Shown here: in pieces, positions 1-64,000 of the stretch
Layout: each line of letters starts with the position of its first letter
How positions within the stretch are numbered: position 1 is the first letter of the stretch
Origin: an uncultured Gemmatimonadales bacterium
GTDB lineage: Bacteria > Gemmatimonadota > Gemmatimonadetes > Gemmatimonadales > GWC2-71-9
Assembly: GCA_963825055.1 (NCBI GenBank)
Contig: CAWGSK010000002.1
Coordinates: 128,001-192,000, forward strand
Direction of reading: 5' to 3'
DNA length: 64,000 bases
Program-made: the position numbers and the translations under genes
Notes under the pieces: model-generated
What the model saw: the letters and a program-made list of their open reading frames with translations, nothing else
What the model was told of the DNA's origin: nothing
The model's database searches: none

Positions 1-23
1 AAATTCCCACGAGGAGCTAGCGA

Positions 24-290
24 ATGCCACGCCGTACGATCGAAGCCGGTGGACGTACCTGGGCCGTCTCGCCCGCGGGCCGCCGCACGATTTACGCCCG
101 CGACGAGGTCGCCCTGATGTTCACAGCGGACGACGGGATCGAACGGGAGCGACGCATCACGCGCTTCAGCCCGCAAGGCGCGCGCAGTCCGGACATGGCC
201 CTGAACGAGCTGACGGACGCCCAGCTCCGCGACCTCCTCGCGACGTCGCAGCCCGCCGAAATGGCGCCGGAGACGGGTTACCGCCCCTGA
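24..290 (+). CDS. Hypothetical protein (88 aa)
   Basis: SD GAGGAG at 11-16 before the ATG. Its stop overlaps the next gene start (CTGA). Composition is protein-like. Confidence 0.7.
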   Translation: MPRRTIEAGGRTWAVSPAGRRTIYARDEVALMFTADDGIERERRITRFSPQGARSPDMALNELTDAQLRDLLATSQPAEMAPETGYRP

Positions 291-1162
291 ACGCCGGACT
301 GGTCGACCTCCACCTGCACTCCACGGCCTCCGACGGCGCCCTGCCGCCGGCCGAGGTCGTCGCACGGGCCCGCGACGCGGGACTCTCCGCCATCGCCCTC
401 ACCGATCACGACTCCATTGCCGGTGTGCCCGAGGCCAGGGCCGCCGGCGCCCGCCTCGCCGTCCGTGTCGTCTGCGGCTGCGAGTTCTCGGTCCGTGTCT
501 CGTGGGGCGAGATGCACCTCCTCGGCTACTTCCTTCCGCTCGACTTCCCCGAACTCGACGACTTCCTGGAGCGCTGCCGGGCGATGCGTCGGGACCGCGC
601 GGCCGAAATGGTCACCCGCCTGCGAGGCGCCGGCGCCGTCGTCCGGATGGATCAGGTGCTCGCAGCCGCCGGGAGCGGGGCAATCGGCCGCCCGCACGTG
701 GCCCGGGCCATGGTGGAGGCCGGGGTCGCGCGTAGCGTCGCCCACGCCTTCGACCGCTGGATCGGCTGGGGTCGCCCGGCGTTCGTGCCGAAGGTTCTCC
801 CGGACTTTGCGGATGTGGCGGACCTGGTGCACCGCGCGGGTGGGGTCGTGTCGGCCGCGCACCTGAAGGACCGGGGGACCCGGGTGACGCTGGAGCGCCT
901 GCGCGAGGAAGGGCTCGACGCGGTTGAGACCCGCCATCCCAGCCACGACCCCGAAACCCGTGCCAGGATCACCGACCTTGCCGTCGCGACCGGCCTGTTG
1001 CGAACGGGAGGCAGTGACTGGCATGGTGGCCCCGGTGCGAGCGGTTCGCACGGAGCCCTGGGGGGCCAGCAGGTTCCCGCCGCGTGGCTCGATGCGCTGG
1101 CCGGGCGGGCGGCCGAGAAGGGAGCGGGGCGGGGGCATTATCATGCGGGGGGATCCGGGTGA
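287..1162 (+). CDS. PHP-domain metal-dependent phosphoesterase (TrpH/YciV-like), probable CTG start
   Basis: The frame of ORF 425..1162 extends upstream through VDLHLHSTASDG and ALTDHD. EMHLLGY, GRPHVA, SAAH and TGGSDWHG are also present. Confidence 0.88.
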   Translation: MNAGLVDLHLHSTASDGALPPAEVVARARDAGLSAIALTDHDSIAGVPEARAAGARLAVRVVCGCEFSVRVSWGEMHLLGYFLPLDFPELDDFLERCRAMRRDRAAEMVTRLRGAGAVVRMDQVLAAAGSGAIGRPHVARAMVEAGVARSVAHAFDRWIGWGRPAFVPKVLPDFADVADLVHRAGGVVSAAHLKDRGTRVTLERLREEGLDAVETRHPSHDPETRARITDLAVATGLLRTGGSDWHGGPGASGSHGALGGQQVPAAWLDALAGRAAEKGAGRGHYHAGGSG

Positions 1163-1202
1163 CCTCTACCCGGTTGACGCGGCTGCGAGGGAGGAAGAGA
1201 GC

Positions 1203-1925
1203 ATGAGCCTGACATTCGACTTCACCGGGAAGGTGGCGCTGGTGACCGGGGTGGCCCGGACGGGCCAGATCGGTCATGCGCTGGCCCTCGCCTTCGGACG
1301 CGCGGGCGCGCGCCTGGTGGCCGCCGACCGGAACGCGGTGGCGGTCGCCGAACGGGTGCGGGAGCTCCGCGCGGAGGGTATCGACGCCCAGCCGGCGGCC
1401 GGCGACCTGACCGACGGCAACGTGGCGGAGCTTGCGGTGGACAACGCGCGCCGACACTTCGGTGGCCTGGATATCCTGGTGAACGTCGCCGGCGGATTGA
1501 CGTCGTACGGTCCCGTGGGCGGGGCGACCGCGGAGGCGTTCGACCGCGAGGTCGCCATCAACCTCAAGACCGCGTTTCTCCTGTCCGCGGCGGCGGCCCC
1601 GGCGCTGACCGAGCGGCGGGGCTGCATCGTGAACTTCGCTTCGGACGCCGTCCTCCACCCGTCGCCCGGTCTCGCGATCTATTCGGCCGCAAAGGCCGGC
1701 GTGGCCGGTCTCACGCGCAGTCTGGCCGAGGAGTTCCGTCCCCATGGAGTCCGGGTGAACGCGATTGCGCCATCCATGGTGCGCACCCCCGAGAACCTCG
1801 AGACGGCCGCGGCCGGCGCCAGTTTCGTGGAGATGTCGGACATCACGACCGCCGTGCTGTTCCTCGCCTCCGACGAGGCGCGCGCCATAACGGGGCACCT
1901 GCTGCCCCTCCGCGGAGAGGGCTGA
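1203..1925 (+). CDS. SDR-family oxidoreductase
   Basis: TGxxxxxxIG cofactor motif, NVAG, YSAAK, VRVNAIAP. Purine-rich SD-like sequence before ATG 1203. Confidence 0.88.
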   Translation: MSLTFDFTGKVALVTGVARTGQIGHALALAFGRAGARLVAADRNAVAVAERVRELRAEGIDAQPAAGDLTDGNVAELAVDNARRHFGGLDILVNVAGGLTSYGPVGGATAEAFDREVAINLKTAFLLSAAAAPALTERRGCIVNFASDAVLHPSPGLAIYSAAKAGVAGLTRSLAEEFRPHGVRVNAIAPSMVRTPENLETAAAGASFVEMSDITTAVLFLASDEARAITGHLLPLRGEG

Positions 1926-2657
1926 ATGCAGCTGGAAGATCGCGTCGTCCTGGTGACTGGCGCCGGCCGCCGGCTCGGCCATGCCATGGCCGCGGGGCTC
2001 GCGGAACGCGGGATGACGGTCGCCATTCATTACCACCAGTCCAGCCAGGGCGCCGAGCGACTGCGGGCCTCCATCGTGGAGGCCGGCGGCACGGCTGACC
2101 GGTTCCAGGCCGACCTGACCGACCCGCACGCGGCGCTTGAACTGCCCGCCCGCGTAGTGGAGCGGTTCGGGCGGCTCGACGTGCTGGTGAACTCCGCTGC
2201 CGTCATGAAGCCCCTCCGGTTCGAGGCCACCACACCGGTCGAGTTCGACGAGATCATGAACCTGAACCTGCGCGCCGCCTTCTTCTGCGCGCAGGCCGCG
2301 ACCCCGTTCCTCAAGGAGGCCGGTGGACGCATCGTCAACATTGCGGACGTGGGCGGCCTCGAACCGTGGACGTCGTTCGCGGCGCACTCCGTGAGCAAGG
2401 CGGGCCTCATCATGCTCACCAGGGTCCTGGCACGTGCGCTCGCCCCGGAAGTCAACGTCAACGCGATTGCGCCCGGTGCCGTCCTCCTGCCGGAGGAGTG
2501 GCCCGAGGACGCGCGCGAGCACTTCGAGGAGTCCACCCCGCTCAAGCGTCTCGGCTCCCCTGAGGACGTCGTGCAGGCGCTGGTCTACCTCCTCAAGCAC
2601 GGCGACTACATCACCGGCGAAACCCTGGTCGTGGACGGTGGGCGGCTCATCCGCTGA
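1926..2657 (+). CDS. SDR-family oxidoreductase, pteridine reductase/FolM-like
   Basis: TGAGRRLG, AIHY, LVNSA, HSVSK (His in the usual Tyr position), VNAIAPG, ITGETLVVDGG. Confidence 0.85.
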   Translation: MQLEDRVVLVTGAGRRLGHAMAAGLAERGMTVAIHYHQSSQGAERLRASIVEAGGTADRFQADLTDPHAALELPARVVERFGRLDVLVNSAAVMKPLRFEATTPVEFDEIMNLNLRAAFFCAQAATPFLKEAGGRIVNIADVGGLEPWTSFAAHSVSKAGLIMLTRVLARALAPEVNVNAIAPGAVLLPEEWPEDAREHFEESTPLKRLGSPEDVVQALVYLLKHGDYITGETLVVDGGRLIR

Positions 2658-2670
2658 GCGGGAGGGACCG

Positions 2671-3498
2671 GTGGTCCTGGGTGACATCGTCATCATCGGT
2701 GGTGGCTGCTACGGGACCTTCTACGCCGCCCAGCTCGCGGCCGCCCAGGATCGCGGGAAGCTTGCGTGCCGCCGTGTGCTGCTGGTGGACCGGGATCCGA
2801 CCTGCCAGGCCACCCGGGAACTCCCGCCGCGGGAGGGCAGGGTCCTGGTCTCGGCGGAGTGGGGCGACTTCCTCGACCGATATCTCGCGGACGATCACCC
2901 GGAGGCGCCCCAGCCCCAGGACGTAATCGTTCCCTCGCCCCTCATGCCCCACCTCATGTATGAGTGGCTCCTGCGGCGCGCGCGCGCCCGCTGGCCCGGC
3001 CGTCAGGTGGAGACCCGCCCCGTCCCGCTCGATCCCGGTACGCCCTGGGCGTCCACCGCTCCCGACGGCACCCGGTACGTCTCGTTCGCCGACTGGATCT
3101 GCCCCACCCACTGCATCGAGCCCGCACTCTGTCCGGTCATCCGCGCGCCGCGCACCTGGGAAATGACGGACATGCTGGGCGACTTGACTGCCCGCCTCGA
3201 CGCGCGTGCCCCGACGGCCGGACCGGTGGCGTTTGTCTGCCGGCACACCGTCCACGCCGTGGGAACGTTCGGCGCGCGGGAGGTGCAGGCGGGCGACCGG
3301 ACCGTGGCCGAAGCCGGCCGGGGCACGGGACCCGTGGATGTCGTGGTGGCGACGGTTTCCTCCTGCCATGGCGCCGTGAACCTCCTGCACCTCGGCGTCC
3401 CGGCGGGGTCCGGGGAACAGGAGGGTGTTCTATATTCAGGCGTTGCGGCCAGCCCGGCCGCGGACCGATCTGACAAGGGGAACAAGGCATTGGCATGA
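2671..3498 (+). CDS. Hypothetical protein with an N-terminal Rossmann-like motif and a Cys/His cluster
   Basis: GTG 2671 follows the SD GGAGGG. Motifs IVIIGGGCYG, WICPTHCIEPALCP, VCRH, SSCHG. Overlaps the trxB start (ATGA). Confidence 0.75.
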   Translation: MVLGDIVIIGGGCYGTFYAAQLAAAQDRGKLACRRVLLVDRDPTCQATRELPPREGRVLVSAEWGDFLDRYLADDHPEAPQPQDVIVPSPLMPHLMYEWLLRRARARWPGRQVETRPVPLDPGTPWASTAPDGTRYVSFADWICPTHCIEPALCPVIRAPRTWEMTDMLGDLTARLDARAPTAGPVAFVCRHTVHAVGTFGAREVQAGDRTVAEAGRGTGPVDVVVATVSSCHGAVNLLHLGVPAGSGEQEGVLYSGVAASPAADRSDKGNKALA

Positions 3499-4454
3499 GC
3501 GACGAACGGACCTTTGACGTGATCATCGTGGGCGGGGGCCCGGCCGGCCTGTGTGCCGCCATGTACGCCGGGCGCGGCATGCTGAATGCCGTCCTGCTCG
3601 AGCGCGGCCTCCCCGGCGGCGAGCTGCTCAACACGGAGCTGATCGAGGACTATCCCGGCTTCGAGAGCATCCTCGGCCGGGAACTGGCCGAGAAGATGGC
3701 GGCGCATGCGGTCAAGTTCGGCGCCCGCATCGTCCAGGACACGGTGGACGCCATTGAACGCCAGTCGGACGGCCGCTTCCACGTCACGACCGCCATGGGC
3801 CACACCTACATCGCCCCTGCGGTGATTCTCACCGCGGGCGGCACGCCCAACAAACTGGGCATTCCGGGTGAGCTGGAGTACGCGGGGCGCGGCGTGTCGT
3901 ACTGTGCCGTGTGTGACGGGGCGTTCTTCAGGGGGCACACCATCGCGGTGGTCGGCGGGGGCGACGCTGCCGTAGAGGAGGCCGAGTACCTCACCCGGTA
4001 TGCTGCCCGGGTGTATCTCATCCACCGCCGCGACGAACTCCGGGCGTCGAAGATCCTCCAGGAGCGGCTGTTTGCCAACGAGAAGATCCAGGTAATCTGG
4101 AACAGCGTGGTGACCGAGGCTGTCGGCGGCCCGGGAGGCCTGGAGGAACTCGTGCTGGAGGACACCGTCACAGGTGCGGAGTCCCGCCTGCCGGTCACAG
4201 GCCTCTTCATTTTCATCGGGTTCACGCCCAACAGCGGCCTCGTCAAGGGCCATGTCGAACACGACCCGGCGGGCTACCTGCTCACGGATTCCCGCATGAT
4301 GACGTCGATCCCCGGCCTGTTCGCCGCCGGGGACCTGCGCGTCCAGCTCACCAGGCAGATCACCACCGCAGTGGGGGACGCCACCACGGCCGCCATCGCG
4401 GTGGAAAAGTACCTGGCCGAGCAGCGGCACCAGCCGACCGAGGTGGGCGGGTGA
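3495..4454 (+). CDS. trxB: Thioredoxin-disulfide reductase
   Basis: GGGPAG, GVSYCAVCDG, GGGDAAVEEA, HRRDELRA, TSIPGLFAAGD. Confidence 0.95.
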   Translation: MSDERTFDVIIVGGGPAGLCAAMYAGRGMLNAVLLERGLPGGELLNTELIEDYPGFESILGRELAEKMAAHAVKFGARIVQDTVDAIERQSDGRFHVTTAMGHTYIAPAVILTAGGTPNKLGIPGELEYAGRGVSYCAVCDGAFFRGHTIAVVGGGDAAVEEAEYLTRYAARVYLIHRRDELRASKILQERLFANEKIQVIWNSVVTEAVGGPGGLEELVLEDTVTGAESRLPVTGLFIFIGFTPNSGLVKGHVEHDPAGYLLTDSRMMTSIPGLFAAGDLRVQLTRQITTAVGDATTAAIAVEKYLAEQRHQPTEVGG

Positions 4455-6910
4455 CGGCAGGCCGCACGCCTGTCCCGCCCCGCGCGGGCCGCGAGGGGCG
4501 GGCGGGGTGGATCGACCGCCTGGCCACGCGCTCGACGGGCGGCTACCTCGCCCGCTACGGTATCGGACTGCTTGTCGGCATGCTGTCCATCAGCTTGACG
4601 ATCGCTGCGTACCAGCTGACCGGCGTGCGATATGGCGCGATCTACCTGGTGGCCATCGCACTGGTCGGGGTGATCGCGGGCCGGGGGCCGGGGCTGTTCG
4701 TCACGCTGGTGGTTGCCGTCCCGTTTGTCCTGGGTCAGTCGGGATCGCTGTCGCGGCTTGACGAACTCACCAACCGCGATCTGGTCACGGTGGTGGTGAT
4801 CCTGGGATGTGGCACCCTCCTGGCGTTGATCGGCTCGGCGGCCCGCGAGACCGCCGTACGCCTGGCGCGGGCGCACCGGCAGGCCGAGGAGGCCCTCGAA
4901 CTGGCCGAAGAGAACGCGGCCAGGGCCGAGGAATCCGCCTCCGAGGCCGAGCTGTCGGCGCTGAACGCCAGCGAGGCCCTGAGCGGGCAGGAAGCGGCCT
5001 TTGCCCAGCTGGATGCGGTGGTCCGGACTGCCCCGGTCGGGATCGGCTTCATCACCAGGGACCTGACCTACGCCCGCATCAACGAACAGATGGCCGAGGT
5101 GCACGGGTTGCCGATCGGTGCCCACCTCGGGAAGCAGATCCGCGACGTGGTTCCCGAAGTGGCGGACGCCATGGAATCCATGATCCGGCATGTGTTCCAC
5201 ACTGGTGAGCCGATGCTTGACCGCGAGTTCGAGGCATCCACCCCGGGGCAGCCCGGCGTCCGGCGCTGGTTCTGGTGCAGTGTGTTCCCGGTCCGCGACC
5301 AGTCGGGCGGCACGGAGCTGGTCGCGAAGCTGGTTCAGGACATCACCGCCCGCAAGAAAGCCGAGGCGGCTCTGCGGACCAGCGAGGGCCGGTATCGGGC
5401 CCTGCTTGAGGCCAACACCGCCATCGTGTGGGTGTGTGACGCAGCCGGCGCCTTCGTGGAGCCCCAGCCCGCCTGGGAGCGCTACACGGGGCAGACCTGG
5501 GAACAGCACCGCGGGAACGGCTGGGCCGGGGTGGTCCACCCCGAGGATCGCGACCGCCTGCTGGCTGCCTGGGACCGTGCCCTCAAGTCCGGAACGCGTT
5601 ACGAGATTGAAGCCAGGCTCTGGCACGCGGAAGCCGATGCCTACCGCCGCGCGGTTCTCCGCGCCGTGCCGATCCTCCGTGAGGACGGTGCGGTGCGCGA
5701 GTGGGTCGGCATGGTGACGGATGTGGAAGAGCAGCGCCGCGCGGAGGACGAACTGCGCCACGGGCAGAAGATGCAGGCGATTGGCAGCCTGGCCGGCGGC
5801 GTCGCCCACGAGGTCAACAACCAGGTGACCGGTGTCCTCGGCTTCGCCGGCTTCCTCAGCCGGCGCTTTCCGGAGGGCTCGCCGGAGGCGGACGACCTTC
5901 AGCAGGTGGTACGCGGCGCCGACCGCATCGCGACCGTGACCCGCCAGCTCCTCGCCTTCAGCCGGCAGCAGTTGCTGCAGCCACGTCGCATCGACCTCAA
6001 CGGCCTGGTCCGGGACCTCGAGCCCCTGCTGGTGCGGTTGATCGCGAAGGACGTGCGGATCGTGACCGACCTCGTGGCCGGGGAGGCACCGGTGCGGGCC
6101 GACCGGCACCAGCTCGAACAGGTGCTGCTGAACCTGGCCCTCAACGCCCGGGATGCCCTGGGGCCCGGCGGCACCATCACCATTGCCACCGCGAATGCCG
6201 GTGCCGACGAGGTGCGCCTTGCGGCGCGGGGCAGCCAGCCCCGTGCCTCGGAAGCGTTCGTCGTGCTTCGGCTCGGGGACACCGGCCGCGGAATCACTCC
6301 CGAAGTGTTGCCCCGCATCTTCGAGCCATTCTTCACGACCAAGGCGCCAGGCGAGGGAACAGGGCTCGGCCTCTCGACGGTGTACGGCATTGTCCGCCAG
6401 AGCGGTGGTTACATCACGGTGGACAGCACGCCCGGCGAAGGGTCGGTGTTCAGTGTGTTCCTTCCCCGGCAGGACTCGCCGGATGAACTCGGCCAGTCCG
6501 AGGCAGAAATCACGGACGCCAGCGGTCGCGAGACGCTCCTGGTGGTGGATGACGAAGAGGTCATCTGTTCCTTTGCCGAACGGGTGCTTCGCGAACAGGG
6601 GTACAGGGTCCTCACCGCCCGTGACGCGCACACCGCCCTGGCCCTGCTCGAGACCGAGCCGGGCAGGGAGGTGATGCTGGTCGTGACCGATGTCGTAATG
6701 CCCGGCATGGGCGGCGAGGAGCTTGGTCAGGAGATTGAGGCGCGCCGTCCCGGCTTGCCGGTACTGTACATGTCCGGCTTTTCCGCCGAGCACACCACCC
6801 AGCGCGGCCTGCTGCGTCCCGGGCTCCCGCTCATCCAGAAGCCGTTCTCGCCCGAAGCCATTCTTGTGCAGGTGCGACGCATGCTCGACGGCGGTTCCGT
6901 TCCCGCATGA
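4451..6910 (+). CDS. Membrane-anchored PAS-PAS hybrid sensor histidine kinase/response regulator
   Basis: N-terminal TM helices and two PAS domains. H-box GGVAHEVNN, NLALNARDA, FEPFFTTK, GTGLGL. Receiver VVDDE...TDVVMPG...KPF. Confidence 0.92.
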   Translation: MTAGRTPVPPRAGREGRAGWIDRLATRSTGGYLARYGIGLLVGMLSISLTIAAYQLTGVRYGAIYLVAIALVGVIAGRGPGLFVTLVVAVPFVLGQSGSLSRLDELTNRDLVTVVVILGCGTLLALIGSAARETAVRLARAHRQAEEALELAEENAARAEESASEAELSALNASEALSGQEAAFAQLDAVVRTAPVGIGFITRDLTYARINEQMAEVHGLPIGAHLGKQIRDVVPEVADAMESMIRHVFHTGEPMLDREFEASTPGQPGVRRWFWCSVFPVRDQSGGTELVAKLVQDITARKKAEAALRTSEGRYRALLEANTAIVWVCDAAGAFVEPQPAWERYTGQTWEQHRGNGWAGVVHPEDRDRLLAAWDRALKSGTRYEIEARLWHAEADAYRRAVLRAVPILREDGAVREWVGMVTDVEEQRRAEDELRHGQKMQAIGSLAGGVAHEVNNQVTGVLGFAGFLSRRFPEGSPEADDLQQVVRGADRIATVTRQLLAFSRQQLLQPRRIDLNGLVRDLEPLLVRLIAKDVRIVTDLVAGEAPVRADRHQLEQVLLNLALNARDALGPGGTITIATANAGADEVRLAARGSQPRASEAFVVLRLGDTGRGITPEVLPRIFEPFFTTKAPGEGTGLGLSTVYGIVRQSGGYITVDSTPGEGSVFSVFLPRQDSPDELGQSEAEITDASGRETLLVVDDEEVICSFAERVLREQGYRVLTARDAHTALALLETEPGREVMLVVTDVVMPGMGGEELGQEIEARRPGLPVLYMSGFSAEHTTQRGLLRPGLPLIQKPFSPEAILVQVRRMLDGGSVPA

Positions 6911-7557
6911 ACGACCGACCGGCGGTCGTCTGTCTGCCCAATGGCCAGTTTCTCGAGAACTGCTACCTGGTCGCGGATGAGGAGCGGGGTGAGGCCGTCA
7001 TCGTGGACCCCGGCGAGGAGACGGCCCGCTTTCTGCAAGAACTCGAGCAGCGCCGGTGGAGACTGCAGGCGATCTGGCTCACGCATGCGCATGTGGACCA
7101 CATCGTGGGCGTGGGCGCGGTGCACGGGGCAACCGGCGTCCCGATCCACCTGCACGCCGCCGACCGGTTCCTGTATGATGCCATCGTCCAGCAGGCGGAA
7201 TGGATGGGCCTGAAAGCGGAACCGCTCCCCACACCCGACGCGACCTGGGAGCCCGGGGCCACCGCCACGGTCGGGCGGTTCGGCTATGAGGTGCGCCACA
7301 CGCCGGGGCACAGTCCGGGCAGCGTGAGTCTTGCCGGTTACGGGATGGTACTGGCCGGGGATGCACTGTTCCAGGGGTCCGTCGGGCGGACGGACCTTCC
7401 GGGCGGCGACTTCCCGACGCTGCTCGAGAGCATCCGTCGCGAGCTGCTCTCCCTCCCGGACGACACCATCGTCCACTGCGGGCATGGGCCCGCCACGACC
7501 GTCGGGGAGGAGCGCGCGACCAATCCCTTTCTCACCGGCGCCGTCCGTGGCCTCTGA
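6907..7557 (+). CDS. MBL-fold metallo-hydrolase (glyoxalase II/YcbL-like)
   Basis: THAHVDH, TPGHSPG, GDALF, GRTDLPGGD, GHGPATT. Confidence 0.92.
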   Translation: MNDRPAVVCLPNGQFLENCYLVADEERGEAVIVDPGEETARFLQELEQRRWRLQAIWLTHAHVDHIVGVGAVHGATGVPIHLHAADRFLYDAIVQQAEWMGLKAEPLPTPDATWEPGATATVGRFGYEVRHTPGHSPGSVSLAGYGMVLAGDALFQGSVGRTDLPGGDFPTLLESIRRELLSLPDDTIVHCGHGPATTVGEERATNPFLTGAVRGL

Positions 7558-7711
7558 CACTGCCCCGCGCATTCCGCCCCTGGCTGTCCAGGGCGGCGAG
7601 GAGCTTCGCTGCAACCGTTGCGGCTTCCCCGTCCACTCCCGGCCCTGGGGGTGCAGGAATCCCTGCCGGAACTGCGGGACTGTCTACCCCCTCGGTGACT
7701 GCTCCGACTGA
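7547..7711 (+). CDS. Small Cys-rich putative zinc-finger protein (54 aa)
   Basis: CNRCG...CRNPCRNCG...DCSD. It fills the gap between two genes and overlaps both. Confidence 0.6.
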   Translation: MASDTAPRIPPLAVQGGEELRCNRCGFPVHSRPWGCRNPCRNCGTVYPLGDCSD

Positions 7712-8891
7712 CCCCGGGGTGCCGGTCCCGTCGCGCCCCTTCTGCCTGCTCGACATCACCAAATTCTACGGCGAGACGACCGGCGGCATCCGGACATACC
7801 TCCGTGCCAAGGCCCGGTATGTCCAGGACCATCCGGGCCTGCGACAGGTAATCGTCGTGCCAGGCGTGCGGTCGGAGGTCGAGGATGACGGGAATGTGCG
7901 CTGGTATCACGTGCGCGGGCCCCGAATCCCCACGCAGCATCCCTACCGCTTCCTGCTCGACCGCCGCGCCCTGGCCGGCATCATCGCCCGTGAGCGGCCG
8001 GACATTATCGAAGTGGGCAGCCCCTATCTGGTGCCGTGGATGGTCCGGGGCCCCGCCCGGCGCATCGGCATCCCACTCGCGTGGTTTTTCCATACAAACT
8101 TTCCGCGGATCATCGCCCCGCGGCCCGATACCATGCATGGAGCCCGCCCGCTGCTGGCACGGGCAGCCTGGCGGTACGTGGCGGCTCTCGGCCGCAGGGT
8201 TGACGCGGTCCTGGCGGCCTCGGATGCCACCGCCCGGGACCTCGAAGCGGCAGGTGTACCCCGGGTACATCGGGTGTCGCTCGGGGTCGACCTCGACCAT
8301 TTCCACCCGCGCCGTCGTGGCTCCCGGGATGCGACACGGCGGGAGGCCGGGTTGCCGGAGGGCCCGGTCGTGATGTTTGCCGGTCGACTGGCCAGGGAGA
8401 AGGACCTCGACCTCGTACTGGCCGGCTGGCCCCGGGTGCATTCCGCTACCGGGGCCACGCTGGCGCTCGTCGGTGATGGCCCGTCACGCCGTCGCATGCT
8501 CAGGGACGCCGGGCCGGGCGTGGCCTGGATACCCTACCAGCGCGATCGCGAGCGGCTGGCGAACCTGATTGCGTCCGCCGACTGCTGCCTTGCCCCCGGA
8601 CCGGCGGAGACATTCGGCCTGGCCGCGCTGGAAGCGCTGGCAAGCGGCGTGCCCGTCATCTCCGCCAACCTGGGCGGAGTCCCGGACCTCGTCCGGGCCT
8701 CAGGTGCAGGGAAAGTTGTGCCGATGGAGGATGCGGAGGCGCTCGCCCGCGCGATCAACGAGGTCCTGGCGGCGCCCGCCGGATCGCTGGCCGCGCGCGC
8801 GCGCCAGTGGGCGGAGCTTCATCACGGATGGGACACGGTGATGGACGGGATCTTCGAGACGTACCGCACTCTCGCCGCCACCCCCCCATGA
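7695..8891 (+). CDS. Glycosyltransferase family 4 (mannosyltransferase-like)
   Basis: GGIRTYL, GVDLDHF, AGRLAREK, ETFGLAALEALASG (EX7E motif). Confidence 0.9.
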   Translation: MTAPTDPGVPVPSRPFCLLDITKFYGETTGGIRTYLRAKARYVQDHPGLRQVIVVPGVRSEVEDDGNVRWYHVRGPRIPTQHPYRFLLDRRALAGIIARERPDIIEVGSPYLVPWMVRGPARRIGIPLAWFFHTNFPRIIAPRPDTMHGARPLLARAAWRYVAALGRRVDAVLAASDATARDLEAAGVPRVHRVSLGVDLDHFHPRRRGSRDATRREAGLPEGPVVMFAGRLAREKDLDLVLAGWPRVHSATGATLALVGDGPSRRRMLRDAGPGVAWIPYQRDRERLANLIASADCCLAPGPAETFGLAALEALASGVPVISANLGGVPDLVRASGAGKVVPMEDAEALARAINEVLAAPAGSLAARARQWAELHHGWDTVMDGIFETYRTLAATPP

Positions 8892-9763
8892 CGGTCCTCG
8901 GAGCCCATCTTGCCTGCGTGGTGCTGGTCGCGGCAGACGTGATCGCCCGTTCCTGGCGCATCCAGCTGCTGGCCCGCGGACTTGGCTACCCGATGCGCTT
9001 TCGCGATGCGGCAGGGGTCAACCTGGTGGGGGATGCGGCGTGCGCCCTGACCCCGCTCCGGATCGGCGGGGAGCCCACCCGTCTCGCGCTGATGCTTCGG
9101 GCCGGCCTGCCCGCAACTGCCGCCTTCGTGGCCATCACATACGAGGTGCTCGCGGCGTGGCCGGTCATCATTGGCATCGCCGCGGTGCTCGCATGGCAGC
9201 ACCTGCCCGCCTGGTGGGCGGCGGTGGGAGGCCGCCTGGTGCGGGCCGCCACCGAGGGCTGGCCCCTCGTCCTGTGCGTGCTGATCCTGACCGTGCTGGC
9301 ATGGGTCTGGGTTCGTCGTGTCGCGCCGGGAGCCGCGCACCACCTGCGCCGGCCATGGCGCCGGGCCCTGGTGCACTGGCGGCGCATGCCGGCGTGGCCC
9401 CTGCTGCTGAGCGCGCCGCTCACGGCCGTCAACGTGGTGTCGCGGGTGGCGATCCTGCCGATCCTCGCCTCCACCCTGCCTACGCCGGTCCCGCCGGGCA
9501 CGCTCCTGGTGGGCTCGTTCACGCTGCTCTACAGCCAGCTGTTCCTGCCCACCCCGGCGGGACTCGGCGTCGTGGACCTGGGCTTCCTCGCGGGCGCGGC
9601 GGGAGACCTGGGGGGCGCGGAACCGCGCCTGCTGCTCTGGTGGCGGTTCTATACGAGCGGCGCCGGGGCGGTGGCCGGCGTGTGGATCGGGATACGGCTC
9701 TTCGGATGGCAGGCGCTCCGGGCGCTCATCCCCGGCCGCGCCAGGGCAGGAGAATCAGCGTGA
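8888..9763 (+). CDS. Lysylphosphatidylglycerol synthase TM/flippase-like membrane protein
   Basis: Multiple TM segments, TPLRIGGEP, PTPAGLG, WRFYT. ATGA coupling to the GT4 gene. Confidence 0.8.
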   Translation: MTVLGAHLACVVLVAADVIARSWRIQLLARGLGYPMRFRDAAGVNLVGDAACALTPLRIGGEPTRLALMLRAGLPATAAFVAITYEVLAAWPVIIGIAAVLAWQHLPAWWAAVGGRLVRAATEGWPLVLCVLILTVLAWVWVRRVAPGAAHHLRRPWRRALVHWRRMPAWPLLLSAPLTAVNVVSRVAILPILASTLPTPVPPGTLLVGSFTLLYSQLFLPTPAGLGVVDLGFLAGAAGDLGGAEPRLLLWWRFYTSGAGAVAGVWIGIRLFGWQALRALIPGRARAGESA

Positions 9764-10093
9764 TCCGCCCATGACAATCACCATGACCGTCCGCTCCAGC
9801 GCGCGCTCGACACCGTGGGGCACGCCGGCCGGCGCCCAGACCACCTCGCCCGGTCCAGCCTCGATACGCTCATCTCCCACCCGCAGCACCGCTCGCCCCT
9901 CCAGGACGAGATACGCCTTGTCCGCCCCGTCGTGCGCGTGCACCCGCTGCGCCTGGCCCGGCTCGAAGGCGTTCACCCCGACGAACAGGTGATCGCCTGC
10001 GAAAAGGTCCGCCTTCACCCCCTTGTCCGTCCGCTCCGTCGCCTCAACCGCGCGGCGGGCCTCGCCCGTGACCGACTTGCAATACTCCGGCAT
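9755..10093 (-). CDS. Cupin-domain protein (112 aa)
   Basis: HAHDGADKAYLVLEG and PAGVPHGV cupin motifs. SD GGAAGGG upstream of ATG 10093. It is the C-terminal end of the spurious 636-aa ORF in the track. Confidence 0.85.
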   Translation of the reverse strand: MPEYCKSVTGEARRAVEATERTDKGVKADLFAGDHLFVGVNAFEPGQAQRVHAHDGADKAYLVLEGRAVLRVGDERIEAGPGEVVWAPAGVPHGVERALERTVMVIVMGGSR

Positions 10094-10159
10094 CGCATTT
10101 CCCTTCCGTCCCGTGGGCCGGCCGGGTGGCCGGCCGATCATCCCCAACCTCTGACTGCC

Positions 10160-11569
10160 ATGAACACACGCACTGAAAAAGATCCCCTCGGCGAGAAGCA
10201 GGTTCCCGCTGACGCCCTCTACGGTATCCAGACGCTGCGCGCCCGGGAGAACTTCCCGATCTCCGGGCTCCGCCCGCTTCCCGCCTTTGTGGATGCGATG
10301 GTCTGGATCAAGCGTTCGGCGGCACTCACGCACAGGAAGACGGGGCGCCTCGAGGCCCGGCTGGCCGATGCCATTGTCCAGGCGGCCGACGAGGTGCTGG
10401 AGGGCGGGCATCGCGATCAGTTCGTGGTCGACCCGTACCAGGCGGGGGCGGGCACGAGTCACAACATGAACGTTAATGAGGTCCTCGCGAACCGGGCCAA
10501 CGAGATCCTCGGGGCCGGGCGCGGGGTGTACAAGCCGGTGCACCCGAACGACCACGTCAACATGGCACAGAGTACGAACGACACGATCCCGACCGCGATG
10601 CGGCTGGCTACGCTGGCGACCCTGCCGGCACTGCTCGAGGCGATCGACGGCCTCGGGAAGGCCTTTATCGACCGGGGCCGCGCCTTCGACCACATCGTGA
10701 AATCGGGCCGCACGCACCTCCAGGACGCCACCCCGATTCGGCTGGGACAGGAGTTCACGGCCTACGGACACACCGTCGCCCGCCACCGGCAGAAACTGGC
10801 CGAGGCCGCCGACTGGCTCCGTGCGCTCAACATCGGGGGGTCCGCGGTCGGCACGGGACTCAACGTGGAGCCGGCCTACCCCGCGCTCATGGTGGAACAC
10901 CTGCGCGAGATCACGGGGCTCGATGTGCGCGAGGGCGAGGACCGTGTCCAGCTGATGCAGTCGATGGGAGACATCGCCTCGTTCAGCGGCGCCCTGCGCG
11001 CGTATGTCCTGGACCTGAACAAGATCGCGAACGACATCCGGTTGCTGGCGAGCGGCCCGCGCACCGGCCTGGCCGAAATCGTCCTGCCGGAAGTGCAGCC
11101 GGGCTCGAGCATCATGCCCGGGAAGGTGAACCCGAGCATCGCGGAGATGGTGAACCAGGTCTGCTACCAGGCACTCGGGCTGGACGTGACCGTCGCCCTG
11201 GCCGCCGAGGCCGGCCAGCTCGAGCTGAACGTGATGATGCCTGTAATCACCCACAACATCGTCTTCGCGGTAATGATCGTGGGTAACGCCACGCGGGTCT
11301 TCGACGAGCGCTGTGTGCGCGGCATCGAGGCCGACGAGAAACAGTGCGCGCACTGGCTGGAACGCAGCCCCGCCCTCGTCACCGCCCTGGCCCCGAAGAT
11401 CGGTTACGCGGAGGCGGCCCGCCTCGCCAAGGAAGCACTCAAGACGGGGCTCACCGTCCGGGAACTGGTAGTGCAGAAGAAGGTCCTGGAAGGACCGGAG
11501 CTGGACAGGATTCTGGACCTCCGCGCAATGACCGAGCCGGGGGTGCCGGGGGGTGGGGAAAAGCGTTGA
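10160..11569 (+). CDS. aspA: Aspartate ammonia-lyase / class II fumarase family
   Basis: RTEKDPLG, YGIQTLRA, GAGTSHNMN, SGRTHLQDA, GSSIMPGKVNP. AspA versus FumC is not certain. Confidence 0.85.
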   Translation: MNTRTEKDPLGEKQVPADALYGIQTLRARENFPISGLRPLPAFVDAMVWIKRSAALTHRKTGRLEARLADAIVQAADEVLEGGHRDQFVVDPYQAGAGTSHNMNVNEVLANRANEILGAGRGVYKPVHPNDHVNMAQSTNDTIPTAMRLATLATLPALLEAIDGLGKAFIDRGRAFDHIVKSGRTHLQDATPIRLGQEFTAYGHTVARHRQKLAEAADWLRALNIGGSAVGTGLNVEPAYPALMVEHLREITGLDVREGEDRVQLMQSMGDIASFSGALRAYVLDLNKIANDIRLLASGPRTGLAEIVLPEVQPGSSIMPGKVNPSIAEMVNQVCYQALGLDVTVALAAEAGQLELNVMMPVITHNIVFAVMIVGNATRVFDERCVRGIEADEKQCAHWLERSPALVTALAPKIGYAEAARLAKEALKTGLTVRELVVQKKVLEGPELDRILDLRAMTEPGVPGGGEKR

Positions 11570-11709
11570 CGAGTTGAGTCGAGTTGAATCGTTGAGTCGT
11601 TGAGTCGTTGAGTCGTTGAGTCGTTGAATCGTTTGAACCGTGATTGTTGCCGGGAACAATACCACTACTCAACGACTTAACCGCTCAACCACTCAACCAC
11701 TCCACCAAC
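11565..11709. repeat. Inverted pair of 8-mer tandem arrays (GTTGAGTC / reverse complement)
   Basis: Left arm: four perfect GTTGAGTC at 11591-11622 plus flanking variants. Right arm: five degenerate GACTCAAC-type units at 11666-11705. Confidence 0.95.
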
Positions 11710-11739
11710 GCCCCCCCCGTCGCCATCTATATTTCCCCC

Positions 11740-12873
11740 ATGCCCCTCACCCAGCCCGAACTCCTCCGCTACTCCCGTCACCTGCTCCTGCCCGAGGTCG
11801 GCCTCGCGGGGCAGGAGAAGCTGCGTGCGGGGCGCGTGCTGCTGGTGGGGGCCGGCGGCCTCGGATCGCCGGCCGCGCTCTACCTGGCCGCCGCCGGAGT
11901 GGGGACGATCGGGCTGGTGGACGCGGACCGGGTCGAGGCGTCGAACCTCCAGCGACAGGTGCTGCACGGGACGGGCGACATCGGCCGCCCGAAAGTGGAA
12001 AGCGGCGCGGCGCGCATTGCTGACGTGAATCCTCACGTCCTGGTCCGGCAGCACGGCGAGCGGCTCACGTCGGCCAACGCGCTCGGAGTCCTCAGCGATT
12101 ACGATATCGTCCTGGACGGCAGCGACAATTTCCCCACCCGGTATCTCATCAATGACGCCTGTGTAATGCTGGGCCTGCCCGACGTGTATGGGAGCATTCA
12201 CCGCTTCGAGGGGCAGGTCAGCGTGTTCGACGCGGCACGCGGTCCCTGCTATCGGTGCCTCTTTGCCGAACCGCCCCCACCGGGCCTCGTGCCGGGATGC
12301 GCGGAGGCCGGGGTCCTCGGCGTGCTGCCGGGGATCATCGGAACCCTCCAGGCGCTGGAGGCGATCAAGTTCCTCCTTGGCGCCGGGGACAGCCTCGTGG
12401 GCCGGCTGGTGCTGTTCGACGCGCTCCGGTTCTCCTTCCGGGAGCTGCAGCTCCGGAAGGACCCGGACTGCCCGGTATGCGGAACACGCCCGACAGTGAC
12501 GTCGCTCATCGATTACGAGGCGTTCTGCGGCCTGCACGAAGACGGCGGAGTCGCCGACATCGAAATCACCCCGGCGGAACTGGCCGCGCTCGGCAACGCG
12601 CAGGACGGCCCGCAGGTCGTGGACGTACGCGAACCGGGCGAGTACGCGCTGGTGCGGCTTCCCGGCTCGGTTCTCATTCCCCTGGGAGAACTCGCGGCCC
12701 GACTCGGTGAACTGGATTCCACCCGGCCTGTCGTCGCGCTGTGCCACCACGGCGCCCGTTCGCGGACGGCCGTGGAACTCCTGCGCGCGGCGGGATTCTC
12801 CGATGTACGGAACCTGCAGGGCGGGATCGATGCCTGGGCCCGGGAGGTCGAGCCGGGGATGACGAGATATTGA
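11740..12873 (+). CDS. moeB: MoeB/ThiF adenylyltransferase with C-terminal rhodanese domain
   Basis: RYSRH, GAGGLG, SNLQRQ, CYRC and CPVC zinc motifs, rhodanese CHHGARS. Confidence 0.93.
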   Translation: MPLTQPELLRYSRHLLLPEVGLAGQEKLRAGRVLLVGAGGLGSPAALYLAAAGVGTIGLVDADRVEASNLQRQVLHGTGDIGRPKVESGAARIADVNPHVLVRQHGERLTSANALGVLSDYDIVLDGSDNFPTRYLINDACVMLGLPDVYGSIHRFEGQVSVFDAARGPCYRCLFAEPPPPGLVPGCAEAGVLGVLPGIIGTLQALEAIKFLLGAGDSLVGRLVLFDALRFSFRELQLRKDPDCPVCGTRPTVTSLIDYEAFCGLHEDGGVADIEITPAELAALGNAQDGPQVVDVREPGEYALVRLPGSVLIPLGELAARLGELDSTRPVVALCHHGARSRTAVELLRAAGFSDVRNLQGGIDAWAREVEPGMTRY

Positions 12874-12948
12874 AGTCGAGAGGTCAGGAGGGCAGGAGCG
12901 AGGGTTGAGAGGTGGAGCACTCCAGCGTCGGAGGACCAGTGCCGGTGC

Positions 12949-12978
12949 TTGACGGCGGACGTCCGAATCATCTACCTT
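12949..12978 (+). promoter_or_regulatory. Sigma70-type promoter for tRNA-Leu
   Basis: TTGACG-N18-TACCTT, ending 11 nt before the tRNA. Confidence 0.6.
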
Positions 12979-12989
12979 GCCCGCCGCTC

Positions 12990-13075
<86 letters not shown>

Positions 13076-13094
13076 GGACGGTCATGAAGTCGGG

Positions 13095-13129
13095 AGGTCG
13101 GGAGGTCCTTCAGGATCTTCCGACCTTTT
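13095..13129 (+). terminator. Intrinsic terminator after tRNA-Leu
   Basis: AGGTCGGGAGGTCC-TTCA-GGATCTTCCGACCT followed by TTT. Confidence 0.7.
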
Positions 13130-13175
13130 GCTTGCGCCCGCCTCCCGACATCCAGCCCTCCCGACGCCCGCCGCG

Positions 13176-13204
13176 TTGACCCTGCCGAACTGCAATCCTA
13201 TCTT
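13176..13204 (+). promoter_or_regulatory. Sigma70-type promoter for smpB
   Basis: TTGACC-N17-TATCTT. Confidence 0.7.
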
Positions 13205-13221
13205 GACGTTACGAGATCCTG

Positions 13222-13701
13222 ATGTCGACACGCGCGGCCGAGCCCGGGGAGGGCAAGCATTCGATTGCCCGCAACCCGAGGGCAACGCACGACTACCACG
13301 TCCTCGAGACCTGGGAGGCGGGCATCGTGCTGACCGGTACCGAGGTCAAGTCGCTGCGTAACGGGAAGGCGTCCATCAAGGAGGCCTTTGCGCGTCTCCG
13401 CAATGGGGAAGTCTTCCTCGAGGGCATGAACATCACCCCCTACGAACAGGGGAACCGCCACAATCACCCCCCGGTGCGTTCCCGCAAGCTCCTCCTGCAC
13501 CGCCGGGAGATCGAGCGGCTCATCGGGGCGGTGGAACAGAAGGGCCTGACACTGGTGCCGCTGGAACTGTATTTCCGGAACGGGAAGGCCAAGATCGTCA
13601 TCGCGCTGGGCCGCGGGAAAAAACAGCACGACCGCCGCGAGGACATCAAGCGCCGCATCGCCGACCGCGAGGTCGCCCGGGCCATCAAGAGGCGCCGATG
13701 A
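13222..13701 (+). CDS. smpB: SsrA-binding protein
   Basis: EAGIVLTGTEVKSLR, RKLLLHRREI, GKKQHDRRE. Confidence 0.97.
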   Translation: MSTRAAEPGEGKHSIARNPRATHDYHVLETWEAGIVLTGTEVKSLRNGKASIKEAFARLRNGEVFLEGMNITPYEQGNRHNHPPVRSRKLLLHRREIERLIGAVEQKGLTLVPLELYFRNGKAKIVIALGRGKKQHDRREDIKRRIADREVARAIKRRR

Positions 13702-14897
13702 TCGCGCTCCTGGCCGCCGTCTCGCTGGTCGCCGGGCCTCCCAATGGCGTTCCCGACGCTCTCACCATCACCACCACCCGCGGCGAGGTCCGGGTCGAGG
13801 TTCGTACCGACGGGACAGGCGCGCCCGTGCTGCCCGCCCGCCGGTTCGCCCGCGCGATGGGCGCCGAGGTCGAGCTTGATAACGGCTGGCTGGTGTTCAC
13901 CATTGCCCGGCAGCCGTTCCGGTTCCTCCTCGGCGCGCCGGTCTACACCTCGCAGCGCATCCTGCACCCCCTGGCCGGCAGCGCGGTCATCTTCCAGGAC
14001 ACGCTGTACCTCCCCTACCAGTTCGCCGCCGAAGTCCTGCCCCGGGTGTTCTCGGAGCGGTACCGCTACGACGCGGCCGCGGGACGGCTGCTCGAGGCCG
14101 GGGCCATCGTGATGCGGTCGACGGCGCCCGAACCGCAGCGGCTCCCCAACGGACTCCTGCCGGGCCACCTCGTGACCATCGACCCCGGTCATGGCGGGGT
14201 GGACCCCGGGAACCCGGGGCTGTTCTTCCCGCGCGGTGTCCACGAGAAGGACGTCGTGCTGCAGATCGGGCTCCTCCTGCGGAAGGAACTGCAGGAGCGC
14301 GGCATCAAGGTCCGGATGACCAGGAGCACCGACACGCTGATCGCCCTCGGCGAGCGCGGCGGATACTGCACCGAGACCTGCGACCTGTTCGTCAGCCTGC
14401 ACGTGAACTCGCTCGAGAAGCGACGCGGCTACACCGACGTGCGCGGGTTCGAAACGTATTTGCTGGCGGAGGCGAAGACTGAAGACGCCCGGCGTGTGGC
14501 CCGGATGGAGAACGATGCCGTGCGCTTCGAGGGCGGTCCGTCGCCGGGGGAGGGGCTCTCGGCGCTCGACTTCATCCTCAAGGATCTCCAGCTGAACGAG
14601 CACCTGCGCGAGTCCGCCCGCCTCGCCGAACTCATGCAGTCCCGGCTCGACCCGGTGCACACCGGGGACAATCGCGGCGTGAAGCAGGCCGGGTTCATGG
14701 TCCTGACCACGGCCCGCCGTCCCGCGGTCCTGGTGGAACTCGGGTACAGCACCAACCGCGGCGACAGCCGCATCCTCACCGAGCCGTCGAGCCAGCGCGC
14801 GCTCGCCGCCGCCATTGCTGATGCGGTCGTGGACTACCTGCGAGAATACGAGCGCAAGACGACGCCCGCGCCCCTCACCGTGGGCGGACGGCCATGA
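13698..14897 (+). CDS. N-acetylmuramoyl-L-alanine amidase (Amidase_3)
   Basis: IDPGHGGVDPG, EKD, FVSLHVN, GFETY, PAVLVELGY. N-terminal signal-like segment. Confidence 0.92.
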   Translation: MIALLAAVSLVAGPPNGVPDALTITTTRGEVRVEVRTDGTGAPVLPARRFARAMGAEVELDNGWLVFTIARQPFRFLLGAPVYTSQRILHPLAGSAVIFQDTLYLPYQFAAEVLPRVFSERYRYDAAAGRLLEAGAIVMRSTAPEPQRLPNGLLPGHLVTIDPGHGGVDPGNPGLFFPRGVHEKDVVLQIGLLLRKELQERGIKVRMTRSTDTLIALGERGGYCTETCDLFVSLHVNSLEKRRGYTDVRGFETYLLAEAKTEDARRVARMENDAVRFEGGPSPGEGLSALDFILKDLQLNEHLRESARLAELMQSRLDPVHTGDNRGVKQAGFMVLTTARRPAVLVELGYSTNRGDSRILTEPSSQRALAAAIADAVVDYLREYERKTTPAPLTVGGRP

Positions 14898-16262
14898 GGC
14901 GGCTTGCCCTGGCGGCGCTCGTGCTGGTTGGCGGGTGCGTGTACTACAACGGCATGTACCGCGCCGTGCACCTGGCGGACGACGCGGAAAAGGCGGAACG
15001 TGAAGGCCGGACGATTCAGGCCCAGAATCTGTGGGGCCAGGTCGGGGTGAAGGCCGATACGGTGCTCGCCCGCCACCCGGACAGCAAATGGGCGGACGAC
15101 GCCCTGTACCTGAGCGCAAGGAGCCGGGAGCGGCTCGGCGACTGCACCAGCGCGGTGGATGCCCTCCAGCGCCTGCTTGCCATTTCCCCCGACCCGGATC
15201 TGCGCGAGCGCGCGACATTCCTGCTCGGTACCTGCTGGCAGCAGCTGGGGAATACGCGCCAGGCCTCGGAGGCGTTTGCCCAGCTGGTCAATTCCGCCGA
15301 TTCCGCCCAGCGGAACGAGGCGCTTTTCCAGCACGGGCGCTCGCTCCGGCTCGGCGGGCGCTATGCCGAGGCCCTGGAAATGCTGGCGCGAACGAGCCAC
15401 CCGGAAGCAGTGGGTGAGCGGGCTGCTGCGCTCGCCGGCCTGGGCCGGCTGGAGGAATCGCGGGCGACGACGGATTCGCTGATCGAGGACGTCGCGGTTG
15501 CCGCCCCATGGGACAGCATCATCGCCCTGGGAGGCCGGCACGACCCCGAGTGGTCAACTGCGCTGGTCGACCGCCTGATCGCGATGCCCGGCGTGACGCC
15601 GGAGCAGAAGTCCCGCTGGCTGGTGGAAAACGGCCGGCTCCTCTCCGACCAGGACATGTCGCAAATCCCTGCAACGCCTGGCGATGGCGGATTCCGTCGG
15701 GCAGGGGACCGAGGCGGGGCAGCAGGCGCGGCTGGCCACCCTGCACATCCGGCTCGAGCACACCACCGACTCCGCCGGCCTCGCCACGCTCCTCAGGGAC
15801 TATGGCGCGCTCGGCCAGGTGGGCGGGGCGGTGGGCGGCGACGCGCAGCGGACCGCCATGACGTTGTATGGAGTAACCGGTGTGCTCGATTCGGTGACGC
15901 CGGAGACGCGCGAGGGGGACATGCAACTGTTCATCGCGGCCGAAGCCGCGCGAGACACGCTGCGGGCTCCCCGGCTTGCCGAGGTCGCCTTCCGGCGGAT
16001 CCTCCAGGACTTTGACGATTCTCCCTACGCGCCGAAAGCCCTGCTCGCCCTCACGGCGCTCGGGGCCGTTCCCGCCGATTCCACGGCGAGTGCGCTCTCC
16101 CTCAACTGGCCGGGCAGCCCCTACCTTGCGCTGCTGGAAGGGGAACCGGCACCGGCATACACCCAACTCGAGGACTCGCTCAAGCGGTTCAGTGTGCGGT
16201 TCCGCGCCGAGGTGCGCCGGGCTAACGTCGGCAAGCCACTCCCGGGCCGGGAAGTCCATTGA
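14894..16262 (+). pseudogene. TPR-repeat lipoprotein with an apparent frameshift near 15650-15666
   Basis: Lipobox VGGC-VYYN and TPR motifs (SKWADDALY). The first frame turns to low-complexity sequence after about 15660, while another frame continues SLQRLAMADSVG...SPYAPKALLAL to a stop overlapping pyrD. Confidence 0.7.
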
Positions 16263-17131
16263 GCGCCGCGACCTCCCGCGAGGTCTTCGGCGCCACCTTC
16301 CAGAATCCCGTGCTCCTGGCCGCCGGCACCGCCGGGTATGGCCGGGAACTTGACGGCGTGATGGATCTCGACCGGCTCGGCGGGATCGTGACCAAGGCGG
16401 TTTCCGTCGAACCTCGCGCGGGCAACCCTCCGCCCCGTGTTGCCGAGTTTCGCGGCGGCATGCTGAATTCCGTCGGACTGGCGAACCCCGGTCTCGCCGC
16501 AGTGGTCGCCGAAGACCTCCCCTGGCTCGCCGGGCGGCTCCAGCACGCCCGGATCGTCGTGAACGTCGTCGGCTTCACGGTCGAGGAGTACGGTCGTGTG
16601 ATCGAGGGGCTGGAGGACGTCCCCGGCATCTGCGCGTACGAGTTGAATCTCTCCTGCCCGAACACCAGTGCGGGCGGTATCGAGTTCGGCGCCGATCCGG
16701 CCTCGGTGCGTGAGGTCGTGACGGATTGCCGCGGCCGCACGTCCCGGGCGGTGGTGGCCAAACTCTCGCCGGTCCTGCCCGACCCTGGGGGCATCGCCAG
16801 GGTGGCGCGTGATGCCGGGGCCGACGGGGCCACGGTCGTAAACACGCTGCCGGGCTCGCTCGATGACAGCAGGGGCCGGTCCCGCCTTGGCCGGCCGTGG
16901 GGAGGGGTCAGCGGCCCGGCCCTGCTCCCGGTTGGTCTGGCCGCCGTGCGGCGCGTGCGCGAGCAGCTGGGCGACTGGCCGGTCATCGGGGTCGGTGGGG
17001 TGCGCACCGCCGCCGACGTGCGCGCCTACCTCCGGGCCGGCGCGTCCCTCGTCGCCATCGGGACCGCTGCCCTGGCGGACCCCCACCTTCCCGAGCGCAT
17101 TGTCACGGATCTGGAACGCCATGGCCTGTGA
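16259..17131 (+). CDS. pyrD: Dihydroorotate dehydrogenase, family 1 (TTG start)
   Basis: NPVLLAAGT, GNPPPRVAE, NSVGLANPG, ELNLSCPN, KLSP, GGVSG. Confidence 0.93.
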   Translation: MSAATSREVFGATFQNPVLLAAGTAGYGRELDGVMDLDRLGGIVTKAVSVEPRAGNPPPRVAEFRGGMLNSVGLANPGLAAVVAEDLPWLAGRLQHARIVVNVVGFTVEEYGRVIEGLEDVPGICAYELNLSCPNTSAGGIEFGADPASVREVVTDCRGRTSRAVVAKLSPVLPDPGGIARVARDAGADGATVVNTLPGSLDDSRGRSRLGRPWGGVSGPALLPVGLAAVRRVREQLGDWPVIGVGGVRTAADVRAYLRAGASLVAIGTAALADPHLPERIVTDLERHGL

Positions 17132-17804
17132 GATAATTGTCGCCCTCGATGTCCCCAGCTCCCGGGAGGCCCTGCCCCTCGTGGACAGCCTGCCCCGACT
17201 GGCCTGGGTCAAGGTCGGCTCCGTGCTCATGACCCGGGAGGGTCCCGGCCTGGTCCGGCAGCTCCTCGACCGGGGGCTCAACGTCTTCCTCGACCTCAAG
17301 TGGCACGATATTCCCAACACCGTCGCCGGCGCGGTGGCGGCTGCCAGTGACATGGGCATCCGGATGGCCACCGTGCACGCCCTTGGAGGGCGCCCCATGA
17401 TGGAGGCGGCCGCGCGGGCGGCGGGCTCCGGACTGGGGCTCGTCGGGGTGACAGTGCTGACCTCTCACGATGACAAGGGATATGCGGGTGCGACTGGCAG
17501 GGACAGCGTGAACCTGCTCCAGGAAGTGGAGCGGCAGAGCCGGAATGCCATGGATGCGGGTCTACGCGGGGTCGTGTGCTCCCCCCTCGAGGTGGCCGTG
17601 GTACGCGGGGCGATCGGACCCGGCGGGTGGATAGTCGTGCCGGGCATCCGTCGCGCCGGGGATCAGGCGGGGGACCAGGCCCGGGTTGCCACGCCGGCGG
17701 ATGCGGTCCGGGCCGGGGCCACCCACCTGGTGGTGGGTCGGCCGGTGCTGGAAGCCGCGGAGCCGGCCGCCGCGTTTCAATCCATCCTGGAGGAGATCGC
17801 GTGA
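17121..17804 (+). CDS. pyrF: Orotidine-5'-phosphate decarboxylase
   Basis: IVALD, FLDLKWHDIPNTV, VTVLTS, PGIR, VVGRP. Confidence 0.95.
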   Translation: MACEIIVALDVPSSREALPLVDSLPRLAWVKVGSVLMTREGPGLVRQLLDRGLNVFLDLKWHDIPNTVAGAVAAASDMGIRMATVHALGGRPMMEAAARAAGSGLGLVGVTVLTSHDDKGYAGATGRDSVNLLQEVERQSRNAMDAGLRGVVCSPLEVAVVRGAIGPGGWIVVPGIRRAGDQAGDQARVATPADAVRAGATHLVVGRPVLEAAEPAAAFQSILEEIA

Positions 17805-18238
17805 GCCGGGCCCTCTGGCTGGCGGTGGGGCTCGTTCTGGCCTCGACCGCCGGTGCCGGCGCGCAGGCCGCCCATGTGGCCGGTCCGGACCTCGCGAGGC
17901 TGGCCGACGGTGCCGCCAGGGCCGTCGGGTCCCAGGACGGCGCCGGACTGGTGTCGGGCGTGCCCCGCCTCGTGATCCAGCTGCCGGGTGTGGAACCTTC
18001 CGGCCCCGTGGACCGGCCCCAGGCCGTGGCCCTGCTCAAGGGGTTCTTCCAGGGGGCGGTGGAGGAAGGCACGGTGGTCCGGGCGGCCCGGGAGGTCGGG
18101 GCGGGGCGGGGGCTGGTCGAGCTGGTTCGCCGGTACCGGACGAGGGGAACCCAGACCATCCGGGAGCAGGCGATTCTTCTGGGGTATCGGCTGGAGGAGT
18201 CCGGCTGGCGCCTGGTGGAGCTCCGGGTGGAGCACTAG
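17801..18238 (+). CDS. Hypothetical exported protein
   Basis: GTGA overlap with pyrF, SD GGAGGAG, Sec-type signal peptide (AGA-Q). Confidence 0.7.
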   Translation: MSRALWLAVGLVLASTAGAGAQAAHVAGPDLARLADGAARAVGSQDGAGLVSGVPRLVIQLPGVEPSGPVDRPQAVALLKGFFQGAVEEGTVVRAAREVGAGRGLVELVRRYRTRGTQTIREQAILLGYRLEESGWRLVELRVEH

Positions 18239-18244
18239 CTTTTC

Positions 18245-18296
18245 CCCTGTCCGCCCTGTCCGCCCTGTCCGCCCTGTCCGCCCTGTCCGCCCTGCC
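18245..18296. repeat. 9-mer tandem repeat (CCCTGTCCG)x5 plus a partial unit
   Basis: Five perfect copies at 18245-18289. Confidence 0.97.
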
Positions 18297-18308
18297 AATC
18301 ACCTTGCC

Positions 18309-18337
18309 TTGCATACGGTTTTGGGGCCAGCTATATT
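18309..18337 (+). promoter_or_regulatory. Sigma70-type promoter of the rpmJ-alpha operon
   Basis: TTGCAT-N17-TATATT. Confidence 0.72.
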
Positions 18338-18375
18338 GACAAGCTAACCCTGAAACCGGTCATCTGGAGAGCAGT

Positions 18376-18492
18376 GTGAAGGTACGTTCTAGTGTCAAGC
18401 CAATCTGCGAGCATTGCAAGGTGATCCGCCGCCGCGGGGTGGTGCGCATCATCTGCAAGCGGAATCCCAAGCACAAGCAGCGGCAGGGTTAA
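18376..18492 (+). CDS. rpmJ: 50S ribosomal protein L36 (zinc-binding type), missing from the ORF track
   Basis: GTG start, [38 protein letters not shown]. Confidence 0.97.
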
Positions 18493-18493
18493 C

Positions 18494-18874
18494 ATGGCGC
18501 GAATCGCTGGTGTGGACCTGCCGCGCGAGAAGCGCGTGGAAGCCGCTCTCACGTACATCTACGGGATCGGGCAGTCGACGAGCACCCGGATCCTGACGGA
18601 GACGGGTGTCAACCCGGACAGTCGCGTGCGCGACCTCACGGACGCGGAAGTGGCGCGGCTCCGGCAGTACATCGAGCGCACGCTCCGGGTCGAAGGCGCG
18701 CTCCGGACCGAAGTGGCCATGAACATCAAGCGATTGATGGACATCGGCAGTTATCGCGGGATCCGTCACCGCCGGGGCCTCCCCGTGCGCGGGCAGCGGA
18801 CCCACACCAACGCGCGGACCAAGAAGGGGCCGCGTCGGGCCATCGCGGGCAAGAAGAAGGCGACGAAGAAGTAA
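18494..18874 (+). CDS. rpsM: 30S ribosomal protein S13
   Basis: [26 protein letters not shown]. Confidence 0.98.
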
Positions 18875-18875
18875 T

Positions 18876-19271
18876 ATGACTCCACCAAGCCGCACGGGGG
18901 GCGCGAAGCGCTCCAAGAAGGTCGTCGAGTCCGAGGGCGTGGCCCACATCTCGGCGACGTTCAACAACGTCCTGATCACGATCACCGATTCGCACGGCAA
19001 CACGGTCAGCTGGGGATCCGCCGGCAAGGCGGGCTTCAAGGGCTCGAAGAAGTCCACGCCGTTCGCCGCCACCGTGGCGGCCGAGAACTGCGCCCGGGAA
19101 GCCATGAACCTCGGCATGCGCCGGGTGCACGTCCGGGTCCAGGGCCCGGGCAGCGGTCGCGAGTCGGCCATTCAGGCGCTGGCATCGGCCGGCCTCCGGG
19201 TGCTCAGCATCCGCGACGTCACGCCGATCCCCCACAACGGTTGCCGCCCGCCCAAGAAGCGGAGGGTCTGA
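18876..19271 (+). CDS. rpsK: 30S ribosomal protein S11
   Basis: [31 protein letters not shown]. Confidence 0.98.
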
Positions 19272-19274
19272 GGC

Positions 19275-19910
19275 ATGTCACGCTATACCGGACCCAGCTG
19301 CCGCCTCTGCCGGCGCGAAGGGACCAAGCTGTTCCTGAAGGGCACCCGCTGCCTGACCGACAAGTGCGCGGTCGAGCGCCGCGGCTATCCCGCGGGCCAG
19401 CACGGCCCCGCCGGCGCGCGTCGCCGCAAGACGTCCGAGTACTCCAAGCAGCTCCGCGAGAAGCAGAAGGTGAAGCGGACCTACGGCCTGTCGGAGGGCC
19501 AGTTCCGCAGCCTGTTCGAGAAGGTCTCGACCCAGCCCGGCGTCAAGGGCACGAACCTCCTCGTCGCGCTGGAGACCCGGCTCGACAACATCGTCTACCG
19601 CATGGGCTTCGCGTCCAGTCGGAAGGCGGCCCGTCAGCTCATCCGGCACGGGCACATTGAAGTGAACGGAAACAAGGTGGACATCCCGTCTTATCACGTG
19701 CTGCCGAACATGGAGGTCCGTGTGGCCACCACCAGCCGTGAAATGACGAGTGTCCAGGCCGCACTCGAGAGCGCGTCGCGTGGTGCGCCGGTTGCCTGGC
19801 TTTCCGTCAATGCCGACACGATGGCCGGCCGGCTGGTCGAGCGGCCCACGCGGGATGCCATCCCCATCAACGCGCAGGAGCAGCTCGTCGTCGAGCTGTA
19901 TTCGAAGTGA
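19275..19910 (+). CDS. rpsD: 30S ribosomal protein S4
   Basis: MSRYTGPSCRLCRREG, LETRLDNIVYRMGFA, VVELYSK. Confidence 0.98.
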   Translation: MSRYTGPSCRLCRREGTKLFLKGTRCLTDKCAVERRGYPAGQHGPAGARRRKTSEYSKQLREKQKVKRTYGLSEGQFRSLFEKVSTQPGVKGTNLLVALETRLDNIVYRMGFASSRKAARQLIRHGHIEVNGNKVDIPSYHVLPNMEVRVATTSREMTSVQAALESASRGAPVAWLSVNADTMAGRLVERPTRDAIPINAQEQLVVELYSK

Positions 19911-20977
19911 CCATGAGCATTGACCTGACTGGACTCGTCCGCCCGCACCTCGTCGAGATGACCAAGCGCGACGAGCTGCCCTACTACGCCGAATTCCGGC
20001 TGCAGCCGCTCGAGCGCGGCTTCGGCTACACCCTCGGTAACTCGCTGCGGCGCCTGCTGCTCTCCTCGCTCCGGGGCTCGGCCGTCTGGGCCTTCCGCCT
20101 CGATGGCGTGGTGCATGAGCACCAGACGGTGCCGGGGGTGCTCGAGGATATCCACCAGATCATCCAGCGCCTCAAGGCGCTGACCCTGGTGCTGGCCGAG
20201 GACGTGGACGAGGCGACCCTGACCATCCAGTGCGACAGCGCCGGCCCGGTCTACGCCCGTGACATCCAGCCGCACGGCTCGGTCGAGATCGTCAACCCGG
20301 ACCACCTGCTCTTCACGCTCCAGGACGACCGCGAGATCAACGGTGAGTTCTACGTGAACAAGGGCCGTGGCTACGTGGAGTCCGAGCTGCACCAGATCGA
20401 CCGGTCCCTGCCGGTGGACACGGTGCGCATCGATGCCATCTACAATCCGGTCCGCCGCGCCAACTTCCACGTCGCGGAGACGCGCGTGGGCCAGCGCACC
20501 GACTATGACCGCCTGACGGTGAGCGTCGAGACCAACGGCACCATCACTCCTGAGGACGCCGTGGCGTACGCCGCCGCCCTCGCGCAGGAGCACTTCCGCT
20601 ACTTCGTCGAGTTCGGCAAGGTGCCGGTCGCCCGGCCGGAGCCGGCGCAGTCCGAGGACACCAGCGCGCTCCGCGCCCAGCTCGGCCGCCCGATCGACGA
20701 CCTGGGCCTGTCGGTCCGCTCGCTCAACTCGCTCAAGAACTCGAACATCCGCACCCTGGGTGACCTGGTCGCGCTCCAGGAAGAGGAGCTCCTCAAGGTC
20801 AAGAACGTGGGCGAGAAGGCCCTGGGCGAGATCGCCGACGTGCTGCGTCGCGAGGAGCTCAACTTCGGCATGACCTTCGAGGAGCAGGATGGAGAGCTCC
20901 GCGTGGTGGATGCCGGTACGGCGCCGGCCACGACCTCGACGGGCGGAAGCGACGACGCGGGCGACGGGGAGGCCTGA
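19907..20977 (+). CDS. rpoA: DNA-directed RNA polymerase subunit alpha (start 19907 or 19913)
   Basis: PLERGFGYTLGNSLRR, RVGQRTDYDRL, alpha-CTD LSVRSLNSLK. Confidence 0.97.
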   Translation: MTMSIDLTGLVRPHLVEMTKRDELPYYAEFRLQPLERGFGYTLGNSLRRLLLSSLRGSAVWAFRLDGVVHEHQTVPGVLEDIHQIIQRLKALTLVLAEDVDEATLTIQCDSAGPVYARDIQPHGSVEIVNPDHLLFTLQDDREINGEFYVNKGRGYVESELHQIDRSLPVDTVRIDAIYNPVRRANFHVAETRVGQRTDYDRLTVSVETNGTITPEDAVAYAAALAQEHFRYFVEFGKVPVARPEPAQSEDTSALRAQLGRPIDDLGLSVRSLNSLKNSNIRTLGDLVALQEEELLKVKNVGEKALGEIADVLRREELNFGMTFEEQDGELRVVDAGTAPATTSTGGSDDAGDGEA

Positions 20978-21333
20978 TGCGCCACAATCACAAGGGCCGC
21001 CAGCTGTCCCGGACGTCCAGCCACCGGCGGGCGATGCTGAACAACATGGCCGCCAGCCTGTTCGCCCACGGCGGGGTCACCACCACCAGCGCCAAGGCCA
21101 AGGAGCTCCGGCCCCTCGCCGAGAAGCTGATCACCCTGGCGCGCCGGGGCGACCTGCACTCGCGTCGCCTGGTCGAGCGGCGGATCAAGGATCGCATGAT
21201 CCTCGGCCGGCTGTTCAGCGAGATCGGCCCGCGCTTTGCGGCCCGGCCCGGCGGCTACACCCGCATCCTCAAGCTGGGCTTCCGCCCGGGCGATGGCGCC
21301 GACGTGGCGCGCATCGAGCTGCTGGCCGAGTAG
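20977..21333 (+). CDS. rplQ: 50S ribosomal protein L17
   Basis: MRH...HRRAML, KAKELR, RPGGYTRILK. Confidence 0.98.
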   Translation: MRHNHKGRQLSRTSSHRRAMLNNMAASLFAHGGVTTTSAKAKELRPLAEKLITLARRGDLHSRRLVERRIKDRMILGRLFSEIGPRFAARPGGYTRILKLGFRPGDGADVARIELLAE

Positions 21334-21376
21334 TGATCAGGCAGGCGCACCGGCCGGCGCGGGTGACGGGCATGAC

Positions 21377-21404
21377 AAAGGGGACCTCGTGGTCCCCTTT
21401 TTTT
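21377..21404. terminator. Intrinsic terminator between convergent rplQ and rpmB, probably bidirectional
   Basis: AAAGGGGACC-TCGT-GGTCCCCTTTTTTT. Confidence 0.85.
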
Positions 21405-21440
21405 ACGGTCGGAAGGGCGGGCGGGATGCGCGCCCGAACG

Positions 21441-21632
21441 TCAGGCCGGTTTCTTCACCCGGTTGCTCTTGATGCACTGGGTGCAGACCTGCACCCGCCG
21501 CGGGGCCCCGTTCACCTCGACCCGCACGGTCTGGAGGTTCGGGTACCACCGGCGCTTGGTCCGGTTGTTCGCGTGGCTGACGTTGTTGCCCGTGACCGGG
21601 CCCTTGCCGCAGATGGTGCAGACGCGTGCCAT
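21441..21632 (-). CDS. rpmB: 50S ribosomal protein L28
   Basis: [34 protein letters not shown]. Confidence 0.97.
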
Positions 21633-21727
21633 ACTGACGTCCTGAAAGAGTTCCTTGTCCAGAAAACTGCCACAGTCCCTAAAGATAACCTCGGGGCAAT
21701 ACCCGGACAACCGGGAGGGGTGAGCGG

Positions 21728-22693
21728 ATGCCGCGGGCGCTGATTACCGGGATCACGGGCCAGGACGGCTCGTATCTGGCCGAGTTCCTCCTGGAGAAGG
21801 GTTATGACGTGGTCGGCGTGGTCCGCCGCACCAGCCACCACAGCTACGAGCGGATCGAGCCCATCCTCGACCGCATCACGGTGGTGGCGGCCGACCTGCT
21901 CGACCAGCACAGCCTCACCGTGGTCCTGGGGGACACCCAGCCGGACGAGGTCTACAACCTGGCCGCGCAGTCCTATGTGCCGACCTCCTGGAGCCAGCCG
22001 GTCCTGACCGGGGAATTCACCGCCCTGGGCGTGACCCGGATCCTCGAGGCCGTGCGCCTGGCCGCCCCCCGCGCCCGGTTCTACCAGGCAAGCTCCTCCG
22101 AGATGTTCGGCAAGGCGGTGGAGACCCCCCAGAGAGAGTCCACGCCCTTCTACCCCCGCTCGCCGTACGGTGTGGCCAAGGTCTATGGCCACTGGATCAC
22201 CGTGAACTATCGCGAGTCCTACGGCCTCTACGCCGCGAGCGGCATCCTCTTCAATCACGAGAGTCCGCGGCGCGGGGTGGAGTTCGTCACCCGGAAGGTT
22301 ACGGAAGCGGTCGCCCGCATCCGGCACGGGCGCCAGCAGCAGCTCTTCCTGGGCAACCTGGACGCCCGCCGTGACTGGGGCTTCGCGGGCGACTATGTCG
22401 ACGCCATGTGGCGGATGCTCCAGCAGGACCGGCCCTCGGACTACGTGATCGGGACGGGTGAGACCCACTCCGTGAAGGAACTGGTGGAGGTAGCCTTCAG
22501 CCACGCCGGCCTCGACTGGCGCGACTACGTGGAGGTGGACCCCAAACTGGTCCGTCCCGCCGAGGTGGACCTGCTCCTGGCCGATGCCTCCCGCGCCCGG
22601 GAGGAGCTGGGCTGGACACCCACCGTGGGGTTTGCTGACCTGGTCCGCATGATGGTCGACGCCGACCTCGAGCGGCAGCGCGGACGGGCATGA
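21728..22693 (+). CDS. gmd: GDP-mannose 4,6-dehydratase
   Basis: [50 protein letters not shown]. Confidence 0.96.
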
Positions 22694-23619
22694 ACATACT
22701 CGTCACCGGCGCGGATGGCTTTGTCGGAAGCTGGCTGGCCCGGCGGCTGCTGGAGGAGGGCCACTCGGTCTCCGGGACGGTCCGGACCGGCCGGCCCGCT
22801 CCCAACCGGATCCTGGACGACCGGGAGCGCGGGGCGATCAGCTGGCGCGCGATGGAGCTCGGTAATCCCCCGTCCCTCGCCGCCGCCCTGGAGGGCGAGT
22901 GGGATGCCGTTGTCCACCTGGCCGCCGTCTCGGGCTCGGGCGGCGCCGAGCGCGACCCCGCCACGGCCTGGCAGGTCAACGCGGTCGGGACCGCAAACCT
23001 GCTCGGCACCCTGGCGCGGGGGACCCGACGGCCGGTGACGGTGCTCGTGGTGAGTTCGGGCGAGGTGTACGGGGCGGGAGAGCCCCGCCCTCGGCGCGAG
23101 ACCGACCCGGTCGCGCCCCGCTCCGCATACGCCTGGAGCAAGGCCGGCGCCGAACTGGCCGCCTTCTCCCATGACAACCACCGGAATCTCCGCGTGATGA
23201 TCGCACGCCCGTTCCCCCACACCGGCCCCGGCCAGGTGGCCCTCCTCGTGCCCCGCTGGCTGGCGCGCCTCCGGGAAGGGGATGGGGAGGTCCGCATCGG
23301 CGATCCCGGCGCTGTCCGGGACTACCTTGACGTGCGCGACGTGGTGGAGGCGTACCGCCTCCTGCTGGACCAGGGCGAGCCCGGGGCCGTGTACAACGTC
23401 GCGAGGGGCACCGGCTTCACCCTCGGCAGTATCTTCGAGTCGCTGCGGAGCGCGCTGGGATCGGGTGCCCGGCTCGTCGCCCGGCCCGACCCGGCACGGA
23501 CCTGGGACGTGGACCACCTGGTGGGTGATCCCGCCCGACTCACAACCGCCACAGGCTGGACCCCCCGCCTGTCCTTCGAGCAGACTCTTGCGGACATGAT
23601 CGATGCCGAAGCGCACTGA
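22690..23619 (+). CDS. NDP-sugar reductase/epimerase (Rmd-like)
   Basis: [40 protein letters not shown]. Coupled to gmd. Confidence 0.8.
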
Positions 23620-26600
23620 CCTCTCCTCCATCCTCCTCATCGGCTCGGGGCCCATCGTGATCGGGCAGGGAGCGGAATTCGACTACTCGGGCACACAGGC
23701 GGTGCGAGCCCTCAAGGAGGAGGGATACCGGGTCATCCTGGTGAACTCGAATCCGGCCACGATCATGACCGATCCCGAACTGGCCGACCGGACCTATATC
23801 GAGCCGGTCACGCCGGAGTGGGTCGCGCGGGTAATCGAACGCGAGCGTCCCGACGCGCTGCTCCCGACCATGGGCGGGCAGACCGCGCTCAACGTGGCGA
23901 TGGCGCTGGTGAAGGACGGCACCCTCGAGCGCTTCGGGGTGGAACTGATCGGCGCGGACGAGCGGGCGATCCGGATCGCCGAGGACCGCGACGAGTTTGC
24001 CCAGGCAATGCGGCGGCTCGGCCTCGCGACCCCGCAGGGCGGCACGATCCGGTCCCTGGAGGAGGCGATGGCGCTGGTGGAGGATATCGGCTATCCCGCC
24101 ATCATCCGGCCGTCCTTCACCCTCGGCGGCACCGGGGGCGGCATCGCCTACAACCGGGAAGAGTTCGAGCGGATGGTCGAGCGGGGGCTCGATCTCTCGC
24201 CGGTCAACTCCGTGCTGGTGGAGCGCAGCATCCTCGGCTGGAAGGAGTTCGAGCTCGAGGTCATGCGCGACGGCGCCGACAACGTCGTGATTGTCTGCTC
24301 GATCGAGAACGTGGATCCGATGGGGGTGCACACGGGCGACTCGATCACGGTCGCGCCCGCAATGACCCTGACGGACCGCGAGTACCAGGCGATGCGCGAT
24401 GCCTCCATCCGGATCATCCGCGAGGTGGGCGTTGCCGCGGGCGGCTGCAACATCCAGTTCGCGGTCAACCCCGCCAACGGCGAGCAGTTGGTGATCGAGA
24501 TGAACCCGCGCGTCTCCCGGAGCTCCGCGCTCGCCTCCAAGGCGACGGGATTCCCGATCGCCCGGATCGGCACCAAGGTGGCGGTCGGCTACACGCTGGA
24601 CGAGCTGCCCAACGATATCACGCGAACGACCCCGGCGTCCTTCGAGCCCGTCCTTGACTATGTCGTCATCAAGATCCCGCGCTTTGCCTTCGAGAAGTTC
24701 CCCGCCGCCGACTTCCGGCTCACCACGCAGATGAAATCGGTGGGGGAGGTCATGGCAATCGGGCGGACCTTCAAGGAAGCGCTGCAGAAGGGGCTCCGCG
24801 GGCTGGAGATCGACCGGACCGGCTGGACGGTCGGGGACACGCCCGCCGACGACCGCCTGGAAGACCTCACGCCGGACACCATCGGCGCCGCGCTCCGTAC
24901 CCCGACCCCGGAGCGGATCTTCCAGGTGAAGCGCGCGTTCGAGGCCGGGATGAGCGTGGAGGAAATCTCCGCCTTCAGCCGGATCGACCCCTGGTTCGTG
25001 GCCCAGATGGAAGAACTGGTCCAGGCGGAGCATGAATGGCTGGCCGTGGACCTGGATGACGACGCGGTGGTGGGCCCCGCGCTCCGGCGCCTCAAGCGTC
25101 AGGGGTTTTCCGACCGGCAGCTGGCCGACCTCCGCGGTCTCCGGGAAGCCGACCTCCGCGCCCGGCGGCATGCCCTCGGCATCCGTCCCGCCTACAAGAC
25201 GGTTGACACCTGCGCCGGCGAGTTCCCCTCGTCCACACCGTACCTGTACTCCTCCTACGACGAGGAGAACGAGGCCGTGGGTGGCGAAGGGCGGCGCACC
25301 GTGGTCATCCTGGGCAGCGGGCCGAACCGCATCGGGCAGGGCGTGGAGTTCGACTACTGCTGCGTGCGCGCGGTGATGGCGTTCCGGGAGATGGGCTTCC
25401 GGACGGTCATGGTGAACTCCAATCCCGAAACGGTTTCCACCGACTACGACATCTCCGACACACTCTACTTCGAGCCCCTCACGCTCGAGGATGTGCTTGA
25501 GATCGTGCACGTGGAGCAGCCCGAGGGCGTCGTGGTGCAGCTCGGCGGCCAGACCCCGCTCAAGCTGGCCCGCGGTCTCGAAGCCGCCGGCGTCCGGATC
25601 CTCGGCACGTCGCCCGATGCCATCGACGCGGCGGAAGACCGCCGCCGGTTCGAGGCGATGGCGCGCGACCTGGGCGTGGCCCAGCCTCCCAGCGGCACCG
25701 CAACGTCGCTGGACGAGGCCCTCGCCGTGGCCGAGCGCGTCGGATACCCGGTGCTGGTACGGCCGAGTTATGTCCTGGGAGGCCGGGCGATGCAGATCGT
25801 CTACGACTCCGACTCGCTCCGCAACTATTTCGTGCAGGCGGTGAAGGCCGCGCCCGAGCACCCCGTGCTGATCGATTCCTTCCTCGAGGATGCGTTCGAG
25901 GCGGACGTGGATGCCATCGCGGACGGCGAGCGGTGCATCATCGGCGGGGTCATGCAGCACATCGAGGACGCGGGGATCCACTCCGGCGATTCGGCCTGCG
26001 TGCTGCCGCCCTACCTGATCACCGAGGAGCAGGTCGAGCAGATGCGGCAGCACACCCGCGACTTCGCGCTGCGGCTCGGCGTGATCGGCCTGCTCAACGT
26101 GCAGTACGCGATTCGCGATGGAATCGTCTACGTGCTCGAGGTGAACCCGCGGGGCTCGCGCACCGTGCCCTTTGTGAGCAAGGCCACCGGCATCAGCTTC
26201 GCCAGCCTGGCCGCGCGCGTCATGGCAGGGCAGTCGCTGGAGGAACTCGGGCTGCACGATGACGTCGTCGCCCCCTACGTCGCCGTCAAGGAGGCGGTCT
26301 TCCCCTTCTCCAAGCTGCCGGGAGTGGACCTCATCCTCGGGCCCGAGATGCGGAGCACCGGCGAGGTCATGGGCATCGCCGACTCCTTCGGGATGGCATT
26401 CGGCAAGGCGCAGGCGAGCGCCGATGGCACCCTGCCGCTGGAGGGCGCCGTCTTCGTCACCGTGAACGACCGGGACAAGCAGACGGTCACGCCCATCGCG
26501 CGGCGGTTCCACGAGCTGGGGTTCAAGGTCTACGCCACGGAAGGCACCGCCCGGCACCTCCGTGCGCGCGGCGTGCCCGCCGAGCGGGTCCTGAAGGTGT

Positions 26601-26869
26601 GGGAGGGCCGGCCCAACGCCATTGATCTCCTGGTCTCCGGACGGATTCACCTGCTGATCAACACGCCCCTCGGAAAGCTCACCCAGCGGGACGACTACGC
26701 GATCCGGCAGGCGGCGCTGACCCACCGCGTCCCGTACACCACCACCATGTCCGCCGCCAGCGCGGCGTGCGACGCGATCATCGCCTTCCGGAGCCGGGAG
26801 CGAGAGGTCCGCTCGCTGCAGGAGTGGCATGAACTGGCGCGGGAGCTTGCGGAGGCCGGCGGCGCATGA
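23603..26869 (+). CDS. carB: Carbamoyl-phosphate synthase large subunit
   Basis: [21 protein letters not shown], duplicated ATP-grasp halves, C-terminal MGS domain. Confidence 0.98.
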
Positions 26870-27819
26870 CCGCGCGTGCCCCCGGCTTCATCGCGGAGCT
26901 CCGCGAACGGGTCAGGGGAGAAGTCCGTGAGGGCGAGCCGCTCGCCCGGTACTCCACCTGGCGCATCGGCGGGCCGGCGACGGTCCTGCTGGCGGCTGCC
27001 CCGGAGGACGTCGGCGCCGCGCTCCGCTTCTGCGCGGAGTCCGGGACGCCGTGGTTTGCGCTGGGCCTCGGCAGTAACATCCTGCTCCCCGATGCGGGCC
27101 TCGATGCCCTCGTGATCCGGATGGGCAAGGGGCTGGATGCCGTGCGGCAGGAGGGCGGCGCCTGGTCGCTGGGCGCCGGGCTGCCGGCCCCGCTGGCGGC
27201 CCGGAAAACGGCCCAGGCGGGCTGGGGCGGGCTCCACATGATGGTCGGCGTGCCGGGCAGCGTGGGGGGCGGGGTGTACATGAACGCGGGCTGCCATGGC
27301 GGCGAATGGGCCGCCGTGGTGGAGGCGGTGACGGTCGTGGACGCGTCGGGCCGGGATCGGGTCGTGCTCCGCGCCGACATCCCCTTTGCCTACCGGACCA
27401 GCGGCCTCGAAGGGCAGGTCGTGCTCGAGGCCCGGGTGGCGCTGCATCCCGAGCAGGCGGAGCGGCTCAATGCCGAGGTGGCGGAGCTCTTCCGCTGGCG
27501 GCAGGAGGGAACACCGTTCAACCAGCCATGCTGCGGCAGCACCTTCCGGAATCCGGGAGGTGTCTCAGGCGTGGTGGAGGGCGGGCCGCGCACGGCGGGA
27601 CAGCTGGTCGAGGCCGCGGGGCTGAAGGGCGTCCGTGAAGGAGCGATCGAGGTCTCCCCCATGCACGCCAACTATTTCGTGAATACGGGGGGCGGGACGG
27701 CGGCCGATGCCCGCAGGCTCATCCGCCGCGCGCGCGAGACGGTCCGTGAGCGTTTCGGCGTCGAACTTGAGACGGAAGTGAAAATCATCGGCCCCGAGGG
27801 CCGCTACGAGGCGCCCTGA
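26866..27819 (+). CDS. murB: UDP-N-acetylenolpyruvoylglucosamine reductase
   Basis: [46 protein letters not shown]. Confidence 0.95.
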
Positions 27820-27837
27820 GCGGCGCGGGAATCCAGC

Positions 27838-28428
27838 ATGTCCGACCCTTTCATCCATGAGTCCGCCTACGTCGACGAGGGTGCCATCATCGGCGCCGGG
27901 TCGAAGGTCTGGCATTTCAGCCACGTCATGCCCGGCGCGGTGATCGGCGAGCGCTGCAACCTGGGCCAGAACGTCGTGGTCATGCCCGGCACCCGCATGG
28001 GCAATAACGTGAAGGTCCAGAACAACGTCTCGATCTACGAGGGCGTCGTGCTCGAGGACGACGTGTTCTGCGGCCCGAGCTGCGTGTTCACCAACGTCGT
28101 GAACCCGCGCAGCCATGTGTCCCGCAAGTCCGAATACCGGAAGACCCTGGTGCGGCAGGGCACCTCGATCGGCGCCAACGCCACCATCGTCTGCGGGGTG
28201 ACCCTGGGCGAGTATGCCTTCATCGGGGCGGGGGCGGTGGTGACCAGCGACGTCCCGGCCTATGCGCTCATGGTGGGCGTGCCCGCCCGGCGGGTGGGCT
28301 GGATGTGCCAGTGCGGGCTCCGGCTGGACGTCCGGGCAGGGCGGGCCGTGTGCGGGACCTGCGGGGCCGCCTACGAGGAGAAGGGCGGGGCACTCCGCCG
28401 CGTTGATTCTCCCTCGGCGGACGGGTAA
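27838..28428 (+). CDS. Hexapeptide-repeat N-acetyltransferase (WbpD/WlbB-like)
   Basis: [47 protein letters not shown]. Confidence 0.9.
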
Positions 28429-28507
28429 GTTTTCGGGCTGTATTCGAACCCGAACTACCCGGCGGACCGCCCCTGGGGCGGGCCCGGTCTCCCATACGAG
28501 GTTGCCC

Positions 28508-29623
28508 GTGAACGTACCCCTGCTCGACCTGGTCGCCCAGTATCAGTCCATCAAGGATGCCGTCCTGCCAGCCCTCATGGCGGTGGTGGAGCGGCAGGGC
28601 TTCATCATGGGCCCGGAGGTCGCCCGGCTTGAGGAGGAGGTGGCCCGGCTCTCCCACACCCGGCACGGGATCGGCTGCGCCAGCGGCACGGATGCCATCC
28701 TCCTGGCACTCAAGGCCCTGGACTTCGTTCCCGGGGACGAGGTCATCTCGCCCAGCTTCACCTTCTTTGCCACGGCAGGCGCCATCCACAACGCGGGCGG
28801 AACCCCGGTCTTTGTGGACATCGATCCCGACTCGTACAATGTGTCGCCCCGGGCCATCGAGGCGGCCATCACCGACCGTACCCGTGCCATCGTCGTGGTG
28901 CACCTGTTCGGGCAGATGGCCGCGATGGAACAGGTCATGGAGATCGCCGACCGGCACGGCCTCGCGGTGGTGGAGGATGCCGCCCAGGCCATCGGGGCCC
29001 GCCGCCAGATCGACGGCCACTGGCGGATGGCCGGCGAACTCGGCATGGCAGGTACGCTCTCCTTCTTTCCGAGCAAGAACCTGGGCGGCTGGGGCGACGG
29101 CGGGATGATCCTCACCCAGGATGACCTCCTGGCCGGGCGCCTCCGGCGCCTGCGCCTGCACGGCGGGGCGAAGGAATACCATCACGACGAAGTCGGCCTG
29201 AACAGCCGGCTGGACACCATTCAGGCGGCCGTTCTCCTCGCCAAGCTTCCCCATCTGGACGGCTGGAGCGCCGCGCGCCGGGAGCGTGCCGCCCGCTACA
29301 CCGCCGCCTTCTCCGGGCAGGCCGGCATTACGCCGCCGCACGTGGATCCGGCCAATGAGCACATCTTCCACCAGTACACCATCCAGGTGGCCGATCGCGA
29401 CGGACTCGGCCGGCGCCTGAAGGAGAAGGGTATCGGGAGCAAGGTGTACTACCCCCTCCCGCTGCACCTCCAGCCCTGCTTTGCGGGGCTCGGCTACGGC
29501 CCGGGATCGCTGCCGGAAACCGAGGCGGCCATGGACCGCGTCATCTCGCTCCCCATCTTCCCCGAGCTGACCGACGCCCAGCAGGACCAGGTAATCGAGA
29601 CGGTCGTGGAGTTCTGCGGATGA
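28508..29623 (+). CDS. DegT/DnrJ/EryC1/StrS aminotransferase (WbpE-like)
   Basis: VPLLDL, SGTDA, VHLFGQ, EDAAQAIG, SFFPSKNLGGWGDGG, NSRLD. Confidence 0.92.
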   Translation: MNVPLLDLVAQYQSIKDAVLPALMAVVERQGFIMGPEVARLEEEVARLSHTRHGIGCASGTDAILLALKALDFVPGDEVISPSFTFFATAGAIHNAGGTPVFVDIDPDSYNVSPRAIEAAITDRTRAIVVVHLFGQMAAMEQVMEIADRHGLAVVEDAAQAIGARRQIDGHWRMAGELGMAGTLSFFPSKNLGGWGDGGMILTQDDLLAGRLRRLRLHGGAKEYHHDEVGLNSRLDTIQAAVLLAKLPHLDGWSAARRERAARYTAAFSGQAGITPPHVDPANEHIFHQYTIQVADRDGLGRRLKEKGIGSKVYYPLPLHLQPCFAGLGYGPGSLPETEAAMDRVISLPIFPELTDAQQDQVIETVVEFCG

Positions 29624-30636
29624 ACCGTCTTCGCATCGGGGTGGTCGGCGCCGGGTCATGGGGCCGGAACCACCTCCGCACGATTGCCGGGTCGGCCGAG
29701 ACTGAACTGACGGCCGTCTGCGACGCGAATGCCACCGTCCGCGACAAGCTGGCCCGCCAGTATCCGGGCACGCATTTCACCGCCGACCTGGACGACCTCC
29801 TTGGGCGGGTGGATGCGGTCATCGTGGCCACCCCGGCGCGCTCCCACGCCGAACTGGGTATGCGTGCAGTGGATGCGGGGGTGCCGGTGCTGGTGGAGAA
29901 GCCGTTCGCGCTGACCGTTCCTGACGCCGAGAAGCTGGTCCGGCTCTCGGCCGACCGCGGCGTGCCGGTGCTGGTCGGCCACCTGCTGGAGTACCACCCG
30001 GTCGTGGAGCGCCTCCGGGCCATGATCGCGATCGGGGACCTGGGAGAGGTCTACTATCTCTATTCCCAGCGGGTGAACCTGGGGCAGGTCCGCCCGGATG
30101 AAAACGCCCTGTGGAGCTTCGGTCCGCACGACATCTCAGTGGCCCTCTTCTTGCTTGGTGAGGCTCCCGCGTCGGTGGCTGCGCAGGGGCATTCGTATCT
30201 CCAGAAGGGCATTGAAGATATCGTATTCCTCCACATGAACTTCCGCTCGGGAATCATGGCCCACGTGCAACTGTCGTGGCTCGACCCCCACAAGGAGCGG
30301 CGGCTGACTGTGGTGGGCTCGAAGCAGATGGCGGTGTTTGACGACATGGCCGGGCGCGAGAAGCTCCGGATCTACGACAAGGGCGTCGACCGCCCGCCCG
30401 AATACGGATCCTATGGCGAGAGCCTGGCGATCCGGGAAGGCGACATTTCGATCCCGCGGCTGTCCAATGTGGAGCCGCTGGCGGCGCAGTTACGCCATTT
30501 CACGCAGGTGGTCCGGGGGGAAACTGCTCCCCGGGCCGACGCCGCGGACGGCCTCCGCACCGTGCGGGTCCTCGAGGCGGCGAGCCGATCGCTCGCCGCG
30601 GGCGGGTCGCCGGTCTCTGTTGAGGGGATAACATGA
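29620..30636 (+). CDS. Gfo/Idh/MocA oxidoreductase (WbpB/GnnA-like sugar 3-dehydrogenase)
   Basis: GAGSWG, LVEKP, VGHLLEYHP, PHD. Lies between an aminotransferase and a dehydrogenase. Confidence 0.88.
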   Translation: MNRLRIGVVGAGSWGRNHLRTIAGSAETELTAVCDANATVRDKLARQYPGTHFTADLDDLLGRVDAVIVATPARSHAELGMRAVDAGVPVLVEKPFALTVPDAEKLVRLSADRGVPVLVGHLLEYHPVVERLRAMIAIGDLGEVYYLYSQRVNLGQVRPDENALWSFGPHDISVALFLLGEAPASVAAQGHSYLQKGIEDIVFLHMNFRSGIMAHVQLSWLDPHKERRLTVVGSKQMAVFDDMAGREKLRIYDKGVDRPPEYGSYGESLAIREGDISIPRLSNVEPLAAQLRHFTQVVRGETAPRADAADGLRTVRVLEAASRSLAAGGSPVSVEGIT

Positions 30637-31919
30637 CGAACGCGCAGGAACTGATTGCGAAGGCGGAACGCCGCGAGGTGCTGTTCGGGGTCATCGGGCT
30701 GGGCTACGTGGGCCTCCCGCTGGCCGTAGAACTGGCGGGCGCGGGGTATCGCGTGCTGGGATACGACGTCAATCCTGATGTGGTGGAGGGCCTGAACGGC
30801 GGCCACTCCCATGTCAAGGACATCACCGACGCGCAACTCCAGGCGGTCCTGAAGAAAGGTCTCTTCCGGGCGACGGCCGATGCCGGTGAACTGGGCGAAC
30901 CCGACGCGATCTCCATCTGCGTTCCAACGCCGCTGTCCAAGTTCAAGGATCCGGACGTCAGCTACATCGTCGCCGCGACCAACGCCGTGAAGCAGACGCT
31001 CCGCAAGGGACAGGCGATCATCCTCGAAAGCACGACCTACCCGGGAACGACCCGGGAGATCATGCTGCCGGCCCTCGAGGAGAACGGGCTCAAGGTGGGA
31101 GAGGATTTCTTCCTCGCCTTCAGCCCCGAACGGGTGGATCCGGGCAATCCCACGTACGGTACCCGGAATACGCCGAAGGTCGTGGGCGGGATTACCGAGG
31201 CGTGCCGGAAGGTGGCGGTCGCGCTGTACCAGCCGGCCATCGAGACGCTGGTCGAGGTCAGCACCACCGAGGCCGCCGAGCTGGTGAAGCTGCTCGAGAA
31301 CACCTTCCGCAGCGTGAACATCGGCCTGGTGAACGAGATGGCGATCGTCTGCGACAAGCTGGGCGTGGACGTCTGGGAGGTGATCGAGGCGGCGGCGACC
31401 AAGCCGTTCGGCTTCATGAAGTTCCTCCCGGGCCCCGGCCTGGGCGGTCACTGCATCCCGATCGACCCGCACTACCTCGCCTGGAAGATGCGTGGGCTCA
31501 ATTACAAGACACGGTTCATCGACCTGGCTGGCGAACTCAATACCGAGATGCCGAACTTCTGGGTGCGGAAAGTGGGGGACGCACTCAACGATCATGGCAA
31601 GGCGGTACGAGGCGCCTCCGTCTTCGTGCTCGGCGTCGCCTACAAGCGCGACATCGAGGATCTCCGCGAGAGTCCTGCCCTGGACATTATCCGCCTCCTT
31701 GAGCAGCAGGGCGCCAAGGTGACGTACCACGATCCGCATGTGGCGCGCTTCCGGGAGGACGGACATGAGGTGCACTCCGTCGCGCTCACGCCCGAGACGC
31801 TCAAGGCGGCGGACTGCGTCATGATCGTCACGGACCATCAGGCGATTGACTGGGGGATGGTCAAGGCGCATGCGCGTGCCGTCGTGGATACGCGCCACGT
31901 GCTCGCCGGTCTCGCCTGA
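30633..31919 (+). CDS. UDP-N-acetylhexosamine 6-dehydrogenase (WbpA/WecC-like)
   Basis: GLGYVGLPLA, CVPTPL, ESTTYPGTT, SPERVDPG, KLLENTFR, GGHCIPIDP. Confidence 0.92.
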   Translation: MTNAQELIAKAERREVLFGVIGLGYVGLPLAVELAGAGYRVLGYDVNPDVVEGLNGGHSHVKDITDAQLQAVLKKGLFRATADAGELGEPDAISICVPTPLSKFKDPDVSYIVAATNAVKQTLRKGQAIILESTTYPGTTREIMLPALEENGLKVGEDFFLAFSPERVDPGNPTYGTRNTPKVVGGITEACRKVAVALYQPAIETLVEVSTTEAAELVKLLENTFRSVNIGLVNEMAIVCDKLGVDVWEVIEAAATKPFGFMKFLPGPGLGGHCIPIDPHYLAWKMRGLNYKTRFIDLAGELNTEMPNFWVRKVGDALNDHGKAVRGASVFVLGVAYKRDIEDLRESPALDIIRLLEQQGAKVTYHDPHVARFREDGHEVHSVALTPETLKAADCVMIVTDHQAIDWGMVKAHARAVVDTRHVLAGLA

Positions 31920-31921
31920 TC

Positions 31922-33226
31922 ATGCGGGTGGCCATCGTCGGGAGCGGGTACGTCGGCCTGGTGGCCGGTGCCTGCCTGGCCGAGACCGGTAACAACGTCA
32001 TCTGCGCGGACGTGGACGAGGGCAAGATCGCACGCCTGCGCGACAATGACGTCCCGATCTACGAGCCGGGGCTCGAGCCCTTGATCCGGTCGAACCAGGC
32101 CGAGGGCCGGCTCACCTTCACCACCGACGTGGACGATGCCGTCCGCCAGAGCCGGGTCGTGTTCATCGCAGTGGGCACGCCTCCCGGGGAGGACGGATCA
32201 GCCGACCTCCAGCATGTGCTGGCCGTCGCCCGGACCATCGGCCGCAACATGAACGGCCCCAAGGTCATCATCACCAAGTCCACCGTCCCGGTTGGCACCG
32301 CGGAGAAGGTTCGCTCGACCATCGCCGCCGAGACGGACGTGGCGTTCTCGGTTTGCAGCAACCCCGAGTTCCTCAAGGAAGGCGCCGCGATCGACGATTT
32401 CATGAAGCCCGATCGCGTGGTGGTCGGGGTGGACTCGGAGGAAGCGCGCCGGGTGCTGGCGGACCTGTATGCCCCGTTCGTGCGCACCGGCAACCCGATC
32501 CTCTTCATGGACATCGCCTCGGCGGAGGTCACGAAGTACGCCGCCAATGCGATGCTGGCGACGCGCATCAGCTTCATGAACCAGATCGCGGCCTTCTGCG
32601 AGGCGACCGGTGCGGATGTGCAGGCCGTCCGGCGCGGCATCGGCTCGGACCGGCGCATCGGTCCGGCGTTCCTCTTCCCCGGACCGGGGTACGGCGGGTC
32701 GTGCTTTCCGAAGGACGTGAAGGCGCTGGTCCGCTCCGCCCGCGAGCGCGGGCTCGACTTCGAGCTGCTCGACGCCGTCGAATCGGTGAACGAGCGCCAG
32801 AAGCGGGTCCTGCTCACGAAGGTCCTTCGCGCCCTCGGGGACGACCTTGCCGGCAAGGCCGTGGCCGTCTGGGGGCTGGCGTTCAAGGCGGAGACCGACG
32901 ACATGCGGGAGAGCCCCTCCATCCCGCTGGTGGAAGGGCTCCTCGCGGCCGGCGCCGAGGTGCGGGTTCACGACCCGAAGGCACACGAGAGCGCCAGTGC
33001 CGTCTTCGGCGACCGGGTGCGGTATGCCGACGATCCGTACACCGCAACCGAGGGCGCCGACGCGCTGGTCATCGTGACGGAGTGGCTGGTGTACCGGAAC
33101 CCCGACTTCGACCGGCTTTCCACGGCGCTCCGGCGCCCGCTCATCATTGACGGTCGCAACCTCTATGACGCGGGGCGGCTCGCCGCCCTCGGCTTCGAGT
33201 ATCACGGGATCGGACGGCGGGCATGA
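31922..33226 (+). CDS. ugd: UDP-glucose 6-dehydrogenase
   Basis: [40 protein letters not shown]. Confidence 0.94.
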
Positions 33227-34158
33227 GGGTTCTCATTACGGGCGCGGCCGGTTTCCTCGGTTCCCACCTGACCGACCGGTTCATCGCCGACGGGCATGAG
33301 GTCGTCGGGATGGACAACTTCATCACCGGCTCACCGGACAACATCGCCCATCTTGCCGGGCACCCGAACTTCCGGTTCATCCAGCACGACGTCACCAACT
33401 TCATCTACGTGGACGGGCCGCTGCACGGCGTGCTGCACTTCGCCTCGCCCGCCAGCCCGCGCGACTACCTCGAACTGCCCATCCAGACGCTCAAGGTCGG
33501 GTCGCTCGGCAGCCACAAGGCGCTGGGCCTCGCGAAGGCGAAGGGGGCCCGCTTCCTCCTGGCCAGCACTTCCGAGGTCTACGGCGACCCGCAGGTGCAT
33601 CCGCAGCCGGAGACCTACTGGGGCCACGTGAACCCCGTCGGGCCGCGCGGCGTGTATGACGAGGCAAAGCGCTTCGCCGAGGCCATGACCATGGCCTACC
33701 ACCGGTTCCATGGCATGGATACGCGGATCGTGCGCATTTTCAACACCTACGGCCCCCGGATGCGGGCACTCGATGGCCGGGTGGTGTCAAATTTCGTGGT
33801 GCAGGCCCTCTCGAACGAACCGATTACCATCTACGGCGATGGCGGGCAGACCCGCTCGTTCTGCTACGTGTCCGACCTCGTCGATGGCATCGTCCGCCTC
33901 TTCCACAGCGAGCGGACCGATCCCTGCAACGTGGGGAACCCGAAGGAATTCACCGTGCTCGAGCTGGCCGAGCTGATCCTGTCCCAGACCGGTTCGGCCT
34001 CGACCCTCACCCGGCACCCGCTCCCCACCGACGACCCGAAGGTGCGCAAGCCCGACATCACGGTCGCGCGTGAGGTGCTGGGCTGGGAACCGCAGGTGGA
34101 CCTCGCCGAGGGTCTCCGCCGCACCATCGAGCACTTCCGCCAGACCCTGCCGTCGTGA
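33223..34158 (+). CDS. UDP-glucuronate decarboxylase (UDP-xylose synthase) family
   Basis: [48 protein letters not shown]. Confidence 0.92.
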
Positions 34159-35123
34159 CCCGGGTCGTGGTCACCGGGGCAGCCGGGTTCATCGGCTCGC
34201 ATCTCAGCGGGGCGCTGCTCGCGCGCGGCGACGAGGTCGTCGGTATCGACAACTTCGACCCCTTCTACCCGCGCGAGATCAAGGAAGCGAACCTCCGCGC
34301 CATCGGCACGCCCGCCGCTTTCGCCTTTCATGAGGTCGACATCCTCGACCGCGAGCGTGTCCAGGCGCTGCTCACGCCGGAGACAGTCATCGTCCACCTC
34401 GCCGCGCGCCCCGGCGTCCGTCCGTCCATTGCGGACCCGGCCGGGTACGCCCGTGTGAACCTCGAGGGCACGGCCGCGGTCGCCGTGGCCGCCCAGGCCG
34501 CGGGAGTGTCCCGCTTCGTCTTCGGCTCGTCTTCTTCGGTGTACGGCGATGATACCCCCGTGCCGTTCCGCGAGGACGCCATCGCGATCCACCCGATGTC
34601 GCCCTATGCGGCCTCCAAGCGCGGTGGGGAACTCCTGCTGTCCGCGCTGGCCCCGCTGGGCGGACTGCGGGCAGCGGCGCTCCGTTTCTTCACGGTATAC
34701 GGCCCGCGTCAGCGCCCGGATCTTGCCATCCACGCCTTTGCGCGGAAGCTGGCCCGGGGCGAGGCCCTGACGCTCTTCGGTGACGGGAGCCAGTCACGCG
34801 ATTATACCTACTGTGACGACATCGTCGCCGGTGTCCTCGCGGCGATCGACTGGACCGCGGGAGCTCCCGTCGGGATGGAGATTTTCAACCTCGGCGGGAA
34901 CCACCCGGTGCCGTTGCGGGAGATGGTGGACGCGGTGGCCCGCGCGATGGGCCGCACGCCGGTCGTGGAGTGGGCGCCGATGCAGCCCGGCGACGTTCAG
35001 CATACCTTTGCGGACCTTGCCAAGTCCGGCCGGGTGCTGGGTTACCGCCCGCAGGTGTCATTCGAGGAAGGATTACAGCGGTTCGCCGCCTGGTTCGAGG
35101 AAACGCATGGACGTCAGCGCTGA
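34155..35123 (+). CDS. NAD-dependent epimerase (UDP-glucuronate 4-epimerase-like)
   Basis: [47 protein letters not shown]. Confidence 0.88.
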
Positions 35124-35814
35124 CCACCTGCTCGCCCGGGCCCGCGAACGGTTCGCGGTCCAGGACTATTACGGGGCCATCCACCTGCTCGAGGATATCA
35201 TCGCGAGCGGACGGGCCTTCGCTGATGCCTACCACCTGCTTGGTGTCTCGTTCAGCCTGCTCGGCCAGCAGGAACGCGCGCTGCGCCACTTCGACAAGGC
35301 GCTGGCGCTGAACGCGCGGTACTTCGAGGCCCATGTCCACCGCGGCATCGTGCTGAACGAACTGGGCCGTCGCGAGGAAGCCGACGAGGCCTTCCGGCTC
35401 GCCGCGTCCGCGACGCCGGCACCCGTCGGGCGGCTCCCCGGACCACTCGCGGCCAATCTGGCCAACCAGCACGCCGAGCTGGGCCAGGCCTATGCCGAGG
35501 CAGGGGCCCCCGATGAAGCCATCCGGGAGTACCGTCGTGCCATGGAACTGGGTCCCACGTTTGCGGACCTGCGCTACCGGCTCGCCCGGCTCCTGCTCGA
35601 AACGGGGCATGTGCTCGAAGGCCGGGACGAACTGGAGCGGGTTGTGCGGGAACGCCCGAACTTTCTCACCGCCCAGGCGGCACTCGGGCTGGCCCGGTAC
35701 CTCTCCGGCGATGCCGGTGGCGCCGAGGAAGTGTGGCACAAGGTGCTCGAGAAGCGCCCGGCTGACGCGCGGGTGGAGGCCTACCTCGCGATGATGGAGC
35801 GCAACGACTCGTGA
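35107..35814 (+). CDS. Tetratricopeptide repeat protein
   Basis: Successive TPR-like helical repeats (ADAYHLLG, FADLRYRLA). ATG 35107 follows GAGGA. Confidence 0.85.
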   Translation: MDVSADHLLARARERFAVQDYYGAIHLLEDIIASGRAFADAYHLLGVSFSLLGQQERALRHFDKALALNARYFEAHVHRGIVLNELGRREEADEAFRLAASATPAPVGRLPGPLAANLANQHAELGQAYAEAGAPDEAIREYRRAMELGPTFADLRYRLARLLLETGHVLEGRDELERVVRERPNFLTAQAALGLARYLSGDAGGAEEVWHKVLEKRPADARVEAYLAMMERNDS

Positions 35815-36707
35815 GGCGGTGGTGGGTCCTGGCACTGGTGGGGCTGGTAGCGTGCGGCTCGGCGGCCGATCATGAGCGCCTGGGCGACGATGCGGTCGCA
35901 TCGGGAGACCTCACCCTCGCCCTGGCCGAGTACCAGGCCGCCGGGCAGGGGCCGCTCAAGCCCCGGCTCCTGGCCAAGCTCGGCACGACCGCCCTCCAGG
36001 CCGAGGCCTGGTCCGAGGCGGTCGACGCGTTTCGCAGCCTTGGTGCCGCCGACCCAGCCCGTGCCATACAGGCCGCGACCGGGCTCGAGCTGGCCGCCCG
36101 GGGCGCTCTCGCCTCCGGCGACATGGCCGCCCTCCGGGACGCAGTTCTCTCGCTCCGCACGGTGGCGCCGGAGCGGCTCGACGGCCAGGCCGCCCTCGCC
36201 CTGGTACAGTCGGGGACTCTGGCGCCGGACGAGGCGATTACTCTCCTGCCGTACGCGCTCGCCGCGGCTCCGGGCGCAGCGGTGGTCGATTCGCTGCTTG
36301 CACGATATGGCGATGCCTACCGCCGGACGGCGGCCTGCGAGGACGCGGTCCGCATCTACCGCACCCTGGCGCGGCGGGCGGGTGTGGACCGCGAGGCGGC
36401 AGCGGACGGCCTCGCCCAGTGCGCGCTCACCCTCGGCCGCGACGCGGATGACCTGAACCGCCCGGGCGATGCCGAACACTGGTACCGCGTGGCGAGCAGG
36501 GCAGTACCCGAGTCGCCGACCGGCCGGGCCGCCCTGCTTGGCCTCGCGAATGTGCGAGCGGCTGAGGGAGACACGGCCGAAGCTTCGGCCGCATTGGAAA
36601 CCGCCATCCGCCGGGGGAGTCCCGCCGACTCCCTGAGCCAGATGGCCTTACAGCGTTTGACGGCGCTCGGCTTGGGCGCTGCATCAACCCGGGACGTGCA
36701 GCCGTAA
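35811..36707 (+). CDS. Alpha-helical/TPR-like lipoprotein
   Basis: Lipobox LVAC after a hydrophobic stretch, Ala-rich helical repeats. Confidence 0.75.
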   Translation: MRRWWVLALVGLVACGSAADHERLGDDAVASGDLTLALAEYQAAGQGPLKPRLLAKLGTTALQAEAWSEAVDAFRSLGAADPARAIQAATGLELAARGALASGDMAALRDAVLSLRTVAPERLDGQAALALVQSGTLAPDEAITLLPYALAAAPGAAVVDSLLARYGDAYRRTAACEDAVRIYRTLARRAGVDREAAADGLAQCALTLGRDADDLNRPGDAEHWYRVASRAVPESPTGRAALLGLANVRAAEGDTAEASAALETAIRRGSPADSLSQMALQRLTALGLGAASTRDVQP

Positions 36708-37498
36708 TGACTCCGAATCCCCTGAAGCCCGTTGTCGTTCTTCTTGTCCTCGGTGCCTGCGCGCGCGGCGGCCCACGCGTGAATGCCGTTCCGGATACTG
36801 CCCCGCAGATTGCGGAGGCGGCCGACTCCGCCACGGTGGACAGCCTCTGGGAGCACGCGCAGGCCAGGTTCCGCCGTGGCAAGTGGAGTGATGCCGCGGT
36901 TGATTTCGAGCGCCTCGTGCTGGAGATGCGTCCGGGGGACACGCGCATCGCCCAGGTGCACTTCTTCACGGGCGAGTCCTATTTCGCAATGAAGGACCAG
37001 CTCCGCGCCGCCCGGGAATTCCGGAAGGTGTCCGACGAGATGCCCAACGCGCCGCTCGCGCCGCGGGCCCTGCTCCGCGTGGGCGATGCGTACCGCGACC
37101 TCTGGCGGCGTCCCGAACTGGATCCCTCATACGGCCTGACGGCCCTGTCGACCTACCGGGAACTGGCGAACCGCTATCCCCAGTCCGACGCCGCCAAGGT
37201 GGCCCAGGCCCGGATCAGCGAACTGGAGGAGTGGTTCGCAAAGAAGGAGTTCAAGGCCGCCGAGTACTACCTCAAGCTCAAGGTGTGGGACTCCGCCATC
37301 ATTTACCTGAAGGACCTGGCGGCGACGTACCCGCGAGCCTCGGTGACGCCGCACGCGCTCATCGAGCTGGTGGATGCCTACCGCAAGCTGGGCTACACTG
37401 AAGACGTCAACGAGACCTGCGGCTATCTGCGCCAGTACCATCCGAACCTCGAGGAGACGGACGAGCACTGCCCGGCGCCCCCCTCGGGCACGGGCTGA
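36707..37498 (+). CDS. bamD: Outer membrane protein assembly factor BamD
   Basis: Lipobox LGAC, TPRs, ELDPSY, YPQS, KEFKAAEYYLK. Confidence 0.85.
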   Translation: MTPNPLKPVVVLLVLGACARGGPRVNAVPDTAPQIAEAADSATVDSLWEHAQARFRRGKWSDAAVDFERLVLEMRPGDTRIAQVHFFTGESYFAMKDQLRAAREFRKVSDEMPNAPLAPRALLRVGDAYRDLWRRPELDPSYGLTALSTYRELANRYPQSDAAKVAQARISELEEWFAKKEFKAAEYYLKLKVWDSAIIYLKDLAATYPRASVTPHALIELVDAYRKLGYTEDVNETCGYLRQYHPNLEETDEHCPAPPSGTG

Positions 37499-37506
37499 TT
37501 GCCGGC

Positions 37507-38070
37507 ATGATCGGCCTCCTCGGCGGATCCTTCGACCCCATCCATCACGGGCACCTGATTGGCGGCCGGCGTCTCCTGGAGGCGCTTGGCCTCGAGACCA
37601 TCCGCTTCATGCCTGCCCGGGAGCAGCCCTTCAAGCAGGGGCGCCACGGCGCTCCCGCCGCCAACCGGGCTCGGATGGTGGAACTCGCCATCGCCGGGGA
37701 GTCGGGGTTCGCGCTGGAGCGCTGCGAACTCGAGCGGCCCGGTCCTTCCTACACGATCGATACCCTCCGGCATCTCCGTGAGACCGAGCCCGGCATGGCC
37801 ATCACCCTCCTGCTCGGCTCCGACGCCGCCCGGGAGCTGGACGACTGGCACGAAGCGGCCGCACTCCCGGACCTGGCCCGGATCGTCGTCTTCGGCCGGC
37901 CCGGTTCCCGACCACCGGCCTCACCGCTGGTGGAGACGGTGCTGGAGATCCCCGCCATCGGGATCAGCAGTACCGAAATCCGGGAGCGGGTGCGCCAGGG
38001 CCGCTCCATCCGGTACCTGGTCCCCCGGGCGGTGGCGGATTACATCGAGGCCGAACGGTTGTATCTTTAA
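37507..38070 (+). CDS. nadD: Nicotinate-nucleotide adenylyltransferase
   Basis: [32 protein letters not shown]. Confidence 0.95.
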
Positions 38071-38075
38071 GGGCT

Positions 38076-41000
38076 ATGATTCTCAAGAAGGCTATTACCA
38101 GGGTATTCGGCTCCCGGTTCGACCGGGAACGCCGCAAGCTCCAGCCCATACTCGATGCGATCCACCGCGAGGAAGAGCGCCTCAAGGGCCTGAGTGAGAG
38201 CGAGCTCAAGGGCCAGACGGAGCGGTTCCGCGGTATCCTCGCCGAGCGCACCCGTGAGGTGAAGGACGAACTGGACCGGGTCGGGCGCGAGAAGCACGAC
38301 TGCGCCGATCCGGTCGAGCGCGACCGGCTCGAACGGCGCCATGTCGAGCTGGAGGGGCAGTGGAAGGCCGAACTCGGCACGGTGCTGGACGAGATCCTGC
38401 CAGAGGCTTTCGCCACGGTGCGCGAGGCCTGTCGCCGGCTCATGGGCACCGAGGTCCAGGTCACCGGCCGCGCGCTGACGTGGGACATGGTCCCGTACGA
38501 TGTCCAGCTGCTGGGCGGCATCGTGCTTCACCAGGGCAAGATCGCGGAGATGGCGACCGGCGAGGGCAAGACGCTGGTGGCCACGCTGCCGCTGTACCTC
38601 AACGCCCTCACCGGCCGGGGCGCGCACCTGGTCACGGTCAACAACTACCTGGCCCGCCGTGACAGTCACTGGATGGGGCACGTCTATAACTACCTTGGCC
38701 TCTCGGTAGCCGTCCTGGACGATACCGAGCCCTCCTCTCCGGAGCGCCGCGCCGCCTACCACGCCGACATCACGTACGGAACGAACAACGAATTCGGCTT
38801 CGATTACCTCCGCGACAACATGGTCTTCACGCTGGACCAGCGGGTGCAGCGGCCCCACGCCTACGCGATCATCGACGAGGTGGACTCGATCCTGATCGAC
38901 GAGGCACGGACGCCGCTGATCATCTCGGGGCCGGTGGGGAACGAGGAGGACCAGCGCTATGGCCAGTTCAACCGGCCCGTGGCCGAGCTGGTGCGGAAGC
39001 AGGCCGGCGTTGTCAGCAACGTCCTGGCCCAGGCCGAGAAGCTCCTGCAGGAGCCGGATGGGCAGCACGAAGCCGGCCTGCGGCTGTACCAGGCCCACCT
39101 CGGCATGCCCAAGAACAAGAAGTTGCTCAAGCTGCTGAATGAAATGGGCAACAAGCAGCTGCTCCAGAAGATGGAACTGGAGGCGATCGCCGACCGCAAG
39201 CTGCCGATGAAGCAGCAGAAGCTGCGGGACCTCGAGGAGTCGCTCTACTTCGTGCTCGACGAGAAAGGCCACTCGGTGCACCTGACCGACATGGGTGCCG
39301 CCGCCCTCTCGCCGGGCGAGCCGGAGCTGTTCCTGGTGCCGGACATCTCGGAGGAGATCCATCAGGTCGAGAACGATCCGGACCTGTCCCCCGGCGAGCG
39401 CCTGGAGCGCCGGCGCGAAGTCGAAGCCGCGTACGCCGCCAAGAGCGAGAAACTCCACGCCATCCACAAGCTGCTTCAGGCCTACGCGCTCTACGAGAAG
39501 GACGTGGACTACGTGGTACAGGAGGGCCAGGTGCTGATCGTGGACGAGTTCACCGGCCGCCTCATGGCGGGCCGGCGCTGGTCCGACGGATTGCACCAGG
39601 CGGTGGAGGCGAAGGAAGGTGTGCAGGTGAAGGGCGAGACCCAGACGCTCGCCACCATCACCATCCAGAACTACTTCCGGATGTACGACAAGCTCTCGGG
39701 CATGACGGGTACGGCCGAGACGGAGGAGACCGAGTTCTACCAGATCTACGGTCTCGAGGTGTCGGTCATACCGACACACCGCCCGATCGCCCGGGACGAC
39801 CGGCACGACCGGATCTACAAGACACGCCGCGAGAAGTACAACGCGATCGTGGACGAAGTCGAGCGCCAGCACGAACTCGGCCTGCCGGTGCTGATCGGCA
39901 CCGTCACGGTGGAGGTGTCGGAGACATTGAGCCGCCAGCTCAAGCGCCGCGGCCTCAAGCACGAGGTGCTGAACGCCAAGTTCCACCAGCGTGAGGCCGA
40001 GATCGTGGCGGGCGCCGGCCAGAAGGGCGCGATTACCATCGCGACCAACATGGCCGGCCGCGGCACCGACATCAAGCTGGGCAAGGACCTGGACCTCAAG
40101 CTCGATGAGGCCGGCCTCCAGATCATCGGCACCGAGCGGCACGAGTCCCGGCGGATCGACCGCCAGTTGCGCGGCCGCTCCGGCCGCCAGGGCGATCCCG
40201 GCGCTACCGTCTTCTACATCTCTCTCGAAGACGACCTCATGCGGCTCTTTATCTCGGATCGTATCGCCGGGATGATGGACAAGACCGGGGTGGAGGAGGG
40301 AGAGGTCATCTCGCACCCGTGGGTCACGCGCGCCATCGGCAAGGCCCAGCAGCGGGTCGAGCTCCAGAACTTCCAGCAGCGGAAGCGGCTGCTCGAATAT
40401 GACGACGTCATGAACCAGCAGCGGGAGGTGATCTACTCCCTCCGCCTGTTCGCGCTCGAGCGGGGCGAGGAGCTCAAGGCCGAGGCCCGCCGCATGATCC
40501 AGGACGCGCTGGAGCGCGAGGTGCGGCTCTGGCTGGCCCAGGCGGCCCGTCCCGAGGAGTACGACCTCGCCGGACTGCACGCCCGCCTGCTGACCCAGTA
40601 CCTCGTGGCCGTGGACGGCATCGACGGCGTCACGGACACGATGGACGAGTCGGCGGTCCTGGAGGCGGTGTACGAGGCCGGGGAACAGACGTTCCAGCGG
40701 AAGCTGGCCTACCTCCATGACTTCGGTCGCACCATCAACGTGGGCGACGTCGACAGCCAGGTGCTCTCGCAGGTGACGCTCAGTGTCATCGACGAGAAGT
40801 GGAAGGACCACCTCTACGACCTCGACCAGCTCCGGAACGCGATCCAGTACCGCGCATACGGGCAGAAGGACCCGCTCGTCGAGTACAAGCGTGAGGCCTT
40901 CGAGATGTTCGAGGGGCTCATGGACGACCTGCACGCGGCGTTCACCGAGCGCTTCCTCAAGATCCAGGTTTCGGCCCAGCCCCCGGCGCCCGCCCGGCGG

Positions 41001-41228
41001 CCTCCGCCGGCGGAGGCCACCCGGGGCCCGGATGACCTGTTCGCGCCGGCCACGCGCCGCGCTCCGGTGGATGGCGCGGCCGCGGGCCCCTCCGTTCCGG
41101 CGCCCCCGGTCGCGACCAACCTTGGCCGGGTACCCCAGCAGGGGACCACAGTCCCCGAGGTCGGCCGGAACGATCCCTGCCCCTGTGGGTCTGGCAGGAA
41201 GTACAAGAAGTGCCACGGGGCAAACTGA
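38076..41228 (+). CDS. secA: Preprotein translocase subunit SecA
   Basis: [52 protein letters not shown] motif [11 protein letters not shown]. Confidence 0.98.
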
Positions 41229-41253
41229 CGGCGGGCAGCGAACAGCGAAACGG

Positions 41254-41288
41254 GAGGGTGGGGTGCCGCAGGCACTCCACCCTCTTTT
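41254..41288 (+). terminator. Intrinsic terminator after secA
   Basis: GAGGGTGGGGTGCC-GCA-GGCACTCCACCCTC followed by TTTT. Confidence 0.85.
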
Positions 41289-41359
41289 CGTGCGTGGCTT
41301 TGATGCCGACGGGATGATTGCGGTGGCCGGTCATTGACGCGGGCGGGCTATCGTGGCAC

Positions 41360-42061
41360 ATGCCTGACACGACACCTGACGCTCCGCGTACCGAACCCGT
41401 TCCTGCGCACGATCGTCCCCGCGAGCGCCTCTGGTCGCTCGGCTCCGGGGCCCTGACCGCCACCGAGCTTCTCGCCGTGCTCCTTGGCACGGGCAGCGGC
41501 GGCCGGCCAGCCACCGAGGTCGCCGCGGGGCTCCTGGCCCGCGCGGGCGGGTCCCTCCGCGGGCTGGCCGCACGTCCGGCGGCCGAATTGCGCCGCGAGG
41601 CCGGTGTCGGACCCGCCAAGGCCGGTCGGCTGCTGGCGGCATTCGAACTGGCGGCCCGGCTCGCCGTCGAGGCCCGGCCCTCCGCTCCCAGGATCCGCGA
41701 GCCTGGTGACGTCGCGGCCCTCCTTGCAGGTCGGCTCCGGGACCTGGCCGTGGAGGAGTTCCACCTGCTCGCCCTGGACAGTCAGAGCCAGGTGCTCCGT
41801 GATGTCATGGTCACGCGCGGGCTCCTCAACAGTTCCCTCGTACATCCCCGGGAGGTCTTCCGGGCCGCCATCGCCGAGGCGGCCGCCGGCATCATTCTCG
41901 TTCATAACCACCCGAGCGGAGACCCGACCCCTTCCGCGGAAGACCGGGCGGTCACCCGCCAGCTTGTGGAGGCCGGAAAGCTGCTGGACCTTCCGGTGTA
42001 CGATCATGTGATCATCGCGGGAGACCGTTTCGTGAGCCTCGCGGGGCTTGGTCTCCTTTAG
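41360..42061 (+). CDS. radC: RadC/JAB-domain protein (UPF0758)
   Basis: RPRERL, ELLAVLLGTG, VHPREVF, HNHPSGDPTPSAED, DHVII. Confidence 0.95.
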   Translation: MPDTTPDAPRTEPVPAHDRPRERLWSLGSGALTATELLAVLLGTGSGGRPATEVAAGLLARAGGSLRGLAARPAAELRREAGVGPAKAGRLLAAFELAARLAVEARPSAPRIREPGDVAALLAGRLRDLAVEEFHLLALDSQSQVLRDVMVTRGLLNSSLVHPREVFRAAIAEAAAGIILVHNHPSGDPTPSAEDRAVTRQLVEAGKLLDLPVYDHVIIAGDRFVSLAGLGLL

Positions 42062-42188
42062 GCCGGTCGGCCATGTCGTTGAAAAACAGTGGCTTATGTA
42101 ATTCAAGCCATGGGCGGTCCGCGAAGGCCTGCGCCACTGTCACCCATGGTGGACGCGCGCGCGGCTCTGGGCTGAAGTCCATTGCAGG

Positions 42189-42197
42189 TGCTATACT
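42189..42197 (+). promoter_or_regulatory. Extended -10 promoter, probable leaderless relA/spoT transcript
   Basis: TGcTATACT ends 5 nt before ATG 42203. Confidence 0.6.
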
Positions 42198-42202
42198 GGG
42201 AA

Positions 42203-44443
42203 ATGGAGGTTTCAGCCCGCACCCGGGCGGAGCGCGCCGCCCAGGGCCGCCCAGCCCCCGCCGACCCCCCCACGGGGGTCTTTCCCGCTCTGGCCCAGTC
42301 CGCCCCCGACTTTCAGGCGGTTCTGGAGCGGAACGCGGACCGTCTCGATCTCGACCTGATCGAGAAGGCCTGGCGTTTCAGTGCGTCCGCCCATCGGGGG
42401 CAGAAGCGGCTGTCCGGTGAGGACTTCATCTGGCACAGCGTGTCGGTCGCGATGATCCTCATCGACCAGTTGCTCGATTCCACCTCCGTCGCCGCGGCGC
42501 TCCTGCACGACGTCGTGGAGGACTCCGACGTCCGGACCGAGGACCTCGCCCGGGAGTTCGGGCCCGAGGTCGCGGGCATCGTGGACGGGCTCACCAAGAT
42601 TTCCCACCTGACCTTCCGGAGTACCGCGGAGCAGCAGGTGGAGAACTATCGCAAGCTGCTGCTGTCGGTCGCCAAGGATGCGCGGGTCATCATCATCAAG
42701 CTGGCTGACCGCCTCCACAACATGCGGACCCTCGAGCACCTGGCTCCGGAGAAGCGGAACCGCATCGCCACCGAGACGCGGGAGATCTACGCGCCGCTTG
42801 CCCATCGCTTCGGCATGGCCGAGGTCAAGGCCGAGCTGGAAGACCTGGCGTTCAAGTTCCTGGAGACGGACGAGTACGAGTCGCTGGTGCGTCAGGTGGC
42901 CGCCAAGCGCACGGTACGGGAGCAGATGATCCAGAAGCTCCGGGCGCCGCTCGAGGCCGAGCTGGGCCGGGCCGGGATCGATGTCTTCGAGGTGACCGGG
43001 CGACCCAAGCACCTCTGGTCCATCTTCCAGAAGATGCGGAAGCGGGGCAAGCCGTTCGATGAGATCTATGATCTGATGGCTGTCCGGGTGCTGGTGCGGA
43101 ATGTCCCCGAGTGCTACCACGTGCTGGGCATCATCCACCACACCTGGACCCCGATCCAGGAACGGATCAAGGACTACATCGCGAGCCCGAAATCCAACGG
43201 TTACCAGTCGCTCCACACCACCATATTCGGCCCCGGCGGCCAGCTGTTCGAGGTCCAGATCCGCACGTGGGACATGCACCGCACGGCCGAGCACGGCATC
43301 GCGGCCCACTGGGTCTACAAGCAGGATGGCGAGCACGATGAACTGGACCAGCAGTTCGGCTGGTTCCGCCAGCTGCTGGAGCTTCAGCAGGACACGCGGA
43401 GTCCCGAGGAATTCCTCGAGTTCCTGAAGATCGACCTGTACCAGGACGAGATCTTCGTCTTCACCCCGCAGGGCGACGTGAAGCGGCTCCCCAAGGGCGC
43501 CACACCGATCGACTTCGCCTTCCTCGTGCACACCGAGGTCGGCCTCCGCTGCCAGGGGGCCAAGATCAACGGCCGGATCGCGCCGCTCCACCGTGAGCTC
43601 AGGAACGGCGACACCATCGAGATCCTCACCGGGCCCTCCGCCCGCCCCAGCCGGGACTGGCTGTCGCACGTGCATACCGCGCGGGCGCGCCACAAGATCA
43701 AGCAGTGGGTCCGGCAGGAAGAGGAGGAGATGAGCGTCGCGCTGGGCCGGGAAATCCTGGCGCGCGAGGTCCGTCGCCGCCGACTCGACCCCCCCACGGA
43801 GGGCCGGATCCGGGAGGCCGCAGGCGGCCTCGGCCTCACGAACGACCACGGCCTCGAGGTCGCGCTCGGCCGGGGGGACGTGGCCATCGGGCAGGTCATC
43901 CGGCTGCTCTACCCCGACCTCAACCCGGAGCACCTGAAGGAGCCCAAGCCCACCGCCTTCGGACGGGTGATCGACCGGTTCCGGCTGGGCCGCGGCATCA
44001 AGATCCACGGCGTGGACGGCCTCATGGTCCGGTACGCCCAGTGCTGCCAGCCCGTGCCGGGAGACAGCGTAGTGGGCTACGTCACGCAGGGCCGCGGCAT
44101 CTCGATTCACAAGGCCGACTGTCCCAACCTTCTCACCCTGCCGGCCACCGACCGCCGGGTGGAGATTGACTGGCAGGAGGTCCAGGGCGAGGCCTTCGCC
44201 GTCTGCCTGGCGGTCAACGGTGAGGACCGCCGCGGGCTCTACGCAGACATCATGCAGGCCATCAGCCAGACCGGCACCAACATCAAGGGCGCGGACATCC
44301 AGAGCCGCGACAGCTCGATGTTCGGCTCGATCTTTGTGGAGGTCGACAACCTCCCCCACCTGGCGAAGGTGATGAAGGCCATCCGGAAGGTGAAGGGCGT
44401 GGCGGAGGTGGAGCGGCGGGAGCCGGGGGGGAAGGGGGAGTAG
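42203..44443 (+). CDS. relA: Bifunctional (p)ppGpp synthetase/hydrolase (long RSH)
   Basis: HD motif LLHDVVED, KLADRLHNMRTL, PKSNGYQSLHT, EVQIRT, TGS, CC and ACT domains. Confidence 0.96.
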   Translation: MEVSARTRAERAAQGRPAPADPPTGVFPALAQSAPDFQAVLERNADRLDLDLIEKAWRFSASAHRGQKRLSGEDFIWHSVSVAMILIDQLLDSTSVAAALLHDVVEDSDVRTEDLAREFGPEVAGIVDGLTKISHLTFRSTAEQQVENYRKLLLSVAKDARVIIIKLADRLHNMRTLEHLAPEKRNRIATETREIYAPLAHRFGMAEVKAELEDLAFKFLETDEYESLVRQVAAKRTVREQMIQKLRAPLEAELGRAGIDVFEVTGRPKHLWSIFQKMRKRGKPFDEIYDLMAVRVLVRNVPECYHVLGIIHHTWTPIQERIKDYIASPKSNGYQSLHTTIFGPGGQLFEVQIRTWDMHRTAEHGIAAHWVYKQDGEHDELDQQFGWFRQLLELQQDTRSPEEFLEFLKIDLYQDEIFVFTPQGDVKRLPKGATPIDFAFLVHTEVGLRCQGAKINGRIAPLHRELRNGDTIEILTGPSARPSRDWLSHVHTARARHKIKQWVRQEEEEMSVALGREILAREVRRRRLDPPTEGRIREAAGGLGLTNDHGLEVALGRGDVAIGQVIRLLYPDLNPEHLKEPKPTAFGRVIDRFRLGRGIKIHGVDGLMVRYAQCCQPVPGDSVVGYVTQGRGISIHKADCPNLLTLPATDRRVEIDWQEVQGEAFAVCLAVNGEDRRGLYADIMQAISQTGTNIKGADIQSRDSSMFGSIFVEVDNLPHLAKVMKAIRKVKGVAEVERREPGGKGE

Positions 44444-44450
44444 GGCCGCG

Positions 44451-44479
44451 GAGTCGTTGAGTGGTTGAGTCGTGGACTC
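44451..44479. repeat. Left 8-mer array (GTTGAGTG/GTTGAGTC) flanking the four-helix-bundle gene
   Basis: GAGTC GTTGAGTG GTTGAGTC GTGGACTC. Confidence 0.85.
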
Positions 44480-44483
44480 GCGC

Positions 44484-44873
44484 TCATCGGCCGCCTCGCT
44501 GCAGGCTATGGCGAAGTGAAACGATCATCCTGCCGACGTTCTCCGATATGCCCAGCAGATCCCTCACGTGATCCTTGTCCAGGTAGCCCAGCCTGCCGGC
44601 TATCATCAGATGCGTTTCAAGCTCAGCTCGACTTCCGTTCGCTATCGCGAGATACCGCCGAAAGTCTGCCCTGCTGCAGCGGGATTGCCCTTCCGCGATG
44701 TTGGCGGGGATGCTGTAGGCCGAACGTCGGAGCTGGTCCCCGAGCGCCCACCGTTCTATCGCTGGGAGTTGCCCGCTCGCCTGGGAAATCCTGACCGCGA
44801 GGTCCAGCGCGATTCTCCACACCCGAAGGGTCCGATAACTGTCCTGTCCTCACTGGGATCGGGCATCGGCCAT
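44484..44873 (-). CDS. Four-helix-bundle protein (23S rRNA IVP/Avd-like, TIGR02436 type), in-frame TGA at codon 8
   Basis: SYRTLRVWRIA...LPAIERWALGDQLRRSAYSIPANIAEG...FRRYLAIANGSRAELETHL...LGYL. The uninterrupted frame runs only from GTG 44822. Confidence 0.9.
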
Positions 44874-44954
44874 GATAAGGTGTCACGGCCGGCTGGCGAG
44901 CATCCTTCGGATGCGGATCCATTCCCAATTCCCCGCTCCCTTGCCCGGAGTAAC

Positions 44955-44987
44955 GATTGAACCACTCAACCACCCAACCACTCAACG
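44955..44987. repeat. Right 8-mer array (CACTCAAC), inverted relative to 44451-44479
   Basis: GATTGAAC CACTCAAC CACCCAAC CACTCAAC. Confidence 0.88.
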
Positions 44988-45017
44988 CCCCGGCCCCACC
45001 TCGCTAGATTAGAGTAC

Positions 45018-45421
45018 ATGGCTACCTGGATCCTCAAAACCGAACCCTCCACCTACTCCTTCGACGACCTGAGGCGGGACAAGCGGACCCCGTGGGACGG
45101 GATCCGTAACGCACTCGCGCTCAAGCACCTCCGTGCCATGAAGGTGGGGGACGAAGCCCTCATCTATCACTCCGGCAGCGGCAAGGAGATCGTCGGCCTC
45201 GCCCGGATCGTGAGCGAGCCGTATCCCGACCCGCTGCGCGATGACCCCAAGCTGGTGGTGGTGGATATCGAGGCGGTCAAGGAGGCGTCCGAGCGTGTGC
45301 CGCTCTCCACCATCAAGGCGGACCCGCTGTTCAAGGACCTCGCCCTCGTCCGGATGTCGCGCCTCTCGGTGGTGCCGGTGCCTGCCCCCCAGTGGAAGCG
45401 ACTGAAGCAGCTCGCCGGACT

Positions 45422-45425
<4 letters not shown>
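45018..45425 (+). CDS. EVE-domain protein
   Basis: [31 protein letters not shown]. Confidence 0.93.
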
Positions 45426-47454
<2,029 letters not shown>

Positions 47455-47458
<4 letters not shown>

Positions 47459-47862
47459 GGGAACTCACCGAGGCCGATCTCCGGGCCGAGGGGGAGCGGC
47501 TCGGCCGGGACCTGCCGTCGGGGGCTGTGGTCACCATCAGCGGGGAACTCGGGGCGGGGAAGACCACGTTCGTCCAGGCCCTGGTCCGCGGCCTTGGCGT
47601 CACCGGCCAGGCGACGAGCCCGACCTACGCCCTCGTCCACCGCTACGAGGGGCGCCGGGGCCCCGTCTTCCACCTCGACTGTTATCGCCTGTCCTCGCCG
47701 GCGGAAGCCTCCGATCTCGGATGGGACGACATGCTGCGCGAGGGGGACGCCATGCTGGTCGAGTGGCCGGAGCGCGCCGGTGCCTGGGTCCCGGAGCCGA
47801 CCCGACGGGTGTACCTCCACCACCTGCCCGATCCCGATCTCCGCGGGCTGGAGATCGCATGA
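47455..47862 (+). CDS. tsaE: tRNA threonylcarbamoyladenosine biosynthesis ATPase TsaE
   Basis: [26 protein letters not shown]. Confidence 0.95.
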
Positions 47863-48581
47863 TGCTCCTGGCCCTGGAGACGAGTGGCGCGGAGGCATCG
47901 GTGGCGGTGGGCGAACCGGGCTCGGTTATCGTCGAGGAACGCATTCCCGGGGCCCGGAAGCACGCCTCCGGCCTGTTCCCGGCGGCCCGGCGGGTCCTCG
48001 CCGCCGCGGGGGTGGACCTCGAGGATATTGATGGCCTGCTGGTGGCGGACGGGCCGGGCAGTTTTACCGGCCTCCGCATCGCCGCGGCCGCGGCCAAGGC
48101 CCTCGTCCATGGCCGGGATATCCCCCTCCGGACCGCCAGCGCCCTGCTGGTGACGGCGGTGGCCGCGGGCCATGACGAGCGGCGCCCCATCCTCGCCGCC
48201 ACCGACGCGCTGCGAGGCGAGTACTATTTCGCTGTCTACCGGTTCGACGATGACTCGGTCCACGTGGTGCATCCGCCGTCCGTCGGGCCGGAAGCAGCGG
48301 CGGTCGCCGCCCTGCCGGCGGGAGGGCTGGTGGTCGCGGCCCTGCCGGATGCGGCGCTGGGAAGCCTCGCCCGGGCGACGGGCGCGCCCCTGCTCGGACC
48401 GCCGGCGTCCCTCCCGGGTGCGGCCGCGCTGCTGGACCTCGGCCGGTGGTCGAACGGGCATACGATCGTGCACGATCCGGCCGGGTGGGAACCCGTCTAC
48501 GGCCGGGCAGCCGAGGCACAGGTACGGTGGGAGGCGGCACATGGGCGAGCCCTGCCGGATCCGAGCGGCCAGCTCCGCTGA
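47859..48581 (+). CDS. tsaB: tRNA threonylcarbamoyladenosine biosynthesis protein TsaB
   Basis: LLALETS, GPGSFTGLRI, DALRGEYY. Confidence 0.93.
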   Translation: MMLLALETSGAEASVAVGEPGSVIVEERIPGARKHASGLFPAARRVLAAAGVDLEDIDGLLVADGPGSFTGLRIAAAAAKALVHGRDIPLRTASALLVTAVAAGHDERRPILAATDALRGEYYFAVYRFDDDSVHVVHPPSVGPEAAAVAALPAGGLVVAALPDAALGSLARATGAPLLGPPASLPGAAALLDLGRWSNGHTIVHDPAGWEPVYGRAAEAQVRWEAAHGRALPDPSGQLR

Positions 48582-49005
48582 CGTTGCGGCGATGGCCGCC
48601 ATCGAACGCCAGTGCTTCAGCGACCCCTGGTCGGCCCGGTCATTCCGGGAGATGCTGGACGCTGACGACACCTTCGGGCTCATCATGGAGACACCCGCCG
48701 CGGGGGTCATCGGGTACCTGCTGGCGCGCAGCGTGACGGACGAGGCCGAGATCCTGAACCTCGCGATACGGCCCGATCACCGCCGCCGGGGCCTGGCGCG
48801 CCGCCTCCTCTCCCGGGGCCTGGACGAGATCCGCGCCCGGGGCGGTCTCTCGGTCTTTCTCGAGGTGCGGACCAGCAACGAGGCGGGCAGGGAACTCTAC
48901 GGCGCGGCGGGCTTCACGCCTGTCGGCCGGCGGCGGGCCTACTACCAGCGGCCCGTGGAGGACGCCATCGTCCTCCGCCGGGCCCTGAGCCGGAGCGCGA
49001 AATAG
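48541..49005 (+). CDS. rimI: Ribosomal protein S18-alanine N-acetyltransferase
   Basis: [33 protein letters not shown]...EDA. Confidence 0.92.
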
Positions 49006-49105
49006 CGCCGGTGCATCTATCTTTGGGTACAACAGCTGTCGTCCCGGGGCGTATGTTGCCGGGGCCAGCGAGTCTCGAGCCCCCGAACGTCTGCAGGAGG
49101 TCAGC

Positions 49106-49579
49106 GTGAGTCGAAGTCTCAACAAGGTCATCCTGATCGGAAACCTCGGTGCCGATCCGGAAGTCCGCAGCACCGCCAACGGCGGTCGTGTCGCGACCCT
49201 GTCGCTCGCCACGAGCCGGCAGTGGAAGGGTCAGGGCGGTGAGCGCCAGGAAAAGACCGAATGGCACCGCGTCGTGCTGTGGAACAGCAACTACAGCAAG
49301 CTCGCGGACGTCGCCGAGCAGTACTGCAAGAAGGGCGACAAGATCTACATCGAAGGCAGCATCGAGTACCGCACCTGGCAGGACCGTGAGGGCCAGACCC
49401 GGTACACCACGGAAATCCGTGGTCGGGAGATGATCATGCTCTCCGGCCGTTCGGGCGGTGGCGATGACAGCTACTCGTCGTCGAAGGTTGGCGCGGCGGC
49501 GTCCTCGTCCAAGCCGAACGAATCTTTCGAGGACTTCCCCGAGGCCCTTGATGCCGAGGACGACGACCTGCCGTTCTGA
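49106..49579 (+). CDS. ssb: Single-stranded DNA-binding protein
   Basis: [24 protein letters not shown]-terminal DDDLPF. Confidence 0.97.
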
Positions 49580-49599
49580 GCTGCCGTCCCCGCAGCGCC

Positions 49600-49641
49600 G
49601 AAGGCCGGCGACCCCCTCCAGGGTCGCCGGCTTTCGTCTTT
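49600..49641 (+). terminator. Intrinsic terminator after ssb
   Basis: GAAGGCCGGCGACCC-loop-GGGTCGCCGGCTTTC followed by GTCTTT. Confidence 0.8.
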
Positions 49642-49836
49642 CTGGCCCTCGCGGCAAGCCCCTTGCCTTCTCTTCGGGCGGATGCCGGTGTATTTGGGGC
49701 CTCTCTGGACAACGAAATACTTGAGGTCGACGCCGTATGGCGTTGATTTGCATCGGGTTATATATTGTCGCCAGCCGGGCCCTCCGGCTGGCACGCGGTT
49801 CCCCGACCCACCCAGCCTTGCTTGGGGGATATCTCA

Positions 49837-51072
49837 ATGCTCCGTACTGTGTTGCGGAAAACGATAGTCAGGGCCCCTGCCGGGGCCGGTGCCGCCCTGC
49901 TTGCGGTCGTCCTGCTGGCCGGCGCTGCCGCCACGGTGGCGGCACAGCAGACCCACACGGTCAAGAAGGGCGATACTCTCTGGGACATCGCGGGCCTGTA
50001 CCTGCATGACCCGCTGCTCTGGCCCGAGATCTACCGGAAGAACACCGACGTCGTGGAGGATCCGCACTGGATCTACCCTGGCGAGGTGCTCCGGATCGAG
50101 GGTGGCCCGGAAGTGGCCGCCGTCCCGGCCCAGGATACACCCGCCCCGGCGGTCGTGGCCGAGCCCGCGGCAGGCGATACCATGCAGGTGGCCGTGGAGC
50201 AGCAGGGTGAGCCCGCCGTGGTCGTGATCGCGCCTGAGGGGGATTCGGCCCGGATCAACATGGAGCCCGTGCCGCCCGAGTACGATCCCCGTAACGCCGA
50301 CATGACTGCCCTGTTCGCCGATACCCGGCTGTCGCAGAACCTCGATGCCGTGATCCGCGCCTACACGGACCAGCCCTATCACCCGCTGCGGCGCGGCGAG
50401 TTCTACAGCTCTGGCTTCCTGACCGAAGACCGTGCCCTGCCGTACGGCAAGTTTCTCGGCCCGGTGATCCCTTCACAGATCGCGAGCAGCCGGAACCGCG
50501 GCACCGTCACCATCTTCACCGAAGTGGCCGTGACCCCGCCCGAGGGCGCGCAGTACCAGGTCGGCGACACGCTCCTCGTGTTCCGCCGGGACCGCCACAT
50601 CGATGATCATGGGGACGTGATCGTCCCGACCGGGATGGTCCGCATCACCAGCACCTCGCAGCCACAGAACACAGCCCTGGTGATTGCCGCCTATGGCCCG
50701 ATGCATCAGGGGCAGCAGGTCATCCCGGCCGAATCCTTCCATGATGCCGGGAACGTGCGCCCGGTCCCGGTGGCCGACGGTGTGATGGCTTCCGTGATCG
50801 CCAGCCGTGATCCACAGGAACTGAAGGGTCCGCAGAACGTGATCTTCCTGGACCGCGGCCGGGCCGATGGCGTTGCCCCTGGCGACCTCTTCGAACTGGT
50901 GAGCGACCCACGCGACCACGGCACCGGCGAAGTGCTGCTTCCGCAGCCGATGGGCCTCGTGCAGGTGGTCCGCACCGGCGAGCACACCGCCACCGCGCGG
51001 ATCCTCACGGTCAGCCAGCCGGACGTCCGGTCGGACACCCCGGCCCGGCAGGTTGCGCGCCTCCCCAACTGA
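49837..51072 (+). CDS. Exported LysM peptidoglycan-binding protein
   Basis: Signal peptide, then HTVKKGDTLWDIA...WPEIY...DPHWIYPG. Confidence 0.9.
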   Translation: MLRTVLRKTIVRAPAGAGAALLAVVLLAGAAATVAAQQTHTVKKGDTLWDIAGLYLHDPLLWPEIYRKNTDVVEDPHWIYPGEVLRIEGGPEVAAVPAQDTPAPAVVAEPAAGDTMQVAVEQQGEPAVVVIAPEGDSARINMEPVPPEYDPRNADMTALFADTRLSQNLDAVIRAYTDQPYHPLRRGEFYSSGFLTEDRALPYGKFLGPVIPSQIASSRNRGTVTIFTEVAVTPPEGAQYQVGDTLLVFRRDRHIDDHGDVIVPTGMVRITSTSQPQNTALVIAAYGPMHQGQQVIPAESFHDAGNVRPVPVADGVMASVIASRDPQELKGPQNVIFLDRGRADGVAPGDLFELVSDPRDHGTGEVLLPQPMGLVQVVRTGEHTATARILTVSQPDVRSDTPARQVARLPN

Positions 51073-51093
51073 CCGGCGCTGCGGCAGCGGTCA

Positions 51094-51131
51094 CACCAGG
51101 GCGGGCCCCACCGGGCCCGCCCTCGGTGTTT
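51094..51131 (+). terminator. Hairpin/terminator after the LysM gene
   Basis: AGGGCGGGCCC-CACC-GGGCCCGCCCT, then GGTGTTT. Confidence 0.65.
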
Positions 51132-51219
51132 GTCCGTCTGTCCCGCGGGTTCACTCCGCCCGGAGCGCCCGTTATCCTTCTCCCCCGAGTTTCCTGATTT
51201 TCCTCAGCCGAGAGGGGCC

Positions 51220-52169
<950 letters not shown>

Positions 52170-52170
<1 letters not shown>

Positions 52171-52874
52171 TGCTGCAGATAGGGGGAGCCGTCCCCAACT
52201 CGGCGTTCGACCTCGTCCTCCGGTCCAGCCCGGAGACCAAGGTCGTCCTGGCCATCACCGTCGTCTTCTCCCTCGTCTCCTGGTTCATCATCGGGCTCAA
52301 GTGGTGGCAGTTCCGCCGGATCGCCCGGCAGGCCGACCGCTTCTTCGGCGAGCTCGAGCGGACGACCCGACTGGATGATGCCTACCGCGCTGTGATGAAG
52401 CTGCCGCCTTCGCCCTACAACCGGATCTTCCGGGAGGGCATCAGTTTCCTGACCGACCTGCGCCAGTCCGCGCCGGAAGGGACTTCCACCCCCGAGTCGC
52501 TCACCAGCACGCAGCTCGAGGCCTTCAAGATGGTGCTCGCCAAGGACGTGGCCGCGGAGCGGGACGGCATGGCCCACTACATCCCGTGGCTGGCCACCGT
52601 CGGATCGGTGAGTCCGCTGCTCGGCCTGCTCGGTACGGTGCTGGGCGTGATGGACGCCTTCCTCGGCATCGCCTCCGGGGGCAGCGGGAACATTGCCGCC
52701 GTCGCCCCGGGCGTCGCCGAGGCGCTCGTGACGACCGTGGCCGGCCTCGCCGCGGCGATCCCGGCCGTGATTGCCTACAACGTGTTCGTCAACCGGCTCG
52801 GCGTGTTCGCCGCCGAGCTCGAAGGATTCGCGAACGAGATGGTCGGCACCATGGCGCGCGAGAGGATGCTCTAG
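52170..52874 (+). CDS. tolQ: MotA/TolQ/ExbB proton channel protein
   Basis: SPLLGLLGTVLGVM, VAPGVAEALVTTVAGL. First gene of the tol-pal cluster. Confidence 0.9.
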
Positions 52875-52875
52875 G

Positions 52876-53307
52876 ATGGCGGACCTCCTCGGCCGGGCCT
52901 CGCGCGAGCGGGCAGGACTCCCGTTCAACGCGGACATCAATGTCACCAGCCTGGTCGACGTCGCCTTCGTGCTGCTCATCATCTTCATGATCACCGCGCC
53001 CATCATGCAGGGCGGGGTGGACGTGCAGCTGCCCAAGGCCGAGGCCCGTCCCCTCTCCGCGAAGGAAGGGCTCGTGGTCACGGTCGACCGGAGCGGCCGG
53101 GTTTTCGTGGACGAGACCCCGCTCAGCTACAACGATTTCCGCGCGACGTTCGCGTCGATCGTCTCGACCCGCAAGCCCAACGGCGTGTACCTGCGCGCCG
53201 ACAGCCGGGTCCCGTACGGCACCGTGGTGCAGGTGCTGGCCGTGATCCGCACCGCCGGGGTCACCGACGTCGGCCTCGTGGCCGAGGAGGAGGAGGCCCG
53301 ACCGTGA
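52876..53307 (+). CDS. tolR: ExbD/TolR protein
   Basis: INVTSLVDVAFVLLIIFMITAP, LRADSRVPYG. Confidence 0.9.
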   Translation: MADLLGRASRERAGLPFNADINVTSLVDVAFVLLIIFMITAPIMQGGVDVQLPKAEARPLSAKEGLVVTVDRSGRVFVDETPLSYNDFRATFASIVSTRKPNGVYLRADSRVPYGTVVQVLAVIRTAGVTDVGLVAEEEEARP

Positions 53308-54035
53308 GGCGCCGTGCGGCGGCGCCGGGGGAGCGCGCCGGTCGAACCGCCGGGCTGGTCGGATCGGCGCTGGTGCACGGCGCCGCCATCCTCTTCTTCA
53401 TTGTGGGGGTCCGGCCACCCGCGCCGAGCCCCCCGGTCTACGCCGTCGAGCTGATCGCCGCCCCCCGCCCCACGCCACAGCAGCGCCGGGCGCCGGAGGT
53501 GGTCGATCGGCCGGACGTCCAGCAGGCGCCGCCCACACCCACGCCGGTACCGGCCAAACCCACCCCGGTGGTGCCAACCCAGAAGCCGGCGCCCGAGAAG
53601 CCGGTGGCGAAGCCGTCACCGGCGAAGACGCCCGAGCGAACCGAGCCGGTCCCCCGCGCGCAGCAGAAGCCGGTGGAACCGCTTCCCGACGAGACGCCCG
53701 GTACCGGGTCCGATATCGCGAATGTGCGCACGCCGGGGCTCGAGTTCCCGTTCCCCGATTATCTTCGGAACATCGTGGCCCAGGTGCTGCGGCGTTGGGA
53801 CCGGCCCACCGGCCCTACGGCGCTCAGGGCCGAAGTCAGTTTCATGATCATGCGGGATGGCACCGTGCGCGACATCCGTTTCGTGACACCATCCGGAAAC
53901 TTCTCGTTTGACCTCGCCGCCCAGGGTGCGATCGAAGCCGCCGGGAATGCCCGGGCCTTCGGCGGCCTTCCCGAGGGCTATCAGGCGGATATCCTCCCCG
54001 TGAGCTTCTTCTTCTCGCCACGGGCTCCGCAGTGA
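53304..54035 (+). CDS. tolA: TolA/TonB-family energy transducer
   Basis: TM segment with SALVH (SxxxH), Pro-rich linker, C-terminal SGNFSFDLAA domain. Confidence 0.8.
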   Translation: MRRRAAAPGERAGRTAGLVGSALVHGAAILFFIVGVRPPAPSPPVYAVELIAAPRPTPQQRRAPEVVDRPDVQQAPPTPTPVPAKPTPVVPTQKPAPEKPVAKPSPAKTPERTEPVPRAQQKPVEPLPDETPGTGSDIANVRTPGLEFPFPDYLRNIVAQVLRRWDRPTGPTALRAEVSFMIMRDGTVRDIRFVTPSGNFSFDLAAQGAIEAAGNARAFGGLPEGYQADILPVSFFFSPRAPQ

Positions 54036-55339
54036 GGCGGTTCGCCCTCGGCAGCCTGGCGCTCCTCTGCCTCGCTACGGCCCCCGCCCGCGCCCAGGAC
54101 AGCGGTAGCGCGCCCGGTGTCCGTCTCGGCATTACCTACAATCCCGGCATGCGTCCACGGATCGTGATCCTGCCGGGTTCCGGCCTCGATTCGGCACAGG
54201 CCATTCTCCAGCGCGACCTGGATTACAGCGACCGGTTCGAGGTCGTGGTGATCCCACCCGGGGAAATTGCCCGTGGCCGGGGCTCCGATGGCACCATCGA
54301 CTACCGGCTGTACCGGACGCTCGGCGCGAATTACGGGGTGGAAGTCTCCCCGGCCTCGGTCGGCGTCACGGTGCGGCTGTACGACCTCGTCGGCGGCCGG
54401 GTGGCGCGGGAGCAGGTGTTCGCCCTGGGCGACGCGGCCGGTGAGGGGGACCGGATGCAGGTGCACCGGATCAGTGACGAGGTCGTTCGCTGGATCACGG
54501 GGCTGCCCGGGATCGCCTCGAGCCGGCTGCTGATGGTGGTGGGCCGGCAGATCTTCCGGATCGACAGCGACGGGGCAGCGCTGACGGCGGTGACCTCCGC
54601 CAGCGAGAAGGCCCTGTCGCCGGCGTGGGCGCCGGATGGCCACCGTTTCGCCTGGACCCGTTTCGACGAGGGCCAGGGCAGCATCGTCATTCAGGACCTG
54701 GCGACCGGGAGGCGCCAGACTGTGGCCGGGACAGGTCGGTTTCTTAACATCACGCCGGCGTTTTCCCCGGACGGCGCCACCCTGGCCTGGGCCCGGGCGG
54801 ACGAGGAGGGGACCGACATCTACCGGGCCGATGTGGCGCGGAACTGCTGCGCCAGCCGGCTCACGGTCGGCCGCTTCGCCGACAATCTCTCCCCGTCCTT
54901 CTCGCCCGACGGCCGGCGGATCGCCTTCATCTCCACCCGGTCGGGGCTGCCCCAGGTGTACGTCATGGATGCCGACGGCACCGACCAGGAGCTGTTTGCG
55001 CCGTTCGATTACGGCGTGACAGGCAGTTCCAACGCCCCGGACTGGTCTCCGGACGGCGCCAGTGTCACATTTCACCGGGACGTGGACCGGGCACCGCAGG
55101 TCTTCGTCCTCGATGTCAACAGCCGCCGGGTGCGGCAGTTGACCTCATCTGGCCGCAATGAGGACCCCACCTGGGCTCCGGACGGGCGCCATATCGCCTT
55201 CGTCTCGAACCGTAGTGGGAGGCAGCAGCTCTGGATCATTGACGTTGAGTCGGGCAGGATCCGCGCCTTGCCGACGCCGGGTGGTACCCGGCTCCCGGCG
55301 TGGTCCCGCCGGCTCGCGGAGTTCACGAACAACCCCTGA
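54032..55339 (+). CDS. tolB: Tol-Pal beta-propeller protein TolB
   Basis: Signal peptide, repeated PD40 motifs (PAWAPDG, PAFSPDG, PSFSPDG, PDWSPDG, PTWAPDG). Confidence 0.9.
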   Translation: MRRFALGSLALLCLATAPARAQDSGSAPGVRLGITYNPGMRPRIVILPGSGLDSAQAILQRDLDYSDRFEVVVIPPGEIARGRGSDGTIDYRLYRTLGANYGVEVSPASVGVTVRLYDLVGGRVAREQVFALGDAAGEGDRMQVHRISDEVVRWITGLPGIASSRLLMVVGRQIFRIDSDGAALTAVTSASEKALSPAWAPDGHRFAWTRFDEGQGSIVIQDLATGRRQTVAGTGRFLNITPAFSPDGATLAWARADEEGTDIYRADVARNCCASRLTVGRFADNLSPSFSPDGRRIAFISTRSGLPQVYVMDADGTDQELFAPFDYGVTGSSNAPDWSPDGASVTFHRDVDRAPQVFVLDVNSRRVRQLTSSGRNEDPTWAPDGRHIAFVSNRSGRQQLWIIDVESGRIRALPTPGGTRLPAWSRRLAEFTNNP

Positions 55340-55350
55340 GGAGGAAGCAC

Positions 55351-55953
55351 ATGCGCATGCGTTCCCTGCTGGTTCTGCTGGCCGCTGCCACGATCTCGAC
55401 GGCGTGCGGCAGCAATCCGCCGCCCGAAGAGCCCACGCCCGCGATCGACAGCACCGCGATCAAGGCACGGATGCGTCAGGATTCCATCGACGCCGCAAAC
55501 CGGGCCGCCCGTGAGCAGGCCGCGCGCGATTCGGCCGCCCGGGCCCGTGCCGCCGCCGAGGCGGCGGAGCGTGCACGCATGGCGCTCATGAACGAAATGT
55601 CCGCGATGATCCACTTCGACTTCGACAAGTCGGACATCAAGTCGGATGACATGGCCAACCTCGACCGCAAGGCCGCCATCCTGATGGCGAATACGGGCGT
55701 TACCCTCCGCATCTCGGGTCATGCCGACGAGCGGGGCTCGGACGAATACAACCTGGCGCTGGGCAACCGCCGTGCGAATTCGGCCAAGCGGTACCTGGTC
55801 AACAAGGGCGTCCCCGAGGGGCGGATCACCACGGTGAGCTTCGGTGAGGAGCGCCCGGTCGCCATGGGCAGCACCGAGGACGCCTGGGCCCAGAACCGGC
55901 GGGACGAGTTCGAGATCACGGGCGGCGGCAACTCGCTCGTGGCGCCGAAGTAG
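55351..55953 (+). CDS. pal: Peptidoglycan-associated lipoprotein
   Basis: SD GAGGAGG, lipobox STAC, IHFDFDKS, GHADERGSDEYNLALG, NRRDEF. Confidence 0.95.
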   Translation: MRMRSLLVLLAAATISTACGSNPPPEEPTPAIDSTAIKARMRQDSIDAANRAAREQAARDSAARARAAAEAAERARMALMNEMSAMIHFDFDKSDIKSDDMANLDRKAAILMANTGVTLRISGHADERGSDEYNLALGNRRANSAKRYLVNKGVPEGRITTVSFGEERPVAMGSTEDAWAQNRRDEFEITGGGNSLVAPK

Positions 55954-55966
55954 TCCTGTGCTTCGC

Positions 55967-56743
55967 ATGCTCAAGGCCACCCCGCTCGCCGGGGTGGCCC
56001 TGTGCATCGCCCTCGGGGGCTGCGCCCTCAAGAGCGATGTGAAGCGGGTCGAGACGGAGGTCGTACTGCTCCGCCAGGAGACGGCCCGCCGCGATTCCGT
56101 GCGCGCTGCTCGGCTGACCGAGATCATCACGCTGCAGCAGGAGCTGATGGACTCCCTCGGCACCGCCGTCACCCAGACCCAGCGGACGGTCCGGGCCATG
56201 CAGGGCAGCGTGTCGAACGACCTCTACAACGTGCAGCAGCAGCTGGTGCAGCTCCAGGAACTGAGCGGCCAGAGCCAGCAGCGCCTGAGTGAACTGCGGG
56301 CCCAGGTGGAAGCCCGGGGCCAGGAGGTTGCCCGGGACACCGCTGCGGCCGCAGCCGGTCCGGCGCCTGCCTCGGCCGAGCAGATGTACCAGGCCTCCCT
56401 CCAGCAGTTGCGCCGGGGCAGCCTGACCACCGCGCGGCTGGGCTTCCGGCAGCTGGTGCAGGCGTATCCCACGAGTCCACGAGTGCCCGACGCCCTGTAT
56501 TTCATCGGCGAGAGCTTCTCGTCCGACCAGCCCGATTCCGCCGTGGTGTACTACCAGAACATCATCGGCAGCCACCCGGGGTCCGCGCGCGTGGCGCCGT
56601 CCCTGTACAAGCTCGGACTGCTGGCGGAGCAGCGTGGCGACGCCGCCCAGGCCCGGACCTACTACCAGCGCGTGGTCTCGGAGTTCCCCCGGTCCGACGA
56701 AGCGGCCCTCGCGCGCGACAAGCTGAGAGCGTCCGGGCAGTAG
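55967..56743 (+). CDS. cpoB: Tol-Pal system protein CpoB/YbgF (lipoprotein)
   Basis: Lipobox LGGC, coiled coil, TPRs (YPTSPRVPDALY, SLYKLG). Follows pal. Confidence 0.85.
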   Translation: MLKATPLAGVALCIALGGCALKSDVKRVETEVVLLRQETARRDSVRAARLTEIITLQQELMDSLGTAVTQTQRTVRAMQGSVSNDLYNVQQQLVQLQELSGQSQQRLSELRAQVEARGQEVARDTAAAAAGPAPASAEQMYQASLQQLRRGSLTTARLGFRQLVQAYPTSPRVPDALYFIGESFSSDQPDSAVVYYQNIIGSHPGSARVAPSLYKLGLLAEQRGDAAQARTYYQRVVSEFPRSDEAALARDKLRASGQ

Positions 56744-56761
56744 CCCCAGGCGCCGCTGGTT

Positions 56762-59700
56762 ATGGCCACACCCGGCGGGGAGATGCCGTTCCTCGATCAT
56801 CTCGAGGAATTGCGCTCGCGAATTCTCAAGGCGCTGGGCGCCATTGTCCTGGCCTTCATTGCCGGGTTCTGGATCGTCCAGCGCTTCAACGTCGTTTCCC
56901 TCCTCAAGGAACCGATCTCCCCGTACCTCGCCGGCGGGAAGCTCGCGGTCCTGAGCCCGACCGAACCCGTGATGATCGTCTTCAAGCTCGGGTTCCTGGT
57001 CGGGCTCGTGCTCGCGTCGCCAATCATCATCTGGCAGCTGTGGGCCTTCCTGGCCCCTGCGCTCTATCAGAAGGAAAAGCGGGCGATCGTCCCGGCCCTC
57101 TTCGTCGGGTTCGTCCTGTTCCTGATCGGCGCGGCTGCCGGGTATTTCGGGGTGGTGCCGCAGGCACTCCGGGTGCTGTTCAGCTTCCAGAGCGAGGCGC
57201 TGACCCCCGTCATCACGTATGACGCCTACTTCAGCTTCATCCTGCAGGTCGTGCTGGCCCTCGGCATCAGCTTCGAGCTGCCGCTGGTGATCATCGTCCT
57301 CGCCTCGCTCGGGGTGGTGGACCCGCCGATGCTGAACCGGTTCCGGCGGTTCGCCCTGGTGCTGGCGTGTATCGCGGGCGCTGTGCTCTCGCCCGGGGCG
57401 GATGTCCTGTCGATGATCATGATGACGATCCCGCTGATTTTCCTGTATGAGGTTGGCTTCTTCGGGACCGTGCTCATCTACCGGCGCCGGCGCCGGGCGG
57501 ATCGCGGGGCGGGCCGGACGGCGGCCATCATCCTGCTGCTGCTCTTCCTGGGCGGGGGATCGGCGGTGGCCCAGGTGCCCGGCAAGCTGCTGAAGCCGCC
57601 GCCCGGGAAGCTGCAGGATACCACCGCGGTGCGCGATACGTCGCGCGTGCCTCCCGCGGTGCTCGATTCCGCCCAGGCCGAGCGCCTGGGCCTGCCCACC
57701 GCCCCGACCCGCCCGTTCCCCGAACCCGATTCCATCATGGCCGCCCTCCTGGCACGGCCCGGTTACCAGGTCATCCGGTTCCAGGCCGACACGGCGACGC
57801 TGTATGCGGAGGAGAAACGGATCGTGCTGGAGGGACGGGCGGCCACCGAGCGCCGGGGAAGCGTCCTTGAAGCGGATCATATCCTCTACGACGACACCGC
57901 GTGCCTGCTCCAGGCCAGCGGCGGCCTCCGGCTCTTCGACGGGGGCACCGTGATGGTGGGGGACTCGATCCGGTACAACAGCTGCCGGAAGCGCAGCGTG
58001 GTGGCTGACGCGCTGACCAACTTCGCCGAGGGGCAGACCGTGTGGTTTCTGCGCGGCAACATCGCGCAGGATTCGAGCGCCAGCCGGATCTACGCCAGTT
58101 CGGGCGACTTCACCAGCTGCGACCTCCCCGTGCCGCACTACCACTTCTCCGCGGGTGAGGTGAAGTGGATCAGCAAGAACATGATCGTCGCCAGGCCCGC
58201 CGTCCTCTACGTGCGGGACGTCCCGATCCTCTGGCTGCCCTTCGTCTTCCAGGACACCCGCCCCGGCCGCCGCTCGGGCATCCTGATCCCGCAGTTCGGG
58301 ATCAACGACATCGTCCGGCCCGATCCGGGCTACAACCGGCAGGTCACGAACCTCGGCTACTACTGGGCCCCCAGCGAGTACTTCGACCTCACCGCGCGGC
58401 TCGACTGGTATGCCAACCGGTACGTGCAGTTCGGGCTCGCGGGGCAGTACCGCATCCTGGACCGGTTCCTGAGTGGAAATATCAACGTGAACCGCCAGCA
58501 GGAGAACACTGGCTCGCGGGCCACCTCGATCCGCTGGGACCACCGCCAGAACTTCAACCTGACCACCACGCTGAACTTCAATGTCAATTACGTCACCAAC
58601 ACTTCGATCGTGCAGCGCAATGCCATCGACCCGGTGCTGTCCACCCAGCAGATCACGAGCTCGCTCAACTTCACGAAGCGCTTCGGCTGGGGAGCGGTCA
58701 CCCTGGGTGGCAACCGGCGGCAGAACCTGAGCGACAAGAGCGCGACCACCCAGTTCCCGGCACTGACGATCTCGCCCAAGCCGCTCGACCTCGGGCGGAA
58801 CATCACGTGGTCGCCCGGGCTGAGCCTGACCAACGACCTGACGACCGGCACGGCCCTGCCGGGCCTGGTGACGCTGAACGCGGCGGGACTGCCCGACACG
58901 TTCGCGCAGACCAGCGACGCCCGCACCACGGCGTTCAACCTGGATACGCCGCTCCGGATCGGCAGCTTCAGCTGGCGGAACTCCATCAGCGTGATCGACC
59001 GGAAGGTGACGGGCCGGCAGGTGGTCACTTTCCAGGAGGACAACCCCGTCACCGCGGATCCGACAGATTCGGTGACCGTGAGCCAGGTCTATCCCGGGGA
59101 CTTCTCCACCGGGATCGACTGGAACACCGGTATCAACCTGCCGACCCTCTTCCGCGGATCCTGGAAGATTCAGCCCGTCGTCGGAATCGCGAACGCCACG
59201 ACCGCCGGCCCGTTTGCCCTCCGGAACCGGAACACCAACGGCAACTATGTCCTGCAGGGGAAGCGGTTTTCCCTCACCCTGGGGGCGACACCGACCTTCT
59301 TCGGGTTCCTGAACGGCCTCGGGCCACTGAGCCGGGTCCGGCACAGCATCTCCCCGGTCCTGTCCTTCACCTACAGCCCCGAGGCCAGCGTCCCGCTGGA
59401 CTACGCGGAAGCGCTCGCCGGCCCGGGTCGCACACCCGTGCTCACGAGCGCGGCGCGGAAGTCGCTCAGCATGAGCCTCAACCAGAACCTGGAGGCGAAG
59501 ACCCGTCGCGCGCCCGGCGATACCTCCGACGCCGGCGTGCGGAAGTTCCGGATCTTCAGCATTGCCACCAGCGCGATCGCGTATGACTTCGAGCAGGCCT
59601 CGCAGCCGGGCCGGACCGGGTGGACCACCCAGACCGTCACGAATTCCTTCCAGAGCGACCTGCTGCGGGGGTTCAACCTGAGCCTGACGCACGACCTCTG

Positions 59701-60265
59701 GCGCGGGACGGTGGGCACCGATACCGCCGACTTCAAGCCCTTTCTCCAGAGCATGAACGCCAGCTTCGCGCTGAGCGGCAGCACGTTCCGGTCCATCCTC
59801 TCGCTGGTGGGCCTCGCCGGGGCCGCGCCCGACACGGGCCGGCGCGCGGCGGAGCCCGCAGTGCCGACGTCGTACGTCGCCGACGTTGGCCGGCGGCGCT
59901 CCGGCTCCTTCTACAGCTCCGAACAGATTCCCGGCGCCCGGGGCCGGGGCTTCACCGCCAACGTCAACTACTCCCTGAGCCGGGTGCGCGGCGACACGAC
60001 TCGACCCGCGCAACAGAACCTCGGGTTCAGTACGGCCTTCTCGCCGACCCCGCTCTGGTCGCTCTCCTGGTCGGCACAGTACAACGTGACCGACTCAAAG
60101 TTCGAGTCCCAGGTCATCCGGCTCGAACGCGACCTGCACGAATGGCGCGCCAGCTTCAACTTCGTGCGGAATGCCAACGGCAACGTCGCATTCTTCTTCA
60201 GCATCTACCTGACCGACCTGCCGGACCTGAAATTCGACTACGACCAGACGACCATCAAGCGGTGA
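56762..60265 (+). CDS. tatC: TatC fused in frame to a putative LPS-assembly protein LptD-like beta-barrel
   Basis: Residues 1-240 are TatC (EMPFLDHLEELRSR, QLWAFLAPALY, FELP, PLIFLYE). A signal-like segment follows, then LptD-like sequence (FTSCDLPVPHYHF, RRSGILIP, NLGYYWA, LERDLHEW). Confidence 0.88.
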   Translation: MATPGGEMPFLDHLEELRSRILKALGAIVLAFIAGFWIVQRFNVVSLLKEPISPYLAGGKLAVLSPTEPVMIVFKLGFLVGLVLASPIIIWQLWAFLAPALYQKEKRAIVPALFVGFVLFLIGAAAGYFGVVPQALRVLFSFQSEALTPVITYDAYFSFILQVVLALGISFELPLVIIVLASLGVVDPPMLNRFRRFALVLACIAGAVLSPGADVLSMIMMTIPLIFLYEVGFFGTVLIYRRRRRADRGAGRTAAIILLLLFLGGGSAVAQVPGKLLKPPPGKLQDTTAVRDTSRVPPAVLDSAQAERLGLPTAPTRPFPEPDSIMAALLARPGYQVIRFQADTATLYAEEKRIVLEGRAATERRGSVLEADHILYDDTACLLQASGGLRLFDGGTVMVGDSIRYNSCRKRSVVADALTNFAEGQTVWFLRGNIAQDSSASRIYASSGDFTSCDLPVPHYHFSAGEVKWISKNMIVARPAVLYVRDVPILWLPFVFQDTRPGRRSGILIPQFGINDIVRPDPGYNRQVTNLGYYWAPSEYFDLTARLDWYANRYVQFGLAGQYRILDRFLSGNINVNRQQENTGSRATSIRWDHRQNFNLTTTLNFNVNYVTNTSIVQRNAIDPVLSTQQITSSLNFTKRFGWGAVTLGGNRRQNLSDKSATTQFPALTISPKPLDLGRNITWSPGLSLTNDLTTGTALPGLVTLNAAGLPDTFAQTSDARTTAFNLDTPLRIGSFSWRNSISVIDRKVTGRQVVTFQEDNPVTADPTDSVTVSQVYPGDFSTGIDWNTGINLPTLFRGSWKIQPVVGIANATTAGPFALRNRNTNGNYVLQGKRFSLTLGATPTFFGFLNGLGPLSRVRHSISPVLSFTYSPEASVPLDYAEALAGPGRTPVLTSAARKSLSMSLNQNLEAKTRRAPGDTSDAGVRKFRIFSIATSAIAYDFEQASQPGRTGWTTQTVTNSFQSDLLRGFNLSLTHDLWRGTVGTDTADFKPFLQSMNASFALSGSTFRSILSLVGLAGAAPDTGRRAAEPAVPTSYVADVGRRRSGSFYSSEQIPGARGRGFTANVNYSLSRVRGDTTRPAQQNLGFSTAFSPTPLWSLSWSAQYNVTDSKFESQVIRLERDLHEWRASFNFVRNANGNVAFFFSIYLTDLPDLKFDYDQTTIKR

Positions 60266-60398
60266 GGGGACAGGGAGTGGGTTTCGGGTATCGGGTATCG
60301 GGTATCGGGGATCGGGTCTCATTGGTCCGTTACCTTTGGTCCGCCCGTCCGCCCGTCCGCCCGTCCGCCCGTCCGCCCGTCCGCCCGGTCCTGTCCCC
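60266..60398. repeat. Compound intergenic repeat: (GGGTATC)x6 degenerate plus (GTCCGCCC)x6, inside a 9-bp inverted repeat
   Basis: 7-mers at 60279-60320, 8-mers at 60339-60386, GGGGACAGG at 60266-60274 and CCTGTCCCC at 60390-60398. Confidence 0.95.
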
Positions 60399-60469
60399 CG
60401 TACGGGACACCCTTCCTTGCCCACAAAGCCTAACCGGTTGTGGCACAATGCATTTCACCGTCGTGCCTG

Positions 60470-60486
60470 CTGGCACGCACCATGCT
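60470..60486 (+). promoter_or_regulatory. Sigma54 (-24/-12) promoter
   Basis: CTGGCACGCACCATGCT has GG-N10-GC spacing and ends 32 nt before ATG 60519. Confidence 0.65.
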
Positions 60487-60518
60487 TTCCCTGCAGGCAT
60501 CCCCTACCGGAGACACCA

Positions 60519-61646
60519 ATGAGATCGCGCTGGTTGCTGCTGCTCGCCCCCTTTGCCGCCTTCGCCTGCACCAACGACGTGCTGGTGGACAACTCTCCTC
60601 CCGCGCCCACCGGCCTGATCTACGAGGTCGAGCCGAGCGGAACGCCGGGCAGTCCTTCGGGACTCCTGTTGACGTGGGATGACGTGTCGGACCCGACGAT
60701 CAAGGTCTGGCACGTGTACTCGCGGGGGGCGATCGGTGACACCTGGCTGCTGCGGGGCAGCACCACCTCCAGCAGCTTCCACGATGCCGGCGTTCCGCAC
60801 CTGCAGTACTACGTAACGGCGGAAGACGATGCCGGCATCGAGAGCGCGCCGAGCAGCACCGTCACCGTGGACGAACGGCTGGCGCTGAGCCGTCCCACCA
60901 CGATGTCGACGACATCGCTGGACGGGGCTATCGCGCTGACCTGGTCCGACAACCCCTTCACCGAGAGTCCCGGCGGCTTCAAGATCTACCGGGTCTACAG
61001 TGCCTCGTACGACCTGGACGCGGGACTGTGCGGGGTGAACTGGTCGCTGGAAGGCACCAGCGTGGCACCTGAGTTCATCGCAGCCAGCCTGACCAACGGC
61101 GTCCCGCGCTGCTTCGCAGTCTCCGCGATCAGCATCGAGGGCTTCGAGAGTCTCTGGTCGCCGATCCGCTCGGATACGCCGCGGCCCGACGCCCGTAACG
61201 TGGTGCTCTATGCACGGCAGTTCTCCGACGCGGGCAGCGGATTCCGCTTCTGGCGCGACCAGGATGGCGACGGGTTTGCCGATGCCTCCGAGATCGGGCT
61301 TGTCGAGAGCGGATCGCGGACCGATATCGATTTCTCGGTCGAGCGCGATGTGGCCGGAGACCTGTACCTGACGCCGGTGCGCGCCGGGACGGGGGTAAAT
61401 GGCTACGGGACGGTGCCGGTTGCCGACCTGACCAGCATCGACTTCGCGCCGGATTCCACGTATCTCACCTCTGCGATCCAGGCGGTACCGGGATTCGGCT
61501 ACGTGTTCGAAATGGACGGCGGCGACGGGTTCGCACGCTACGGCGCTGTGCGGGTAACCCACGTCGGGCAGGATTTCCTGATCCTCGACTGGGCGTACCA
61601 GACCGACCCGGGGAATCCCGAGCTCGTCATCATCTCCGGCAACTGA
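60519..61646 (+). CDS. Lipoprotein with FnIII-like beta-sandwich repeats
   Basis: SD GGAG, lipobox AFAC, PPAPTGL...LTW...YYVTAED..G.ES pattern repeated, DxDxDG motif DQDGDG. Confidence 0.8.
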   Translation: MRSRWLLLLAPFAAFACTNDVLVDNSPPAPTGLIYEVEPSGTPGSPSGLLLTWDDVSDPTIKVWHVYSRGAIGDTWLLRGSTTSSSFHDAGVPHLQYYVTAEDDAGIESAPSSTVTVDERLALSRPTTMSTTSLDGAIALTWSDNPFTESPGGFKIYRVYSASYDLDAGLCGVNWSLEGTSVAPEFIAASLTNGVPRCFAVSAISIEGFESLWSPIRSDTPRPDARNVVLYARQFSDAGSGFRFWRDQDGDGFADASEIGLVESGSRTDIDFSVERDVAGDLYLTPVRAGTGVNGYGTVPVADLTSIDFAPDSTYLTSAIQAVPGFGYVFEMDGGDGFARYGAVRVTHVGQDFLILDWAYQTDPGNPELVIISGN

Positions 61647-61702
61647 GGGATCCGGCCTGACGGGGCGCGGCGCTCGCGTCCCGTCCGGCCACCCGGCGGG
61701 CC

Positions 61703-61731
61703 TTGTGCCCTCCTCCGGGGGGGCGCATGTT
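61703..61731 (+). promoter_or_regulatory. Possible sigma70 promoter, leaderless hutH
   Basis: TTGTGC-N17-CATGTT ends 7 nt before ATG 61739. Confidence 0.45.
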
Positions 61732-61738
61732 CCCCGCC

Positions 61739-63301
61739 ATGACTGCACCCCTCCGCCTCACCGGCTCCACGCTGACCGTGCAGGACACCGTCGACGTCGC
61801 GCGCAACCCGGCGCGGCGGGTCGTCCTGGACAATCATGCACGATCGACCCTGGCTGACAGCCGCGCGATGGTGGACCAGGCCATCGCCTCCGGCCAGACC
61901 ATCTACGGGATCAACACGGGCTTCGGGAAACTGGCGAACATCCGCGTCCCGGCCGACCAGCTGGTGGCGCTGCAGGCCAACCTCATCCGGAGCCATGCCG
62001 CCGGCGTGGGCGCCGCGCTTCCGCGGGACGTCGTCCGCGCCGCCATGCTGCTCCGGGCCAACGTGCTGCTGCGGCCCACGTCGGGCGTCCGGCCCGCGCT
62101 GGTCGAGTCGCTGGTGGACCTGCTGAACGCGGATATCGTCCCGATGGTGCCGGAGCAGGGGAGTGTGGGTGCGAGCGGCGACCTCGCGCCGCTGGCGCAC
62201 GTGGCGCAGGTCCTGATGGGCGAAGGGCACGTGCTCAGGCCCGACGGTACGGCCGGTCCGGCAGTGGGCGCGCTGGAGGAGGCTGGCCTGGCCCCGTTCG
62301 CCTTCGGCCCCAAGGAAGGCATCTCCTTCATCAACGGGACCCAGGCCCAGACTGCCCTGCTGGCGCTGCTGGTCCACGACGCCTGGATCTGCTGGCGAAG
62401 CGCGGTCGGGGCCGCGGCGATGAGTCTGGAAGCCCTCCGGGGCACGCCGGTCCCCCTCGACCCGCGAATTCACGAGGCCCGGCCACACCGCGGCCAGCGG
62501 CTCTGCGCCGCCCTCATGCGCGTGCTGCTGGACCAGAGCCAGATCCGGGAGTCGCACCGGGAGAACGACCCCCGCGTGCAGGACGCCTACAGCCTCCGGT
62601 GCACGCCACAGGTGCTCGGGGCGGTGGCCGATGCGATCGAGTTCGCCGAGGATACCGTGGTGGTGGAGCTCAACGCCTCCACCGACAACCCGCTTGTGTT
62701 CGCCAACGGCGACGTGCTTTCAGGTGGCAACTTCCACGGCCAGCCGGTGGCCCAGGCCCTCGACTTCCTCGCCATTGCGCTGACCACGCTCCAGGCCATC
62801 GCCGAGCGGCGGATCGAGAGGCTGGTCAATCCCGACCTGTCCCAGGGGCTGCCGGCCTTCCTGACGGCCGATCCCGGCCTCTGCAGCGGGTTCATGATGG
62901 TCCAGATCACGGCTGCCTCCCTCGTGGCGGAGTCCCGGACCCTCGCCAGCCCGGCCAGCATCGGCTCCATCCCGACGGATGCCAACCAGGAAGATTTCGT
63001 GCCCATGGGCATGGGGGCGGCCTGGAAGACCCGGCGCATCCTGGCCAATGCGGTGCGGGTGATCGGTGCGGAGTTCCTGTGCGGAGCCCAGGGCCTCGAC
63101 CTCCTCCGGCCGCTTGCCCCGGGACGGGGCGTGGGCGCATTACACCGGGTCATCCGCGAGGGCCCGGAGCCGGTGGCGGCCCTGGCGGACGACCGCTCAC
63201 CCTCCCCCGACCTCGAACGCCTGGCCCGCCTCGTCGCGCGGGGGGCGCTCGACCCCCACGAATGGCTCCCATCCGGCCCGCCGGGGTCGCCCCATCCCTG
63301 A
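61739..63301 (+). CDS. hutH: Histidine ammonia-lyase
   Basis: YGINTGFG, MIO-forming GSVGASGDLAPL, VQDAYSLRC, SGGNFHGQP, ANQED. Confidence 0.95.
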   Translation: MTAPLRLTGSTLTVQDTVDVARNPARRVVLDNHARSTLADSRAMVDQAIASGQTIYGINTGFGKLANIRVPADQLVALQANLIRSHAAGVGAALPRDVVRAAMLLRANVLLRPTSGVRPALVESLVDLLNADIVPMVPEQGSVGASGDLAPLAHVAQVLMGEGHVLRPDGTAGPAVGALEEAGLAPFAFGPKEGISFINGTQAQTALLALLVHDAWICWRSAVGAAAMSLEALRGTPVPLDPRIHEARPHRGQRLCAALMRVLLDQSQIRESHRENDPRVQDAYSLRCTPQVLGAVADAIEFAEDTVVVELNASTDNPLVFANGDVLSGGNFHGQPVAQALDFLAIALTTLQAIAERRIERLVNPDLSQGLPAFLTADPGLCSGFMMVQITAASLVAESRTLASPASIGSIPTDANQEDFVPMGMGAAWKTRRILANAVRVIGAEFLCGAQGLDLLRPLAPGRGVGALHRVIREGPEPVAALADDRSPSPDLERLARLVARGALDPHEWLPSGPPGSPHP

Positions 63302-63335
63302 CTGCGGTCAACCGGCGGCAGGAGGCGGACTTGGC

Positions 63336-63364
63336 TTGTGTGCCCCCTGAGCCGCCGGTATGTT
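63336..63364 (+). promoter_or_regulatory. Sigma70-type promoter
   Basis: TTGTGT-N17-TATGTT upstream of ATG 63411. Confidence 0.55.
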
Positions 63365-63410
63365 TCGGATGCTCCGTCCCATCGCCCATTCCCCATAGCA
63401 CCCGAGCCGG

Positions 63411-64000
63411 ATGAATTTCGAGAAACTCAAGGACGCGGCGCGGAAATACGAGCAGAAAGAGGATTGGCGTCGGGCCATCGAGGTCTATCAGAAGGCCATC
63501 CAGGAATTCGAGTCGGGGCAGGATCCCAACCCCGACTTGTCGATCTATAACCGGGTGGGCGACCTGTACATGAAGGCCTATGAGCCCTCGAATGCCGTTC
63601 AGGCGTACGAGCGGGCGGTGGACCTCTACGGCGACCAGGGCTTTCTCAACAACGCCATCGCGCTTTGCGGAAAGGTGCTGCGGGTCAACCCGGGGCGGAT
63701 CCAGACGTACCTGAAGCTGGCGTACCTGCACGCACGCAAGAACGTCGTCATCGAGGCGAAGCGGAACCTCATCGAGTACCTGGAGCGGATGCACACCGCG
63801 AACCAGCTCGACGAGGCCTTCAAGGCGCTCTATGCCTTTGCCGACACCTTCCCGCACAACCAGGAAATCCGGGAGATGCTGACCGAGTTGAGTCGCGCCG
63901 GGCTTCGCAGTCCCGACATGAAGGCCCGGCTCGAGGGCCTCGGGGCGCACCTCGAGGCCGGGCAGGCGCCGCGCCCGTCCCGGGTCCAGACGAACATCCA
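63411..64000 (+). CDS. TPR-repeat protein, truncated by the window end and absent from the ORF track
   Basis: Open frame MNFEKLKDAARKYEQKEDWRRAIEVYQK...YNRVGDLY...GFLNNAIALCGKVLR runs to the end of the window. Confidence 0.85.
   Translation, partial: MNFEKLKDAARKYEQKEDWRRAIEVYQKAIQEFESGQDPNPDLSIYNRVGDLYMKAYEPSNAVQAYERAVDLYGDQGFLNNAIALCGKVLRVNPGRIQTYLKLAYLHARKNVVIEAKRNLIEYLERMHTANQLDEAFKALYAFADTFPHNQEIREMLTELSRAGLRSPDMKARLEGLGAHLEAGQAPRPSRVQTNI

Follow-up and report, generated by a model that had tools for sequence, protein, structure and literature searches.

The window analysed here (the whole stretch of 64,000 nucleotides, from the genome that we label G000) contains a cassette at 44444-44996, which begins directly 3′ of the relA TAG and ends 21 nt upstream of the start of an EVE-domain gene (Table 1). 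Its cargo is one gene for a four-helix-bundle protein of the PF05635 family (hereafter IVP; loci of such genes are given L-numbers), which matches both PF05635 (E 1.2e-31) and TIGR02436 (E 2.4e-30), and PF05635 is the only domain matched in the cassette's protein. The gene lies between two inverted arrays of octamers. The left arm contains four units of the GTTGAGTS type at 44448-44479 (GCGGAGTC GTTGAGTG GTTGAGTC GTGGACTC), the first of which starts 4 nt past the relA TAG and two of which (44456-44471) are perfect; the right arm contains CACTCAAC CACCCAAC CACTCAAC at 44963-44986, with matching degenerate units that start at 44947, and GGCC forms the terminus of both arms. The arms, the IVP gene and a short run of heptamers thus lie between relA and EVE where a preliminary description, made from the sequence alone, had placed them. 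The IVP gene is antisense to the host operon here, and both host neighbours are antisense to the gene at 45 of 93 family loci.

Table 1. Features of the relA-EVE cassette, its host genes and the gene-less hairpin of the same octamer family (positions in the window).
Feature	Position	Strand	Remarks
Gene-less hairpin, GTTGAGTS octamer family	11564..11710	+	Overlaps the TGA (11567-11569) of a fumarase/aspartase-type gene; ends 29 nt before a ThiF gene
relA stop codon TAG	44441..44443	+	Anchor of the cassette; relA has RelA_SpoT, HD_4, TGS and ACT domains
Left G-rich arm	44444..44479	+	GGCC and four GTTGAGTS-type octamers; forms a stem with the right arm (predicted RNA fold)
IVP gene (PF05635, TIGR02436)	44484..44873	-	Antisense to relA-EVE-uvrB; open frame 44487-44849; 5′ end broken
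Candidate promoter TCGCCA-16-TATCAT	44872..44899	-	Consensus match alone; 1 found vs 0.1 expected
Inner heptamer run ATTCCCA ATTCCCC GCTCCCT	44921..44941	+	Similar to the heptamer arms on the upstream side of paralogues L002 and L007
Right C-rich arm	44947..44996	+	Degenerate inner units, three CACTCAAC-type octamers and a stem-closing GGCC
EVE-domain host gene	45018..45425	+	Next gene after the cassette

The two arms have a complementarity score of 58, which none of 2000 random genome windows of equal geometry reached (mean 31.8), and they close the cassette molecule in the predicted RNA fold, so the earlier proposal of a repeat-bounded cassette with pairable arms holds at this level. The fold of the whole cassette is modestly better than that of shuffled sequences (z -1.76; 3 of 100 shuffles), and the folding signal resides in the arms. 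The cassette has relA and EVE as flanks and is not inside an rRNA gene; no Rfam family matches in 44000-45400, and no intrinsic terminator was found at the cassette. As the preliminary description had noted, the cassette encodes no transposase, although one encoded elsewhere might act on its ends, and an RVT_1 search found no reverse transcriptase (RT) anywhere in G000 (87% complete). The last codons of relA (window 44420-44443; GGG GGG AAG GGG GAG TAG) are unusually G-rich in comparison with those of relatives, and this tail may be a heptamer arm that has grown into the gene end.

The gene belongs to PF05635, as the preliminary description had it, but its 5′ end, in a way not noticed there, is broken. 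The ATG at 44873 runs into an in-frame TGA at codon 8 (44852-44850), a second ATG (44866) is out of frame, and the sole start that opens the frame is a GTG at 44822, which gives a shortened form of 112 aa that lacks the first four Pfam positions and loses the first conserved residues. Among 97 family IVPs, this copy and one other are the only two that have no in-frame start within 25 codons. A sequencing error is an unlikely source of the TGA: two contigs from two runs (X1, depth 20, and X3) have no differing letter there, with the limit that the four runs all come from one study and that X1 may be the source of the sequence itself. No joint, flip or empty allele of the cassette was seen in the contigs of that study, which drop rare variants. 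The six invariant residues are all retained in the rest of the frame, so the damage is probably recent. A full-length protein is probably not made from this copy, and its gene is probably inactive, which makes this copy matter less than the system to which it belongs. A -10-like box (consensus match alone) ends 5 nt before the ATG at 44866, the spacing of a leaderless start, and 29 of 95 family IVPs, vs 151 of 3077 G000 genes, have TANNNT 4-8 nt upstream of the start. Damaged IVP genes recur, in this copy, in the paralogue L008 and in three Rhizobium alleles. In L008 (G000:C7:175804-176025) the Pfam match begins only at position 31, and the repeat word of this locus forms about 29 exact arrays in G000 despite the damaged gene.

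We searched 41 genomes for the EVE gene and found a match in 29 including G000, none of the others being of the same genus. Among the 28 other EVE genomes, relA directly precedes EVE in 10 and another insert separates the two genes in one; an IVP gene is found in none of these 11 relatives with relA near EVE, and none of 29 non-own EVE loci matches the IVP. Judged from this comparison, the relA-EVE cassette is an insertion. Synteny of the gene across the clade, which the preliminary description had named as evidence against its proposal, was not observed. In one relative (L028, G016:C5) a different gene lies between relA and EVE, so this junction has received inserts more than once. IVP clades keep their junctions, yet the relA-EVE site is occupied in one genome only, and one clade crosses phyla inside a methylase gene (see below). 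Phage records gave no IVP match, and among 72,556 plasmid records only 32 did, 17 of them from Nostoc, which argues that carriage by phages or plasmids is not the main route.

The genome of this window has eight IVP genes, and all eight lie within inverted arrays of 7-mers or 8-mers by eye (6 of 8 by a strict arm detector, 7 of 8 by a relaxed one). Each gene has a different repeat word: GAGAGGTC, GTGGCAA, TGACTAG, GGGCGGAC, GGGCGGTC, GTTGAGTS, GGGAGTA and GGTGAAC. The preliminary description had proposed to look for such flanks at the PF05635 genes of this genome. Outside it, too, most loci have them: arms were detected at 70 of 85 family loci (89 from the matches listed, less 4 that were too short) and, in other phyla, at 66 of 76 loci (80 less 4, the 80 being the best among 431 relatives of a single paralogue, a Rhizobiales-rich set), and several of the misses have degenerate or 9-mer arms by eye. 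By comparison, mismatched flanks passed the detector in 13 of 300 cases and a same-orientation test in 4 of 93. Among short genes of G000, arms were detected at 5 of 772, with the G-rich arm first at two, one of which is itself an IVP, so that the lack of enrichment that would have counted against the proposal was not found; this control is approximate, since the crude caller used, which yielded 3099 genes, recognised just one of the eight IVP genes. In one locus of Acidobacteriota (L175), two near-identical IVP cassettes stand in tandem, joined through an array.

The repeat word follows the protein. Word distance correlates with protein identity (Mantel rho -0.16 in the family, -0.30 overall), and within the family the same repeat period is shared by 40% of pairs with less than 35% identity and by 100% of pairs above 65%. 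The IVP of the relA-EVE cassette groups, with weak support, among heptamer-armed IVPs and yet has octamer arms (the quick tree has 105 columns, leaves 90 of 174 branches open and serves for broad grouping only). This grouping, together with an inner 7-mer run that is like the arms of paralogues, suggests that the octamer arms have likely replaced an older heptamer pair; the inner run would then likely be a remnant of the older arm, and the GTTGAGTS word may have been acquired from pre-existing arrays. The proteins are under purifying selection (dN/dS 0.00-0.17 in the 23 related pairs, of 25, that gave a value), and their presence is patchy: IVP genes are absent from 13 of 60 family genomes and from 40 of 61 Rhizobium genomes.

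The words of the arms are also dispersed over the chromosome. We found 670 arrays of period 7 or 8 in G000, vs 25 in one shuffled copy, and 601 of the 670 are intergenic. In 91 cases two arrays form a close inverted pair (spacer <100 nt), and the G-rich arm comes first in all of them. For 400 of 645 arrays the outer end lies at most 40 nt from a gene boundary (for 297 of them, just after a stop codon); for the inner end this is so in 72 cases. The preliminary description had drawn attention to arms of the GTTGAGTS type at two places; both are real, but they are not special, since this octamer forms 83-92 arrays in G000, the largest word family there even though it is that of the broken gene. 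A triple GTTGAGTS pattern occurs in G000 only, among 61 genomes. Each of the eight IVP words of G000 has 5-31 exact arrays in the genome, and 26 of 27 words from relatives match none; with up to one mismatch the eight words cover 449 of the 670 arrays, whereas eight foreign words drawn at random cover 65 on average and 161 at most. The remaining 221 arrays match no IVP word and include ACCCGAT (30), AAGGTCG (27) and ACTGCCG (22).

A similar relation between IVPs and arrays was found in other genomes. In 10 of them (40-80 kb each), a word of the genome's own IVPs is exact in 11 of 74 arrays (0.36 under the null) and present within one mismatch in 31 of 74 (3.4 under the null). Only 2 arrays were found in 389 kb from five IVP-free genomes, vs 74 in 800 kb from 11 carriers (rho 0.68; the genomes compared are related, and p-values overstate the significance), and array density in the IVP-free genomes of the family is at the shuffle background. 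The spread among carriers is uneven: G054 supplies 38 of the 74 arrays and G051 none in 80 kb. In Rhizobium, by a hand count of three array patterns away from the cassette, arrays are present in 14 of 21 IVP-positive and in 7 of 40 IVP-negative genomes, and the IVP-negative G084, G104 and G127 have long perfect arrays.

Some arrays form hairpins that contain no gene. The pair of arms without cargo that had been noticed in the window at 11565-11710 is confirmed as 11564-11710, and its fold is much more stable than that of shuffled sequences (z -5.66, reached by 0 of 200). The term "non-autonomous", which the preliminary description had applied to the cassette, fits such gene-less hairpins better than the gene-bearing cassette. 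A six-frame search of G000 found the eight IVP genes, one match at E 2.1 and no further remnant, and the interior of the cassette has no other copy except a paralogue. The gene-less hairpins of the AGTGAKT/CACTACT family share their inner ends (CTTCAGGG ... CCCTGAAG) on many contigs, and in the GCGGTGA family the hairpins have a GCCCCGC ... GAGAT spacer in common. Such sharing suggests that whole gene-less elements have been copied. When orphan arrays were compared with the inner edge of their cassette, they were similar in some families (GTGCTT in 11 orphan arrays of the L003 family) and dissimilar in others; extra degenerate units confound this comparison, from which we draw no conclusion.

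Cassettes reside long at fixed junctions, and several of them have changed there. At 5 of the 13 junctions shared by at least two family loci (two further groups that share one flank only are left out), the IVP gene occurs in both orientations. Comparison of the DNA at ABC-2 permease-mnmG, aminopeptidase-gdh, hppA-GTPase and one more junction showed that the host flanks are swapped relative to the gene, in IVP pairs of 82%, 70%, 59% and 56% identity; in the two most similar pairs, the point where the aligned interior gives way to the exchanged flank falls at the arms. The alignments of the four pairs (L064/L066, L214/L219, L061/L053 and L046/L059) show inversion between the arms. At the fifth junction the IVPs are only 42-50% identical and may represent separate insertions. 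In Rhizobium, we compared 30 alleles of a junction that we read as nuoC-nuoD (the 30 of 61 closest in flank): 17 carry an IVP gene, which is always in sense and belongs to one of three cassette types that differ in their words; the other 13 are empty. The right arm of one cassette type remains alone in 3 of the 13 empty alleles, and one allele has an internal deletion.

One clade of IVPs lies inside an N6_N4 methylase gene, in Chloroflexota, Nitrospirota, Pseudomonadota and Verrucomicrobiota (L145, L151, L158, L160, L161, L184, L190 and L304), with the IVP in another frame. All eight filled methylases have a stretch of exactly 162 stop-free codons in the methylase frame at a place where 17 empty homologues have 16 codons, the insert being of 146 codons (1 of the 20 class loci was not parsed). 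The outer units of the arms occupy the place of host methylase codons, and no target-site duplication was seen at these cassettes, where the arms replace host codons. The chance of no stop in the methylase frame is 0.10-0.34 per gene, and the same frame is also open in 19 of 170 other IVPs and in one member of the clade outside a methylase. Exactly 162 open codons in each of eight methylases fit translation through the insert, not obligatory excision; read-through of these nested cassettes has moderate support from the reading frames, and the earlier suggestion of removal from the mRNA is, as an obligatory step, not supported.

We propose that IVPs and their arrays form a cognate protein-repeat system, in which each IVP would bind its own word and help to spread the arms; we give this reading about an even chance. 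In the transcript, or in the DNA when it is single-stranded, pairing of the arms would leave the gene in a loop, so that the insert would be nearly neutral and cost the host operon little. The IVP, a predicted Avd-like pentamer, would bind its own repeat word and promote the copying of the arms to new gene ends, whether the gene goes with them or not, by means of host repair or recombination enzymes. Recombination from arm to arm, or template switching, would flip or delete the gene and keep the two arms complementary while the word drifts, and this step could explain the flips, the one-arm scars and the matched arms despite word drift. In these terms, the relA-EVE cassette appears, by its structure, to be an element of the 23S-rRNA intervening-sequence (IVS) type behind a relA stop, with the start of its gene broken. 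The dispersed GTTGAGTS arrays of G000 likely have this cassette as their parent, one that is by now inactive or shortened. A strict dependence of arrays on an IVP is argued against, since seven IVP-free Rhizobium genomes have arrays, 221 arrays of G000 remain unmatched and the largest word family is that of a broken gene. More tentatively, PF05635 proteins at large could be the specificity factors of an undescribed kind of intragenomic replicator, in which a pentamer reads its own word of 7 or 8 bases and drives the copying of arms to gene ends with no transposase or RT of its own; the 23S IVS would then have arisen as copies inserted into rRNA, and heptamer arrays, as they occur in many bacteria, would be non-autonomous offspring. 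We regard this extension as possible, though doubtful.

Arrays might instead spread by themselves, through slippage and gene conversion between gene ends, with the IVP as a passenger whose arms are overwritten by common words and whose protein has a separate job. Arrays do persist in 7 of 40 IVP-free Rhizobium genomes, one third of the arrays in G000 have no cognate IVP, the IVP of the relA-EVE cassette belongs to a heptamer clade but has octamer arms and an inner heptamer run, and two GxxExxY genes also lie within degenerate inverted arms (by eye). Self-spreading arrays would not, however, be expected to fall to the shuffle background in the IVP-free genomes of the family, to enclose other short genes almost never (2 of 772), or to have words and periods that track the protein tree (within the family, pairs below 35% identity share the period in 40% of cases and those above 65% in 100%), and we consider this explanation unlikely.

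All gene-less arrays could be scars, left when cassettes insert behind stop codons and arm recombination deletes the gene, with the protein needed only for insertion. The 3 of 13 empty nuoC-nuoD alleles that keep the right arm only, and the internally deleted allele, show that such remains occur, and the outer ends of arrays lie within 40 nt of a gene boundary (400 of 645) as cassette arms do; but about 670 arrays have accumulated with no further IVP remnant in six frames (eight genes and the one match at E 2.1), the interior of the cassette has no other copy except a paralogue, and some hairpin families share spacer ends, suggesting that gene-less elements are themselves copied. We regard scars as an improbable source of all the arrays. 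Alternatively, the host may keep the whole system, with IVPs as RNA-binding regulators and gene-end arrays as binding or RNase III sites that tune mRNA processing or stability. Strong purifying selection on IVPs, long residence at fixed junctions and anchoring at stop codons would all fit, and according to published accounts Xanthomonas arrays are mostly transcribed (PMC4692102) and a regulatory role has been proposed for TAACTGA arrays (PMC4679880). A function maintained for the host is harder to reconcile with the lack of IVPs in 40 of 61 Rhizobium genomes and in 13 of the 60 genomes of the family, with repeated lesions (this copy, L008 and three Rhizobium alleles) and with words that differ in every genus, and we think this the least probable of the three alternatives.

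By analogy, the design of the cassette is one already known in rRNA: it would work like a RAYT/REPIN system without a transposase and is built like an IVS outside rRNA. The 23S IVS of Coxiella burnetii has terminal inverted repeats with a 28-bp terminal stem, and its S23p ORF is preceded by tandem GACAGAT heptamers, at the first of which lies an RNase III site (PMC4990558). The cassette is similar in having a PF05635/S23p protein enclosed by terminal inverted repeats, which form a long closing stem, tandem heptamers upstream of the ORF, and an ORF that, in the IVS as described there, decays in some lineages (PMC4990558); it differs in lying between protein genes, antisense to the host operon, in its octamer arms and possible promoter of its own, and in having a word that is dispersed over the chromosome. 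With RAYT/REPIN systems, as they are described in bioRxiv 10.1101/2021.07.10.451892, it shares a long-resident gene with a cognate repeat type and gene-less extragenic inverted doublets, each resident IVP being flanked by a repeat type dispersed in its genome; unlike them, IVPs are no Y1/HUH transposases, the units are tandem non-palindromic 7/8-mers, and the gene changes orientation between its arms. Neither of the two Y1 transposase genes of G000 is enclosed by 7/8-mer arrays. These genes (C3:21452-21799 and C20:60213-60473) are flanked by long palindromes or tandem 60-bp repeats, and both loci resemble RAYT/REP loci, unrelated to the 7/8-mer arrays.

Dispersed heptamer arrays have been described before, as intergenic GGGAATC arrays with facing pairs in Xanthomonas and Nostoc (PMC4692102) and as TAACTGA arrays in Beggiatoaceae (PMC4679880). 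The arrays of G000 resemble them in being intergenic and often facing, with the G-rich strand after a stop and the C-rich strand before a start (PMC4692102, PMC4679880). A term search of the main texts of these two papers found no link to the PF05635 family, and no report linking IVPs to dispersed arrays was found in the literature searched, which comprised main texts outside subscription journals. Since the origin of ORF-bearing rRNA intervening sequences is called unclear (PMC4990558), and the 7-base arrays were described without a source in the main accounts of them (PMC4692102, PMC4679880), the system proposed here would join three subjects: the widespread PF05635 family, the origin of these intervening sequences, and the dispersed arrays.

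PF05635 is stated to be homologous to Avd, a pentameric, positively charged, S23-like barrel that binds an RNA stem-loop (bioRxiv 10.1101/2023.10.23.563531, PMC10053308). A PDB sequence search with the IVP matched the five-chain entries 2GSC and 2RLD; Avd was not matched. Unlike a diversity-generating retroelement, the cassette has no RT and apparently no template or variable repeat. The methylase-nested IVPs resemble ShiLan, an HNH homing endonuclease gene inserted in phage methylases, in being an out-of-frame gene within a methylase whose own frame stays open (as described in PMC11855218), but an IVP is no known nuclease, and the copy in the window is intergenic. Two GxxExxY (PF13366) genes of G000 (C13:290993-291337 and C30:97640-97984) are, by eye, enclosed by inverted repeats of the CACGAAG/CACAGAG type, which are degenerate and about 9 bases long, and GxxExxY genes are possibly a second cargo family with arms of its own.
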